Both the position numbers and the translations under genes were made by a program. From Rheinheimera sp. (GTDB lineage Bacteria > Pseudomonadota > Gammaproteobacteria > Enterobacterales > Alteromonadaceae), in the NCBI RefSeq assembly GCF_036568245.1, contig NZ_DATCSY010000371.1, positions 1 through 46,124 of the forward strand: a DNA stretch of 46,124 nt. The letters run 5' to 3'. The number at the start of each line of letters is the position of its first letter. The first letter of the stretch is position 1. Below are positions 1 to 46,124 of this stretch, piece after piece. The notes under the pieces were generated by a model. The model ran no database searches. It saw only the letters and a list, made by a program, of their open reading frames with translations, and was not told the origin of the DNA.

Positions 1-753
1 GGCTTCAAGTCCGGTGGTTTTGATATGCGGGCAAACCAGTCAATTAACCCCGATGCTGACGAGCCGTATCAGGAAGAAACCGTTGATACCTATGAGCTTG
101 GGATGAAAAGCGAGTGGCTCGAGCAGCGCTTACGTCTGAATGCTGCGGTATTCATGTCTTCTTATGATGATATGCAGGTAACAGTACAGCGTTCGGTTGA
201 GACATCACCCGGCGTCATCACCGTTGCTTCTCAGGTGTTAAATGCCGCCAGTGCCGATATTAACGGTGTCGAGTTGGAGGCGCAGTTCGCTGTCAGCCGC
301 AGCTTCGATATCAGCATGATTGTTGGTTATGTTGATGCCAGTTTTAACAAGGTGGAGTTTTTCGACCCTAACCAGCAGCAGGTTGTTGATGTATCTGATG
401 TTTGGGCTTTCGCCAATACGCCTGAACTGACTGCAACCCTGGCCGGTAAGTACAGCATTGCAACCGATGTGGGCGAATTTGTCATTACCGCCAATATGGC
501 GCACCGCAGTGAAACCCAGATTTTTGAGACGCCATCTTTGCTCGATTATGGTGGTTACACGTTGTTTAATGCCGGCGTAAACTGGTATTCAAATGACGGC
601 CACTGGGATATTTCACTGCAGGGTAAAAACCTGGGAGATAAGCAGGCACGTATTGCCGGTTATAACTTCGGTGTTGCAGCTCTTGATACATCGGTGTTGG
701 GTTTCTACATAGACCCGCGCACAGTTAGTCTGAGTGTCGGTTACCGCTTCTGA
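1..753 (+). CDS. TonB-dependent receptor, C-terminal part (5' end outside window)
   Basis: Frame is open from base 1 (GFKSGGFDMR). It contains the YELGMKS and GKNLGDK beta-barrel motifs and ends in the outer-membrane signature PRTVSLSVGYRF. Confidence 0.92.
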   Translation, partial: GFKSGGFDMRANQSINPDADEPYQEETVDTYELGMKSEWLEQRLRLNAAVFMSSYDDMQVTVQRSVETSPGVITVASQVLNAASADINGVELEAQFAVSRSFDISMIVGYVDASFNKVEFFDPNQQQVVDVSDVWAFANTPELTATLAGKYSIATDVGEFVITANMAHRSETQIFETPSLLDYGGYTLFNAGVNWYSNDGHWDISLQGKNLGDKQARIAGYNFGVAALDTSVLGFYIDPRTVSLSVGYRF

Positions 754-767
754 TTAACAAAACACTT

Positions 768-787
768 GCCGGGGCGAAAGCCCCGGT
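768..787 (+). terminator. GNRA-loop hairpin after the TBDR (weak terminator or stabiliser)
   Basis: gccggggc-gaaa-gccccggt, with no strong U tract. Confidence 0.45.
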
Positions 788-820
788 TCATTATGGGCCA
801 AAAGGCTCAGATCCGGATTT

Positions 821-1468
821 ATGATTGCTTTAATTGCTGATGACCACCCGTTGTTCCGGGTTGCTTTATCCCAGGCGTGCGCCAACATTCTTGGTGCCGA
901 TGCCCTGCTGTTACAAGCGCAGAATATGCAGCAACTCTGGCCGCTGTTACGGGCCCACCCTGATACCAACTTTATTTTTCTCGATCTTAAAATGCCCGGC
1001 TCAGACGGCTTTACCGGCTTAACGGCGCTGCGCACTGAATATCCAGACGTGCCGGTTATCATGGTGTCGGCAGAAGAAGACCCGGTCATAATTAAACAGG
1101 CGCTGACCTTAGGCGCCGCTGCTTATATTCCCAAATCAGCCCCGCTGGAGCTGTTATCGGAAGCCATCACTGCGGTGTTAAATGGCGACAGTTGGCTACC
1201 GGCCGAGCTGGAGCAGGATGTACGTAATGCCAAGCCGCTGATTGATGAAGATTTCGCTCACCGGCTGGAACAACTTACCCCCCAACAGTTCCGCGTGTTA
1301 AAAATGATTGCCGACGGCCTGCTGAATAAGCAAATTGCTTATGAAATGAACGTGCAGGAAACCACCATTAAACAGCATGTGTCGGCTATACTGCGCAAGT
1401 TAAATGTAAATAACCGAACTTTAGCCGGTATTATGTTTGAGAAATTACGTCTGCCAGAGCAGGTTTAA
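821..1468 (+). CDS. NarL/LuxR-family response regulator (CrbR/ErdR-like)
   Basis: REC domain (IADDHP, DLKMPG) plus LuxR HTH (LTPQQ..GLLNKQIA..TIKQHVSAILRKL). Convergent with, and overlapping by 4 bp, the SLC5 kinase. Confidence 0.93.
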   Translation: MIALIADDHPLFRVALSQACANILGADALLLQAQNMQQLWPLLRAHPDTNFIFLDLKMPGSDGFTGLTALRTEYPDVPVIMVSAEEDPVIIKQALTLGAAAYIPKSAPLELLSEAITAVLNGDSWLPAELEQDVRNAKPLIDEDFAHRLEQLTPQQFRVLKMIADGLLNKQIAYEMNVQETTIKQHVSAILRKLNVNNRTLAGIMFEKLRLPEQV

Positions 1469-4400
1469 CGCAGTAAACGCTGAAAAAGTTTTTTTAGTGC
1501 CGCCGGTTTGAGTGGTTTTAGCAAAAAGTAATAGCCGGCATTTAATGCATGCTCACGTATTGCCTCGTTATGATCTGCCGAATGAATGACGACCGGTACA
1601 TTGACACCGAAATGCGCGGCCAGCTGCTCTGCCACTTCAACGCCGGTGGCGTTATTATCCAGATGATAATCAAACAGCAGGGCGTCAGGTTTAAAGCCTT
1701 GCTGCAGCGCCTGCAGTGCTTCCGACGGCTGACCGACAGCAATAACCTCTATTTGCCAGCTACGTAGCAGCTCGGCCACAGCGCTGCGTAATTGCGGTTC
1801 ATTATCCAGCAGTAAAATGGCCTTGCCAGTGAAGCTGGCCAGCGTATCGGGTTTTGCGGCTACTGAGGTGGTTAACTCTACCGGGGCGGCTAATGGCAGT
1901 GTGACACTAAAGCAGCTGCCTTTGCCGGGCACAGACCACAGTGTAAGCGGATGACCTAAGATGGTAGTAATGCGACTGGCTATCGCCAGGCCAAGCCCGA
2001 GGCCACGTTGATCCTGTTGCTCACCTTGCTGGAATTCTTCAAAAATACGCTGCTGATCCTGCGCGGCTATACCAATGCCAGTATCCATTACGCATATTTG
2101 TAGATTAGCGCCGCGACGCTTTACTCCCAGCACGACTTTGCCAGTCGCTGTGTAGCGGATAGCATTAGCCAGCAGATTCTGGATCACGCGCTTTAACAGT
2201 TTGCGGTCGGTCGTGACAGCCAGTTTTGACGGCACATAACGCAGAGTCAGGCCTTTTTCCTCCGCCAGCACGGCGGCGTCACGGGCAATATCATCGAGTA
2301 ATGCACATAGGCTGACACTTTGTGGCTGCGCGCTGATAACGCCGGAATCCAATTTGGTCAGCTCCAGAATTGCACCCAGTAACTCTTCGGCTGAGTTTAA
2401 TGAGCTAATCAGGTTCTGGCTTAGCTGTTTAAGCTCCGGTGTGGTTTGCTTATCGCGCAGCAAACTGGCAAACAGTGCTGAGGCGTTAAACGGCTGCATT
2501 AAATCATGGCTGGCCGCCGCAAAGAAACGGGTTTTCGCCTGGGTGCTGGCTTCGATTTTTTGCTGCGCCTGCTGCAGCTGCTCGTTCAGCTGCTGCAAAG
2601 CCTGTGTGCGTTCAGCGACGCGTAGCTCCAGTTGTTGCTGCGTATTGATAAAAGCACTGACATCGCTGTAGGTGGTGACAAAGCCGCCACCGGGTAGCGG
2701 GTTGCCCTGCATTTCCAGTACGCTGCCATCTTGTTGACGGCGCTGAAACTTATAGGCACTGCCTTGTTTAAGATAGCTTAAGCGCTTTTGAATTTCCGCT
2801 TCGATATCTTCGCTGTCGATCAGGCCGCGCTGCAGGTTATAGCGGATCACATCAGCTACCGGCTTACCGACTTCAACCAGCCCGGCCGGATAGCTGAACA
2901 TATCAATGTAACGTTGGTTCCAGGCGATAAGCCGCAGGTCGGCATCTACTACGCTGATACCCTGGCTGATATTGTCGATGGTTGAGCGCAACAATGCCTG
3001 ATTAAACTGAAATACCTGGCTGGCTTCGTCAACAAAACGGGCAACAGATTCCAGTGGCAGGGCGGCATGGCGGCCACTGGCATCCATGATAAGCCGCATT
3101 GAAGCACCACCCACCACGGCAGCTAAACTACGCTCGGCAGCCTGCAGCAAATTCGCCGGAGCTTGTTGCTGCAATTCGTGTGGCTCTTTTAAATTACGTT
3201 GCAGCAGGCGCCGCGCTTCTTTTTCGCCGGCAAAGCGTTTTACCAACAGGTAGCAATCCTGCACCGATAAGTTAAGCGGCCTGTTGGCAGGGCTACTGAG
3301 CTGGGTGCGTAAAAAGCGCCCGCTTTCCAGCCATTCACCCACCCGGGTCACGCTGAACCGGCTGACCAGCAGTACCAGCAGGCAGTTCAGGCTCAGGCTA
3401 ACCAGTGTGCCGATGCTTATTACATCAGCGTTAAAGCCAAACAGTTGCTGAGGGGAAAGCTGTGAAATACCAAAAGGCCCCTGTACCAGCCAGCTGCTGC
3501 CAATTAAGCCGGCACGGCTCAGTTCTGGTAACAGAATGATGTATGCCCAGGCTGCAGCGCCACCGCATAAACCGGCAATAGCCCCCTGGCGGTTAATATT
3601 GCGGCTGAGTAACCCCAAAATAAGCGCCGGGGCCAGCTGGGCTACCAGCGCAAATGCCATAAGGCCAAGCTGTGCCAGCCCGGTTGCTGTGCCAATCCAG
3701 CGGTAGTAGACATAGCCCAGCGCCATCACGGTCAACATGGCGATACGGCGCAAGGTAGCGACTTTAATATGCCGGGTCTGACCGGATTGCCGGGCTGCCG
3801 TCCGATACAACAGCGGCGCCAGCAGTTCGTTGGTTATCATAATACCCAGCACCACGGTAGCGACGACAACCATACTTGTCGCTGCGGAAAAGCCGCCGAG
3901 GTACGCCAGTAACGCCATGTCAGTGCGCTGGGCGGCCAGCGGCAACTGCAGGATCACCAGATCGATATTGGCATCAGCGCCCAGTAGCATTACGCCAGCC
4001 AGTGCCAGCGGTAACGTAAACATGCCCATTAGCAACAGATAAAGCGGAAAAATCCAGCGTGCGCTGCGTAAGTGGCCGAGGTGCTGGTTTTCCACGAAGG
4101 TGACATGAAACTGGCGCGGCAGACATAAGGTGGCGGCAAAGCCCAGCAACACATGCAGCCAGTAGGTATGCGCCGGCAATGCTTGCTGCTGCAGCTGCTG
4201 CACTGCCTGACTGTGGGATGCAAGCTGGAAAATCTGGCCTACGCCATCATACATACCCCAGAATACAAAAGCGGCAATCGCCAGCAATGCCAGTAATTTC
4301 ACCAGCGACTCAAAGGCAATTGCCGTCATCAGCCCGGGGTTTGGCTGATGCGCTTTGGCACTACGGCTGACAAACAACAACGCGAATACCGCCATCCATA

Positions 4401-4920
4401 GACTGACATAGAGGCCGGTATCCGTGTACCAGCTGTCATCCGGTGTGCTGCTGACCAGCGTATTGATACTGGTTGATACCGCCTGCAGTTGCAGCGCGAT
4501 ATAGGGGATCACCGACATTAGCAAAATCAGCGTCGTTATCACGGCCAGTACACGGGAGTGGCCAAACCGGGTAGCGACAAAGTCGGCAACCGAGGTAATA
4601 CGATAGCGCCGGCAGGCCAGTGCAATGCGGGCGACCAGTTTAAAACCGAACCAGAACAATAAAAACGAGCCGATATAGGTTGGCGGCATCCACCAGCCAT
4701 TTACTGCAGCTTGTGCGGTAACACCATAGAATGCCCAGGACGTACAATAGATAGACAAGGCAAAGCTAAACACCCAGGGGGCCAGCGGGTGCTTGCTGTT
4801 TATGCGCCGGCCGAATACGCCGACACTGAACAGAATAAGCAGGTAGATAAGCGAAAGCGCAGCAATGGTACCAAGACCAATGCTGCTGCCGTTTAATATC
4901 ATAAGCTCAGGCGTTGCCAT
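1465..4920 (-). CDS. CrbS/MxtR-like hybrid sensor kinase (sodium:solute symporter + PAS + HisKA + HATPase + REC)
   Basis: SLC5 motifs SIYCTSWAFYG, PYIALQL and LPRQFHV; PAS QGISVVDADLRLIAWN; H-box ASHDLMQP; G boxes DTGIGI and GLGLGLAI; C-terminal REC domain. Confidence 0.93.
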   Translation of the reverse strand: MATPELMILNGSSIGLGTIAALSLIYLLILFSVGVFGRRINSKHPLAPWVFSFALSIYCTSWAFYGVTAQAAVNGWWMPPTYIGSFLLFWFGFKLVARIALACRRYRITSVADFVATRFGHSRVLAVITTLILLMSVIPYIALQLQAVSTSINTLVSSTPDDSWYTDTGLYVSLWMAVFALLFVSRSAKAHQPNPGLMTAIAFESLVKLLALLAIAAFVFWGMYDGVGQIFQLASHSQAVQQLQQQALPAHTYWLHVLLGFAATLCLPRQFHVTFVENQHLGHLRSARWIFPLYLLLMGMFTLPLALAGVMLLGADANIDLVILQLPLAAQRTDMALLAYLGGFSAATSMVVVATVVLGIMITNELLAPLLYRTAARQSGQTRHIKVATLRRIAMLTVMALGYVYYRWIGTATGLAQLGLMAFALVAQLAPALILGLLSRNINRQGAIAGLCGGAAAWAYIILLPELSRAGLIGSSWLVQGPFGISQLSPQQLFGFNADVISIGTLVSLSLNCLLVLLVSRFSVTRVGEWLESGRFLRTQLSSPANRPLNLSVQDCYLLVKRFAGEKEARRLLQRNLKEPHELQQQAPANLLQAAERSLAAVVGGASMRLIMDASGRHAALPLESVARFVDEASQVFQFNQALLRSTIDNISQGISVVDADLRLIAWNQRYIDMFSYPAGLVEVGKPVADVIRYNLQRGLIDSEDIEAEIQKRLSYLKQGSAYKFQRRQQDGSVLEMQGNPLPGGGFVTTYSDVSAFINTQQQLELRVAERTQALQQLNEQLQQAQQKIEASTQAKTRFFAAASHDLMQPFNASALFASLLRDKQTTPELKQLSQNLISSLNSAEELLGAILELTKLDSGVISAQPQSVSLCALLDDIARDAAVLAEEKGLTLRYVPSKLAVTTDRKLLKRVIQNLLANAIRYTATGKVVLGVKRRGANLQICVMDTGIGIAAQDQQRIFEEFQQGEQQDQRGLGLGLAIASRITTILGHPLTLWSVPGKGSCFSVTLPLAAPVELTTSVAAKPDTLASFTGKAILLLDNEPQLRSAVAELLRSWQIEVIAVGQPSEALQALQQGFKPDALLFDYHLDNNATGVEVAEQLAAHFGVNVPVVIHSADHNEAIREHALNAGYYFLLKPLKPAALKKLFQRLLR

Positions 4921-4964
4921 ATTTATTATTATCGCTTGATTGTGCCTGAGTTTTTAACCAGCGG

Positions 4965-5714
4965 CTAGCGTGCCGTCCAGCCACCGTCCAACACTAAGGT
5001 CTGGGCAGTGATATGGCGCGCGGCGCTACTGCATAAGAACGTAGCTGTGCCGGCTATTTCATCAACCCCAATAAAGGCTTTTTGCGGCATAGGTGCCAGC
5101 ATTATCTGCTCGACGACCTGCTGCTCTGTCAGGTTATGCTCTTTGGCCTGATCCGCTATTTGCCGCTCAACCAGTGGCGTTTTGACATAAGCCGGGCAGA
5201 TAGTGTTGATAGTGATATCTTTGTCAGCATTCTCAAGTGCGACCACTTTACTAAAGCCCAACAGACCGTGTTTAGCAGCCACATATGCCGATTTAAAAGG
5301 AGAGGCGACCAGCGCATGAATAGAACCAATATTAATGATGCGACCAAAATTACGCTGGCGCATTGCCGGTAACATAGCGCGACTCAACATCGCGGGTCCG
5401 GTCAGCATGACATTGATAAGCATTGCCCACTTTTCCGGCGGAAAATCTTCCAGTCTTGCAATATGCTGGATACCGGCATTGTTCACCAGAATATCAACCT
5501 GAAACCTGTTCGCGCAGCTAGTGATAGATGCCGCGTCGGTAACATCCAGTACTATACCTTCGGCCTGATAGCCTTGTTGCCTTAGCTGTGCCACTTTGCT
5601 GTCAATGGCGTCCTGCTGCAAATCAGCAATGACAACACTATGGCCTTCTGCTGCAAATTGGCTGGCGATGGCAAAGCCAATACCGCCAGTACCGCCAGTA
5701 ATGAGAACCTGCAT
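4965..5714 (-). CDS. bdhA: 3-hydroxybutyrate dehydrogenase (SDR)
   Basis: TGGTGGIG, NNAGIQH, SPFKSAYVAAKHG and ICPAYVKTPLV..QI are typical of BdhA. ATG 5714 has a GGAGG RBS. Confidence 0.9.
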   Translation of the reverse strand: MQVLITGGTGGIGFAIASQFAAEGHSVVIADLQQDAIDSKVAQLRQQGYQAEGIVLDVTDAASITSCANRFQVDILVNNAGIQHIARLEDFPPEKWAMLINVMLTGPAMLSRAMLPAMRQRNFGRIINIGSIHALVASPFKSAYVAAKHGLLGFSKVVALENADKDITINTICPAYVKTPLVERQIADQAKEHNLTEQQVVEQIMLAPMPQKAFIGVDEIAGTATFLCSSAARHITAQTLVLDGGWTAR

Positions 5715-5774
5715 GTTGTTGCCTCCGTATAAACTGTCTGTCGTTATGCTAGAGGCTGTAGTGAAAAGCAGCAA

Positions 5775-5790
5775 CGGTACTTTAGTGCTA
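5775..5790 (-). promoter_or_regulatory. Candidate LuxR/CrbR-type inverted repeat upstream of bdhA
   Basis: Minus strand tagcac-taaa-gtaccg is an imperfect AC-N4-GT palindrome just upstream of a TAGCAT -10-like element. Confidence 0.35.
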
Positions 5791-6058
5791 TAGCGAAGAG
5801 TTTAGTTTATATCGTTCGCTGGTATGTAATGTGATGTTAGATGGCTGAATGTGTAGCTAAGGTTTGGTAACCCAATATGTGTATGGTACAGTTTGTCTGA
5901 TTATAAAAAATAACTTTGCCTGGCTGGCATATTTATCACGTATAAACATGTATTTTTTGCTTTTTAAGCATGTAATTAGGTTTTAATGTGCATAACTGAA
6001 TGTTATGAAGGTTTGAGGTTCGGCCAAGCGACATAAACATCTACTCTGAGGACTTAAA

Positions 6059-7660
6059 ATGTCTGCTCCTGACAACGTATCAACTACGGGCTCGGCTAAA
6101 GGCGGCTGGTTTAACCGCTTTCTTGCCACCGTAGAGTGGCTGGGTAATTTGCTGCCGCACCCGATAACACTTTTTGCATGTTTTTCGCTATTTATTATTA
6201 TCTTAAGCGGTATTTTAGGTTTTTTCGGTGTAAGTGTCGAAGACCCCCGCCCGCTGGGCGCCGCCGGGCGCTCAGCAGATGGCATTATTTCCGTGGTGTC
6301 GCTGGTCAGTGCCGAAGGTTTACAGCGTATTGTCACTGGCCTGGTAACTAACTTTACCGGTTTTGCTCCACTGGGGACGGTATTAGTCGCGCTGTTGGGG
6401 GTGGCCGTTGCAGAGCATTCCGGATTGTTATCCGCAGCAATGCGGGCACTGGTATTAAAAGCGCCGGCAAAACTGGTTACGTTAACCGTGGTGTTTGCCG
6501 GGGTGGTGTCTAATACCGCGTCTGAGCTGGGCTATGTGGTGTTAGTGCCAATGGCGGCAATGATCTTCCATTCACTGGGCCGCCACCCACTGGCGGGGCT
6601 GGCCGCTGCCTTTGCCGGCGTTTCCGGTGGTTACAGCGCGAACCTGTTTTTAGGCACTATAGATCCGCTGCTATCAGGTATCACCACAGAAGCGGCGCAT
6701 ATTATTGACCCTGGCTATACCGTCGGACCGGAAGCGAACTACTTTTTCATGTTCATCAGTACCTTTATGATTGCTATTTTGGGCGCGGTGATTACCGAAA
6801 AAATTGTTGAACCACGGTTAGGGAAGTTTAAGCCGGAAGACGCAGCGCAGGATATACCGCAACAAGACATGCAATCACTTACCGCTGCCGAAAAAGCAGG
6901 TCTGCGCAATGCCGGTATCGCTTTACTGTTGGTGTTGGCAGTGCTCGCATTAACCATCATGCCGCCGCTGGGTGGGGTGCTGTTACATCCTAAGACCGGC
7001 GAGCTGTCTGGTTCGCCGTTTCTGAAAGGTATTGTTGCTTTTATCTTTATCACCTTTGCGATACCTGGCTTTGTTTACGGTAAGACTGTTGGTGTGATGA
7101 AAAATGACAAAGACGTTATCAATGCGATGTCAAAAGGTATGAGCACTCTTGGCATGTATATTGTGTTGGTATTCTTCGCATCGCAGTTTGTCGCCTTCTT
7201 TAACTGGACTAACCTGGGCACGGTGTTAGCGGTGAAAGGTGCGGCGCTGTTAACCGCACTGGGGTTAGATGGGCCTGAAGTGTTTGCACTGTTCATTTTG
7301 ATGTGCGCGCTGGTCAACCTTTCTTTGGGCAGTTCATCAGCGCAGTGGGCAATTACTGCACCGATATTTGTACCCATGTTGATGCTGATCGGATTTGCGC
7401 CGGAGGTAATACAAGCGGCTTACCGGATTGGTGATTCAGTGACCAATTTAATCACGCCGATGATGAGCTATTTTGGCCTCATTCTGGCGGTGGCCAGCCG
7501 TTATCAGAAAAACCTGGGTATAGGCACGCTGGTGGCAACGATGCTGCCTTACTCGATGTTCTTTCTACTGGGCTGGACAGTGCTGTTTTATATCTGGGTA
7601 TTCTTGTTTGGTTTACCGGTAGGGCCGGGCGCGCCAACCTATTATCAGCCTGCAGGGTAA
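6059..7660 (+). CDS. AbgT-family transporter (p-aminobenzoyl-glutamate/YdaH-like)
   Basis: GNLLPHP, NFTGFAPLG, GRHPLAGL..AFAGVSGGYSAN and AAYRIGDS motifs. Confidence 0.93.
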   Translation: MSAPDNVSTTGSAKGGWFNRFLATVEWLGNLLPHPITLFACFSLFIIILSGILGFFGVSVEDPRPLGAAGRSADGIISVVSLVSAEGLQRIVTGLVTNFTGFAPLGTVLVALLGVAVAEHSGLLSAAMRALVLKAPAKLVTLTVVFAGVVSNTASELGYVVLVPMAAMIFHSLGRHPLAGLAAAFAGVSGGYSANLFLGTIDPLLSGITTEAAHIIDPGYTVGPEANYFFMFISTFMIAILGAVITEKIVEPRLGKFKPEDAAQDIPQQDMQSLTAAEKAGLRNAGIALLLVLAVLALTIMPPLGGVLLHPKTGELSGSPFLKGIVAFIFITFAIPGFVYGKTVGVMKNDKDVINAMSKGMSTLGMYIVLVFFASQFVAFFNWTNLGTVLAVKGAALLTALGLDGPEVFALFILMCALVNLSLGSSSAQWAITAPIFVPMLMLIGFAPEVIQAAYRIGDSVTNLITPMMSYFGLILAVASRYQKNLGIGTLVATMLPYSMFFLLGWTVLFYIWVFLFGLPVGPGAPTYYQPAG

Positions 7661-7676
7661 TACTGTTACCGGAAAT

Positions 7677-7705
7677 AAAAAAACCGCACTTTCGTGCGGT
7701 TTTTT
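7677..7705. terminator. Bidirectional intrinsic terminator
   Basis: aaaaaaaccgcac-tttc-gtgcggtttttt between convergent genes. Confidence 0.88.
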
Positions 7706-7706
7706 A

Positions 7707-8732
7707 TTAACTATTGCTGGCAGTAGATTCACGTACCAGTAATTCCGGAATAAAGACCGGTTGTTTGTCAGTAAGGTTCTTACTGGCATTCGGTTTGGTA
7801 TGACGGAACAACAGCTCTGCCGCTTGCTGCGCTATGGTCACGTTTGGCTGATGTGCAGTGGTTAGCGGCGGCCAGGTCTGGCGCGAGAATGGACTGTTCT
7901 CAAAGCCGGCAATGGCCAGTTGCTGCGGTATAGCAATGTTCATCAGCCGCGCACTGAACAGGGCACCTGCCGCAATCTCGTCATTACAGGCAAAAATAGC
8001 TGTCGGCTTTTTGCTCAGTTCCATCAGTTTAGTCGCGCCTTTTACACCTGATTCAAATGAATAGCTGCCGGGCACAATAAATTTGGGGTTCGCAGCGATA
8101 CCACGTTTTGCCAAAGCGGCCTGATAACCCGCCAGACGTTCGCCACTGGAGCTGTGTTCTTCTTCACCACACAGGAAAGCAATATCAGTATGGCCGAGTT
8201 CGAGCAGGTGATTGGTAATTTTAAATGCTGCTGTAAAGTCGTCGATCAGCACGCAGTTACTCAGTTTAGGTGACGGCGTTGAACCAGAGATGATACGGAC
8301 AAAATGTACGCCGATTTTTTCCAGTGCTGCGGCGATGTGCGGCATTTCCGAAAATGGCGGTGTCAGCACCAGACCTGCCAGACGTGAATGCTGCACCAGA
8401 TCGATGACCTCCTGCACAATGTCCGGTGATTTGGCATTAGTCGGGTGGATCAGTAATTCATAGCCGTGCTTACGGCAGGCATCAAGCAAGCCGCGCTGCA
8501 TATCAATAACGTAGTAGGCATTAGGGTTGTCGTAAATATAGCCAATGCTGAAAGAGCGGCTGCTGGCAAGGTTACGGGCGGCGGCATTCGGCTGATACTG
8601 CAGCTCATTAATCGCTGCCTGCACCTTATCTACCGTATCTTTTCGAACGGAAGGTTCGTTATTCATGACTCTGGATACCGTTTTTATCGATACCCCGGCG
8701 TGACGGGCAACGTCATTAATCGTGACTTTCAT
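7707..8732 (-). CDS. nagR: LacI-family repressor of GlcNAc utilisation (NagR)
   Basis: LacI HTH (TINDVARHAGVSIKTVSRV) plus sugar-binding domain. Divergent from the nag cluster, which carries repeated LacI-type palindromes. Confidence 0.85.
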   Translation of the reverse strand: MKVTINDVARHAGVSIKTVSRVMNNEPSVRKDTVDKVQAAINELQYQPNAAARNLASSRSFSIGYIYDNPNAYYVIDMQRGLLDACRKHGYELLIHPTNAKSPDIVQEVIDLVQHSRLAGLVLTPPFSEMPHIAAALEKIGVHFVRIISGSTPSPKLSNCVLIDDFTAAFKITNHLLELGHTDIAFLCGEEEHSSSGERLAGYQAALAKRGIAANPKFIVPGSYSFESGVKGATKLMELSKKPTAIFACNDEIAAGALFSARLMNIAIPQQLAIAGFENSPFSRQTWPPLTTAHQPNVTIAQQAAELLFRHTKPNASKNLTDKQPVFIPELLVRESTASNS

Positions 8733-8807
8733 ACTGTAAATTTTGCCCCCGTGAGATGGACCTAGCGCTGCATAAATCTGTTTGTCTGCTGCACCTTAGT
8801 ATAAAAA

Positions 8808-8822
8808 TGACAGCGCTGGTCA
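8808..8822. promoter_or_regulatory. Degenerate NagR operator (autoregulation)
   Basis: tgacagcgctggtca, upstream of nagR. Confidence 0.55.
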
Positions 8823-9080
8823 ACAATTAGATCGTTTTAAACTAATGGATACCTTTTTTTTGCTGCAACGGCAAATACTAATTTAAAAAAGATTGGTTTA
8901 TTTATACAACTAAAAGACCCACTCTCGTTGTTTATTTTATTAAGTTTTTGAATTTAATTGTTTTTATTTTATTTTTCGTGATGTGGCAAATAGTTATCAA
9001 CTTGTATGCTTTACCATCTGTAGTCAGAGTCCTGTTCAGAGTTGCTTACAAAATTCGTCTAAAATTTCATCGAATCTGGT

Positions 9081-9109
9081 TTGCAAACGGAAATTTTTTT
9101 GTGTATGTT
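9081..9109 (+). promoter_or_regulatory. Sigma70 promoter for the TBDR
   Basis: TTGCAA-17 bp-TATGTT, followed closely by an operator. Confidence 0.6.
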
Positions 9110-9116
9110 GAAGTTT

Positions 9117-9134
9117 AATGACAGCGTTGTCATT
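9117..9134. promoter_or_regulatory. NagR operator
   Basis: aatgacagcgttgtcatt palindrome with central CG. Confidence 0.8.
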
Positions 9135-9187
9135 GAGTGTCCGGGAAGTTCGACAATAAAATCAGAGAACAGGAATGGGAGAAGCAT

Positions 9188-11866
9188 ATGCAGCACAATA
9201 AAATAAATAAATGTGCCTTAGCAGTAAAATTGGGTTTGTTAGTTGGCAGTGCGGTGTTAACCATGCCAGCTCTGGCCCAGGAAGAAGTGGCAAAAGAAGA
9301 ACAAGTTGAAGTAATTGAAATTCGTGGCATTCGCGCGTCTCAGGAAGCTAACTTAAATGCCAAACGATTCTCAAATGCGGTTGTTGATGTGGTAACTGCG
9401 GAAGATATTGGCAAGTTCCCGGATAAAAACGTCGCAGAATCACTGTCTCGTATTACCGGCGTTGGTGTGAGCCGTGAGTTTGGTGAAGGTGAGAAAATTA
9501 CTGTTCGTGGTGCCAGCTCTTCTACCAACAGAACTTTACTGAATGGTCAAACCGTAGCAACGGCCGATTGGTTTATCCTGGATAACCCTGGCCGTAGCTT
9601 TAACTATACAATGCTGCCATCTGCCTTAGTGTCAGATCTGGAAGTATACAAGTCGCCATTGGCGAGTATTGACGAAGGCTCTATTGGCGGTACTGTTATT
9701 CTCAGGACCCGTAAGCCTTTGTCAATGGACGCAAACTCAATAAACATTTCTCTTGAGGGCCAGTATTCTGAATCATCAGAAAAATGGGACCCACAAGTTT
9801 CAGGTATGTATTCCTGGAAAAACGATGCTGAAAGCTTCGGTGTTCTGGTGTCAGCTATCAAGCAAGACCGTAAAGTGGTGCGTGAGGGTATTGAAGTGCT
9901 TGGTTGGCCGACAAACCCTGCGCTTGATGAAAAAGTACCGAGCCACATAGGGGTACCGCGTTTTGAGCAGGATCGTGAACGTGAAACCTTATTCTTATCC
10001 TTGCAAGCAAGACCAAACGATAATCTGGACATGGTTCTGAATGTTTTAGATTCCAAAGTCGATGCCAACAACCAGAACCAGAACTGGCTGATTTTTGTTA
10101 ATAACAATGCTGCTTCATTAACCAATACAGTGATCGAGAATGGCAGCGTTGTCGCTGGTGAGGTGGTATCAGGCGGTACGGCTGCTTATAACTTTATAAA
10201 CCGGGTATCGTCGACTGAAACCCGCTCAATAGACTTTGACTTAAATTACAGTGCAGAGTCATTTGAATTACATACTCAAGTTGGCCATACCAAAGCCAAA
10301 GGTGGTACTTATCGTGAAACATCCTGGGAATATGGTACTCCGGCAGATATAACGGGTTACACCTTTGACTTACGTGGTGGTACGCCATCTGCTTCTACGA
10401 CCGTGGATGCATCTGATCCAACGCAGTTCCGGCCAGGCTGGATTTGGGGTGGTGAAAAGCCGACGACAGACGAAGAAACCTATGCGCAGTTTGATTTTAA
10501 TATCCCTGTACAAAAAGGTGCTTTTACAGCAGTTAAAACCGGCGCTAAGTACCGCATGGCTGAGCGGACTCAGGACCGCGTGGCGTATAGCTGGCATGGC
10601 CCGCAAACTATGACGGGTAACGAAAATGTGGCGGGTAGCTACTTGGACCACATTTTTGCTACTTGTTATGACTGGGCGCAGTGCGGGCTGTTTAACGGTA
10701 CTGTAAATATTGATGCTGTTGTCAACGGCAATATGACGCAGCAACTGGCGCACAACCGGGCCGCGATGGAGCAAATTGCGTTTGTTGGTCTGGATGGTGT
10801 TCCTGCTGATTTTGCAAAGTCTTTAAATCTTCCGGAAATCTGGAGTGTTGAAGAAGATATTCTGGCGCTTTATGTGCAGGGTGATTTTGAAGGCGAAGGC
10901 TTCAGAGGTAACATCGGTGTTCGTTACGTCGATACCCAGCAGACCTCTGGTGGATATGAGTTCTCTGGCGACTCGTGGGGTTTACTAACGTACGATCGTG
11001 AATGGTTGACACCTGAATACCTGGCTTGGGTTGAAACTGACAATGATTATGCTGAAGTGCTGCCAAGCCTGAATATTGCATTTGATCTGAGCGATGAGCA
11101 GATCCTGAGGTTCGGTGCTGCCCGCGTTATGGCCCGGCAAGACTGGAACAACATTTCCTCGTCAATTACCTATGGCTCTCTGGATGTTGCGCAGCCGACA
11201 GGCAGTGCCAGTAATCCACATCTGATGCCACAAATTGCTGACCAGTTTGATTTGTCGTGGGAGTGGTACTTTGATGCTTCTTCTTTGCTGGCAGTGACGT
11301 ATTTCCACAAAGATGTGAAGAGCTATCGTAGCTTCTCGACTTTTGTAGACCAGCGTTATTGGGAAGAAGGCGAAGAGTGGGTTGACGTGACCTTTACCCG
11401 GCCAGAAAATGGTCCTGGCGGGAAAACCGACGGTTTTGAAGTGAGTTATCAGCAGGCATTTGGTGATTTCGGTGTCAGTGCGAACTACACCTATACCAAT
11501 GCTGAACGCGATGAGGCCCGTGATTTGACTAAGCCTGGCTCAGGTCTGGTTGAAGGAACGTCTCGTCACATGGCCAACGCCAGTGTGTACTATGAGACGG
11601 ACAAAATCAGCGCACGGTTGATGTATAACTATCGTACTGAATGGTATAAAGGCCTGCACTACAATGGCGATGAGCTGTGGAATGATAGTTATGGCCAGCT
11701 CGACGCCAGCATCGGTTATAACCTGACAGAAAATATTACTTTGTCATTTGAAGCAGTGAATTTAACCAACGAAGAAGTGGTTGAGTTCAACACCGATAAA
11801 GCGCGCCTGTTCTCTATCTATGAGAATGGCAGACGATTTGTGGCTGGTGTGAGGATGAACTTCTAA
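9188..11866 (+). CDS. TonB-dependent receptor, probably for chito-oligosaccharides/GlcNAc
   Basis: Signal peptide, TonB box (EVIEIRGIR), plug motif AEDIGKFPDKNVAESLSRITGV and terminal F. ATG 9188 follows GGGAGA. Confidence 0.92.
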   Translation: MQHNKINKCALAVKLGLLVGSAVLTMPALAQEEVAKEEQVEVIEIRGIRASQEANLNAKRFSNAVVDVVTAEDIGKFPDKNVAESLSRITGVGVSREFGEGEKITVRGASSSTNRTLLNGQTVATADWFILDNPGRSFNYTMLPSALVSDLEVYKSPLASIDEGSIGGTVILRTRKPLSMDANSINISLEGQYSESSEKWDPQVSGMYSWKNDAESFGVLVSAIKQDRKVVREGIEVLGWPTNPALDEKVPSHIGVPRFEQDRERETLFLSLQARPNDNLDMVLNVLDSKVDANNQNQNWLIFVNNNAASLTNTVIENGSVVAGEVVSGGTAAYNFINRVSSTETRSIDFDLNYSAESFELHTQVGHTKAKGGTYRETSWEYGTPADITGYTFDLRGGTPSASTTVDASDPTQFRPGWIWGGEKPTTDEETYAQFDFNIPVQKGAFTAVKTGAKYRMAERTQDRVAYSWHGPQTMTGNENVAGSYLDHIFATCYDWAQCGLFNGTVNIDAVVNGNMTQQLAHNRAAMEQIAFVGLDGVPADFAKSLNLPEIWSVEEDILALYVQGDFEGEGFRGNIGVRYVDTQQTSGGYEFSGDSWGLLTYDREWLTPEYLAWVETDNDYAEVLPSLNIAFDLSDEQILRFGAARVMARQDWNNISSSITYGSLDVAQPTGSASNPHLMPQIADQFDLSWEWYFDASSLLAVTYFHKDVKSYRSFSTFVDQRYWEEGEEWVDVTFTRPENGPGGKTDGFEVSYQQAFGDFGVSANYTYTNAERDEARDLTKPGSGLVEGTSRHMANASVYYETDKISARLMYNYRTEWYKGLHYNGDELWNDSYGQLDASIGYNLTENITLSFEAVNLTNEEVVEFNTDKARLFSIYENGRRFVAGVRMNF

Positions 11867-11887
11867 TAGTTGTAGATTGATCTGTAC

Positions 11888-11925
11888 TATAAAGGCTGGT
11901 ATTGCATAGCACTACCAGCCTTTAT
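11888..11925 (+). terminator. Hairpin after the TBDR (terminator or mRNA stabiliser)
   Basis: tataaaggctggta...taccagcctttata followed by T's. Confidence 0.65.
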
Positions 11926-11948
11926 ATTTTGTGTTTATCGGAGGGAGA

Positions 11949-12962
11949 ATGGCCGCGGTTGCAGAGTATTTCGACGTAGATAAAAAACTGTTCTGGCAGC
12001 AAATCATACCATCATGTCAGCCGGCGATATTACGCCAGGCAGTAAAGCACTGGCCAAGTGTCGAGGCCGCCTGTGAGTCTGATGTAACACTGCAGCAGTA
12101 CTTCGCCGGGTTAGATAACCGTAAGGAAGTTAACACCATACTGGCTCACCCGGACACAAAGGGGCGCCTGACATATAATGACACGTTAACTGGTTTGAAT
12201 TTTGAGCGGCAGAAAGCCCCGGTGACGGCAGTGTTGAATGAACTGCGTCGTATCGCCGGGAACAAAGATGCATTACATATCGCAGTGCAAAGTGCCCGCA
12301 CAGACGTCTGCTTACCCGAGTTTAGCAATCAGAATGTGATGCCTTTGCTGGACACTGATGTTGTACCTAGAATTTGGGCTGGAAATAAGATTGTGGTTCC
12401 CGCGCATTTTGACGATGCTGACAATCTGGCATGTGTAGTTGCCGGGAAAAGGCGGTTCACGTTGTTTCCGCCTGATCAGGTTGCCAATCTATATATCGGG
12501 CCGCTGGATTTTACGCCCGCCGGTGCGCCGGTTAGTCTGGTGGATATAACCGCCCCTGATATGGCTAAGTTTCCGAGATTCCAACATGCATTAGAGCACG
12601 CACAGATTGCTGAGCTGGAGCCAGGAGACGTGTTATTCATTCCGGCGCTATGGTGGCATCATGTCGAGTCTTTATCTGCGGTTAATGTACTGATTAATTA
12701 CTGGTGGGGCGGTTCGCTGGCAGATAATGTCAATAAAGTTTCGCCGTTTGATAGCTTGTTACATACCTTGTTGACAATTAAGCAGCTACCGGAGCATCAA
12801 CGCAAACACTGGCAAGCACTGTTTGGACACTTTGTGTTTCATGATGCGTCAGACCCGTGCTCTCATTTACCTAAAGGCTGCGGTAGTGTGCAGGGGGAAC
12901 TGACTGAGCCACGTAAGGAAAAAATCGTCGATTGGTTGCAAAGTCAGATAAAGCATTTGTAA
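11949..12962 (+). CDS. Cupin-like (JmjC/Cupin_8, Pass1-like) protein
   Basis: HFD..NL, GKRRFTLFPP and LEPGDVLFIPALWWHHVES; HxD...H metal triad. Confidence 0.88.
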   Translation: MAAVAEYFDVDKKLFWQQIIPSCQPAILRQAVKHWPSVEAACESDVTLQQYFAGLDNRKEVNTILAHPDTKGRLTYNDTLTGLNFERQKAPVTAVLNELRRIAGNKDALHIAVQSARTDVCLPEFSNQNVMPLLDTDVVPRIWAGNKIVVPAHFDDADNLACVVAGKRRFTLFPPDQVANLYIGPLDFTPAGAPVSLVDITAPDMAKFPRFQHALEHAQIAELEPGDVLFIPALWWHHVESLSAVNVLINYWWGGSLADNVNKVSPFDSLLHTLLTIKQLPEHQRKHWQALFGHFVFHDASDPCSHLPKGCGSVQGELTEPRKEKIVDWLQSQIKHL

Positions 12963-12965
12963 CGA

Positions 12966-13973
12966 CTAGTAAGCGGGCTGACGACGTTCTCCTGCCAGTT
13001 TCGTTCCCCAGTGTCGAAGTCGCTCAAAACCCAGCAAACACAGAGCCACTGCCAGCACTGACACAACTATGCCGGTAACGCCCAGCTGTGTGCTTTCTGA
13101 GTGTATTGTCCAGACAAACTGCAGTACGCATAAAAATGCAACCACCACGAGGGTCGGCTTGCGGCCAATCAGCGCGACAATATAGGCGCCCAGTGGTGCG
13201 CCAAGTGCTACCACCGGCGCGGCAGCCAGCCAGTTCTCAAATACCCCCGGCTGCATACCGGTTGTAAGATTTTTTACCACCACGCCCAATACGGAGGTAA
13301 AAGCCATAATAATGACAGAGGTTGGTATCGCGATTTTAAGGTCGGTGCGGCAAAGCAATACCAGAGCTGTGTAAAGCACCATATCAATGCCAACGCCGGT
13401 AACCGATGCGACAGTAGCGCCGGAAAATAACCCAATCCAGCAGCCTACTTTAAAGTCCCATTTCTCGTTAAACTCAGTCATGCCGCTGTGACCGGCAATT
13501 TCATTGATGCGGTACAGATGTAAAATGCCAAAACTGGCCCATACCACCGCAAAGGTGAGTTTAATCCAGAGGCCGGGAATGTAGGGGGCGATAAACCAAA
13601 TCCCCAGCGGCGTGCCAACCAGGCTACCCAATATTGCGCCGTTCAGCATGGCCCACGCCACCGGTTGGCGCCTGGCCAATATGAAAATACTGGCACTTGT
13701 CATACCTATGGCTTGTACCGCAAAACTGAAATCCCGCCCCAGCGTGGCTGGCTGTTCAAACAGCAATACCAGGACCGGAAAACCAACGGTGCCCCCACCC
13801 ATTGGCGTGGAACCCGCCGCATAGCTGCCAATTGCCATTGCTGCGGCTATTGGCCAGTGTGCTTTAGCCTCAGGCCACAAACCTAAGCCCAGCACTAGAT
13901 AAAGCCAGACTGAATAAAAGCCTGCCAGCCATAACACCCAAAGCCAAAGAAAAGTTCGCCGTTGTTGCTGCAC
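12966..13973 (-). CDS. TauE/SafE (TSUP) family membrane transporter
   Basis: Multiple TM helices with the Gly-rich motifs GSTPMGGGTVGFPVL and GVGID..AIPTSV. Confidence 0.78.
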   Translation of the reverse strand: MQQQRRTFLWLWVLWLAGFYSVWLYLVLGLGLWPEAKAHWPIAAAMAIGSYAAGSTPMGGGTVGFPVLVLLFEQPATLGRDFSFAVQAIGMTSASIFILARRQPVAWAMLNGAILGSLVGTPLGIWFIAPYIPGLWIKLTFAVVWASFGILHLYRINEIAGHSGMTEFNEKWDFKVGCWIGLFSGATVASVTGVGIDMVLYTALVLLCRTDLKIAIPTSVIIMAFTSVLGVVVKNLTTGMQPGVFENWLAAAPVVALGAPLGAYIVALIGRKPTLVVVAFLCVLQFVWTIHSESTQLGVTGIVVSVLAVALCLLGFERLRHWGTKLAGERRQPAY

Positions 13974-13998
13974 TGCTTTTTATCCTTATTATTGTGTA

Positions 13999-14012
13999 AG
14001 ACAGCGTTGTCA
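13999..14012. promoter_or_regulatory. NagR operator upstream of the TauE gene
   Basis: agacagcgttgtca, about 25 bp upstream of the GTG and adjacent to a minus-strand AATAAT -10-like element. Confidence 0.7.
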
Positions 14013-14213
14013 CACATTATTAATGCAGAAAAACCCTAACAGTTATAGTGTTTTGCTGCTAGCTGGCACATTCTCTGTTTTAACCTTGTTGATCCTGTTG
14101 TCAACTTGGCGCATGATAAGGCCGCACTGCTGATGGTACAAGGGGTGAGCAACTTGAACAACGGTGCGGCCATCAGCACTTTTCAAATTCCAGAACAGAA
14201 CAAAGAGTAGTTT

Positions 14214-14921
14214 ATGACTTCAACACCAAAAATTGTGCCATTAAACAAAGAACAGCACGCAGCCACAAAAATTAATAATAACAATGCCTTTTCTCATATC
14301 GACGGTGAACACTTAGTGCCGGTTGTAGTGCACGAGTTTGTCGTAGCAGGTGCAGAGTTTCCTATTGTATTTGTGAAGAACAACGATAATTTTCAACCGG
14401 TTGCGATGCTCGGTTTAGCTGTAAAACAAAACCTGTTCCTGCAGGACAATCAATGGCAGGCGCTTTATGTGCCGCGCGCCATTCGTAACTATCCATTGAT
14501 GCTGGTGCAGGAAAAACAAGACAGCGAGCGTTTACTGTTAGCTCTGGACGAAAACTCTGAGCGTGTTGGTGAAAACGAAGGCCATGCACTGTTTAATGAA
14601 GACGGCAGTGAAAGTGAGTTTTTGGCGCACCGCAAAAAGCTGATGTCTGAATATGTTGATATGGGCGTGATTACCCGTAATTTCATTGCCAAACTGCAAA
14701 GCTTAGACTTGATCACCGAGCAGACCCTGACACTGAACATTAACGGTGAAGAGCGCCGTATTAACGGTATTCACCTGATTGACGAGAAAAAGCTTAATGA
14801 GCTTAGTGACGAAGTGTTCCTGGAGCTGCGTAAGAGTGGTTATCTGACCGCTATCTATGCTCAGCTGATGTCATTACAACACACTCAGAAGCTGGTTAAA
14901 AAAGTAGCTGAAGCCAGCTAA
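14214..14921 (+). CDS. SapC-family protein
   Basis: EFPIVF, NLFL..W...YVP..IRNYP and IDEKKL..L..GYL..IYAQLMSL. Typical companion of the TBDR and cupin. Confidence 0.85.
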   Translation: MTSTPKIVPLNKEQHAATKINNNNAFSHIDGEHLVPVVVHEFVVAGAEFPIVFVKNNDNFQPVAMLGLAVKQNLFLQDNQWQALYVPRAIRNYPLMLVQEKQDSERLLLALDENSERVGENEGHALFNEDGSESEFLAHRKKLMSEYVDMGVITRNFIAKLQSLDLITEQTLTLNINGEERRINGIHLIDEKKLNELSDEVFLELRKSGYLTAIYAQLMSLQHTQKLVKKVAEAS

Positions 14922-14927
14922 TCCCCC

Positions 14928-14969
14928 GCAGCATGGCAATGGCTGTCGGCCGTTACCATGCTGCTTCTT
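14928..14969 (+). terminator. Terminator of sapC
   Basis: gcagcatggcaatggc...gccgttaccatgctgc-ttctt. Confidence 0.65.
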
Positions 14970-15000
14970 CGCTTCCCGCCAGAAAAATTTCATAATTCTG

Positions 15001-15050
15001 TTGATTTGATTAAAAAATGTTCATAGTATGTTGGATGACAGCGTTGTCAT
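15001..15050 (+). promoter_or_regulatory. Sigma70 promoter plus NagR operator with no downstream CDS
   Basis: TTGATT(15001)-17 bp-TAGTAT(15024); operator atgacagcgttgtcat at 15035-15050. Confidence 0.7.
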
Positions 15051-15231
15051 GGCTGCGCTGTCCGGTTTCATGTGACCGTCGGGATGCAGGCTCTGGCTGA
15101 TGTCTGCGTATATCTCCCTATTTCAGGCAGCAGGGTAGTTGTTGTGGCCTGAAACAGCCGACAAGGATGTTGCTTTTATTTGCCAATCTTTAGGGTGTTT
15201 TGCCAGCTAACCCCGGTTAGCTGGCTTTTTT
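15036..15231 (+). ncRNA. Candidate NagR-regulated small RNA
   Basis: Own promoter and operator, internal hairpins, and a terminator whose U tract is on the + strand only. Confidence 0.55.
15202..15231 (+). terminator. Intrinsic terminator, + strand orientation
   Basis: gccagctaac-cccg-gttagctggc-tttttt. Confidence 0.8.
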
Positions 15232-15235
15232 ATGT

Positions 15236-17815
15236 TTACTGGTTAAGCGGTAGTCTCACCGTGCGACTGACAGCATTGCCGTGGCGGCTTCGCGCCAAAA
15301 AGCTTTGTTCTGCAAGCTCCGCAGTGTTACAGACTTGCCAGCTATTGCCTTCATCTGTTGAGCATTCGATGGTCAGATGGGGCAAGGCTGTATTAAATTG
15401 CCAGCCAGTGTTGCTAAACTTTGCTCCCGGCGGCGGCAGGTAGAAGCTACTACCACTGTCATTCAGCCGGCCCAGTTCGATTTCGCTCAACCTGGCTGCG
15501 AAGCTTTGCCAATCCCTCAATCGCCCGGCTTCATCGTTGGTGTCTTCCCAGGCAGCTTTGTGCCATGCACGCTCAGCCAGTGCCAGCATGCGTGGGTAAA
15601 TCATTTGCTCCAATTGTTGTTCAGTGCGTATGGTCTCACTCCATACCTGGCCCTGAATACCCAGTATATTTTCCGGTTTGGTTAACTCAGGCAAGGCTCT
15701 GCCAACCAAAGCGGGTAAATCGGTAATGCTGGCACCGCTGCGGGTAGTATCTGCATTGGCATACAGGTTATCAGGCTTAAAACCAAACACTTTGTCGATG
15801 CTTGCGTACCGTGTTGCCCAGTAATAGCCGCGTTCTTGCGGGTGAGCTTCGTGTGGGTGGTCAAAGTACAGGTGGGTTGCTGGTGACAATACCACCTGAT
15901 AGCCATTATTCGCCAGGCGGTAAGCTCTGTCAGCAACACCCCATTCCCAGATGTTGTCCCAGGCGTTGGCAATAATCTGCTTGTTATTAAGTAACTTACG
16001 GTCGAAGGTATTTTGCTGATCATACATCAAGCCATCCTCCCAACCCGCTAATACCAGCTTATGTTGTTGTGTAAGTTCAGCCAGCCGGCTGACAAAATAA
16101 GGCTTTAAATCCGCGACTGTGCCGATATTGTCGTTGCTTTGAGCGAATAACTGCTGGCAGGCAGGCGAACCTTGCCAGGAACCTTTGGCTACTTCATCGC
16201 CTCCCATATGGAAGGTGTTTAGCCTGATACCGGCTTGCTGATACATCTTCTGCAGCTCAGACAATACTTTTTCGATAAAGGCGTAGGTTGAGGGCAGGCA
16301 GACATTAGCGGAGTTGTCGTTATAGTTCTGTACGCTGAGATAAACAGAAGTGTCGTCTGGGTCTGACAACAGATACTGTGTTGCCTCTTTGGTTTTACCC
16401 TCTGCCATCAGGCGATTATAACGGGCTTTCATGGCGACGATGGCTGCGCGGGCGTGGCCCGGCAGATCTATCTCGGGAATGACTTCTATATGGCGTTCAG
16501 TGGCATAACGCAGGATCTCGATAAAGTCTGTTGTACTGTAATAGCCATTACCACCGCCACTGGCATGGGGGCCCGTGCCCAGCTGGGTCAGTAAACACTT
16601 TTGTTCGGATAAATCAAAACAACGTGTTGCACCTATGTCAGTGAGCTCCGGTAAACCGGGAATTTGCAGCCGCCAGCCTTCATCTTCGGTTAAATGCAGG
16701 TGCAATTTATTCAGCTTGTAGCGTGCCATGTTATCAATAAGGCGCAACGTAACGGCTTTGCCATGAAAGTTACGCGCCATATCGTAGTGCATACCACGCC
16801 AGCCTGATCTTGGCTGGTCGGTAATCTGCCCTGCAGGCAGTGCTAATCCGCCGTTGGTGTTTTGTAGTAACGCCAGCAGGCTTTGCACAGCGTAAAAAGC
16901 CCCGCTGCTGTCTTTGCCGTTTAGGCTGATCTGCTGCTCGCTGATGATCAATTGGTAACCTTCTGCCCCAAGCTCAAGCTCAGGTGTGATATTCAGCCGG
17001 ATAAGCGGCATTTCTGAAGCTTTGTTGCTCGTTAGCACTAGCTTAATACCTTGCTGTTGTAGCTGCTGCTGCAGGTAGTTAGCCTCAGTTTGAAGCGCAT
17101 CAGTAAACTGTATCTGCCAGTCTGGGGTCAGTGAGACAAGTTGATTGCGCAGTTCAGCATGCAGGGGCGCCGGAATGATGCGGTGACGGCTGTCAGTATA
17201 TGTACTACCTGATAACAGTGCGGTATTGCGTTCAAACCGGCCGGACGGCGTTACAACAGCAACCTGGTCGCCTTCAGCGAAGTTTCGCTGCAACTGTGCC
17301 GGTGAAACCAGAGGCTGCACAAAAGCGCTGAAATCCTCAGTGTCGGTGTTTGCGAAAATTTCAGGTGTCAGGCCTGTCGCGGTTATAAAAGCCCGCGGCA
17401 TAAAGTCACTGTAGCTCACCATCCAGGGTGCTGAACTAAACGGCAACACCAGTTGCTGTGCCGGCGCTAAACCCGCGAAGTGTTCAGTCGGGCTGATACG
17501 ATGTAAATCACCTTGCACATGTTCAACTTTGACCCCTTGCAATTCGACTGTGTCGATATGCCGGATCAGGTGAAAATAGACCTGCCAGTCTGACTTACCC
17601 GCAGGCAACGCAAACTTTGAACCATTGTGTAGCGTAATGGCCGCATTGAACTGCATTGGCGTGGCTGGCTGCTTTTGCGCCACGGCAAAACTCAGTGTAC
17701 TTTGACTGGCAAATTGCGCTAACTGCTGCTGGGTAAATTGTGCAGCTGCCGACAATGGCTGACAGCTTAACGCCAGCAATAAAAAGATATATTGTCGCAA
17801 ATCTTCTCTCCCCAT
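15236..17815 (-). CDS. hex: Beta-N-acetylhexosaminidase/chitobiase (GH20)
   Basis: Signal peptide, CHB_HEX N-terminal domain, RGMHYDMARNF, HLHLTEDEGWR and catalytic HMGGDEV. The true start may be TTG 17800. Confidence 0.93.
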   Translation of the reverse strand: MGREDLRQYIFLLLALSCQPLSAAAQFTQQQLAQFASQSTLSFAVAQKQPATPMQFNAAITLHNGSKFALPAGKSDWQVYFHLIRHIDTVELQGVKVEHVQGDLHRISPTEHFAGLAPAQQLVLPFSSAPWMVSYSDFMPRAFITATGLTPEIFANTDTEDFSAFVQPLVSPAQLQRNFAEGDQVAVVTPSGRFERNTALLSGSTYTDSRHRIIPAPLHAELRNQLVSLTPDWQIQFTDALQTEANYLQQQLQQQGIKLVLTSNKASEMPLIRLNITPELELGAEGYQLIISEQQISLNGKDSSGAFYAVQSLLALLQNTNGGLALPAGQITDQPRSGWRGMHYDMARNFHGKAVTLRLIDNMARYKLNKLHLHLTEDEGWRLQIPGLPELTDIGATRCFDLSEQKCLLTQLGTGPHASGGGNGYYSTTDFIEILRYATERHIEVIPEIDLPGHARAAIVAMKARYNRLMAEGKTKEATQYLLSDPDDTSVYLSVQNYNDNSANVCLPSTYAFIEKVLSELQKMYQQAGIRLNTFHMGGDEVAKGSWQGSPACQQLFAQSNDNIGTVADLKPYFVSRLAELTQQHKLVLAGWEDGLMYDQQNTFDRKLLNNKQIIANAWDNIWEWGVADRAYRLANNGYQVVLSPATHLYFDHPHEAHPQERGYYWATRYASIDKVFGFKPDNLYANADTTRSGASITDLPALVGRALPELTKPENILGIQGQVWSETIRTEQQLEQMIYPRMLALAERAWHKAAWEDTNDEAGRLRDWQSFAARLSEIELGRLNDSGSSFYLPPPGAKFSNTGWQFNTALPHLTIECSTDEGNSWQVCNTAELAEQSFLARSRHGNAVSRTVRLPLNQ

Positions 17816-17986
17816 GTTTGCTGAGCTTGCTACGGCTTGCTGCTTATCAGCTCAGAGCAGTTATTTAAGTTAATGATATTAAATATCTTTATAAAGAAAT
17901 TATCGTTGTAATGCCAAACTTTTAGCTCGATTTTTAAACAAGACACTTGTTATTTGTCAGATTTATTATATGCTGGATTCTAAAAA

Positions 17987-18000
17987 TGACAACGCTGTCA
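17987..18000. promoter_or_regulatory. NagR operator between divergent hex and nagK
   Basis: tgacaacgctgtca, the reverse complement of the other sites. Confidence 0.8.
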
Positions 18001-18087
18001 ATTTTGTCAGCCGAAACTGGCTAAAACAAATATCAGCGCGTTGCAAAGTCACTGGCGTTACGGGTTATATCGTAAAGAGGTTGAAGA

Positions 18088-19002
18088 ATGAATGGGATGC
18101 TGAAGGCCGATACGCCTTTGTATTTGGGAATTGATGGCGGCGGTAGCAAGTGCCGTGCTGTCATTGTATCGTCAGATCAGCAAATTCTGGGTGAGGGGTT
18201 GTCTGGCCCTGCCAACCCGTTACGCGGTATGAAAATTGCCACTGATTCTATCCTGGCGGCAACTCAGCAGGCACTGACCTGCGCAGGTCTGGCATTTAAT
18301 GATATGTCACGACTGGTGGCAGGGGCTGGTCTGGCGGGCGTCAATGTACCGCAATATTATCAACTGTTTTCCGACTGGCAGCATCCGTTCAAAAAATTGT
18401 ATCTGACCAGTGATTTACATATTGCCTGTATGGGCGCTCATCAGGGGCAAGACGGGGCTGTGATCATCGTCGGTACCGGCTCCTGTGGTCTGGCGTCGGT
18501 GAACGGACAGCTGGTAGAGGTGGGCGGCCATGGATTTCCGTATGGTGATAACGGCAGCGGTGCCTGGTTTGGAATGCAACTGGTGCACAAAGTCCTGTTA
18601 AGCCTTGACCAATTGGCGCCCGCCACGGCGATGACCCCGTTGTTGATGCAGGAGTTAGCTGCACGCGATACGATGGCACTGGTCTCACATTTTATGCATG
18701 CCACCCCAACGACTTATGCTAAATATGCTCCTCTGGTGTTTACTGCCGCAGAGGCGGGGGATGCAACAGCACAGGCCCTGATTGAACAGGGCGCGGCGTT
18801 TATTACCGCGGTTGCACAGCGGTTGCTTAAAGCCGGCCCGCCACGACTGTCATTTATTGGTGGTTTGGCGCATAAGTTATTGCCTTATTTGCCGCTGGAT
18901 ATTCAGCAACAGGTTACACCGGCTCAACAAACGCCGGAACTCGGAGCGATTTGGTTTGCGTTACAGCGGGACCAGTCGCAATCTATCGCACTATCGTTAT
19001 AG
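18088..19002 (+). CDS. nagK: N-acetylglucosamine kinase (BadF/BcrA-type)
   Basis: GIDGGGSKCR, GTGS and GGHGFPYGDNGSGAW, plus operon context. Confidence 0.88.
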   Translation: MNGMLKADTPLYLGIDGGGSKCRAVIVSSDQQILGEGLSGPANPLRGMKIATDSILAATQQALTCAGLAFNDMSRLVAGAGLAGVNVPQYYQLFSDWQHPFKKLYLTSDLHIACMGAHQGQDGAVIIVGTGSCGLASVNGQLVEVGGHGFPYGDNGSGAWFGMQLVHKVLLSLDQLAPATAMTPLLMQELAARDTMALVSHFMHATPTTYAKYAPLVFTAAEAGDATAQALIEQGAAFITAVAQRLLKAGPPRLSFIGGLAHKLLPYLPLDIQQQVTPAQQTPELGAIWFALQRDQSQSIALSL

Positions 19003-19013
19003 GTAAAGAAGTA

Positions 19014-20012
19014 ATGAGCAACAGTATTATGGCTCTGGAGGCCGCAGAGGCGCCAAAACGTATTGCAGAGCAATTGGCTGCTAATGCCGCCACGGTAGAG
19101 CAGGTGGTGGCGCAAATTCGCCAGCGCGCGCCTAAATTTGTCTATATGGTAGGCCGCGGTTCATCTGATCATGCAGGTGTATTTGCCAAATATCTGATTG
19201 AAATTGAAATTGGCTTACCAGTAGCTGCCGCAGCGCCGTCAATTGCCAGTGTGTATAACAAATCGCTGCAGTTAAAAGAGGCGCTGGTGCTGGTTATTTC
19301 GCAATCCGGCCGCAGCCCGGATATTCTGGCTCAGGTAGAGATGGCAAAACGCAGTGGCGCTATGGTGGTGGCACTGGTCAATGATACGACGTCACCCTTG
19401 GCTGAGCAGGCGCACTATACGCTACCTCTGCATGTAGGGGCAGAAAAAGCCGTTGCTGCAACGAAGAGCTATCTGGCTACGTTAAGCGCTATTTTACAGC
19501 TGGTATCGGTTTGGTCTGGCAATCAGCCACTGCAGCAAGCGGTACAGCAGTTGCCGCAAAGCCTGGAACAAGCCATCGCATTGCCACAGCAACTGAATGC
19601 CGCAGCGCTGGAGAAAGTTGCCCATCTGGTTGTGTTGGGTAGGGGGCTTGGTTACGCCATTTCACGTGAAATCGCGCTGAAATTAAAAGAGGTCTGTGGT
19701 ATTCATGCTGAAGCGTTTTCCAGTGCAGAATTTCTGCATGGGCCCGTGACACTGGTTAAAAATCAGTTCGCCATTGTTGATGTAACAGTCGAGGATGAGA
19801 GCCTGGCGGCACATCGCAATCAGATCGAAGATGTCCGTAGCCGTGGAGCGGCAATAGTGCAATTGCATCACAAAGGCGTAGATGCACAGGCCAGAGTGTT
19901 GCCTCTGCTGATTTTACAACGCTTTTATCTGGATGTAGAAGTGGTTGCGCGTAGCAGAGGGATAAACCCGGATGCGCCTCCTGGCCTGAATAAAGTGACA
20001 AAAACGGTTTAG
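19014..20012 (+). CDS. nagB: Glucosamine-6-phosphate deaminase, SIS type (NagB-II)
   Basis: GRGSSDHA, SQSGRSPD, AVAATKS, EFLHGP and LNKVTKT. Confidence 0.9.
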   Translation: MSNSIMALEAAEAPKRIAEQLAANAATVEQVVAQIRQRAPKFVYMVGRGSSDHAGVFAKYLIEIEIGLPVAAAAPSIASVYNKSLQLKEALVLVISQSGRSPDILAQVEMAKRSGAMVVALVNDTTSPLAEQAHYTLPLHVGAEKAVAATKSYLATLSAILQLVSVWSGNQPLQQAVQQLPQSLEQAIALPQQLNAAALEKVAHLVVLGRGLGYAISREIALKLKEVCGIHAEAFSSAEFLHGPVTLVKNQFAIVDVTVEDESLAAHRNQIEDVRSRGAAIVQLHHKGVDAQARVLPLLILQRFYLDVEVVARSRGINPDAPPGLNKVTKTV

Positions 20013-20034
20013 TGCAATTATACGGTAATAACAA

Positions 20035-21153
20035 ATGCAGCAGTTAAGTGTCAGCCGGTTATTTGACGGTGAACAATGGTTTGAAAATGTCAGCGTGAGC
20101 ATAAACAATGGTGTTATTCACGCCGTTGCGCCTGCCAGCGGTAATGTACAGCCTGGGTTGTTAGTGCCCGGTTTTATTGACGTTCAGGTAAATGGTGGTG
20201 GTGGTGCTTTGTTTAACACCGCGCCCAACCGGCAGTCACTGCGTACTATGATGCAGGCACATGCCCGCTTTGGTACTACGGCAATGCTGCCCACTGTTAT
20301 CACTGACAGCATCAGCGTAATGCAGCAGGCAGCAGAGGCCATAGCGTCAGCCATTGCAGACAAAGAACCGGGTATTATTGGAGTGCATTTTGAGGGGCCA
20401 CATTTGTCGGTGCCGAAAAAAGGTGTGCACCCTAAGCAACATATCCGCGAACTAAGTGCTGCAGAATTGGCTATTTATGGCCGTGACGATCTGGGCATTA
20501 AACTGGTGACTGTCGCGCCGGAGAATATTACTCCGGCACAGATCCGTCAGCTGATAGCGCTCAATGTCATCGTTTGCCTTGGTCACTCCAATGCTGATGC
20601 GGCGACGGTACAGGCAGCGCTGGATGCCGGCGCAACCGGCTTCACGCATTTATATAATGCCATGTCTGCGCTTACGTCACGTGAGCCAGGCATGGTTGGG
20701 GTAGCCCTCAGCGATCCGGACAGTTGGTGTGGTGTTATTTTTGATGGCCATCATATGCACCCGGTTGCGGCAAAAGTAGCGCTGGCAGCTAAACCTCGCG
20801 GTAAGCTGATGATCGTGACGGATGCGATGTCACCGGTAGGTACAGATGATACCGAGTTCGATTTTTTTACCGGCAAAGTAATACGTGAAGGCAGCAAGTT
20901 AACTAACGAGGCGGGTTCACTGGCAGGTTCGGTGTTGGATATGGCGGCAGCAGTGCAATACGCGGTACAGGTGTTAGCTGTTAGCCCGGCAGAGGCACTA
21001 CGGATGGCATCTTTGTATCCGGCACAGTTTCTGTCTTGTCATCATAGCGGTCGTATTGTCGCCGGCGCGCAGGCCGATTTGGTACTGCTTAATGATAACT
21101 GGCAGGTACAGCAAAGCTGGATAAGCGGTAAGCCAGTCTTCAGCACAAAATAA
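20035..21153 (+). CDS. nagA: N-acetylglucosamine-6-phosphate deacetylase
   Basis: PGFIDVQVNGGGG, HFEGP, THLYNAM and LAGS. Confidence 0.95.
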   Translation: MQQLSVSRLFDGEQWFENVSVSINNGVIHAVAPASGNVQPGLLVPGFIDVQVNGGGGALFNTAPNRQSLRTMMQAHARFGTTAMLPTVITDSISVMQQAAEAIASAIADKEPGIIGVHFEGPHLSVPKKGVHPKQHIRELSAAELAIYGRDDLGIKLVTVAPENITPAQIRQLIALNVIVCLGHSNADAATVQAALDAGATGFTHLYNAMSALTSREPGMVGVALSDPDSWCGVIFDGHHMHPVAAKVALAAKPRGKLMIVTDAMSPVGTDDTEFDFFTGKVIREGSKLTNEAGSLAGSVLDMAAAVQYAVQVLAVSPAEALRMASLYPAQFLSCHHSGRIVAGAQADLVLLNDNWQVQQSWISGKPVFSTK

Positions 21154-21181
21154 CAATGATAAAAGCAAACGGGGAAGGAAA

Positions 21182-22480
21182 ATGGAAATGACAGCTGAAC
21201 AAGCCAAAAACCGCAGCAGTGTGGTGCCGATGGTAATAGTGGCGATATTGTTTTTTGTGCTGGGGTTTGCAACCTGGCTAAATGGTTCGCTTATGCCGTA
21301 TTTAAAACAAATGCTTACTCTGAGCCCTTTTCAGGCGTCGTTAGTGGTGTTTTCCTTCTACATTGCTGTCACTTTTACCGCCCTGCCATCGGCATGGATT
21401 ATCCGTAAAGTTGGCTACAAAAGTGGCATGGCACTGGGCATGGCGACCATGATGCTGGCCGGTTTGCTGTATATTCCAGCGGCACAAACACAGACGTTTG
21501 CCTTATTTCTGTTTGCGCAGCTGGTGATCGGTACCGGCCAGACGTTGCTGCAGACTGCGGTTAACCCTTATGTGGTTAAAATTGGCCCTGAAGAAACGGC
21601 AGCCGTGCGTATCAGTATCATGGGAATTCTGAACAAAACTGCCGGTGTTGTAGCGCCAGTAGTATTTACTGCGCTAATGGCCAATAGCTTTGTTGCCTCG
21701 CCGGATACCGCTTTGACGGGGGCGCAGATAGATGAAATGGCATCTGCTTTGGTGGTGCCTTATCTGGGGTTAGCGGCGTTTTTAGGCCTGTTGGCGCTGG
21801 CGGTTAAGTTTTCGCCATTGCCAGAGCTGGAAAAAGAAACCGCAGATAATAACAACTCAGCGCAGATAAAAGCAGCGCTGGCAAGGCCAAGCCTGGCACT
21901 GGGTGTGCTGGCTCTGTTTGTATATGTTGCTGTAGAAGTGATCGCTGGCGATACCATAGGTTTGTTCGCGTTATCACTGGGCGTTGAACGTTATACCGTT
22001 ATGACCTCCTACACCATGGGCTGTATGGTGCTGGGTTATGTGCTGGGCATAGTGTTAATTCCACGGGTATTGTCGCAGCAGACTGCGCTGGCGGTATCTG
22101 CCGTGTTAGGTGTGGTGTTGGTACTGGCAATAGTGCTGGGTGATACCTCATCTTACGCGTTGGCAAACAGTTTACTGGTACCTTTAGGTGGCACGGCACT
22201 GCCGGACACTTTGTTGTATATTGCAATACTCGGGCTGGCTAATGCCATTGTCTGGCCAGCTGTGTGGCCACTGGCATTGTCTGGTTTAGGTGCGCTAACC
22301 AGCACAGGTTCTGCACTATTGATTATGGGCATTGCCGGCGGTGCATTTGGCCCATTGTTTTGGGGGCTGGCGAGTGGCACAGGGCTAGGGCAGCAGGGGG
22401 CTTATATCGTGATGCTGCCATGTTACCTGTTTATTCTGTTTTATGCGCTCAAAGGCCATAAGATGACAAGCTGGAAATAA
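21182..22480 (+). CDS. nagP: GlcNAc permease (MFS, FucP/GluP family)
   Basis: LLQTAVNPYV, YVAVEV and LLIMGIAGGA motifs, within the nag operon. Confidence 0.85.
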   Translation: MEMTAEQAKNRSSVVPMVIVAILFFVLGFATWLNGSLMPYLKQMLTLSPFQASLVVFSFYIAVTFTALPSAWIIRKVGYKSGMALGMATMMLAGLLYIPAAQTQTFALFLFAQLVIGTGQTLLQTAVNPYVVKIGPEETAAVRISIMGILNKTAGVVAPVVFTALMANSFVASPDTALTGAQIDEMASALVVPYLGLAAFLGLLALAVKFSPLPELEKETADNNNSAQIKAALARPSLALGVLALFVYVAVEVIAGDTIGLFALSLGVERYTVMTSYTMGCMVLGYVLGIVLIPRVLSQQTALAVSAVLGVVLVLAIVLGDTSSYALANSLLVPLGGTALPDTLLYIAILGLANAIVWPAVWPLALSGLGALTSTGSALLIMGIAGGAFGPLFWGLASGTGLGQQGAYIVMLPCYLFILFYALKGHKMTSWK

Positions 22481-23559
22481 TGACAGGCAGCTCACGTTTT
22501 TATGCATTAGATGCACTGCGTGGGCTGGCTATCGCGCTGATGATCCTGGTGAATACGCCGGGATCGTGGCAGCATGTTTATAGCCCGCTGTTACACGCAT
22601 CCTGGGACGGCTTCACCTTTGCCGATATTGTGTTTCCGGCATTTCTGTTTGTTGTCGGTGCGGCGATGTTTTACGCCTTACGCCATACCAGCCTGACAGT
22701 TGCGATGGTGCAGCGCATTGTTAAACGTGGCGTGTTATTGGTTGCCATCGGCATTTTACTCAACTGGTTCCCTTTCACTCACTCAGTTAATGAACTGCGG
22801 CTACCTGGCGTGCTACAGCGCATCGGCCTGTGCTACATGCTGGCAGCGTTGTTAGTGCTGTTGATTAAAGTGCGTTATATACCGCTTTTGAGCATAGCGC
22901 TGCTTGCACTGTACTGGATATTGCTGCTCACCTTTGGTGGCGGGCAGCCTTTTAGTCTATCGGGTAATGCAGTATTGAAGCTGGACATGCTGCTGTTTGG
23001 ATCTAATCATCTTTATCAGGGATTTGGTATTGCTTTTGACCCGGAAGGGCTACTCAGCACTTTGCCTGCCGTGGTCTCGGTACTGGTGGGGTACTATGTG
23101 GCGGCTAAGCTGGTGCAGCACAGTCCCAGAGCCGGTGCGCTTTGGCTGGTTAAGTTTGCTGCGGTGTTGTTCATTGCCGCCTGGTTATGCAGTACGTTCT
23201 GGCCGGTTAATAAAGCCTTATGGAGCGGCAGCTACGTACTGCTTTCCAGCGCTATTTTGTTGCTGATACTGGCCGTACTGGTATGGGTTTCAGATGTGTT
23301 GGCAAAACGTGCGCTGGTACAGCCGCTTATTACTTACGGCACCAATCCTCTATTTATCTATATTTTGTCGTGGCTGTGGGCGGTCTGTCTGTCACTTATC
23401 CCGGCAGGCGATAGCAATTTATACCAGTACAGTTTTGAGCTACTTACTACCGTACTGGCACCAAAGCAGGCTTCGTTATTGTTTGCCGTGCTGCATGTAC
23501 TGTGGTTTTGGTGGTTATCGCGTGTGTTATATCAGCGTAATATCATTATCCGCCTGTAG
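22480..23559 (+). CDS. nagX: NagX, HGSNAT-like membrane acyltransferase-family protein
   Basis: LDALRG..MILVN, ADIVFPAFLF, GVLQRI, DPEGLLST and NKALWS. Coupled to nagP by a TAATG overlap. Confidence 0.85.
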   Translation: MTGSSRFYALDALRGLAIALMILVNTPGSWQHVYSPLLHASWDGFTFADIVFPAFLFVVGAAMFYALRHTSLTVAMVQRIVKRGVLLVAIGILLNWFPFTHSVNELRLPGVLQRIGLCYMLAALLVLLIKVRYIPLLSIALLALYWILLLTFGGGQPFSLSGNAVLKLDMLLFGSNHLYQGFGIAFDPEGLLSTLPAVVSVLVGYYVAAKLVQHSPRAGALWLVKFAAVLFIAAWLCSTFWPVNKALWSGSYVLLSSAILLLILAVLVWVSDVLAKRALVQPLITYGTNPLFIYILSWLWAVCLSLIPAGDSNLYQYSFELLTTVLAPKQASLLFAVLHVLWFWWLSRVLYQRNIIIRL

Positions 23560-23588
23560 TCTGCAGGCAGATAATAATATTTAACGTG

Positions 23589-25486
<1,898 letters not shown>

Positions 25487-25584
25487 TCAGGGCAAAAGCC
25501 TTGTATAAGCTGCGACTAGAGTTTTTAGTCAATTTGGCGTTACTATAGCAAATTAAATTCGCTAACCATAAGCCTGTTTCGCAG

Positions 25585-26247
25585 ATGGAAAAGAAGTTAA
25601 GAACCAAAGATAAAATTCTGCAAGCCAGCATAGAATTGTTCAATCAGGTCGGTGAACGTCAGGTTACCACTAACCATATCGCTGCCCATTTAGGGATCAG
25701 CCCCGGTAATCTGTACTACCACTTTCGCAATAAAGAAGACATCGTACGGCAGATCTTTAAAGAGTATGCCAAGCTACTGGAAACCAAAATTAAACCGCCA
25801 TCAGATAAAGCTGAAGCTCTGGATACACTGGCCAATTATCTGGATGCCGTATTTGAGCTGATGTGGCGGTTTCATTTCTTTTATGCCAACCTGCCGGATA
25901 TTTTATCGCGGGACCCGGCATTGCAGCAGGACTACCAGCAGGTACAGCAAGGGGTGCTGATGCGTGTTACTGCGGTGCTTAAAGCATTGAAGCAGTCCGA
26001 TATTATTGATATCGAAGATGAAGATATCACTGATTTGGCTCATAGCATCAAGTTGCTGGTCACGTTTTGGATCAGTTATCTGAAGACCCAGGCACCTGAC
26101 AAAGATATCGATCAGGCCAGCGTCTATCAGGGGGTGTTGAAAGTGCTGTTATTGTTCAAACCTTATGCAACAGCACAGGCGAAACCACGCATTACCCGTC
26201 TGCAGCAACATTATGAGGCGCTCGCCGGCGATATTAAGCTGCTGTAG
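25585..26247 (+). CDS. TetR-family transcriptional regulator
   Basis: HTH motif TTNHIAAHLGISPGNLYYHFRNKE. Confidence 0.92.
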   Translation: MEKKLRTKDKILQASIELFNQVGERQVTTNHIAAHLGISPGNLYYHFRNKEDIVRQIFKEYAKLLETKIKPPSDKAEALDTLANYLDAVFELMWRFHFFYANLPDILSRDPALQQDYQQVQQGVLMRVTAVLKALKQSDIIDIEDEDITDLAHSIKLLVTFWISYLKTQAPDKDIDQASVYQGVLKVLLLFKPYATAQAKPRITRLQQHYEALAGDIKLL

Positions 26248-26372
26248 GCTAAACTTGACAGCAGCAGGTCTGAGCAGCACCAGCTATTAAGCAAAACCCC
26301 TGCACAGCACCGATATTAGCTATACAATAGCGCCGTTTTTTCTGTTCTCTCTACCCCGTAACAGGAGGCTTT

Positions 26373-27569
26373 ATGCGCAGCAGCGCTTTTCTGCAACACC
26401 TACAACAACAAATAGATGATGTTAAAGCAGAAGGTTTATACAAAGCAGAACGTATTATTACCTCGCAACAGCAAGCCAGTGTTGATGTTGGCGGCGAGCA
26501 GGTACTGAATTTCTGTGCCAATAATTATCTGGGGTTAGCAAACCATGCTGATCTTATTGCTGCGGCTAAACATGGCCTTGATAGCCATGGTTTTGGTGTG
26601 GCGTCAGTGCGTTTTATCTGTGGTACTCAGGATATTCACAAGCAGTTGGAGCAGAGCATCAGCGAGTTTCTTGGCACAGAAGATACTATTCTATATTCCT
26701 CATGTTTTGATGCTAACGGCGGTTTGTTTGAAACCTTGCTTGGTGCTGAAGACGCCATTATCTCCGATGCGTTGAACCATGCGTCCATTATCGACGGCGT
26801 GCGGTTGTGCAAAGCAAAACGTTACCGCTATGCCAATAATGATATGGCAGAACTTGAAGCTCAGTTACAGCAGGCTGATGCTGATGGCGCACGTTTTAAG
26901 CTGATTGCGACCGACGGCGTGTTCTCTATGGACGGTGTTATTGCTGATTTAAAAGCCGTTTGCGATTTGGCTGATAAATATGGTGCCATGGTGATGGTAG
27001 ATGACAGCCATGCAGTTGGCTTTGTTGGCAAACATGGCCGTGGCACGCATGAATACTGCGATGTGATGGACAGAGTAGACATTATTACCGGTACCCTTGG
27101 TAAAGCTCTGGGTGGGGCATCGGGCGGCTATACGTCTGGCAAGAAAGAAGTGATTGAATGGCTGCGTCAGCGCTCACGGCCTTATTTGTTCTCAAATTCG
27201 TTGGCACCATCGATAGCGTCGGCGTCGATCAAAGTACTTGAGATGTTAAAGCAGGGCGATGACTTACGGGCAAAGTTATGGCAGAACGCTGATTACTTCC
27301 GCGAGAAAATGTCCGCCGCCGGTTTTACCCTGGCAGGGAAAGACCATGCCATTATTCCGGTAATGCTGGGTGATGCCAAAGTGGCTGCTGAAATGGCCAA
27401 ACGTATGCTGGCAGAGGGCATTTATGTGGTCGGTTTCTCCTTCCCGGTGGTGCCTAAAGGCCAGGCCAGGATCCGCACCCAGATTTCTGCAGCACACAGT
27501 AAAGAGCAATTGGACAAGGCAATTGATGCCTTTATCCGCATAGGTAAAGACATGGGCGTGATCGCATAA
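26373..27569 (+). CDS. kbl: 2-amino-3-ketobutyrate CoA ligase
   Basis: [20 protein letters not shown] and GTLGKALGG. Confidence 0.97.
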
Positions 27570-27584
27570 GGGCGGGGCGTAAAG

Positions 27585-28610
27585 ATGAAAGCATTAGCAA
27601 AATTAAAAGCAGAACCTGGGATCTGGCAAACCGAAGTTGATAAGCCTGAAGTCGGGCCGAACGATGTGCTTATCCGCATCAGAAAAACCGCTATTTGTGG
27701 CACTGATGTGCACATCTATAAGTGGGATGAGTGGGCACAAAATACCATTCCGCACGGTATGGTAGTTGGCCACGAGTATGTCGGTGTGGTCGAGGGTATG
27801 GGCTCTGAGGTTCGCGGCTTTAAAGTAGGTGATCGCGTATCAGGCGAAGGCCACATTACCTGTGGTTACTGCCGCAACTGCCGTGCCGGCCGTGTGCATT
27901 TATGCCGCAATACCACAGGTGTTGGTGTTAACCGCCCGGGTGCCTTTGCCGAGTATCTGGTGATCCCGGCATACAATGCATTTAAATTGCCGGATAATAT
28001 TCCGGATAACATCGCGGCCATTTTCGACCCCTTTGGTAACGCGGTGCATACTGCTTTATCGTTCGATTTGGTCGGTGAAGATGTGCTAATAACCGGTGCT
28101 GGGCCTATCGGTATTATGGCTGCGGCAGTAGCACGGCATGTTGGTGCCCGTCATGTGGTTGTTACTGATGTAAACCCTTACCGTTTAGAGCTGGCGCTGA
28201 AAATGGGGGCCACCCGTGCCGTGGATGTCAGCAAGCAAAACCTGAAAGAGGTAATGCAAGAGCTTGGTATGACTGAAGGTTTTGATGTTGGCCTTGAAAT
28301 GTCAGGGGTCCCGGCGGCGTTTCGCAGTATGCTCGATACCATGAACCATGGTGGCAAAATTGCCATGCTGGGCATTCCCCCATCAGATATGGCAATCGAC
28401 TGGAACAAAGTTATTTTCAAAGGCTTGATCATTAAAGGCATTTACGGCCGTGAAATGTTTGAGACCTGGTACAAAATGGCCAGTTTAATTCAGTCCGGGC
28501 TGGACTTATCCCCAATGATCACGCACGAAATGCCAGTGTCACGTTTTCAGGAAGGCTTTGACATTATGTGCTCTGGGCAGTCTGGAAAAGTGGTACTAAA
28601 CTGGTACTGA
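27585..28610 (+). CDS. tdh: L-threonine 3-dehydrogenase
   Basis: [12 protein letters not shown], Zn-binding Cys cluster and [13 protein letters not shown]. Confidence 0.97.
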
Positions 28611-28630
28611 CAATTAAAACCGTACGCTAC

Positions 28631-28684
28631 ACCGATGATAAAAAGGCGAACTGAGGTTCGCTTTTTTATTGTCGGTTTTTTTTT
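28631..28684 (+). terminator. kbl-tdh terminator
   Basis: Long hairpin accgatgataaaaaggcgaac/gttcgcttttttattgtcggt followed by a T run. Confidence 0.85.
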
Positions 28685-28835
28685 CAATCAAGATTGGGCT
28701 CTGACAATAGATACGAACTGAATTGGCCTAATGTGCTGATATAAAGCTGAATTTTTAGTTGGATTGGTTTATGCATTACAGATGTTGCAAGTTTTTGCAA
28801 AAACACAATCTATAACAATATTCAGAGGTATATCC

Positions 28836-29324
28836 ATGTTGAAGTCCATACTATTTGCTGTTGCGACAGTAGTGTTAAGCAGTTTTGCTTTACCTCAAAC
28901 CGCACAGGCCACACCTATTATTACGCAAGATTTTTTACTTGAAGATGGCACTGTCTTTGGCACTTTGTCAGTAGACATTAATAATATCGACGAGCTCGGC
29001 AATGTGCTTGAGTGGGAAGTGTTTGAACTATTTGGTTTGGCAATTGGTGAAAGCTTTGAGTTTGTTGCGATGTTTGATCCAGCAGATTTATTCACTGGTT
29101 TTAGCTATTTATATTTCGACGTTAACGAAGTGAGCGGTACCTATGCATTCCAAGGATTTTGGGATACAGATTTTGGTTTGTTGGACATTTATACTCCCGA
29201 TGGTCAATTCATTGATCAGGGGTTGTTTGTGCTAAGCGCTGCGTCAGTCAATGTACCAGAACCAGGCACTATGTTTTTACTGTTAGCCAGTGTTGGTGGC
29301 TTATTACTGCGTCGCCGCGTTTAA
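28836..29324 (+). CDS. PEP-CTERM sorting-domain surface protein
   Basis: Signal peptide (..AQA-TPI) and C-terminal VPEPGT + TM helix + RRR. ATG 28836 follows GAGG. Confidence 0.92.
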   Translation: MLKSILFAVATVVLSSFALPQTAQATPIITQDFLLEDGTVFGTLSVDINNIDELGNVLEWEVFELFGLAIGESFEFVAMFDPADLFTGFSYLYFDVNEVSGTYAFQGFWDTDFGLLDIYTPDGQFIDQGLFVLSAASVNVPEPGTMFLLLASVGGLLLRRRV

Positions 29325-29573
29325 GCTGTTAACTCTGTTAAGCGCTAAAGTGTCAGCTTTTTTATCAATAACATTACAGCTGTAAATATTTGTTATCTGT
29401 ATGCTGTGGTCGTTAAAGCTGGGCTTTGGTCTGGGATGGTTAAAAGAAGGTGTCTGATTTTTATACAGTGACGTAAAAACATACTGCCACTCTTTAGCAT
29501 TAACCCGGCTGTTATGCTGCTTTGCAGGCAAAAAATACGTGTTGCGAACGATAAAAATAAACGGAGAACGAGC

Positions 29574-32500
29574 ATGCAACTTACCAAAATTATGACCAGA
29601 ACCGCCCTTGCGGTAGCGGTCGCTGCGGGCGTAGCGCACGCCCAGCAAATGAATAACCCTTATGAAGTTCAGATAAACCCGGCATTATTAAAACAAGAAG
29701 CTGTTGATGCCGGAGTCGCCCCGTATATTGTGCAGGTAAAAGGTAAAACCGGCATCGAAAAAGCGCAGGAATTAGGCGAGCTAATGCCAGCGCGTCAGTC
29801 TGTTACCCGAGCGCTGAACCGCTATAACTCATCATCGTCAAGGCTGCAAACCTATACCAAAAGCCTGAAGGCGTTACATCAGAATCTGGCGGCGCAAAGC
29901 GGTGCTGATAAACTGATCTATTCTTACACCCACACCTTTAACGGCTTTTCAGCCAAGATGACAGCTGCTCAGGCAGAAGCGTTGCGTAATCACCCGAATG
30001 TTGCAGGTGTATGGCGTGACGAAGCGCAGCAGATGACGACGTCCAATACGCCAGCGTTTTTAGGCTTAACCAGCTCACCTGATGGCCTGCACACACTGGG
30101 TGTTAAAGGTGAAGATGTGGTTATCGGTGTTGTCGATAGCGGTATCTGGCCAGAGCATCCAAGCTTCGCTGATGATGGTTCTTACGCGCCGCTTTCGGGT
30201 TGGAACGGTACCTGTGATGTGGGTGAGGACCCGGAATTTAGCTGTAACAATAAACTGATTGGTGCGCGTTACTTTAAGAGCACTTTTGAAACTGTGTACG
30301 AAATTCAGCCGGGCGAATTTATTTCACCCCGTGACGCGGATAACCATGGTACTCACGTGGCATCAACCGCAGGCGGTAACGAAGGTGTTACCGCTGTGTT
30401 TAATGGCACACCGGTAGCAACGGTATCCGGTATTGCGCCGCGTGCGCGTATTGCTATGTATAAAGCCTGTTGGAACAGTGATTACGTAAGCCCTGAAGGG
30501 GTAAACGAGCGTGGTTGCTTCTACGGCGATACTATGGCGGCGATTGATCAGGCGGTTGCAGATGGCGTAGACGTCATTAACTATTCTATCGGTGGTGACA
30601 GAGTTAATCTCACCACTGTATCTGCTGCCGCTAAATTACGCGCTGCTCAGGCAGGCGTATTTGTTTCCGTATCTGCCGGTAATGATGGCCCGACAGCCAG
30701 TACTATAGGTACGCCAGCACCTTGGGTAACTACTGTAGCAGCTTCAACTTATGATGGTTTGAGTATTGCCAATGGTATCGAAGTGACCGCAGGTCCGCTG
30801 CAGGGCACTTACATTGCAGTAGAGGGTGTAACGTCAACTCCTCTTAACCAGGTCGGTGATATCAGTGCTGATGTTGTTGTTGCAGAGCCACTGTTGGCCT
30901 GTACTGAACTAACAAATGCTGCTGAAATTGAAGGCAAATTTGCGCTTATTCAACGCGGTACCTGTAGTTTTGACATCAAAATTGCAGCAGCAGAAGCAGC
31001 AGGCGCGGCTGGCGTGATTGTGTATAACAACTCTGCCGTTGCGCCTATTCCTATGGGCGGTACCGGTAGCTTTGGTATTCCGGCAGTGATGACAACTTTG
31101 GCAGCAGGCAGTGCCTTTAATGCTGAAATCACTGGCGGCGGTGTGGTCAACGTCAAAATGAGCCCGTCGGTATTTGTTGATGACGTGGTTGAAGTGGGTA
31201 ATGTTATGGCCAGCTTCTCGTCACGTGGCCCTAACCTGTCAACGTTCGACGTGATTAAACCAGACATTACAGCGCCTGGTGTGAAAATTCTGGCGGGTGC
31301 TTCATCTCAGCCTATGTTAGCTCCGCCAGGTAACAGCTTTACCTACCTGCAGGGCACGTCAATGTCCAGCCCGCATATTGCTGGTATGGCGGCATTGGTG
31401 AAAGAGGTACATCCAGACTGGTCAGCCGCTATGGTGAAATCAGCACTGATGACTACGGCGCGGCAGAATCTCACCAAAGAAAACGGTGTAACTCCTGCAG
31501 ATCCGTTTGACTTTGGTGCTGGTCACGCAGTGCCTAACAAGGCTACCCAACCAGGCTTGACCTATGATATTGCCAACAATGATTACTTTGCCTTCCTGTG
31601 TGGTATCGGCAACAGTAGCTTTGTAGCTAATACTACAGGTGTTACCTGTGCCCAGTTCGAAGCTGCGGGCTATGATACTGACCCAAGTCAGCTAAACCTG
31701 CCATCTATGGCCATCGCTGAGTTAACCGGTGCCGAAACGCTGACCCGTGTGGTAACCGATGTTAGTGGCTCAGGCTCGGTATATACCGCAACTGTTGAAG
31801 CGCCTGCCGGTGTTGATGTTGAAGTTATTACCAACGACGGGGCTAACCAGATGACGGTGGCTGCTAATGCGTCAGTGGCTTATGGTGTGAAATTTACACC
31901 TAATGCCAGTGCAACTATTGGTCAGTGGGTATTTGGCGCTATTACCTGGTCTAACGGTGTGCATAGTGTACGCAGCCCTATTGCTGTTAAAGTCGAATCA
32001 CCACAGCTTATCGTCGCGCCTGAAGTGATCAGTGGCGCGGTTAAAGCGAAATCTGGACGTTTAAGCTTCCAGGTTGATATGCGCTATAGCGGCACTACCA
32101 GTGCTTCTGTGGTAGGTGTCAGTGCACCGTTTGGTTCAACCCGCACTGTGACTCAAGACCCGGATCGGACCTTTAGCTTTAATGAAGCTGGTTTGGGCTT
32201 CCATGCCTTCCTGGTACCTGAGGGGACCCGCGTAGCTCGCTTCAGCTTGAATGAAGCTTTGGCTTCTGTACCGGGTGCAGATCTAGATCTATATGTTTAT
32301 CGCTGTATTGGTTATGCCTGTGATCCAGTTGGATCTTCTGCAGCTTCAGGTGGTAATGAGGTAGTGACGCTACGCGACCCTGCTCCGGCAGCAAATGACG
32401 CAGCGGGTGATTTCTATCTGGTGTTTGTACATGCGTATGACTTGCTGGGTGCAACAGAGGCTGAATACACTATGCCGCTATGGATTGTGGATAGCCAGGA

Positions 32501-32678
32501 AAGCACTACCCGCCTTGTTTCCAGCCCACGCGCTATTATGGGCCGGTCAAACATTGTTACTGTCATGACGTCTAACCTGACGGCCAGCCCGTTGCCATAT
32601 TTAGGTGTGGTTGCATTCGAAGATGCTGACAGCATTGAGCATTCATCGACGCTGATTGAAGTGATTGCCAATCCGTAA
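29574..32678 (+). CDS. Secreted S8 subtilase, plant cucumisin-like (I9 prodomain, PA insert, Fn3-like and C-terminal domains)
   Basis: VVDSGIWPEHPSF, CNNKLIGARYF, HGTHVASTAGG and GTSMSSPH. Confidence 0.93.
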   Translation: MQLTKIMTRTALAVAVAAGVAHAQQMNNPYEVQINPALLKQEAVDAGVAPYIVQVKGKTGIEKAQELGELMPARQSVTRALNRYNSSSSRLQTYTKSLKALHQNLAAQSGADKLIYSYTHTFNGFSAKMTAAQAEALRNHPNVAGVWRDEAQQMTTSNTPAFLGLTSSPDGLHTLGVKGEDVVIGVVDSGIWPEHPSFADDGSYAPLSGWNGTCDVGEDPEFSCNNKLIGARYFKSTFETVYEIQPGEFISPRDADNHGTHVASTAGGNEGVTAVFNGTPVATVSGIAPRARIAMYKACWNSDYVSPEGVNERGCFYGDTMAAIDQAVADGVDVINYSIGGDRVNLTTVSAAAKLRAAQAGVFVSVSAGNDGPTASTIGTPAPWVTTVAASTYDGLSIANGIEVTAGPLQGTYIAVEGVTSTPLNQVGDISADVVVAEPLLACTELTNAAEIEGKFALIQRGTCSFDIKIAAAEAAGAAGVIVYNNSAVAPIPMGGTGSFGIPAVMTTLAAGSAFNAEITGGGVVNVKMSPSVFVDDVVEVGNVMASFSSRGPNLSTFDVIKPDITAPGVKILAGASSQPMLAPPGNSFTYLQGTSMSSPHIAGMAALVKEVHPDWSAAMVKSALMTTARQNLTKENGVTPADPFDFGAGHAVPNKATQPGLTYDIANNDYFAFLCGIGNSSFVANTTGVTCAQFEAAGYDTDPSQLNLPSMAIAELTGAETLTRVVTDVSGSGSVYTATVEAPAGVDVEVITNDGANQMTVAANASVAYGVKFTPNASATIGQWVFGAITWSNGVHSVRSPIAVKVESPQLIVAPEVISGAVKAKSGRLSFQVDMRYSGTTSASVVGVSAPFGSTRTVTQDPDRTFSFNEAGLGFHAFLVPEGTRVARFSLNEALASVPGADLDLYVYRCIGYACDPVGSSAASGGNEVVTLRDPAPAANDAAGDFYLVFVHAYDLLGATEAEYTMPLWIVDSQESTTRLVSSPRAIMGRSNIVTVMTSNLTASPLPYLGVVAFEDADSIEHSSTLIEVIANP

Positions 32679-32723
32679 TTGATGTGATGAATGAAACTGT
32701 GTATTGGTGCACAGTTTCAACAC

Positions 32724-32754
32724 AAAAAATCCGGTGATTAATCACCGGATTTTT
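32724..32754. terminator. Bidirectional terminator between the two proteases
   Basis: aaaaaatccggtgat-ta-atcaccggattttt. A second hairpin lies at 32692-32719. Confidence 0.85.
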
Positions 32755-32771
32755 CATTGCCTGTTATCAGC

Positions 32772-35078
32772 TTAAGGTTGATAAGTCGCTGTTAGCGTTA
32801 AGCCACTTACTGCACTGTAACCATAAACTGAGATGTACCAGGTTGCAGCCTGAGGGGTGGTAAAGCTGCAGCTCTCAGTATTGCCAGTGTTATAGGGCCG
32901 GCAATCGTAGCTGGTTGTGGTTGGCTGGCTGCCGCGTTTTACATACAAGTCTGCGTCACCGCTGCCGCCAGACGTATCAATAGTCAGGCTGCTCATGCCT
33001 GCCGGCACCGTTACGGTGTAGTGTTTCCAGCTGCGGCGTGCAATGCTGATGTTTGATTCCGTCATAGTTGCACCCTGGTTAGTGCCACCACCGCTTGCTG
33101 CAGTGTAATCAGCCAGTAGCGACACACCGGAATAGGCACTGTAACCGTTTAGCATAATGTAGTATGTGCCAGGCTGAGGCGCTGTGAAGCTGCAGCTTTC
33201 ATTGTTGCCGGTTTTATAAGGACGGCAATCGTAGACCGAGCTGGTTGGCTGGCTGCCAGATTTAACATACATATCGGCATCACCGCTTCCGCCGGACATA
33301 GTGACAGTCAGGTTAGTAGCACCAGAGGGCACCGCAAAGGTATAAAGTGTGCTGCTGCCCGTGGCACCACTGATGCCGGTGGTAGCAATACCTTTAACCA
33401 ACTCATTACCTGCAGGTGGTGGTGGCTCACTGCCATTACCGTCACAACCATTCTGGGCAATATAATCGTATGCCGCTTTAGTGCGAACCAGACCATAGCC
33501 ATATGAATTATCGCGCCCTACTGTGCCTAAGTCTTCTGCTGTTGTGGCCAGCACGTTTCTGATCTGGGCGTTAGTACACTGTGGATAATGGCTCCACAAC
33601 AAGGCAGCTACACCGGCTACGTGCGGAGAGGCCATCGAAGTGCCGCTCATCAGACCGTAGTTACTGGCGCCCGAGTTCAGGCTGGCAGTTTGGTTGAGTT
33701 TCGTCATCAATGCCTGACCCACTGCCTGAGTCACAGCCAAAGCCGGAATAGTGGTACCAGGGTTATCTCCCAGTGTGCCACCGAAATCACCTGCCACGTT
33801 ATTATAAATAATCGCTGCCAGGCCACCACCCGCTTCACAAGACTGAACTTTCTGCACAAAACTGACATTACCGCGCTCGATCAGACAAATCTTGTTGCTG
33901 ACGCCTGAGCAGGTGCTTTCTGCTAAACCACAGCTGGCAAGGGGGGCATTTGCGCTGCCATCTGAAGAGTTAGTCATAGGGCTGCTGTCGTAGCTGGTAC
34001 TGCCTACGCTTAACGTGGCCTCAAGACCGGTCCCTTCCGGATATGTCGAGCGTATGTCGACACCCGGTCCGGACAGTTCTACCTGGCTGTTACGCTGCGA
34101 GAAATCTGCCAGCTGCTTATTTTTGTCTATTGCGGCAACAGATATAACAGAGTTATAAGACGCCGGATAGGACAGCGCTGTATTACCGTCGTTACCTGCT
34201 GCGGCAATCAACAATACGCCGGCATCAAAGGCTGCCTGCATAGCGTTTGATTCTGTTGTACTGGAGCCTTCTCCACCCAGGCTCATGTTTATTACCGTAG
34301 CACCGTTACTGACACAGGTATTTACTGCGTTAGATAAGGTAGAACTGTAGCCCCAGCCATCGTCGTTAAATACTTTGATGATATGCAGTTTCACGTTGGC
34401 GTTAGGCATAACACCGAGCATGCCGGTCGCATTGTTTAGCGCCGCTATAGTGCCGGCTACATGAGTGCCGTGCGGGCCACCGTTGTCAGACCAGTTACCA
34501 GTGCCGGAGTTATTGGTGCCGGTGATGTTAGCGCTCAGAAAATCTTCATGCGGTAAGTCCAGACCTGAATCGATGACACATACTTTTTGATTGGATGCAA
34601 AATCGTCACTGACCTGATTCGCTTGTACCATGGTATAGCCGTAAGGTATCTGCTGGGCCATCGGGTAGCGTTTATAATCCTCTTCAATCAATTCAATGGT
34701 ACTGTCTTGAGCCAGAGCAGCAAGTTCCGCAGCGGATAACTCAACAGCCAGTGCCGATTGTGCAGCCAGCACTTCTTTAACACGGTTACCACGTTGCTCA
34801 AACTTGGCTTTGTAGTGCTGCAGATTGTTTAACCTGCGTTGTGTGTCGCTGGCATTGAATGTTCCCGGGCTGGCAAGCTCAAGTTGTTGTTGCTTATATT
34901 TCACTATGTAACGCTTTGTCCCGTCACTTGCTGTTTGCTGGTTTTTCGCCGCCGCTATGACCGGGCTGGCGTAACGGCTGGCCTGATCCGCCGCTTGCGT
35001 AGTTGCAGCAGCAGTCAGCAAGGTGGCTGGCAGGCAAAGTAAAGCCAGCTTATTAAGGGTGAACTGAGGTTTTTTCAT
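32772..35078 (-). CDS. Secreted S8 alkaline serine protease with PA domain and two PPC domains
   Basis: IDSG, HGTHVAGTI and GTSMASPH; two SGGSGDAD(M/L)YVK..YDCRPY repeats. Confidence 0.93.
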   Translation of the reverse strand: MKKPQFTLNKLALLCLPATLLTAAATTQAADQASRYASPVIAAAKNQQTASDGTKRYIVKYKQQQLELASPGTFNASDTQRRLNNLQHYKAKFEQRGNRVKEVLAAQSALAVELSAAELAALAQDSTIELIEEDYKRYPMAQQIPYGYTMVQANQVSDDFASNQKVCVIDSGLDLPHEDFLSANITGTNNSGTGNWSDNGGPHGTHVAGTIAALNNATGMLGVMPNANVKLHIIKVFNDDGWGYSSTLSNAVNTCVSNGATVINMSLGGEGSSTTESNAMQAAFDAGVLLIAAAGNDGNTALSYPASYNSVISVAAIDKNKQLADFSQRNSQVELSGPGVDIRSTYPEGTGLEATLSVGSTSYDSSPMTNSSDGSANAPLASCGLAESTCSGVSNKICLIERGNVSFVQKVQSCEAGGGLAAIIYNNVAGDFGGTLGDNPGTTIPALAVTQAVGQALMTKLNQTASLNSGASNYGLMSGTSMASPHVAGVAALLWSHYPQCTNAQIRNVLATTAEDLGTVGRDNSYGYGLVRTKAAYDYIAQNGCDGNGSEPPPPAGNELVKGIATTGISGATGSSTLYTFAVPSGATNLTVTMSGGSGDADMYVKSGSQPTSSVYDCRPYKTGNNESCSFTAPQPGTYYIMLNGYSAYSGVSLLADYTAASGGGTNQGATMTESNISIARRSWKHYTVTVPAGMSSLTIDTSGGSGDADLYVKRGSQPTTTSYDCRPYNTGNTESCSFTTPQAATWYISVYGYSAVSGLTLTATYQP
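32775..33400 (-). repeat. Tandem duplicated PPC domains (approximate bounds)
   Basis: Two homologous units with shared DNA words such as ggcaatcgtag and ggttggctggctgcc. Confidence 0.75.
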
Positions 35079-35447
35079 CTGTTTCTCGAATTATTTATTG
35101 TTGTATGTTTCCTGGATGATGACGGCCTGCTGCAACCTTGCAGCAACATCTTTCACCCTTTTAACTAAATTGTAATTTTATGTAAATCTGCTAAATGGTG
35201 ACATTTGTTACAGCTTTCGCGCCGGCACACGCCTTGTCTGGAAAAAAGGTCTTTTTGCAAGTCACCTGCTTGGGAACGCTACAGCGTGGATGGGCGTCAG
35301 CACCCGGTCACGCTGGCAGTACCTGTTTTCCCATATGTCGATTCTGCATAACTTATAATGCTTTTTGCTAAGCAGTCGTCGATTGCATCCATCGGCAGAG
35401 TCGCCGACAATAGCGGCTCTTTGATTAAGAGCGGGTAGAGCAGCCTG

Positions 35448-36629
35448 ATGCAGCAGTGGGATGTAATTGTAATTGGTGCCGGAGCCGCCGGACTGATGTG
35501 CGCAATAGAGGCGGGAAAGCGTGGTCGTAGCGTATTAGTATTGGACAATGGCAAGCGGGTAGGGCGCAAAATTCTGATGTCTGGCGGTGGCCGTTGCAAT
35601 TTCACCAACATGTACGCTGGGCCAGAGAATTTTCTGTCGCAAAACAGGCACTTCTGTAAGTCTGCTTTAAGCCGTTATACGCAATGGGATTTTATTGCAT
35701 TGGTGCAAAAGCACAGTATTGCGTATCACGAGAAAACACTGGGGCAGCTGTTTTGTGATGATTCTGCGAAAGATATCGTCGATATGCTGTTAAAAGAGGC
35801 GAAAACCGCTAATGTGCAAATTGCGCTGCAGCAGAACATTACCGCTGTCAGTTTTGCTGAGGGCCAGTATACGGTTACTACGCCAGAGCTGAGCCGGCAG
35901 TGCCAAAGCTTAGTGATTGCCAGTGGCGGCCTGAGTTTACCTAATTTAGGCGCCACCGCCTTTGGTTTTCAGTTGGCCGAACAGTTTGGTTTAAAAGTAC
36001 TGCCACTGCGAGCGGCCTTAGTGCCATTAACCTGGCAGCCGGCCGACAAGGCGGTGTTTGAAGAAATAAGCGGTGTGTCTTTGCCGGTAACGGCTGAAGC
36101 TAATGGCACTGTATTTCCGGAAGACATGTTGTTTACCCACCGCGGTTTAAGCGGGCCAGCCATTTTGCAAATATCCAGTTATTGGCAGCCGGGGGACGAC
36201 GTCACAGTGAATATGTCACCGCAAACTGACATCACTGAATTCTTAGCCGCTCAGCAGCAAGCTCACCCTGAACAAGAAGTAAAAACCGCGTTGGGCAAGT
36301 TGCTGCCAAAACGGCTGGTAGAAAAACTGCTGGAGCTAAATGTATTCAAGAATCAGCCGCTGAAAGCGTTAACCCCAAGAAGCATTGCACAGCTTGCTGA
36401 CAGCCTGCATGGCTATGTGTTTAAGCCGAACGGCACCGAGGGCTACCGCACCGCAGAAGTCACCATCGGCGGTGTCGATACCGATTACTTGTCATCAAAA
36501 ACCATGGAAGCAAAAAGCCAGCCAGGCCTGTATTTTATCGGCGAAGTGGTAGACGTCACCGGCTGGTTAGGGGGCTACAACTTTCAGTGGGCTTGGGCCA
36601 GCGGCTGGGTAGCCGGACAGTATTGTTAG
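35448..36629 (+). CDS. HI0933/YhiN (BaiN)-family flavoprotein
   Basis: GAGAAG, GRKILMSGGGRCNFTN, LFTHRGLSGP and GGYNFQWAW. Confidence 0.93.
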   Translation: MQQWDVIVIGAGAAGLMCAIEAGKRGRSVLVLDNGKRVGRKILMSGGGRCNFTNMYAGPENFLSQNRHFCKSALSRYTQWDFIALVQKHSIAYHEKTLGQLFCDDSAKDIVDMLLKEAKTANVQIALQQNITAVSFAEGQYTVTTPELSRQCQSLVIASGGLSLPNLGATAFGFQLAEQFGLKVLPLRAALVPLTWQPADKAVFEEISGVSLPVTAEANGTVFPEDMLFTHRGLSGPAILQISSYWQPGDDVTVNMSPQTDITEFLAAQQQAHPEQEVKTALGKLLPKRLVEKLLELNVFKNQPLKALTPRSIAQLADSLHGYVFKPNGTEGYRTAEVTIGGVDTDYLSSKTMEAKSQPGLYFIGEVVDVTGWLGGYNFQWAWASGWVAGQYC

Positions 36630-36641
36630 TGTGGGATTGCA

Positions 36642-36950
36642 ATGAAAAAACTTTCTAAAGTTCAGTTAAAACAGCAGGCGGCTGTACTGGAGGCGGTAAC
36701 GGCACTGGAGCAGCAAGCTCTGGCGGGTTTGCCCGGCACCGCGCAGTGCTGGTTTAGTATGGAGTATGAGGCTTTTCCCGGCTCGCTGCTGGTGCGGCTG
36801 CAGTTTAGCGGCCAGCCTTATCTGGATCAGGCGCAAACTCAGCTGCTGCTGTGGCAAAAAAAGCTCAGTGCTTTGCTGCTGAAACAAGGCATAGTGCTTA
36901 AGGATATGCGCCGGCATTTGGTGTTTACGTTAAGTGGCCCGGACGACTAA
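36642..36950 (+). CDS. Hypothetical protein
   Basis: ATG ORF packed between co-directional genes, with plausible composition. Confidence 0.65.
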   Translation: MKKLSKVQLKQQAAVLEAVTALEQQALAGLPGTAQCWFSMEYEAFPGSLLVRLQFSGQPYLDQAQTQLLLWQKKLSALLLKQGIVLKDMRRHLVFTLSGPDD

Positions 36951-36990
36951 CTACGCTGGTCACAGATTCTGTCACAGGATAAAAGTAACA

Positions 36991-37956
36991 ATGAAATATT
37001 ATGTTGGCGCTTATGCCGCTTCGCCCAATCAAACCGGCTGGGATCAGCAACTGGAAACCGCTTATTACAATGAACTGAAACAGCTCAGCAACATTAAAGG
37101 GCTGGAGCATCCGTTTCTGGGCAAGTTGCATATACATGACGACAACTGGTTTTTAGCCAATATCGCACCGCAGTGGGATTATGTGTTTACTTGCATTCCC
37201 GGCATTATGAATGCGCTTGGGCAAAATCCGCAGTTTGGCCTGGCATCGACAGATGAAACTGGGCGCCAGGCTGCGTTGAGTTTTATGCAGCAAGCATGTG
37301 AAGCGATTGCCAGGTTAACCCATCATCTTGGTCGTCAGGCCGTTACCGCTATTCAAATTCAAACTGCACCGGCGCGCAACAAAGCTGACTCTTCGGTACA
37401 GGCGCTGGAGCAATCATTGCACACTATGCTGCAGTGGGATTGGCAGGGCGCCAAGATCGTGATTGAACATTGCGACGCACTGATGCCTGGGCATGAACCG
37501 TCAAAAGGCTTTTTAGCGCTGCAGGATGAGCTGGCACTGCTAATGCGATTGAATGAACAGGCCGCCCCGCAGCAAAAGCTGGGCATGGTGATTAACTGGG
37601 GCCGCTCGGTATTTGAAAGCCGGCAAGTAGACGGTGCCAGGCAGCATATTCTGGCCGCTCAGGACGCTGGTTTACTAAGTGGCGTGATGTTTTCTGGTGT
37701 GTCTGATAAGGACAGTGAGTACGGCGCCTGGCGCGACAGTCACCAGCCCCCGCAAAGCAGTGAACAGGTAAAGCATGGCGAGCCTGGCAGCTGGATGAGT
37801 GAGCAGGCGATACACCAATGCCTCGCAGCCATCGATAATCTGAAGCAGCTACCGGTACTGGGGGCGAAAATTGGTATCCGGCCGCACCAGGCACCGGTTG
37901 AGCTACGTGTTGCTTATATCCGCGATATGCTCGCTATTTTAGACAGGTTTTTTTAA
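36991..37956 (+). CDS. DUF4862-family protein (probable TIM-barrel)
   Basis: YYVGAYAASP, GLEHPF, IEHCDA..KGFL, INWGRS..E and W.DSH motifs. ATG 36991 follows AGGA. Confidence 0.75.
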   Translation: MKYYVGAYAASPNQTGWDQQLETAYYNELKQLSNIKGLEHPFLGKLHIHDDNWFLANIAPQWDYVFTCIPGIMNALGQNPQFGLASTDETGRQAALSFMQQACEAIARLTHHLGRQAVTAIQIQTAPARNKADSSVQALEQSLHTMLQWDWQGAKIVIEHCDALMPGHEPSKGFLALQDELALLMRLNEQAAPQQKLGMVINWGRSVFESRQVDGARQHILAAQDAGLLSGVMFSGVSDKDSEYGAWRDSHQPPQSSEQVKHGEPGSWMSEQAIHQCLAAIDNLKQLPVLGAKIGIRPHQAPVELRVAYIRDMLAILDRFF

Positions 37957-38038
37957 CTCAGCGCTATATGCAAAATGCTGGCGCGGCGTTATGCAGCACT
38001 GAAGTGCTGCAGTCTGTGCCGCGCGGGAGTGTGCCAGT

Positions 38039-38752
38039 TTACTTAAAGGGCGCAAAGCCGCCGTCAGTATCGATGCGGGATACGTCCACATACATTCTGC
38101 CGCGTAGCGCAGTGTGCACGGGGACAGGGGATTGCAGGCCTGTGATATTAAAGCGGTATAATACAGACTCATCCGCAAGACCGGTTAAAAAATGGATATT
38201 GTCTTTTTCATCATGGTTGGTGGTATAGCCACCTGCACCCAGGTCTTTGTCGACTGTTTTATGGCAAATCACGCCATCTTGCTGGTATTCCGACACATCA
38301 TAGTGGCGAATATTCACCAGGCCTTTGAGTACTAAAAAGCCTGACAGTACGCCTCTGTGGGCATGTGCCGGAATGCTATCACCTTTTTTCAGCAACAAAA
38401 TATCAATTCTGATGCGGGCATGGCGCAGCAGGTACAACCTTCTGTTCCACAATGAAAACGGCCTGAACCATAGCGACGGCGAGCGGGTCGGCATATCGAG
38501 AATATCTGTCTTATAACCGTCTTTCTTCAGTAGCGGGTACACCGCATCAAACTGAATCTCTTGCAGTAAACGGGGGATTTCAATGTTTTGATAATACCGG
38601 TTCAGCTCTTTGTCTAACTGATAGGCATCTGATTTGCCGAGGTATAACTTTGCTGCTTGTCCCAGCAGCACGTCTGTTGCGTTTGCACTGCGGCAAAGTG
38701 CAGGTTGCATCAGCCGTATCAGAAATGATTTAACAAATCCTGTTGTTAACAT
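38039..38752 (-). CDS. Cupin protein resembling thiol dioxygenases (CDO/ADO/PCO)
   Basis: IPAHAH...LVLKG.VNIRHYD...DNIHF three-His pattern. Confidence 0.6.
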   Translation of the reverse strand: MLTTGFVKSFLIRLMQPALCRSANATDVLLGQAAKLYLGKSDAYQLDKELNRYYQNIEIPRLLQEIQFDAVYPLLKKDGYKTDILDMPTRSPSLWFRPFSLWNRRLYLLRHARIRIDILLLKKGDSIPAHAHRGVLSGFLVLKGLVNIRHYDVSEYQQDGVICHKTVDKDLGAGGYTTNHDEKDNIHFLTGLADESVLYRFNITGLQSPVPVHTALRGRMYVDVSRIDTDGGFAPFK

Positions 38753-38920
38753 GTTGCGCTTGATCTTGACTTGCTCAGGCCCTAAAAACTGACACAGCTT
38801 ATCCGGTACGTCAAATTTCTAAGCGTTGTTTTTGCTAAATATCCGGGAGTTTCTTTCAGAACAGCGTGCAATGAGGCTTTTTCTGGCAGTTTGACCGGGT
38901 TGAAGCAGGTTGCGTGGCGT

Positions 38921-38970
38921 CTTTATAAAATCTTTATACTGATAGCCTAAATCTTTAGAAAAGCTTTACA
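38921..38970 (+). promoter_or_regulatory. Four phased CTTTANA repeats, candidate KdpE boxes
   Basis: ctttata(38921), ctttata(38932), ctttaga(38953) and ctttaca(38964); spacing 11/21/11. Confidence 0.65.
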
Positions 38971-39028
38971 ACACAACATCTGTGATAGCGGTAGGCTTGG
39001 CGGCATCTGAAACAGGGGTTGTGTTGTA

Positions 39029-40280
39029 ATGTCTGATTACTCCTTTGTGCTCAATGTTAGCGCTATCAATAATAAACGCTTTTTCTACCGGGTGATTGGT
39101 TATCTGCTGGCCTGCCTGGCGGTCGCCCAATTTACCACTATGGCAATCAGTTTTATGTTGCACGACAAAGCATTCTGGAGCTTTTTGTTGTCTGCGCTGG
39201 TTACCGCTGGTGCGGGTGCCGCACTGCTTGTGCGTTCAGGCGGTGCGACAGAGCTGAAAAAGCGTTATTTGTTTTTGCTGACCACACTTTGCTGGTTATC
39301 GGTATGCGCTTTTGCTGCACTGCCGTTGTACCTGAGTTTACCGCAATTGAGTATGACTGATGCCTGGTTTGAAGCGGTGTCCGCTATTACAACGACAGGC
39401 TCTACCGTGCTTAGCGGACTGGATACTATGCCCAAAGCTGTGCTGCTTTGGCGCGCTATTTTACAATGGATTGGTGGAATTGGCATTATTGTGATGGCGA
39501 TAGCAATATTACCGGCATTGAAAATTGGCGGCATGAAGCTGTTTAAAACGGAAAGCTCGGATATTTCTGAGAAGATTCTGCCACGCAGCAGCCATTTATC
39601 CGGTTCTATTTTGCTGGTCTATCTGGCCATCAGTGCTGGTGCAGCGCTTAGTTACTATGTCGGTGGCATGTCATGGTTTGATGCGCTGACACATGCCATG
39701 ACATCTGCTGCTACCGGCGGTTTTGCAAACTATGACGCCTCGTTTGGCTATTTCAATGATAAGCCCTGATTGCTGTGGTTAAGCAGTGTGTGGATGGCAC
39801 TGGCTGCTTTGCCGTTTGTGCTGTTTGTTGGTATGGCGCGGGGGGATCGATGGGCACTGTTGCGCGATCCGCAGGTTAAAGCCTTTATTGCTATTGTACT
39901 GGTGGCCGCCATACTGCTGGCGCTGTACCAGATAGCGCACAATGACCGGGACTGGTTTGCAGCATTGACCCACAGTGTGTTTAATGTGGTGTCTGTTATT
40001 ACCACCTGTGGGTACGCCTCTGAGGACTATACAAAGTGGGGAGCGATGGCGGTGGTATTGTTTTTTTACCTGACATTCAGCGGTGGTTGTTCCGGTTCAA
40101 CTTCGGGTGGGCTGAAAATTTTCCGAACCCAGCTGGCTGGGTATTTACTACTGAAGCAGCTGAATTTACTGATCCACCCTAATGCAGTATGGACACGTAA
40201 ATACGGCAGCAAAAAGCTCGACGATAGTTTGCTGGGGGCGGTATTAGCGTTTGCCTTTGTCTATTTTGCCACTGTTGCTG
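39029..40280 (+). pseudogene. trkH: TrkH-type K+ uptake protein, interrupted and truncated
   Basis: FEAVSAITTTGST, QWIGGIG, ATGGF and GGCSGSTSGGLK motifs. In-frame TGA at 39767-39769; TrkH-like sequence stops near 40280 before the last pore loop. Confidence 0.8.
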
Positions 40281-41153
40281 CTGGCCCTGATTGTACCGGT
40301 ACTGATTGCATTGCTGCTGTTACCGGGGCGCGATTTATTAACAACCACGGATGTTGCCATGTTACAGCTGCTATGGGTAACCTGGATGGCACAGCAAGCC
40401 GGACAGCGCTGGGCCGTGATTACTACGGTAAACAGTGTACTACTGCTCGACTGGTTTTTTGTTGAACCCTATAACACCTTATATGTGCACCAGATCGACT
40501 ATCTGATCACCTTTATTGTGATGTTGCTGCGGTCTATCTCACATGACTTACGTACACCGCTGGCAACGATTATGGGAGCATCCAGTATGCTGGCCGATAA
40601 AGAGCTGACACTCAGCCGAGAAGCCATACAGCAACAGGCCGAGAATATTTTTCAGCAAAGCAGTTTACTCAGTCGTCACTTTGACAAAGTGATGGAGTTA
40701 AGCCGGGTGCAGCAGCCACAGCAGACACTGACGCTCGCAGAGCTTGATGTAGCAGATATCATTTCCGCCGCAATTAGCCGCCGGGCGCAGCTGTTAAATA
40801 GCTTGCCACTGCAGACAGCGCTAGCGGGCTCTCAGTGTGTCGCCGACAGCACCTTGTTAGAAATAGCACTGGCAAATATGCTGGAAAATACCGTGCGTCA
40901 CGGCGCCGCGCCCTTTATGGTTTGTTTTGACCTATCAGAGGGGTATTACAGTCTGGAAGTCAGCAATGCCCCGGCACCGCAGCAACAGAGCCAACGTGAC
41001 AGCGGCACCGGGCTTGGTACTGCTATTTGCAAGGCGGTAATGCAGCTGCATAACGGCCAGTTTACGTTGCAAACCTCAGTGGACCATACCATATCGGCTA
41101 AGCTACGCTGGCCACAGCAGATAACAGATGTCACGGAGCTACAGCATGGCTGA
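40273..41153 (+). pseudogene. kdpD: KdpD-like sensor kinase remnant (DUF4118 TM region + HisKA + HATPase)
   Basis: DWFFVEPYNTL..YLITF runs directly into RSISHDLRTPL; GTGLG present. No convincing own start, and the TM4-HisKA linker is missing. Confidence 0.6.
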
Positions 41154-41829
41154 GTCAATACTGGTACTGGAAGATGATCCGGCTATGCAGAGCTTCCTGA
41201 CTACACTGTTAAACAGCCAGCAGTACCAGGTGCAGAGCTTCAGCGCCGGCTTGCCGGCATTACAGTATCTGGTTATGCAGCCGGCAGCGCTTATTTTACT
41301 TGATCTGGGGCTGGCAGATATGGATGGTCAGCTCTGGCTGCAGCAACTGCGCAGCTGGTGCGACACACCTGTCATCGTGATATCGGCCCGCCACAGTGAG
41401 CAGGATAAAGTTCAGGCTCTGGATAACGGTGCAAACGATTATGTCACCAAACCGTTCAGTGCAGCTGAGCTGATGGCCAGGGTACGCGCAAACCTGCGCA
41501 AAGTGGCGCCCGGCCAGCAGTTGTTTGTGTTTGGCGATGTGCAGCTGGATCCGATAAGCCGCTCTGTACAGCGCGGCGGGCAACAAGTCCACCTGACTAA
41601 AACCGAATATGACATCTTGCTACTGCTGATGCGGCATTGTGACAAGGTACTGACACATAACCAGATCCTGACGCAGGTTTGGGGTAAGGCTTATGTCGAC
41701 AGGCCGGAATATGTGCGGGTGCACGTGGCGCAGTTGCGGCAGAAGCTGGAGGCTAATCCGGCAGCGCCGATGTATCTGAAAACAGAACCCGGCGTTGGCT
41801 ACCGCCTGGCAGCCAGCATACCGGGTTAA
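41146..41829 (+). CDS. kdpE: KdpE-like OmpR-family response regulator
   Basis: LDLGLADMDG, KVQALDNGANDYVTKPF, HLTKTEY, RVHVAQLRQKLE.NP and TEPGVGYRL. Confidence 0.88.
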   Translation: MAESILVLEDDPAMQSFLTTLLNSQQYQVQSFSAGLPALQYLVMQPAALILLDLGLADMDGQLWLQQLRSWCDTPVIVISARHSEQDKVQALDNGANDYVTKPFSAAELMARVRANLRKVAPGQQLFVFGDVQLDPISRSVQRGGQQVHLTKTEYDILLLLMRHCDKVLTHNQILTQVWGKAYVDRPEYVRVHVAQLRQKLEANPAAPMYLKTEPGVGYRLAASIPG

Positions 41830-41833
41830 ATAA

Positions 41834-43924
41834 CTAGTTGGTTTTTTCTGCTGGTGTGCGGTACTTCTCGAACCACGCCAGCATATATTCTACTTTTTCA
41901 ATCATCCGGCTTGGCCGGTTAGAAATACCATGTGGAGAGCCCGGAATACGCACCATCGCTGTATCAATCCGCCGTAGTTTCAGCGCCTGATAAAACTGCT
42001 CTGATTCCGAGATTGGCGTACGCCTGTCGCTTTCACCGGTGATCAGAATGGTTGGTGTCGTGACATTGCCGACCAGGCTCAGTGGTGAACGCTGCCAGTA
42101 ATGTTCCACATTTTCCCATGGCACCCCCGGGAACTGATGGAAGGTCTGGTAGGTGTAAGAGTCGCCGGTCAGCACTTTGCTTAACCAGTTGATAATAGGT
42201 TTAACGACTGCTGCTGCTTTATATCTGTTGGTCAGGCCAATGGCATAGGCGGTCGCGATACCACCGGCAGAACCACCGCCAATAAACAGATTATTTTCGT
42301 CGATAAAGCCCAGTTTAAGCATCGCATTTACGCCGCTGTCGTGGTCGGCATAGTCTTCCGGTGAGCTGTATTTATTATGTAGCAACATCGCAAACCGTTC
42401 GCCATAAGATGAGCTGCCGCGGTGATTGTCGTAAAACACCACATAGCCTTCTTTGGCATAACGCTGCATTTCGGCGCTCCATTGCGGGCCGTACGCTAAA
42501 TGCGGGCCGCCGTGGATTTCCAGCAGTAACGGATATTTTTTCGCCGGGTCGAAATCCGGAGGTGTCATATACCAGCCCTGGATCTCTTCGCCGTCAAATG
42601 AAGATTTATACGTAATTTCATGCACCTGAGCCAATTTTTTGTGGCCTAACAAATCTTCGTTAAGTGCCGTCAGCACTGTGCTTTTGCCTTTTTGCAGTAC
42701 TGCAACATCGCTTGGACGCTGACTGGTACCATGGGTGTAGGCTATTACGCCATTGTCTGACACACTGTACTGGCCGCTCAGATAAGGTTGTGGCTGGCTG
42801 ACGCCGCCTAAACTGGCCGTCAGGTCTGTCAGTTTGCCTTTACTGGTTAAACTGGCCAGTTTGCGCTGACCGCGGTCATCGTATTGCACAACAAAGCTGG
42901 AATTACTCAGCCAGTTAGGGCTGTCGATACTGCGGTCAAAGTCTGCTGCGACATCAGTAACAGTATTATTACCCAGCGTAAGGATTTTTAGCTTGCTGTT
43001 GCTGTAAGGCACCAGATCGTTGCTCTGCCACAGGAAAGCCAGTTGCCTGCCATCAGGCGAGAACACCGGAGATGACTCATCTCCGGCCATGGTAGTCAGC
43101 GCAACCAGCTGTTCTGTGGCTAAATCCAGCCGGTACAGGTTGCTGTCGCGTGGCTGAAACTCCCACTCGGCATCCAGATTGGCGGAAAATACCAGCGCTT
43201 TACTGTCGGGGGTGAACTGCAAATCGCTGCCATAGTGAAAATCGCCTTTGGTCAGCTGGCGCTCGGTACCGCCACTGGCCGGCAGGACAAAGATCTGGCG
43301 GAACTCGGGTTTCAGAAAGCCTTGGCCATCCGCCTGATAACGCACTCTGTCGAGCACGACTGCTGAATCAGACCATTTTGCCCCTGCAGGCTTTTTCACC
43401 TTCTTAACCCGTTGTTTTACGTCGGCCTCGCTGGCCATTATATTCATCGTAAATGCCAGCTGTTTGCCATCCGGTGACCAGGTCAGGTTGGACGGGCTGT
43501 TTTGCAGCGTGGATAACTGTGCGGTTTTATTCTCCGCCAGCCAGTGCAGGTGAATTTGGCGCTTGCCGCTAACATCTGAGATAAACGCCAGCTGCTTACC
43601 ATCGGCAGACCAGCGCGGCTGGCTATAGTTAAACTTATCAGCAAACAACGGGAGTTGTTTACCGGTTTTGACATCCAGCAGCCATAAGGTTGTGTGCGTG
43701 CTGTCCGTCATGATGTCGTTGCTGGCGCGAACATAAACAATTTTGCTGCCATCTGGCGATATCTGCACGTCGCTGGCGTATTCCAGCGCAAATATATCTT
43801 CTGCTTCAAAATAACGGCTGCTGGCACTGACTGGCGTCTGGCTGGTGGTTTCTGCCTGTAACGCAGCACTGCCCAGGAGCAGACTGGCCGTGATAGCCAA
43901 CGCTGAGCGGGTAAAAGTAGACAT
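41834..43924 (-). CDS. S9-family peptidase (acylaminoacyl/dipeptidyl peptidase-like), secreted
   Basis: Signal peptide, WD40/TolB-like propeller repeats, IHGGPH, GGSAGG nucleophile, D.R and H. ATG 43924 follows GGAG. Confidence 0.92.
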   Translation of the reverse strand: MSTFTRSALAITASLLLGSAALQAETTSQTPVSASSRYFEAEDIFALEYASDVQISPDGSKIVYVRASNDIMTDSTHTTLWLLDVKTGKQLPLFADKFNYSQPRWSADGKQLAFISDVSGKRQIHLHWLAENKTAQLSTLQNSPSNLTWSPDGKQLAFTMNIMASEADVKQRVKKVKKPAGAKWSDSAVVLDRVRYQADGQGFLKPEFRQIFVLPASGGTERQLTKGDFHYGSDLQFTPDSKALVFSANLDAEWEFQPRDSNLYRLDLATEQLVALTTMAGDESSPVFSPDGRQLAFLWQSNDLVPYSNSKLKILTLGNNTVTDVAADFDRSIDSPNWLSNSSFVVQYDDRGQRKLASLTSKGKLTDLTASLGGVSQPQPYLSGQYSVSDNGVIAYTHGTSQRPSDVAVLQKGKSTVLTALNEDLLGHKKLAQVHEITYKSSFDGEEIQGWYMTPPDFDPAKKYPLLLEIHGGPHLAYGPQWSAEMQRYAKEGYVVFYDNHRGSSSYGERFAMLLHNKYSSPEDYADHDSGVNAMLKLGFIDENNLFIGGGSAGGIATAYAIGLTNRYKAAAVVKPIINWLSKVLTGDSYTYQTFHQFPGVPWENVEHYWQRSPLSLVGNVTTPTILITGESDRRTPISESEQFYQALKLRRIDTAMVRIPGSPHGISNRPSRMIEKVEYMLAWFEKYRTPAEKTN

Positions 43925-44143
43925 AAATCTCCCGGATATCATTAATCTTATAGTTTGGTCCTTAAAACTATCCTGATCTGTTTGCTGTGACAAACCTGTT
44001 AGCGGCAAACTGAAGGTTTTAAGCGGCATAGCTCTAAAAGCAGGTGTGTTTGCAGTATTAAGGTATGGCTAATATTTGTACAGTTATGCGACTGATTGCC
44101 TATACTTAACACCCGGCTGTTTATCTGTATGGAGGATGGCGAC

Positions 44144-44701
44144 ATGTTAAGGCACTACTTTATCAGTGACGACCTAACCGATTTTGTGAAAATAGAATAT
44201 GAACTGCAGCAGCACGGTATCGATGCGCCACAGGTTCATGTACTGAGTGACAATGATGCTGCGATAGAACTACACCGTTTACATGAAGTTGCACCTGTGC
44301 TGAAAAGCGATGTTGTGCACGCAACAGAAATTGGCGCAGTCATTGGCGTGATAGCGGCTTTGTTTATCCTGGCCCTGGCCTATATTCTTGGCTGGACAGA
44401 GACAACAGCCGGTTGGATCCCTTTTATCTTTCTGGCTGTAGTAGTGCTTGGCTTCTGTACCTGGGAAGGCGGCTTTATTGGTATTCAGCAGCCCAATACC
44501 CACTTCAAGCGCTTTCAGGGAGAACTACAGCAGGGGCAACATGTGTTGTTTATCGATATTGAACCAGCGCAGGAAGCAGTGCTTAACGGCGTGATACAAC
44601 ATTACCCGAAACTGAAAAGTGTCGGCCAGGGCGAGGCTACACCGGCCTGGGTTGTGCGCAGTCAGCAGTTATTCCGCCGTTTTGTAAAAGTGATGCCCTA
44701 A
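44144..44701 (+). CDS. Conserved two-TM hypothetical protein
   Basis: GGAGG RBS, two hydrophobic helices and a GFCTWEGG motif. Confidence 0.75.
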   Translation: MLRHYFISDDLTDFVKIEYELQQHGIDAPQVHVLSDNDAAIELHRLHEVAPVLKSDVVHATEIGAVIGVIAALFILALAYILGWTETTAGWIPFIFLAVVVLGFCTWEGGFIGIQQPNTHFKRFQGELQQGQHVLFIDIEPAQEAVLNGVIQHYPKLKSVGQGEATPAWVVRSQQLFRRFVKVMP

Positions 44702-44725
44702 CAGCGTCAGTGGTGAGCATTGAAT

Positions 44726-44756
44726 AAACAGGCTGGCTATTACTGCCAGCCTGTTT
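44726..44756. terminator. Bidirectional terminator
   Basis: aaacaggctggc-tattact-gccagcctgttt. Confidence 0.8.
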
Positions 44757-44766
44757 TGTCTTAGCC

Positions 44767-45327
44767 TCAGGCACTCAGGCTGTCGAAGATATGCAGGAAA
44801 GTCGGCGTTTGCTGAATATGCAGATTCACTTTCAGTCGCCGTGCGATGTCCTGTGCGCTGATTACGCCCCGGATCTGATGGCTTTCGCGGTCGATGACGA
44901 CGCAGTGTTGTTCGCCACTGGATTGCAGTGTATTAACAACATCAGCGATACTGCATTGTTTTAACTGTTGGTACGCCAGCGCTTTAATGCGCTCACGCGG
45001 GCGCATCAGATCGGCAACCAGAATATCATCACGGCTGTCACCGAAGGCTACTCGGCGCATAATGGCCTGATCTGACAACTGTTCCAGATGCAGTAAGCCG
45101 ACCATCTCACCGTCGTTATCAACAACCAGTTTTAACTTGCTTTGTTCTTGTTGCATCATTTCAAGCGCATCACTGGCAGAACTGGCGGCGCTGATCATAT
45201 TAGGCAGGCTGTGTTTGAAATCAGTAACAACAGACAGCGCAGGTGAACTCAGAGTAGTATCGTCAAAATCAGCTGGTTGTACTAAATGGTCAATAGCTTC
45301 AACAGCATATAAGGCTAACGTTTTCAT
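44767..45327 (-). CDS. Stand-alone CBS-pair (Bateman) protein
   Basis: LVVDNDGEMVGLL, VADLM.P and VVID..IRGVISAQDI. ATG 45327 follows GAGGA. Confidence 0.88.
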   Translation of the reverse strand: MKTLALYAVEAIDHLVQPADFDDTTLSSPALSVVTDFKHSLPNMISAASSASDALEMMQQEQSKLKLVVDNDGEMVGLLHLEQLSDQAIMRRVAFGDSRDDILVADLMRPRERIKALAYQQLKQCSIADVVNTLQSSGEQHCVVIDRESHQIRGVISAQDIARRLKVNLHIQQTPTFLHIFDSLSA

Positions 45328-45432
45328 GGTATTCCTCACAAACCGGCACGCAGAGGCCATGCCGGAACAATTATTTCTTGGTAAATAAACAGCCTGGCTG
45401 TTCAGAATTAAACAAATTGTGAGGTAAGTACC
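45328..45432 (-). promoter_or_regulatory. SD-sequestering RNA structure linking the leader ORF to the CBS gene
   Basis: mRNA GGUA-CUUA-CCUCACAA (45432-45417) pairs with UUGUGAGG-AA-UACC (45341-45328) and encloses two small hairpins. Confidence 0.7.
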
Positions 45433-45731
45433 GGTGGCGCACGCGCCTGTTGCAGTGTCAGACTGGCAGCAATACCGGCAGCTATCAGTTGCTCAGGTGA
45501 GTTATTGCCGTTGTGGGGGAGTTGCTTGTTAGCGGTAACCGGCAAAACCGGTTGTGGCTCGTCAGTGCCATCCTGTGTTACATCAGAGGTACACTGTGGT
45601 ATTTCAGGTGTGACGGCATGGAATTGTGTATCGGCCAGCGGTGACAGCCGTGCATCGTGCACTGCAAAGGCTTGTGGCGTACACAACAAGCTTAGATACA
45701 GTATTAAGGCAAAACTACTTAGCCAACGCAC
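45408..45731 (-). CDS. Leader peptide with Sec-type signal peptide and a RAPP arrest motif near the C-terminus
   Basis: MRWLSSFALILYLSLLCTPQAFA, then a low-complexity spacer, then QARAPP 7 codons before the stop. TAAGG lies upstream of the GTG. Confidence 0.72.
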   Translation of the reverse strand: MRWLSSFALILYLSLLCTPQAFAVHDARLSPLADTQFHAVTPEIPQCTSDVTQDGTDEPQPVLPVTANKQLPHNGNNSPEQLIAAGIAASLTLQQARAPPVLTSQFV

Positions 45732-45854
45732 AACGGGTAACCTTATTAAACCGATATTGATCTAAATCAAATATGCTGGCTGTTTACAAAATATGCAAGG
45801 CTGACCGCCTAACAATTGCGACAAATTGCACAATTTCACTGTTAAGAGGTTTAG

Positions 45855-46124
45855 CTAGCTGGTTGTTTCCTGCTGCGAGAAGCCATTTCGGCCCCGCTGC
45901 TTGGTCAGGTACAGTTGCTTATCAGCACGCTCGGTGATGTCTGCTTCATAACCCCAATGTGGATCTGCGGCTGCAATACCGATACTGACACTGATCACGC
46001 CATACTTCGATGCCGGATGCGCGATAGCTAACGCTGTGATAGCCGCCAGAATTTTGGCCGCTACAGTGCGGGCTCCGTCGGCAGTGGTATCTGGTAATAC
46101 TGCAACAAACTCTTCCCCGCCATA
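45855..46124 (-). CDS. Diguanylate cyclase (GGDEF), C-terminal part
   Basis: Manual translation: YGGEEFVAVLP..VSIGIA..RADKQLYLTKQRGRNGF..*. Not in the ORF track because the start lies outside the window. Confidence 0.9.
   Translation of the reverse strand, partial: YGGEEFVAVLPDTTADGARTVAAKILAAITALAIAHPASKYGVISVSIGIAAADPHWGYEADITERADKQLYLTKQRGRNGFSQQETTS

What the first reader, a model, noticed from the sequence alone, without database searches (positions are those of the whole stretch)
44767..45731. Secretion-signal + RAPP ribosome-arrest leader controlling a CBS-domain gene by translational attenuation
Seen: a 107-aa uORF with a Sec-type signal peptide, a disordered spacer and QARAPP (RAPP codons 45443-45432). 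The nucleotides right after the arrest codons (GGUA.CUUA.CCUCACAA, 45432-45417) are complementary to the CBS gene's SD and pre-start region (UUGUGAGG.AA.UACC, 45341-45328): 8 perfect bp plus 4 more, closing over two inner hairpins (aacagc/gctgtt and ccggcatg/cgtgccgg). Known: RAPP/RAGP/RGPP motifs are the arrest sequences of SecM- and ApdA/ApdP-type monitoring peptides, whose stalling is relieved by translocation force and which usually regulate protein-localisation genes. Inference: a ribosome stalled at RAPP would cover the anti-SD and switch on CBS translation when export of the leader is slow. That would couple Sec/envelope status, or another signal, to an adenyl-nucleotide-sensing protein. 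I know of no described RAPP-CBS system.
Basis: partly seen in the sequence, partly recalled or inferred. Interest (0 to 1): 0.88.

Follow-up and report, generated by a model that had tools for sequence, protein, structure and literature searches.

The report
Export-sensing stall leader shared with secDF
A small gene with a predicted export signal and a known ribosome-stalling motif sits in front of a CBS-domain gene and likely switches it on when protein export or membrane energy falters; the pairing is already in a published dataset, but here a copy of the same switch also sits in front of a spare export-motor gene pair.

Summary
A 107-aa leader (45731-45408) with a signal-peptide-like start and RAPP precedes a stand-alone CBS-pair gene. 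Such a leader was found at 121 of 130 CBS loci (34 of 36 genera), against 5 of 3000 random windows. The post-RAPP bases pair with their own ribosome-binding site better than with foreign ones (-11.0 vs -7.0 kcal/mol, one locus per genus). A modelled stalled ribosome eases opening of the site in 76 of 116 loci (control 15).

The claim that no RAPP-CBS link is described fails: the Fig. 4B source data of Fujiwara 2025 (PMC12992588) list 266 such leaders, 11-fold enriched. This scan also reported the system on two other genomes.

Two additions. (1) The genome holds a 52%-identical copy of the cassette (promoter, leader, anti-SD layout) before a recently duplicated secDF2, which points to export as the input. 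(2) An Asp/Glu patch is fixed 36-45 residues before the arrest Arg in CBS and secDF leaders (115/121, 29/29) but not in cyoA or copper-receptor leaders (0/8), near where membrane voltage pulls engineered chains.

Stalling, regulation and CBS function are untested. New member of a known kind.

The parts
45770..45798 (-). Putative promoter, -35 at 45798-45793 and -10 at 45775-45770, 17-nt spacer, probably sigma70-type
   Evidence: TTG-N20-YAYNNT motif upstream of 28 of 30 same-genus CBS leaders and 26 of 26 secD2 leaders, about 1 expected in shuffles. RNA contigs of two studies end at 45741/45742 (weak hint). Not called by the consensus scan.
45408..45731 (-). Leader ORF, 107 aa, predicted ribosome-arrest peptide
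   Evidence: conserved at 121 of 130 loci; synonymous bias; no Pfam family.
45663..45731 (-). Predicted Sec signal peptide, residues 1-23 (Arg n-region, hydrophobic core, A-F-A site)
   Evidence: Sequence; hydrophobic stretch starts 80-93 residues before the Arg (5th-95th percentile), best 10-residue hydropathy at least 1.95 in all 121. No SignalP run.
45558..45584 (-). Asp/Glu patch (D50, D54, D57, E58), 47-39 residues before the arrest Arg, followed by a hydrophobic position at -34 (L63)
   Evidence: D/E in 51-67% of leaders at -43, -40 and -39, against 0-11% at every position from -35 to -1; at least 3 D/E in -45..-36 in 115 of 121.
45432..45443 (-). RAPP codons (R97-P100), predicted stall site
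   Evidence: 110 RAPP, 9 RGPP, 2 RSPP among 121 leaders; P-site and A-site Pro by analogy with ApdA/ApdP (PMC10951233).
45417..45432 (-). Anti-SD strand (8-bp core 45424-45417)
45386..45404 (-). Inner hairpin 1 (variable in sequence among relatives)
   Evidence: alignment.
45343..45365 (-). Inner hairpin 2 with a conserved 7-nt loop, directly 5' of the SD
   Evidence: 91% of cells paired, 4 of 9 pairs with changes on both sides; no Rfam match.
45328..45341 (-). SD and pre-start region of the CBS gene
44767..45327 (-). Stand-alone CBS-pair (Bateman module) protein, 186 aa, with short N- and C-terminal extensions
   Evidence: PF00571; model pLDDT 83.9; generic CBS-pair matches.
44726..44756 (.). 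12-bp inverted repeat after the CBS stop, likely a terminator shared with the convergent gene
   Evidence: Read from the sequence; not called by the terminator scan.

Best explanation
This is a conserved leader gene whose RAPP motif likely stalls its own ribosome, and the stalled ribosome would unmask the ribosome-binding site of the CBS gene until export of the leader, probably through a membrane-energy-dependent step, pulls the chain free. Step 1, shown by sequence: promoter motif, signal-like N-terminus, Asp patch, RAPP, anti-SD, SD. Step 2, inferred from ApdA/ApdP and the Alteromonas secDF2 leader (about 85%): arrest with Pro in the P and A sites, breaking the anti-SD helix and allowing CBS translation. 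Step 3, inferred (about 70%): release depends on Sec translocation, because a copy of the same cassette was placed before a newly duplicated secDF2. Step 4, hypothesis (about 30%): the Asp patch is the handle on which membrane potential or SecDF pulls. Step 5, weakest: the CBS pair is an adenine-nucleotide-binding regulator whose partner is unknown.
For: Leader at 121 of 130 loci in 34 of 36 genera. Own-RBS pairing beats swapped partners: -10.5 vs -7.0 kcal/mol in 82 loci outside the Rheinheimera-like group, 0 of 100 swaps as good, with the signal peaking at the end of RAPP; one locus per genus -11.0 vs -7.0 in 200 of 200 draws. A footprint at RAPP lowers the cost of opening the RBS by at least 2 kcal/mol in 76 of 116 loci, against 15 of 116 for a footprint 10 codons upstream. 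Paralogous leader at G000:C374:6916, 52% identical, directly before secD2-secF2. Two leader copies in 41 of 50 genus genomes. Of 29 second copies examined, 26 precede secD, 2 precede secF alone and 1 precedes a secF remnant. Both copies share the promoter motif. secD2 is 78% identical to the yajC-linked secD1 and 66-67% to the single secD of sister genera; the 2 sister secD genes checked follow yajC with no leader. At least 3 D/E at -45..-36: CBS 115/121, genus secD2 26/26, fused-secDF leaders 3/3, cyoA 0/6, copper receptor 0/2. The same SD-unmasking logic is shown experimentally for the A. naphthalenivorans secDF2 leader (PMC10987492, passages). A D5 segment is pulled by membrane potential with a peak at L+n of about 50 (bioRxiv 310698 passages; PMC6028853 passages).
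Against: No stall, release or reporter was measured. RAPP alone is not sufficient for arrest (PMC7897499 passages; PMC12992588 Discussion). The window's helix persists with a +12 footprint edge, and 40 of 116 loci show under 2 kcal/mol relief. The own RBS is in the best 5% of foreign ones for only 49 of 121 loci. In the 39 Rheinheimera-like loci only 3 beat all upstream windows. The anti-SD helix is 69% paired in the genus alignment, and the count of doubly changed pairs is not above shuffles (143 of 500). Some RAPP-to-ATG distances reach 631 nt. The patch lies at about -48 to -39 from the A-site Pro, slightly short of the engineered peak and overlapping a shoulder attributed to ribosome repulsion. 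The negative controls are few (8 leaders) and are transmembrane-type. The CBS gene has no conserved neighbours linking it to export, and 39 of 40 distant homologues have no leader.
Confidence: 0.68

Rival explanations
1. Same arrest switch, but the Asp patch only stabilises or tunes the stall by touching the ribosome exit surface, so the leader reports general Sec capacity and not membrane voltage.
For: MifM residues at the tunnel exit stabilise arrest, probably through uL23 (PMC6037786 abstract). The patch ends sharply at about -36, near the tunnel mouth. Simulations assign the short-length D5 signal to repulsion from rRNA.
Against: Acidic chains near the exit are predicted to be pushed out, not held. 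The patch tracks with cleavable-signal, secDF-type leaders.
Confidence: 0.3
2. The leader senses a divalent cation (Mg, Ca or Mn) through its Asp patch, as CruR senses copper, and the CBS protein regulates a metal transporter.
For: Asp-rich cluster. The top structural row is the CorB/CNNM CBS pair (Z 12.1, rmsd 2.6, 121 aligned). Many RAPP leaders precede metal genes.
Against: The Asp residues are not fixed at single positions (best 52%). There is no conserved Cys/His, and no DUF2946 match. The Z score is within about 1 of unrelated CBS pairs. No transporter neighbours. The same patch precedes secDF.
Confidence: 0.1
3. The stall is largely constitutive: it serves translational coupling or tethers the mRNA at the translocon so that the CBS protein is made near the membrane, with little signal response.
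For: Weak predicted switching in about a third of loci and long spacers in some. A cis-localising role of SecM is recalled, not checked.
Against: Lineage-specific anti-SD pairing is kept across 34 genera, which constitutive coupling would not need.
Confidence: 0.1
4. The ORF is an ordinary small secreted protein and RAPP or the pairing is coincidence.
For: The overall fold z-score is only -1.57.
Against: 121 of 130 vs 5 of 3000; 11-fold enrichment in published data; the spacer is unalignable between genera while RAPP is fixed.
Confidence: 0.02

Closest known systems
RAPP uORFs upstream of 'CBS domain-containing protein' in Fujiwara et al. EMBO J 2025 (PMC12992588), Fig. 4B source data
   Same: Same class: 266 RAPP vs 94 AAPP uORFs, 11.1-fold, adjusted p 5.9e-103. 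Rows such as WP_068233441.1, WP_132581548.1 and WP_166836641.1 are by-eye orthologues of this leader. Row WP_008219386.1, upstream of SecD, is a by-eye homologue too.
   Different: Listing only: the main text has no 'CBS', and no test, RNA switch, acidic patch or CBS/secDF paralogy appears in the sections I read (13, 15, 27). The Appendix PDF and three archives were too large to read and may hold more.
uDF_RQH_Enterobacterales (RGPP leader of secDF2, Alteromonas naphthalenivorans; PMC10987492)
   Same: Signal, spacer, RAPP-like motif, and a stem-loop masking the downstream SD, opened by arrest (shown experimentally). Three leaders before fused secDF genes in this family carry the same Asp patch.
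   Different: The target is a cytosolic CBS protein, not a translocon part. Sequence similarity to the fused-secDF leaders is at background.
ApdA/ApdP and SecM (PMC7897499, PMC10951233)
   Same: RAPP-type arrest core; downstream induction through SD exposure.
   Different: No sequence homology tested beyond the motif; not upstream of secA, secDF or yidC.
VemP (PMC11470409, passages)
   Same: Monitors SecDF; elements in the spacer tune release. VemP-like leaders (motif recognised from memory) precede 15 of 18 divergent secD2 genes in this family.
   Different: Different arrest motif and longer spacer; its tuning residue is Arg-85, not an acidic patch.
CruR/CutF copper-responsive leaders (PMC9426467, PMC9973294; search listings, and passages in PMC12992588)
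   Same: Exported leader with an arrest motif controlling a non-Sec gene.
   Different: No conserved Cys/His and no DUF2946 match here.

Membership tests
RAPP/RGPP leaders upstream of diverse genes (Fujiwara 2025) | Small ORF (<300 aa) with RAPP/RGPP near the C-terminus | tested here: met
   107 aa, 7-residue tail; tails of 1-10 residues in 121 leaders, under a filter of at most 12.
RAPP/RGPP leaders upstream of diverse genes (Fujiwara 2025) | N-terminal localisation signal | tested here: met
   Hydropathy and A-x-A site; no dedicated predictor.
RAPP/RGPP leaders upstream of diverse genes (Fujiwara 2025) | Downstream gene class enriched for such leaders | tested here: met
   CBS class listed, 11.1-fold; 121 of 130 loci.
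RQH/ApdP-type Sec monitoring substrates | Encoded upstream of secA, secDF or yidC | tested here: not met
   The window copy precedes a CBS gene; only its paralogue on C374 precedes secD2F2.
RQH/ApdP-type Sec monitoring substrates | Stem masking the downstream SD that overlaps the stalled ribosome | tested here: met
   Computational only; marginal at a +12 footprint edge in this window.
RQH/ApdP-type Sec monitoring substrates | Elongation arrest at RAP/P | not testable with these tools
   Needs toeprinting or profiling.
RQH/ApdP-type Sec monitoring substrates | Arrest released by translocation | not testable with these tools
   Indirect support from the secDF2 paralogue only.
CruR/CutF (DUF2946) copper leaders | Conserved Cys/His metal motif or DUF2946 domain | tested here: not met
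   Cys at most 15% and His at most 23% at any position; no Pfam hit.
CBS-pair (Bateman) proteins | Tandem CBS fold | tested here: met
   PF00571; Z 12.1, rmsd 2.6, 121 aligned.
CBS-pair (Bateman) proteins | G-h-h-S/T-x-x-D nucleotide-site motif (recalled) | tested here: inconclusive
   Repeat 2 intact (G154, S157, D160: 100, 90, 84 of 100 loci). Repeat 1 is conserved in most relatives but reads H80/Q83 in the window protein. Binding untested.
Ribosome-bound CBS proteins (PDB 9zni, 9e6q) | Specific homology beyond the CBS fold | tested here: inconclusive
   E 7e-7 to 6e-5 by profile and Z 10.4 at rank 17, at the level of generic CBS pairs.
sigma32 promoters | CTTGAA and CCCCAT boxes (consensus recalled) | tested here: not met
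   Heat-shock genes of this genome show both boxes; the leader promoter lacks the C run.

The most novel reading that the evidence does not exclude
These leaders are natural membrane-voltage sensors: an Asp patch fixed about 36-45 residues from the arrest site is pulled through SecYEG by membrane potential or SecDF, so PMF loss prolongs the stall and co-induces a spare SecDF and a stand-alone CBS protein that acts as an unrecognised partner in the export or energy-stress response. The whole promoter-leader-RNA switch is a portable cassette that was copied from the CBS gene to rewire a new secDF2.
Probability: 0.25. Interest if true: 0.8.

Novelty: new member of a known kind. Interest (0 to 1): 0.45.

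Why it matters
Fujiwara 2025 leaves open what force releases RAPP arrest when the target is not a Sec gene (Discussion). This locus makes that testable. One genome carries two sister leaders, one on secDF2 and one on a CBS gene, so their responses can be compared directly. The position-locked acidic patch gives a single mutational test of whether the charge-driven pulling seen in engineered constructs is used in nature. It also gives a first functional lead for a widespread uncharacterised CBS family (114 of 400 class genomes).

Tried and rejected
Rfam found no RNA family above noise (2 matches, E about 2). Pfam and NCBIfam gave nothing for the leader. A consensus scan found no promoter or terminator on the coding strand; the promoter came from conservation. 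sigma32 control was considered and rejected for the CBS copy. Neighbourhoods gave no functional partner, in the family (part of the output was cut) or among 77 neighbours of distant homologues. Structure searches and the protein atlas returned only generic CBS pairs, so links to CorB or ribosome-bound CBS proteins are not supported beyond the fold.

My first genome scan for other RAPP leaders missed the secD2 paralogue because its tail of 15 residues exceeded the 14-residue filter, so it is not an exhaustive census. The idea that cyoA leaders share the acidic patch was rejected (0 of 6). A profile of non-genus CBS leaders scored all test sets weakly (at most 15 bits) and shows no homology to fused-secDF leaders. 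The 'best acidic window' statistic has a tie-break towards -42 and is not used. The careful tree did not finish; the quick tree needs 2 label changes and is weakly resolved, and no AU test was run.

RNA contigs bridge leader and CBS gene in 4 of 4 runs from 2 studies, but contigs cannot show a single transcript or strand, and no DNA control run was laid. Ismail 2015 was not held; it is cited only through. Literature searches found no paper testing a RAPP-CBS leader, an acidic patch in such leaders, or the Rheinheimera paralogy; subscription papers are not covered.

Full report
OBSERVATION. The window ends with a GGDEF fragment, a 107-aa ORF (45731-45408, minus strand) and a 186-aa CBS protein (45327-44767). 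The ORF has a basic-hydrophobic-A-F-A start, a low-complexity spacer and RAPP at residues 97-100 (45443-45432). Named homologues of the CBS protein place the genome in or near Rheinheimera.

CONSERVATION. The CBS gene was found in 35 of 36 same-genus genomes and 107 of 201 family genomes. I examined 30 genus loci and 100 of the 106 matches from other genera. Of these 130, 121 have a leader: 110 RAPP, 9 RGPP, 2 RSPP, in 34 of 36 genera. The same test passes 5 of 3000 random windows. Codon variation shows selection on the peptide. Ten of 15 named loci also have the leader, including Methylophaga, Methylophagaceae and Cocleimonas. In a class-wide sample 114 of 400 genomes have a homologue; of 40 of those 116 matches fetched, only 1 has a convincing leader. 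So the leader belongs to one subfamily.

RNA SWITCH. The 24 nt from the Pro codons onward pair with their own RBS better than with swapped ones: -10.5 vs -7.0 kcal/mol in 82 loci, and -12.9 vs -10.4 in 39 Rheinheimera-like loci, 0 of 100 swaps as good in each. The signal peaks at the end of RAPP. With one locus per genus the figures are -11.0 vs -7.0. A footprint on RAPP lowers the cost of opening the RBS by at least 2 kcal/mol in 76 of 116 loci (5 long spacers left out), against 15 for a footprint 10 codons upstream. Against this: only 49 of 121 loci rank their own RBS in the best 5%; the window's helix survives a +12 footprint edge; and in a 29-sequence genus alignment the anti-SD helix is 69% paired, with the count of doubly changed pairs not above shuffles, while hairpin 2 is 91% paired. 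A promoter motif is conserved in 28 of 30 genus loci and lacks the C run of this genome's heat-shock promoters. RNA contigs bridge leader and CBS gene in 4 runs from 2 studies, and two end at 45741/45742. This is a weak hint, not proof of one transcript.

ALREADY IN PRINT. Fujiwara et al. 2025 (PMC12992588; I read the abstract, sections 13, 15 and 27, and searched and read parts of supplement 8) report RAPP leaders before diverse genes. Their Fig. 4B source table lists CBS proteins with 266 RAPP vs 94 AAPP uORFs, including by-eye orthologues of this leader. The main text does not mention CBS, and the Appendix could not be read. Two earlier notes of this scan describe the system on other genomes.

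A SISTER CASSETTE ON secDF2. A row in that table showed a homologue of this leader before SecD. The window's genome has one: C374:6916, 52% identical, directly before secD2-secF2, separate from the housekeeping tgt-yajC-secD1-secF1. Two copies occur in 41 of 50 genus genomes. Of 29 second copies examined, 26 precede secD, 2 precede secF alone and 1 precedes a secF remnant. The promoter motif is shared, and the anti-SD and hairpin layout looks the same by eye. secD2 is closer to its own secD1 (78%) than to the single secD of sister genera (66-67%), and the two sister secD genes checked follow yajC with no leader. The two genus leaders are far closer to each other (mean score 146) than to sister-genus CBS leaders (41). 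The simplest history, inferred and not tested on a rooted tree (one search is weak), is that the older CBS cassette was copied onto a new secDF2. A switch useful for SecDF feedback most likely responds to export.

THE ACIDIC PATCH. Aligned on the Arg, otherwise unalignable leaders show D/E at 51-67% at -43, -40 and -39, at most 11% from -35 to -1, and 70% hydrophobic residues at -34. At least 3 D/E in -45..-36 occur in 115 of 121 CBS leaders, 26 of 26 genus secD2 leaders and 3 of 3 fused-secDF leaders, but 0 of 6 cyoA and 0 of 2 copper-receptor leaders, which are hydrophobic there (leaders were found at 6 of 8 and 2 of 22 control loci). Engineered D5 segments are pulled by membrane potential with a peak at L+n of about 50 and a shoulder below 45 attributed to ribosome repulsion (bioRxiv 310698 passages; PMC6028853 passages). 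The natural patch spans about -48 to -39 from the A-site Pro, so it is near but short of the peak. An exit-surface contact as in MifM (PMC6037786 abstract) is a serious alternative. I formed this idea; a later look-up showed another scan note with the same idea for a different target, which is not independent evidence.

THE TARGET. The protein is a stand-alone CBS pair (pLDDT 83.9) with only generic structural matches, an intact motif in repeat 2 and a degenerate one in repeat 1 in this genome, and no conserved neighbours. Nucleotide sensing is inferred from the fold.

VERDICT. Real and conserved. It works like the RQH/ApdP monitors, shown for the Alteromonas secDF2 leader (PMC10987492 passages and section 12), but it is not a member by target. 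It is a listed, untested member of the broader RAPP-leader class. The secDF2 sister cassette and the position-locked acidic patch were not found in my searches and make the input directly testable. Interest 0.45.

Noticed in passing
G000:C374:6916-3705 (L176): Paralogous RAPP leader with the same promoter motif and anti-SD layout before a second secD-secF pair, 78% identical to the housekeeping secD.
   Followed up: yes
L151, L190, L157: The second leader precedes secF alone in two genomes and a short secF C-terminal remnant in a third, suggesting partial loss of secDF2.
   Followed up: partly
L200-L214: 15 of 18 divergent secD2 genes in other genera have a VemP-like leader (motif recognised from memory), many with an acidic cluster further upstream; the other 3 (fused secDF) have RAPP/RGPP leaders.
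   Followed up: partly
L260-L265, L268-L269: cyoA and copper-receptor RAPP leaders have a hydrophobic segment where CBS and secDF leaders have the acidic patch; the -45..-30 zone may be a class-specific force element.
   Followed up: partly
window 45343-45365: The loop of hairpin 2 is nearly invariant in the genus CBS copies, differs in secD2 copies, and contains bases complementary to the SD; possible protein site or alternative pairing.
   Followed up: no
window 45612-45731: The first 40 residues of the leader are much more conserved (about 63-71%) than the rest (28-35%), even between paralogues, which is high for a signal peptide.
   Followed up: partly
L044-L048, L107, L109-L111, L161, L162, L164, L167, L171: CBS orthologues without a detectable leader, including all four sampled from genus g33; natural controls.
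   Followed up: no
window 39029-41829: A TrkH-like potassium uptake gene and a KdpD-like kinase appear split or truncated next to a KdpE-like regulator (names recalled from the translations).
   Followed up: no
window 44096-44701: Convergent 201-aa predicted membrane protein with no confident family match.
   Followed up: no
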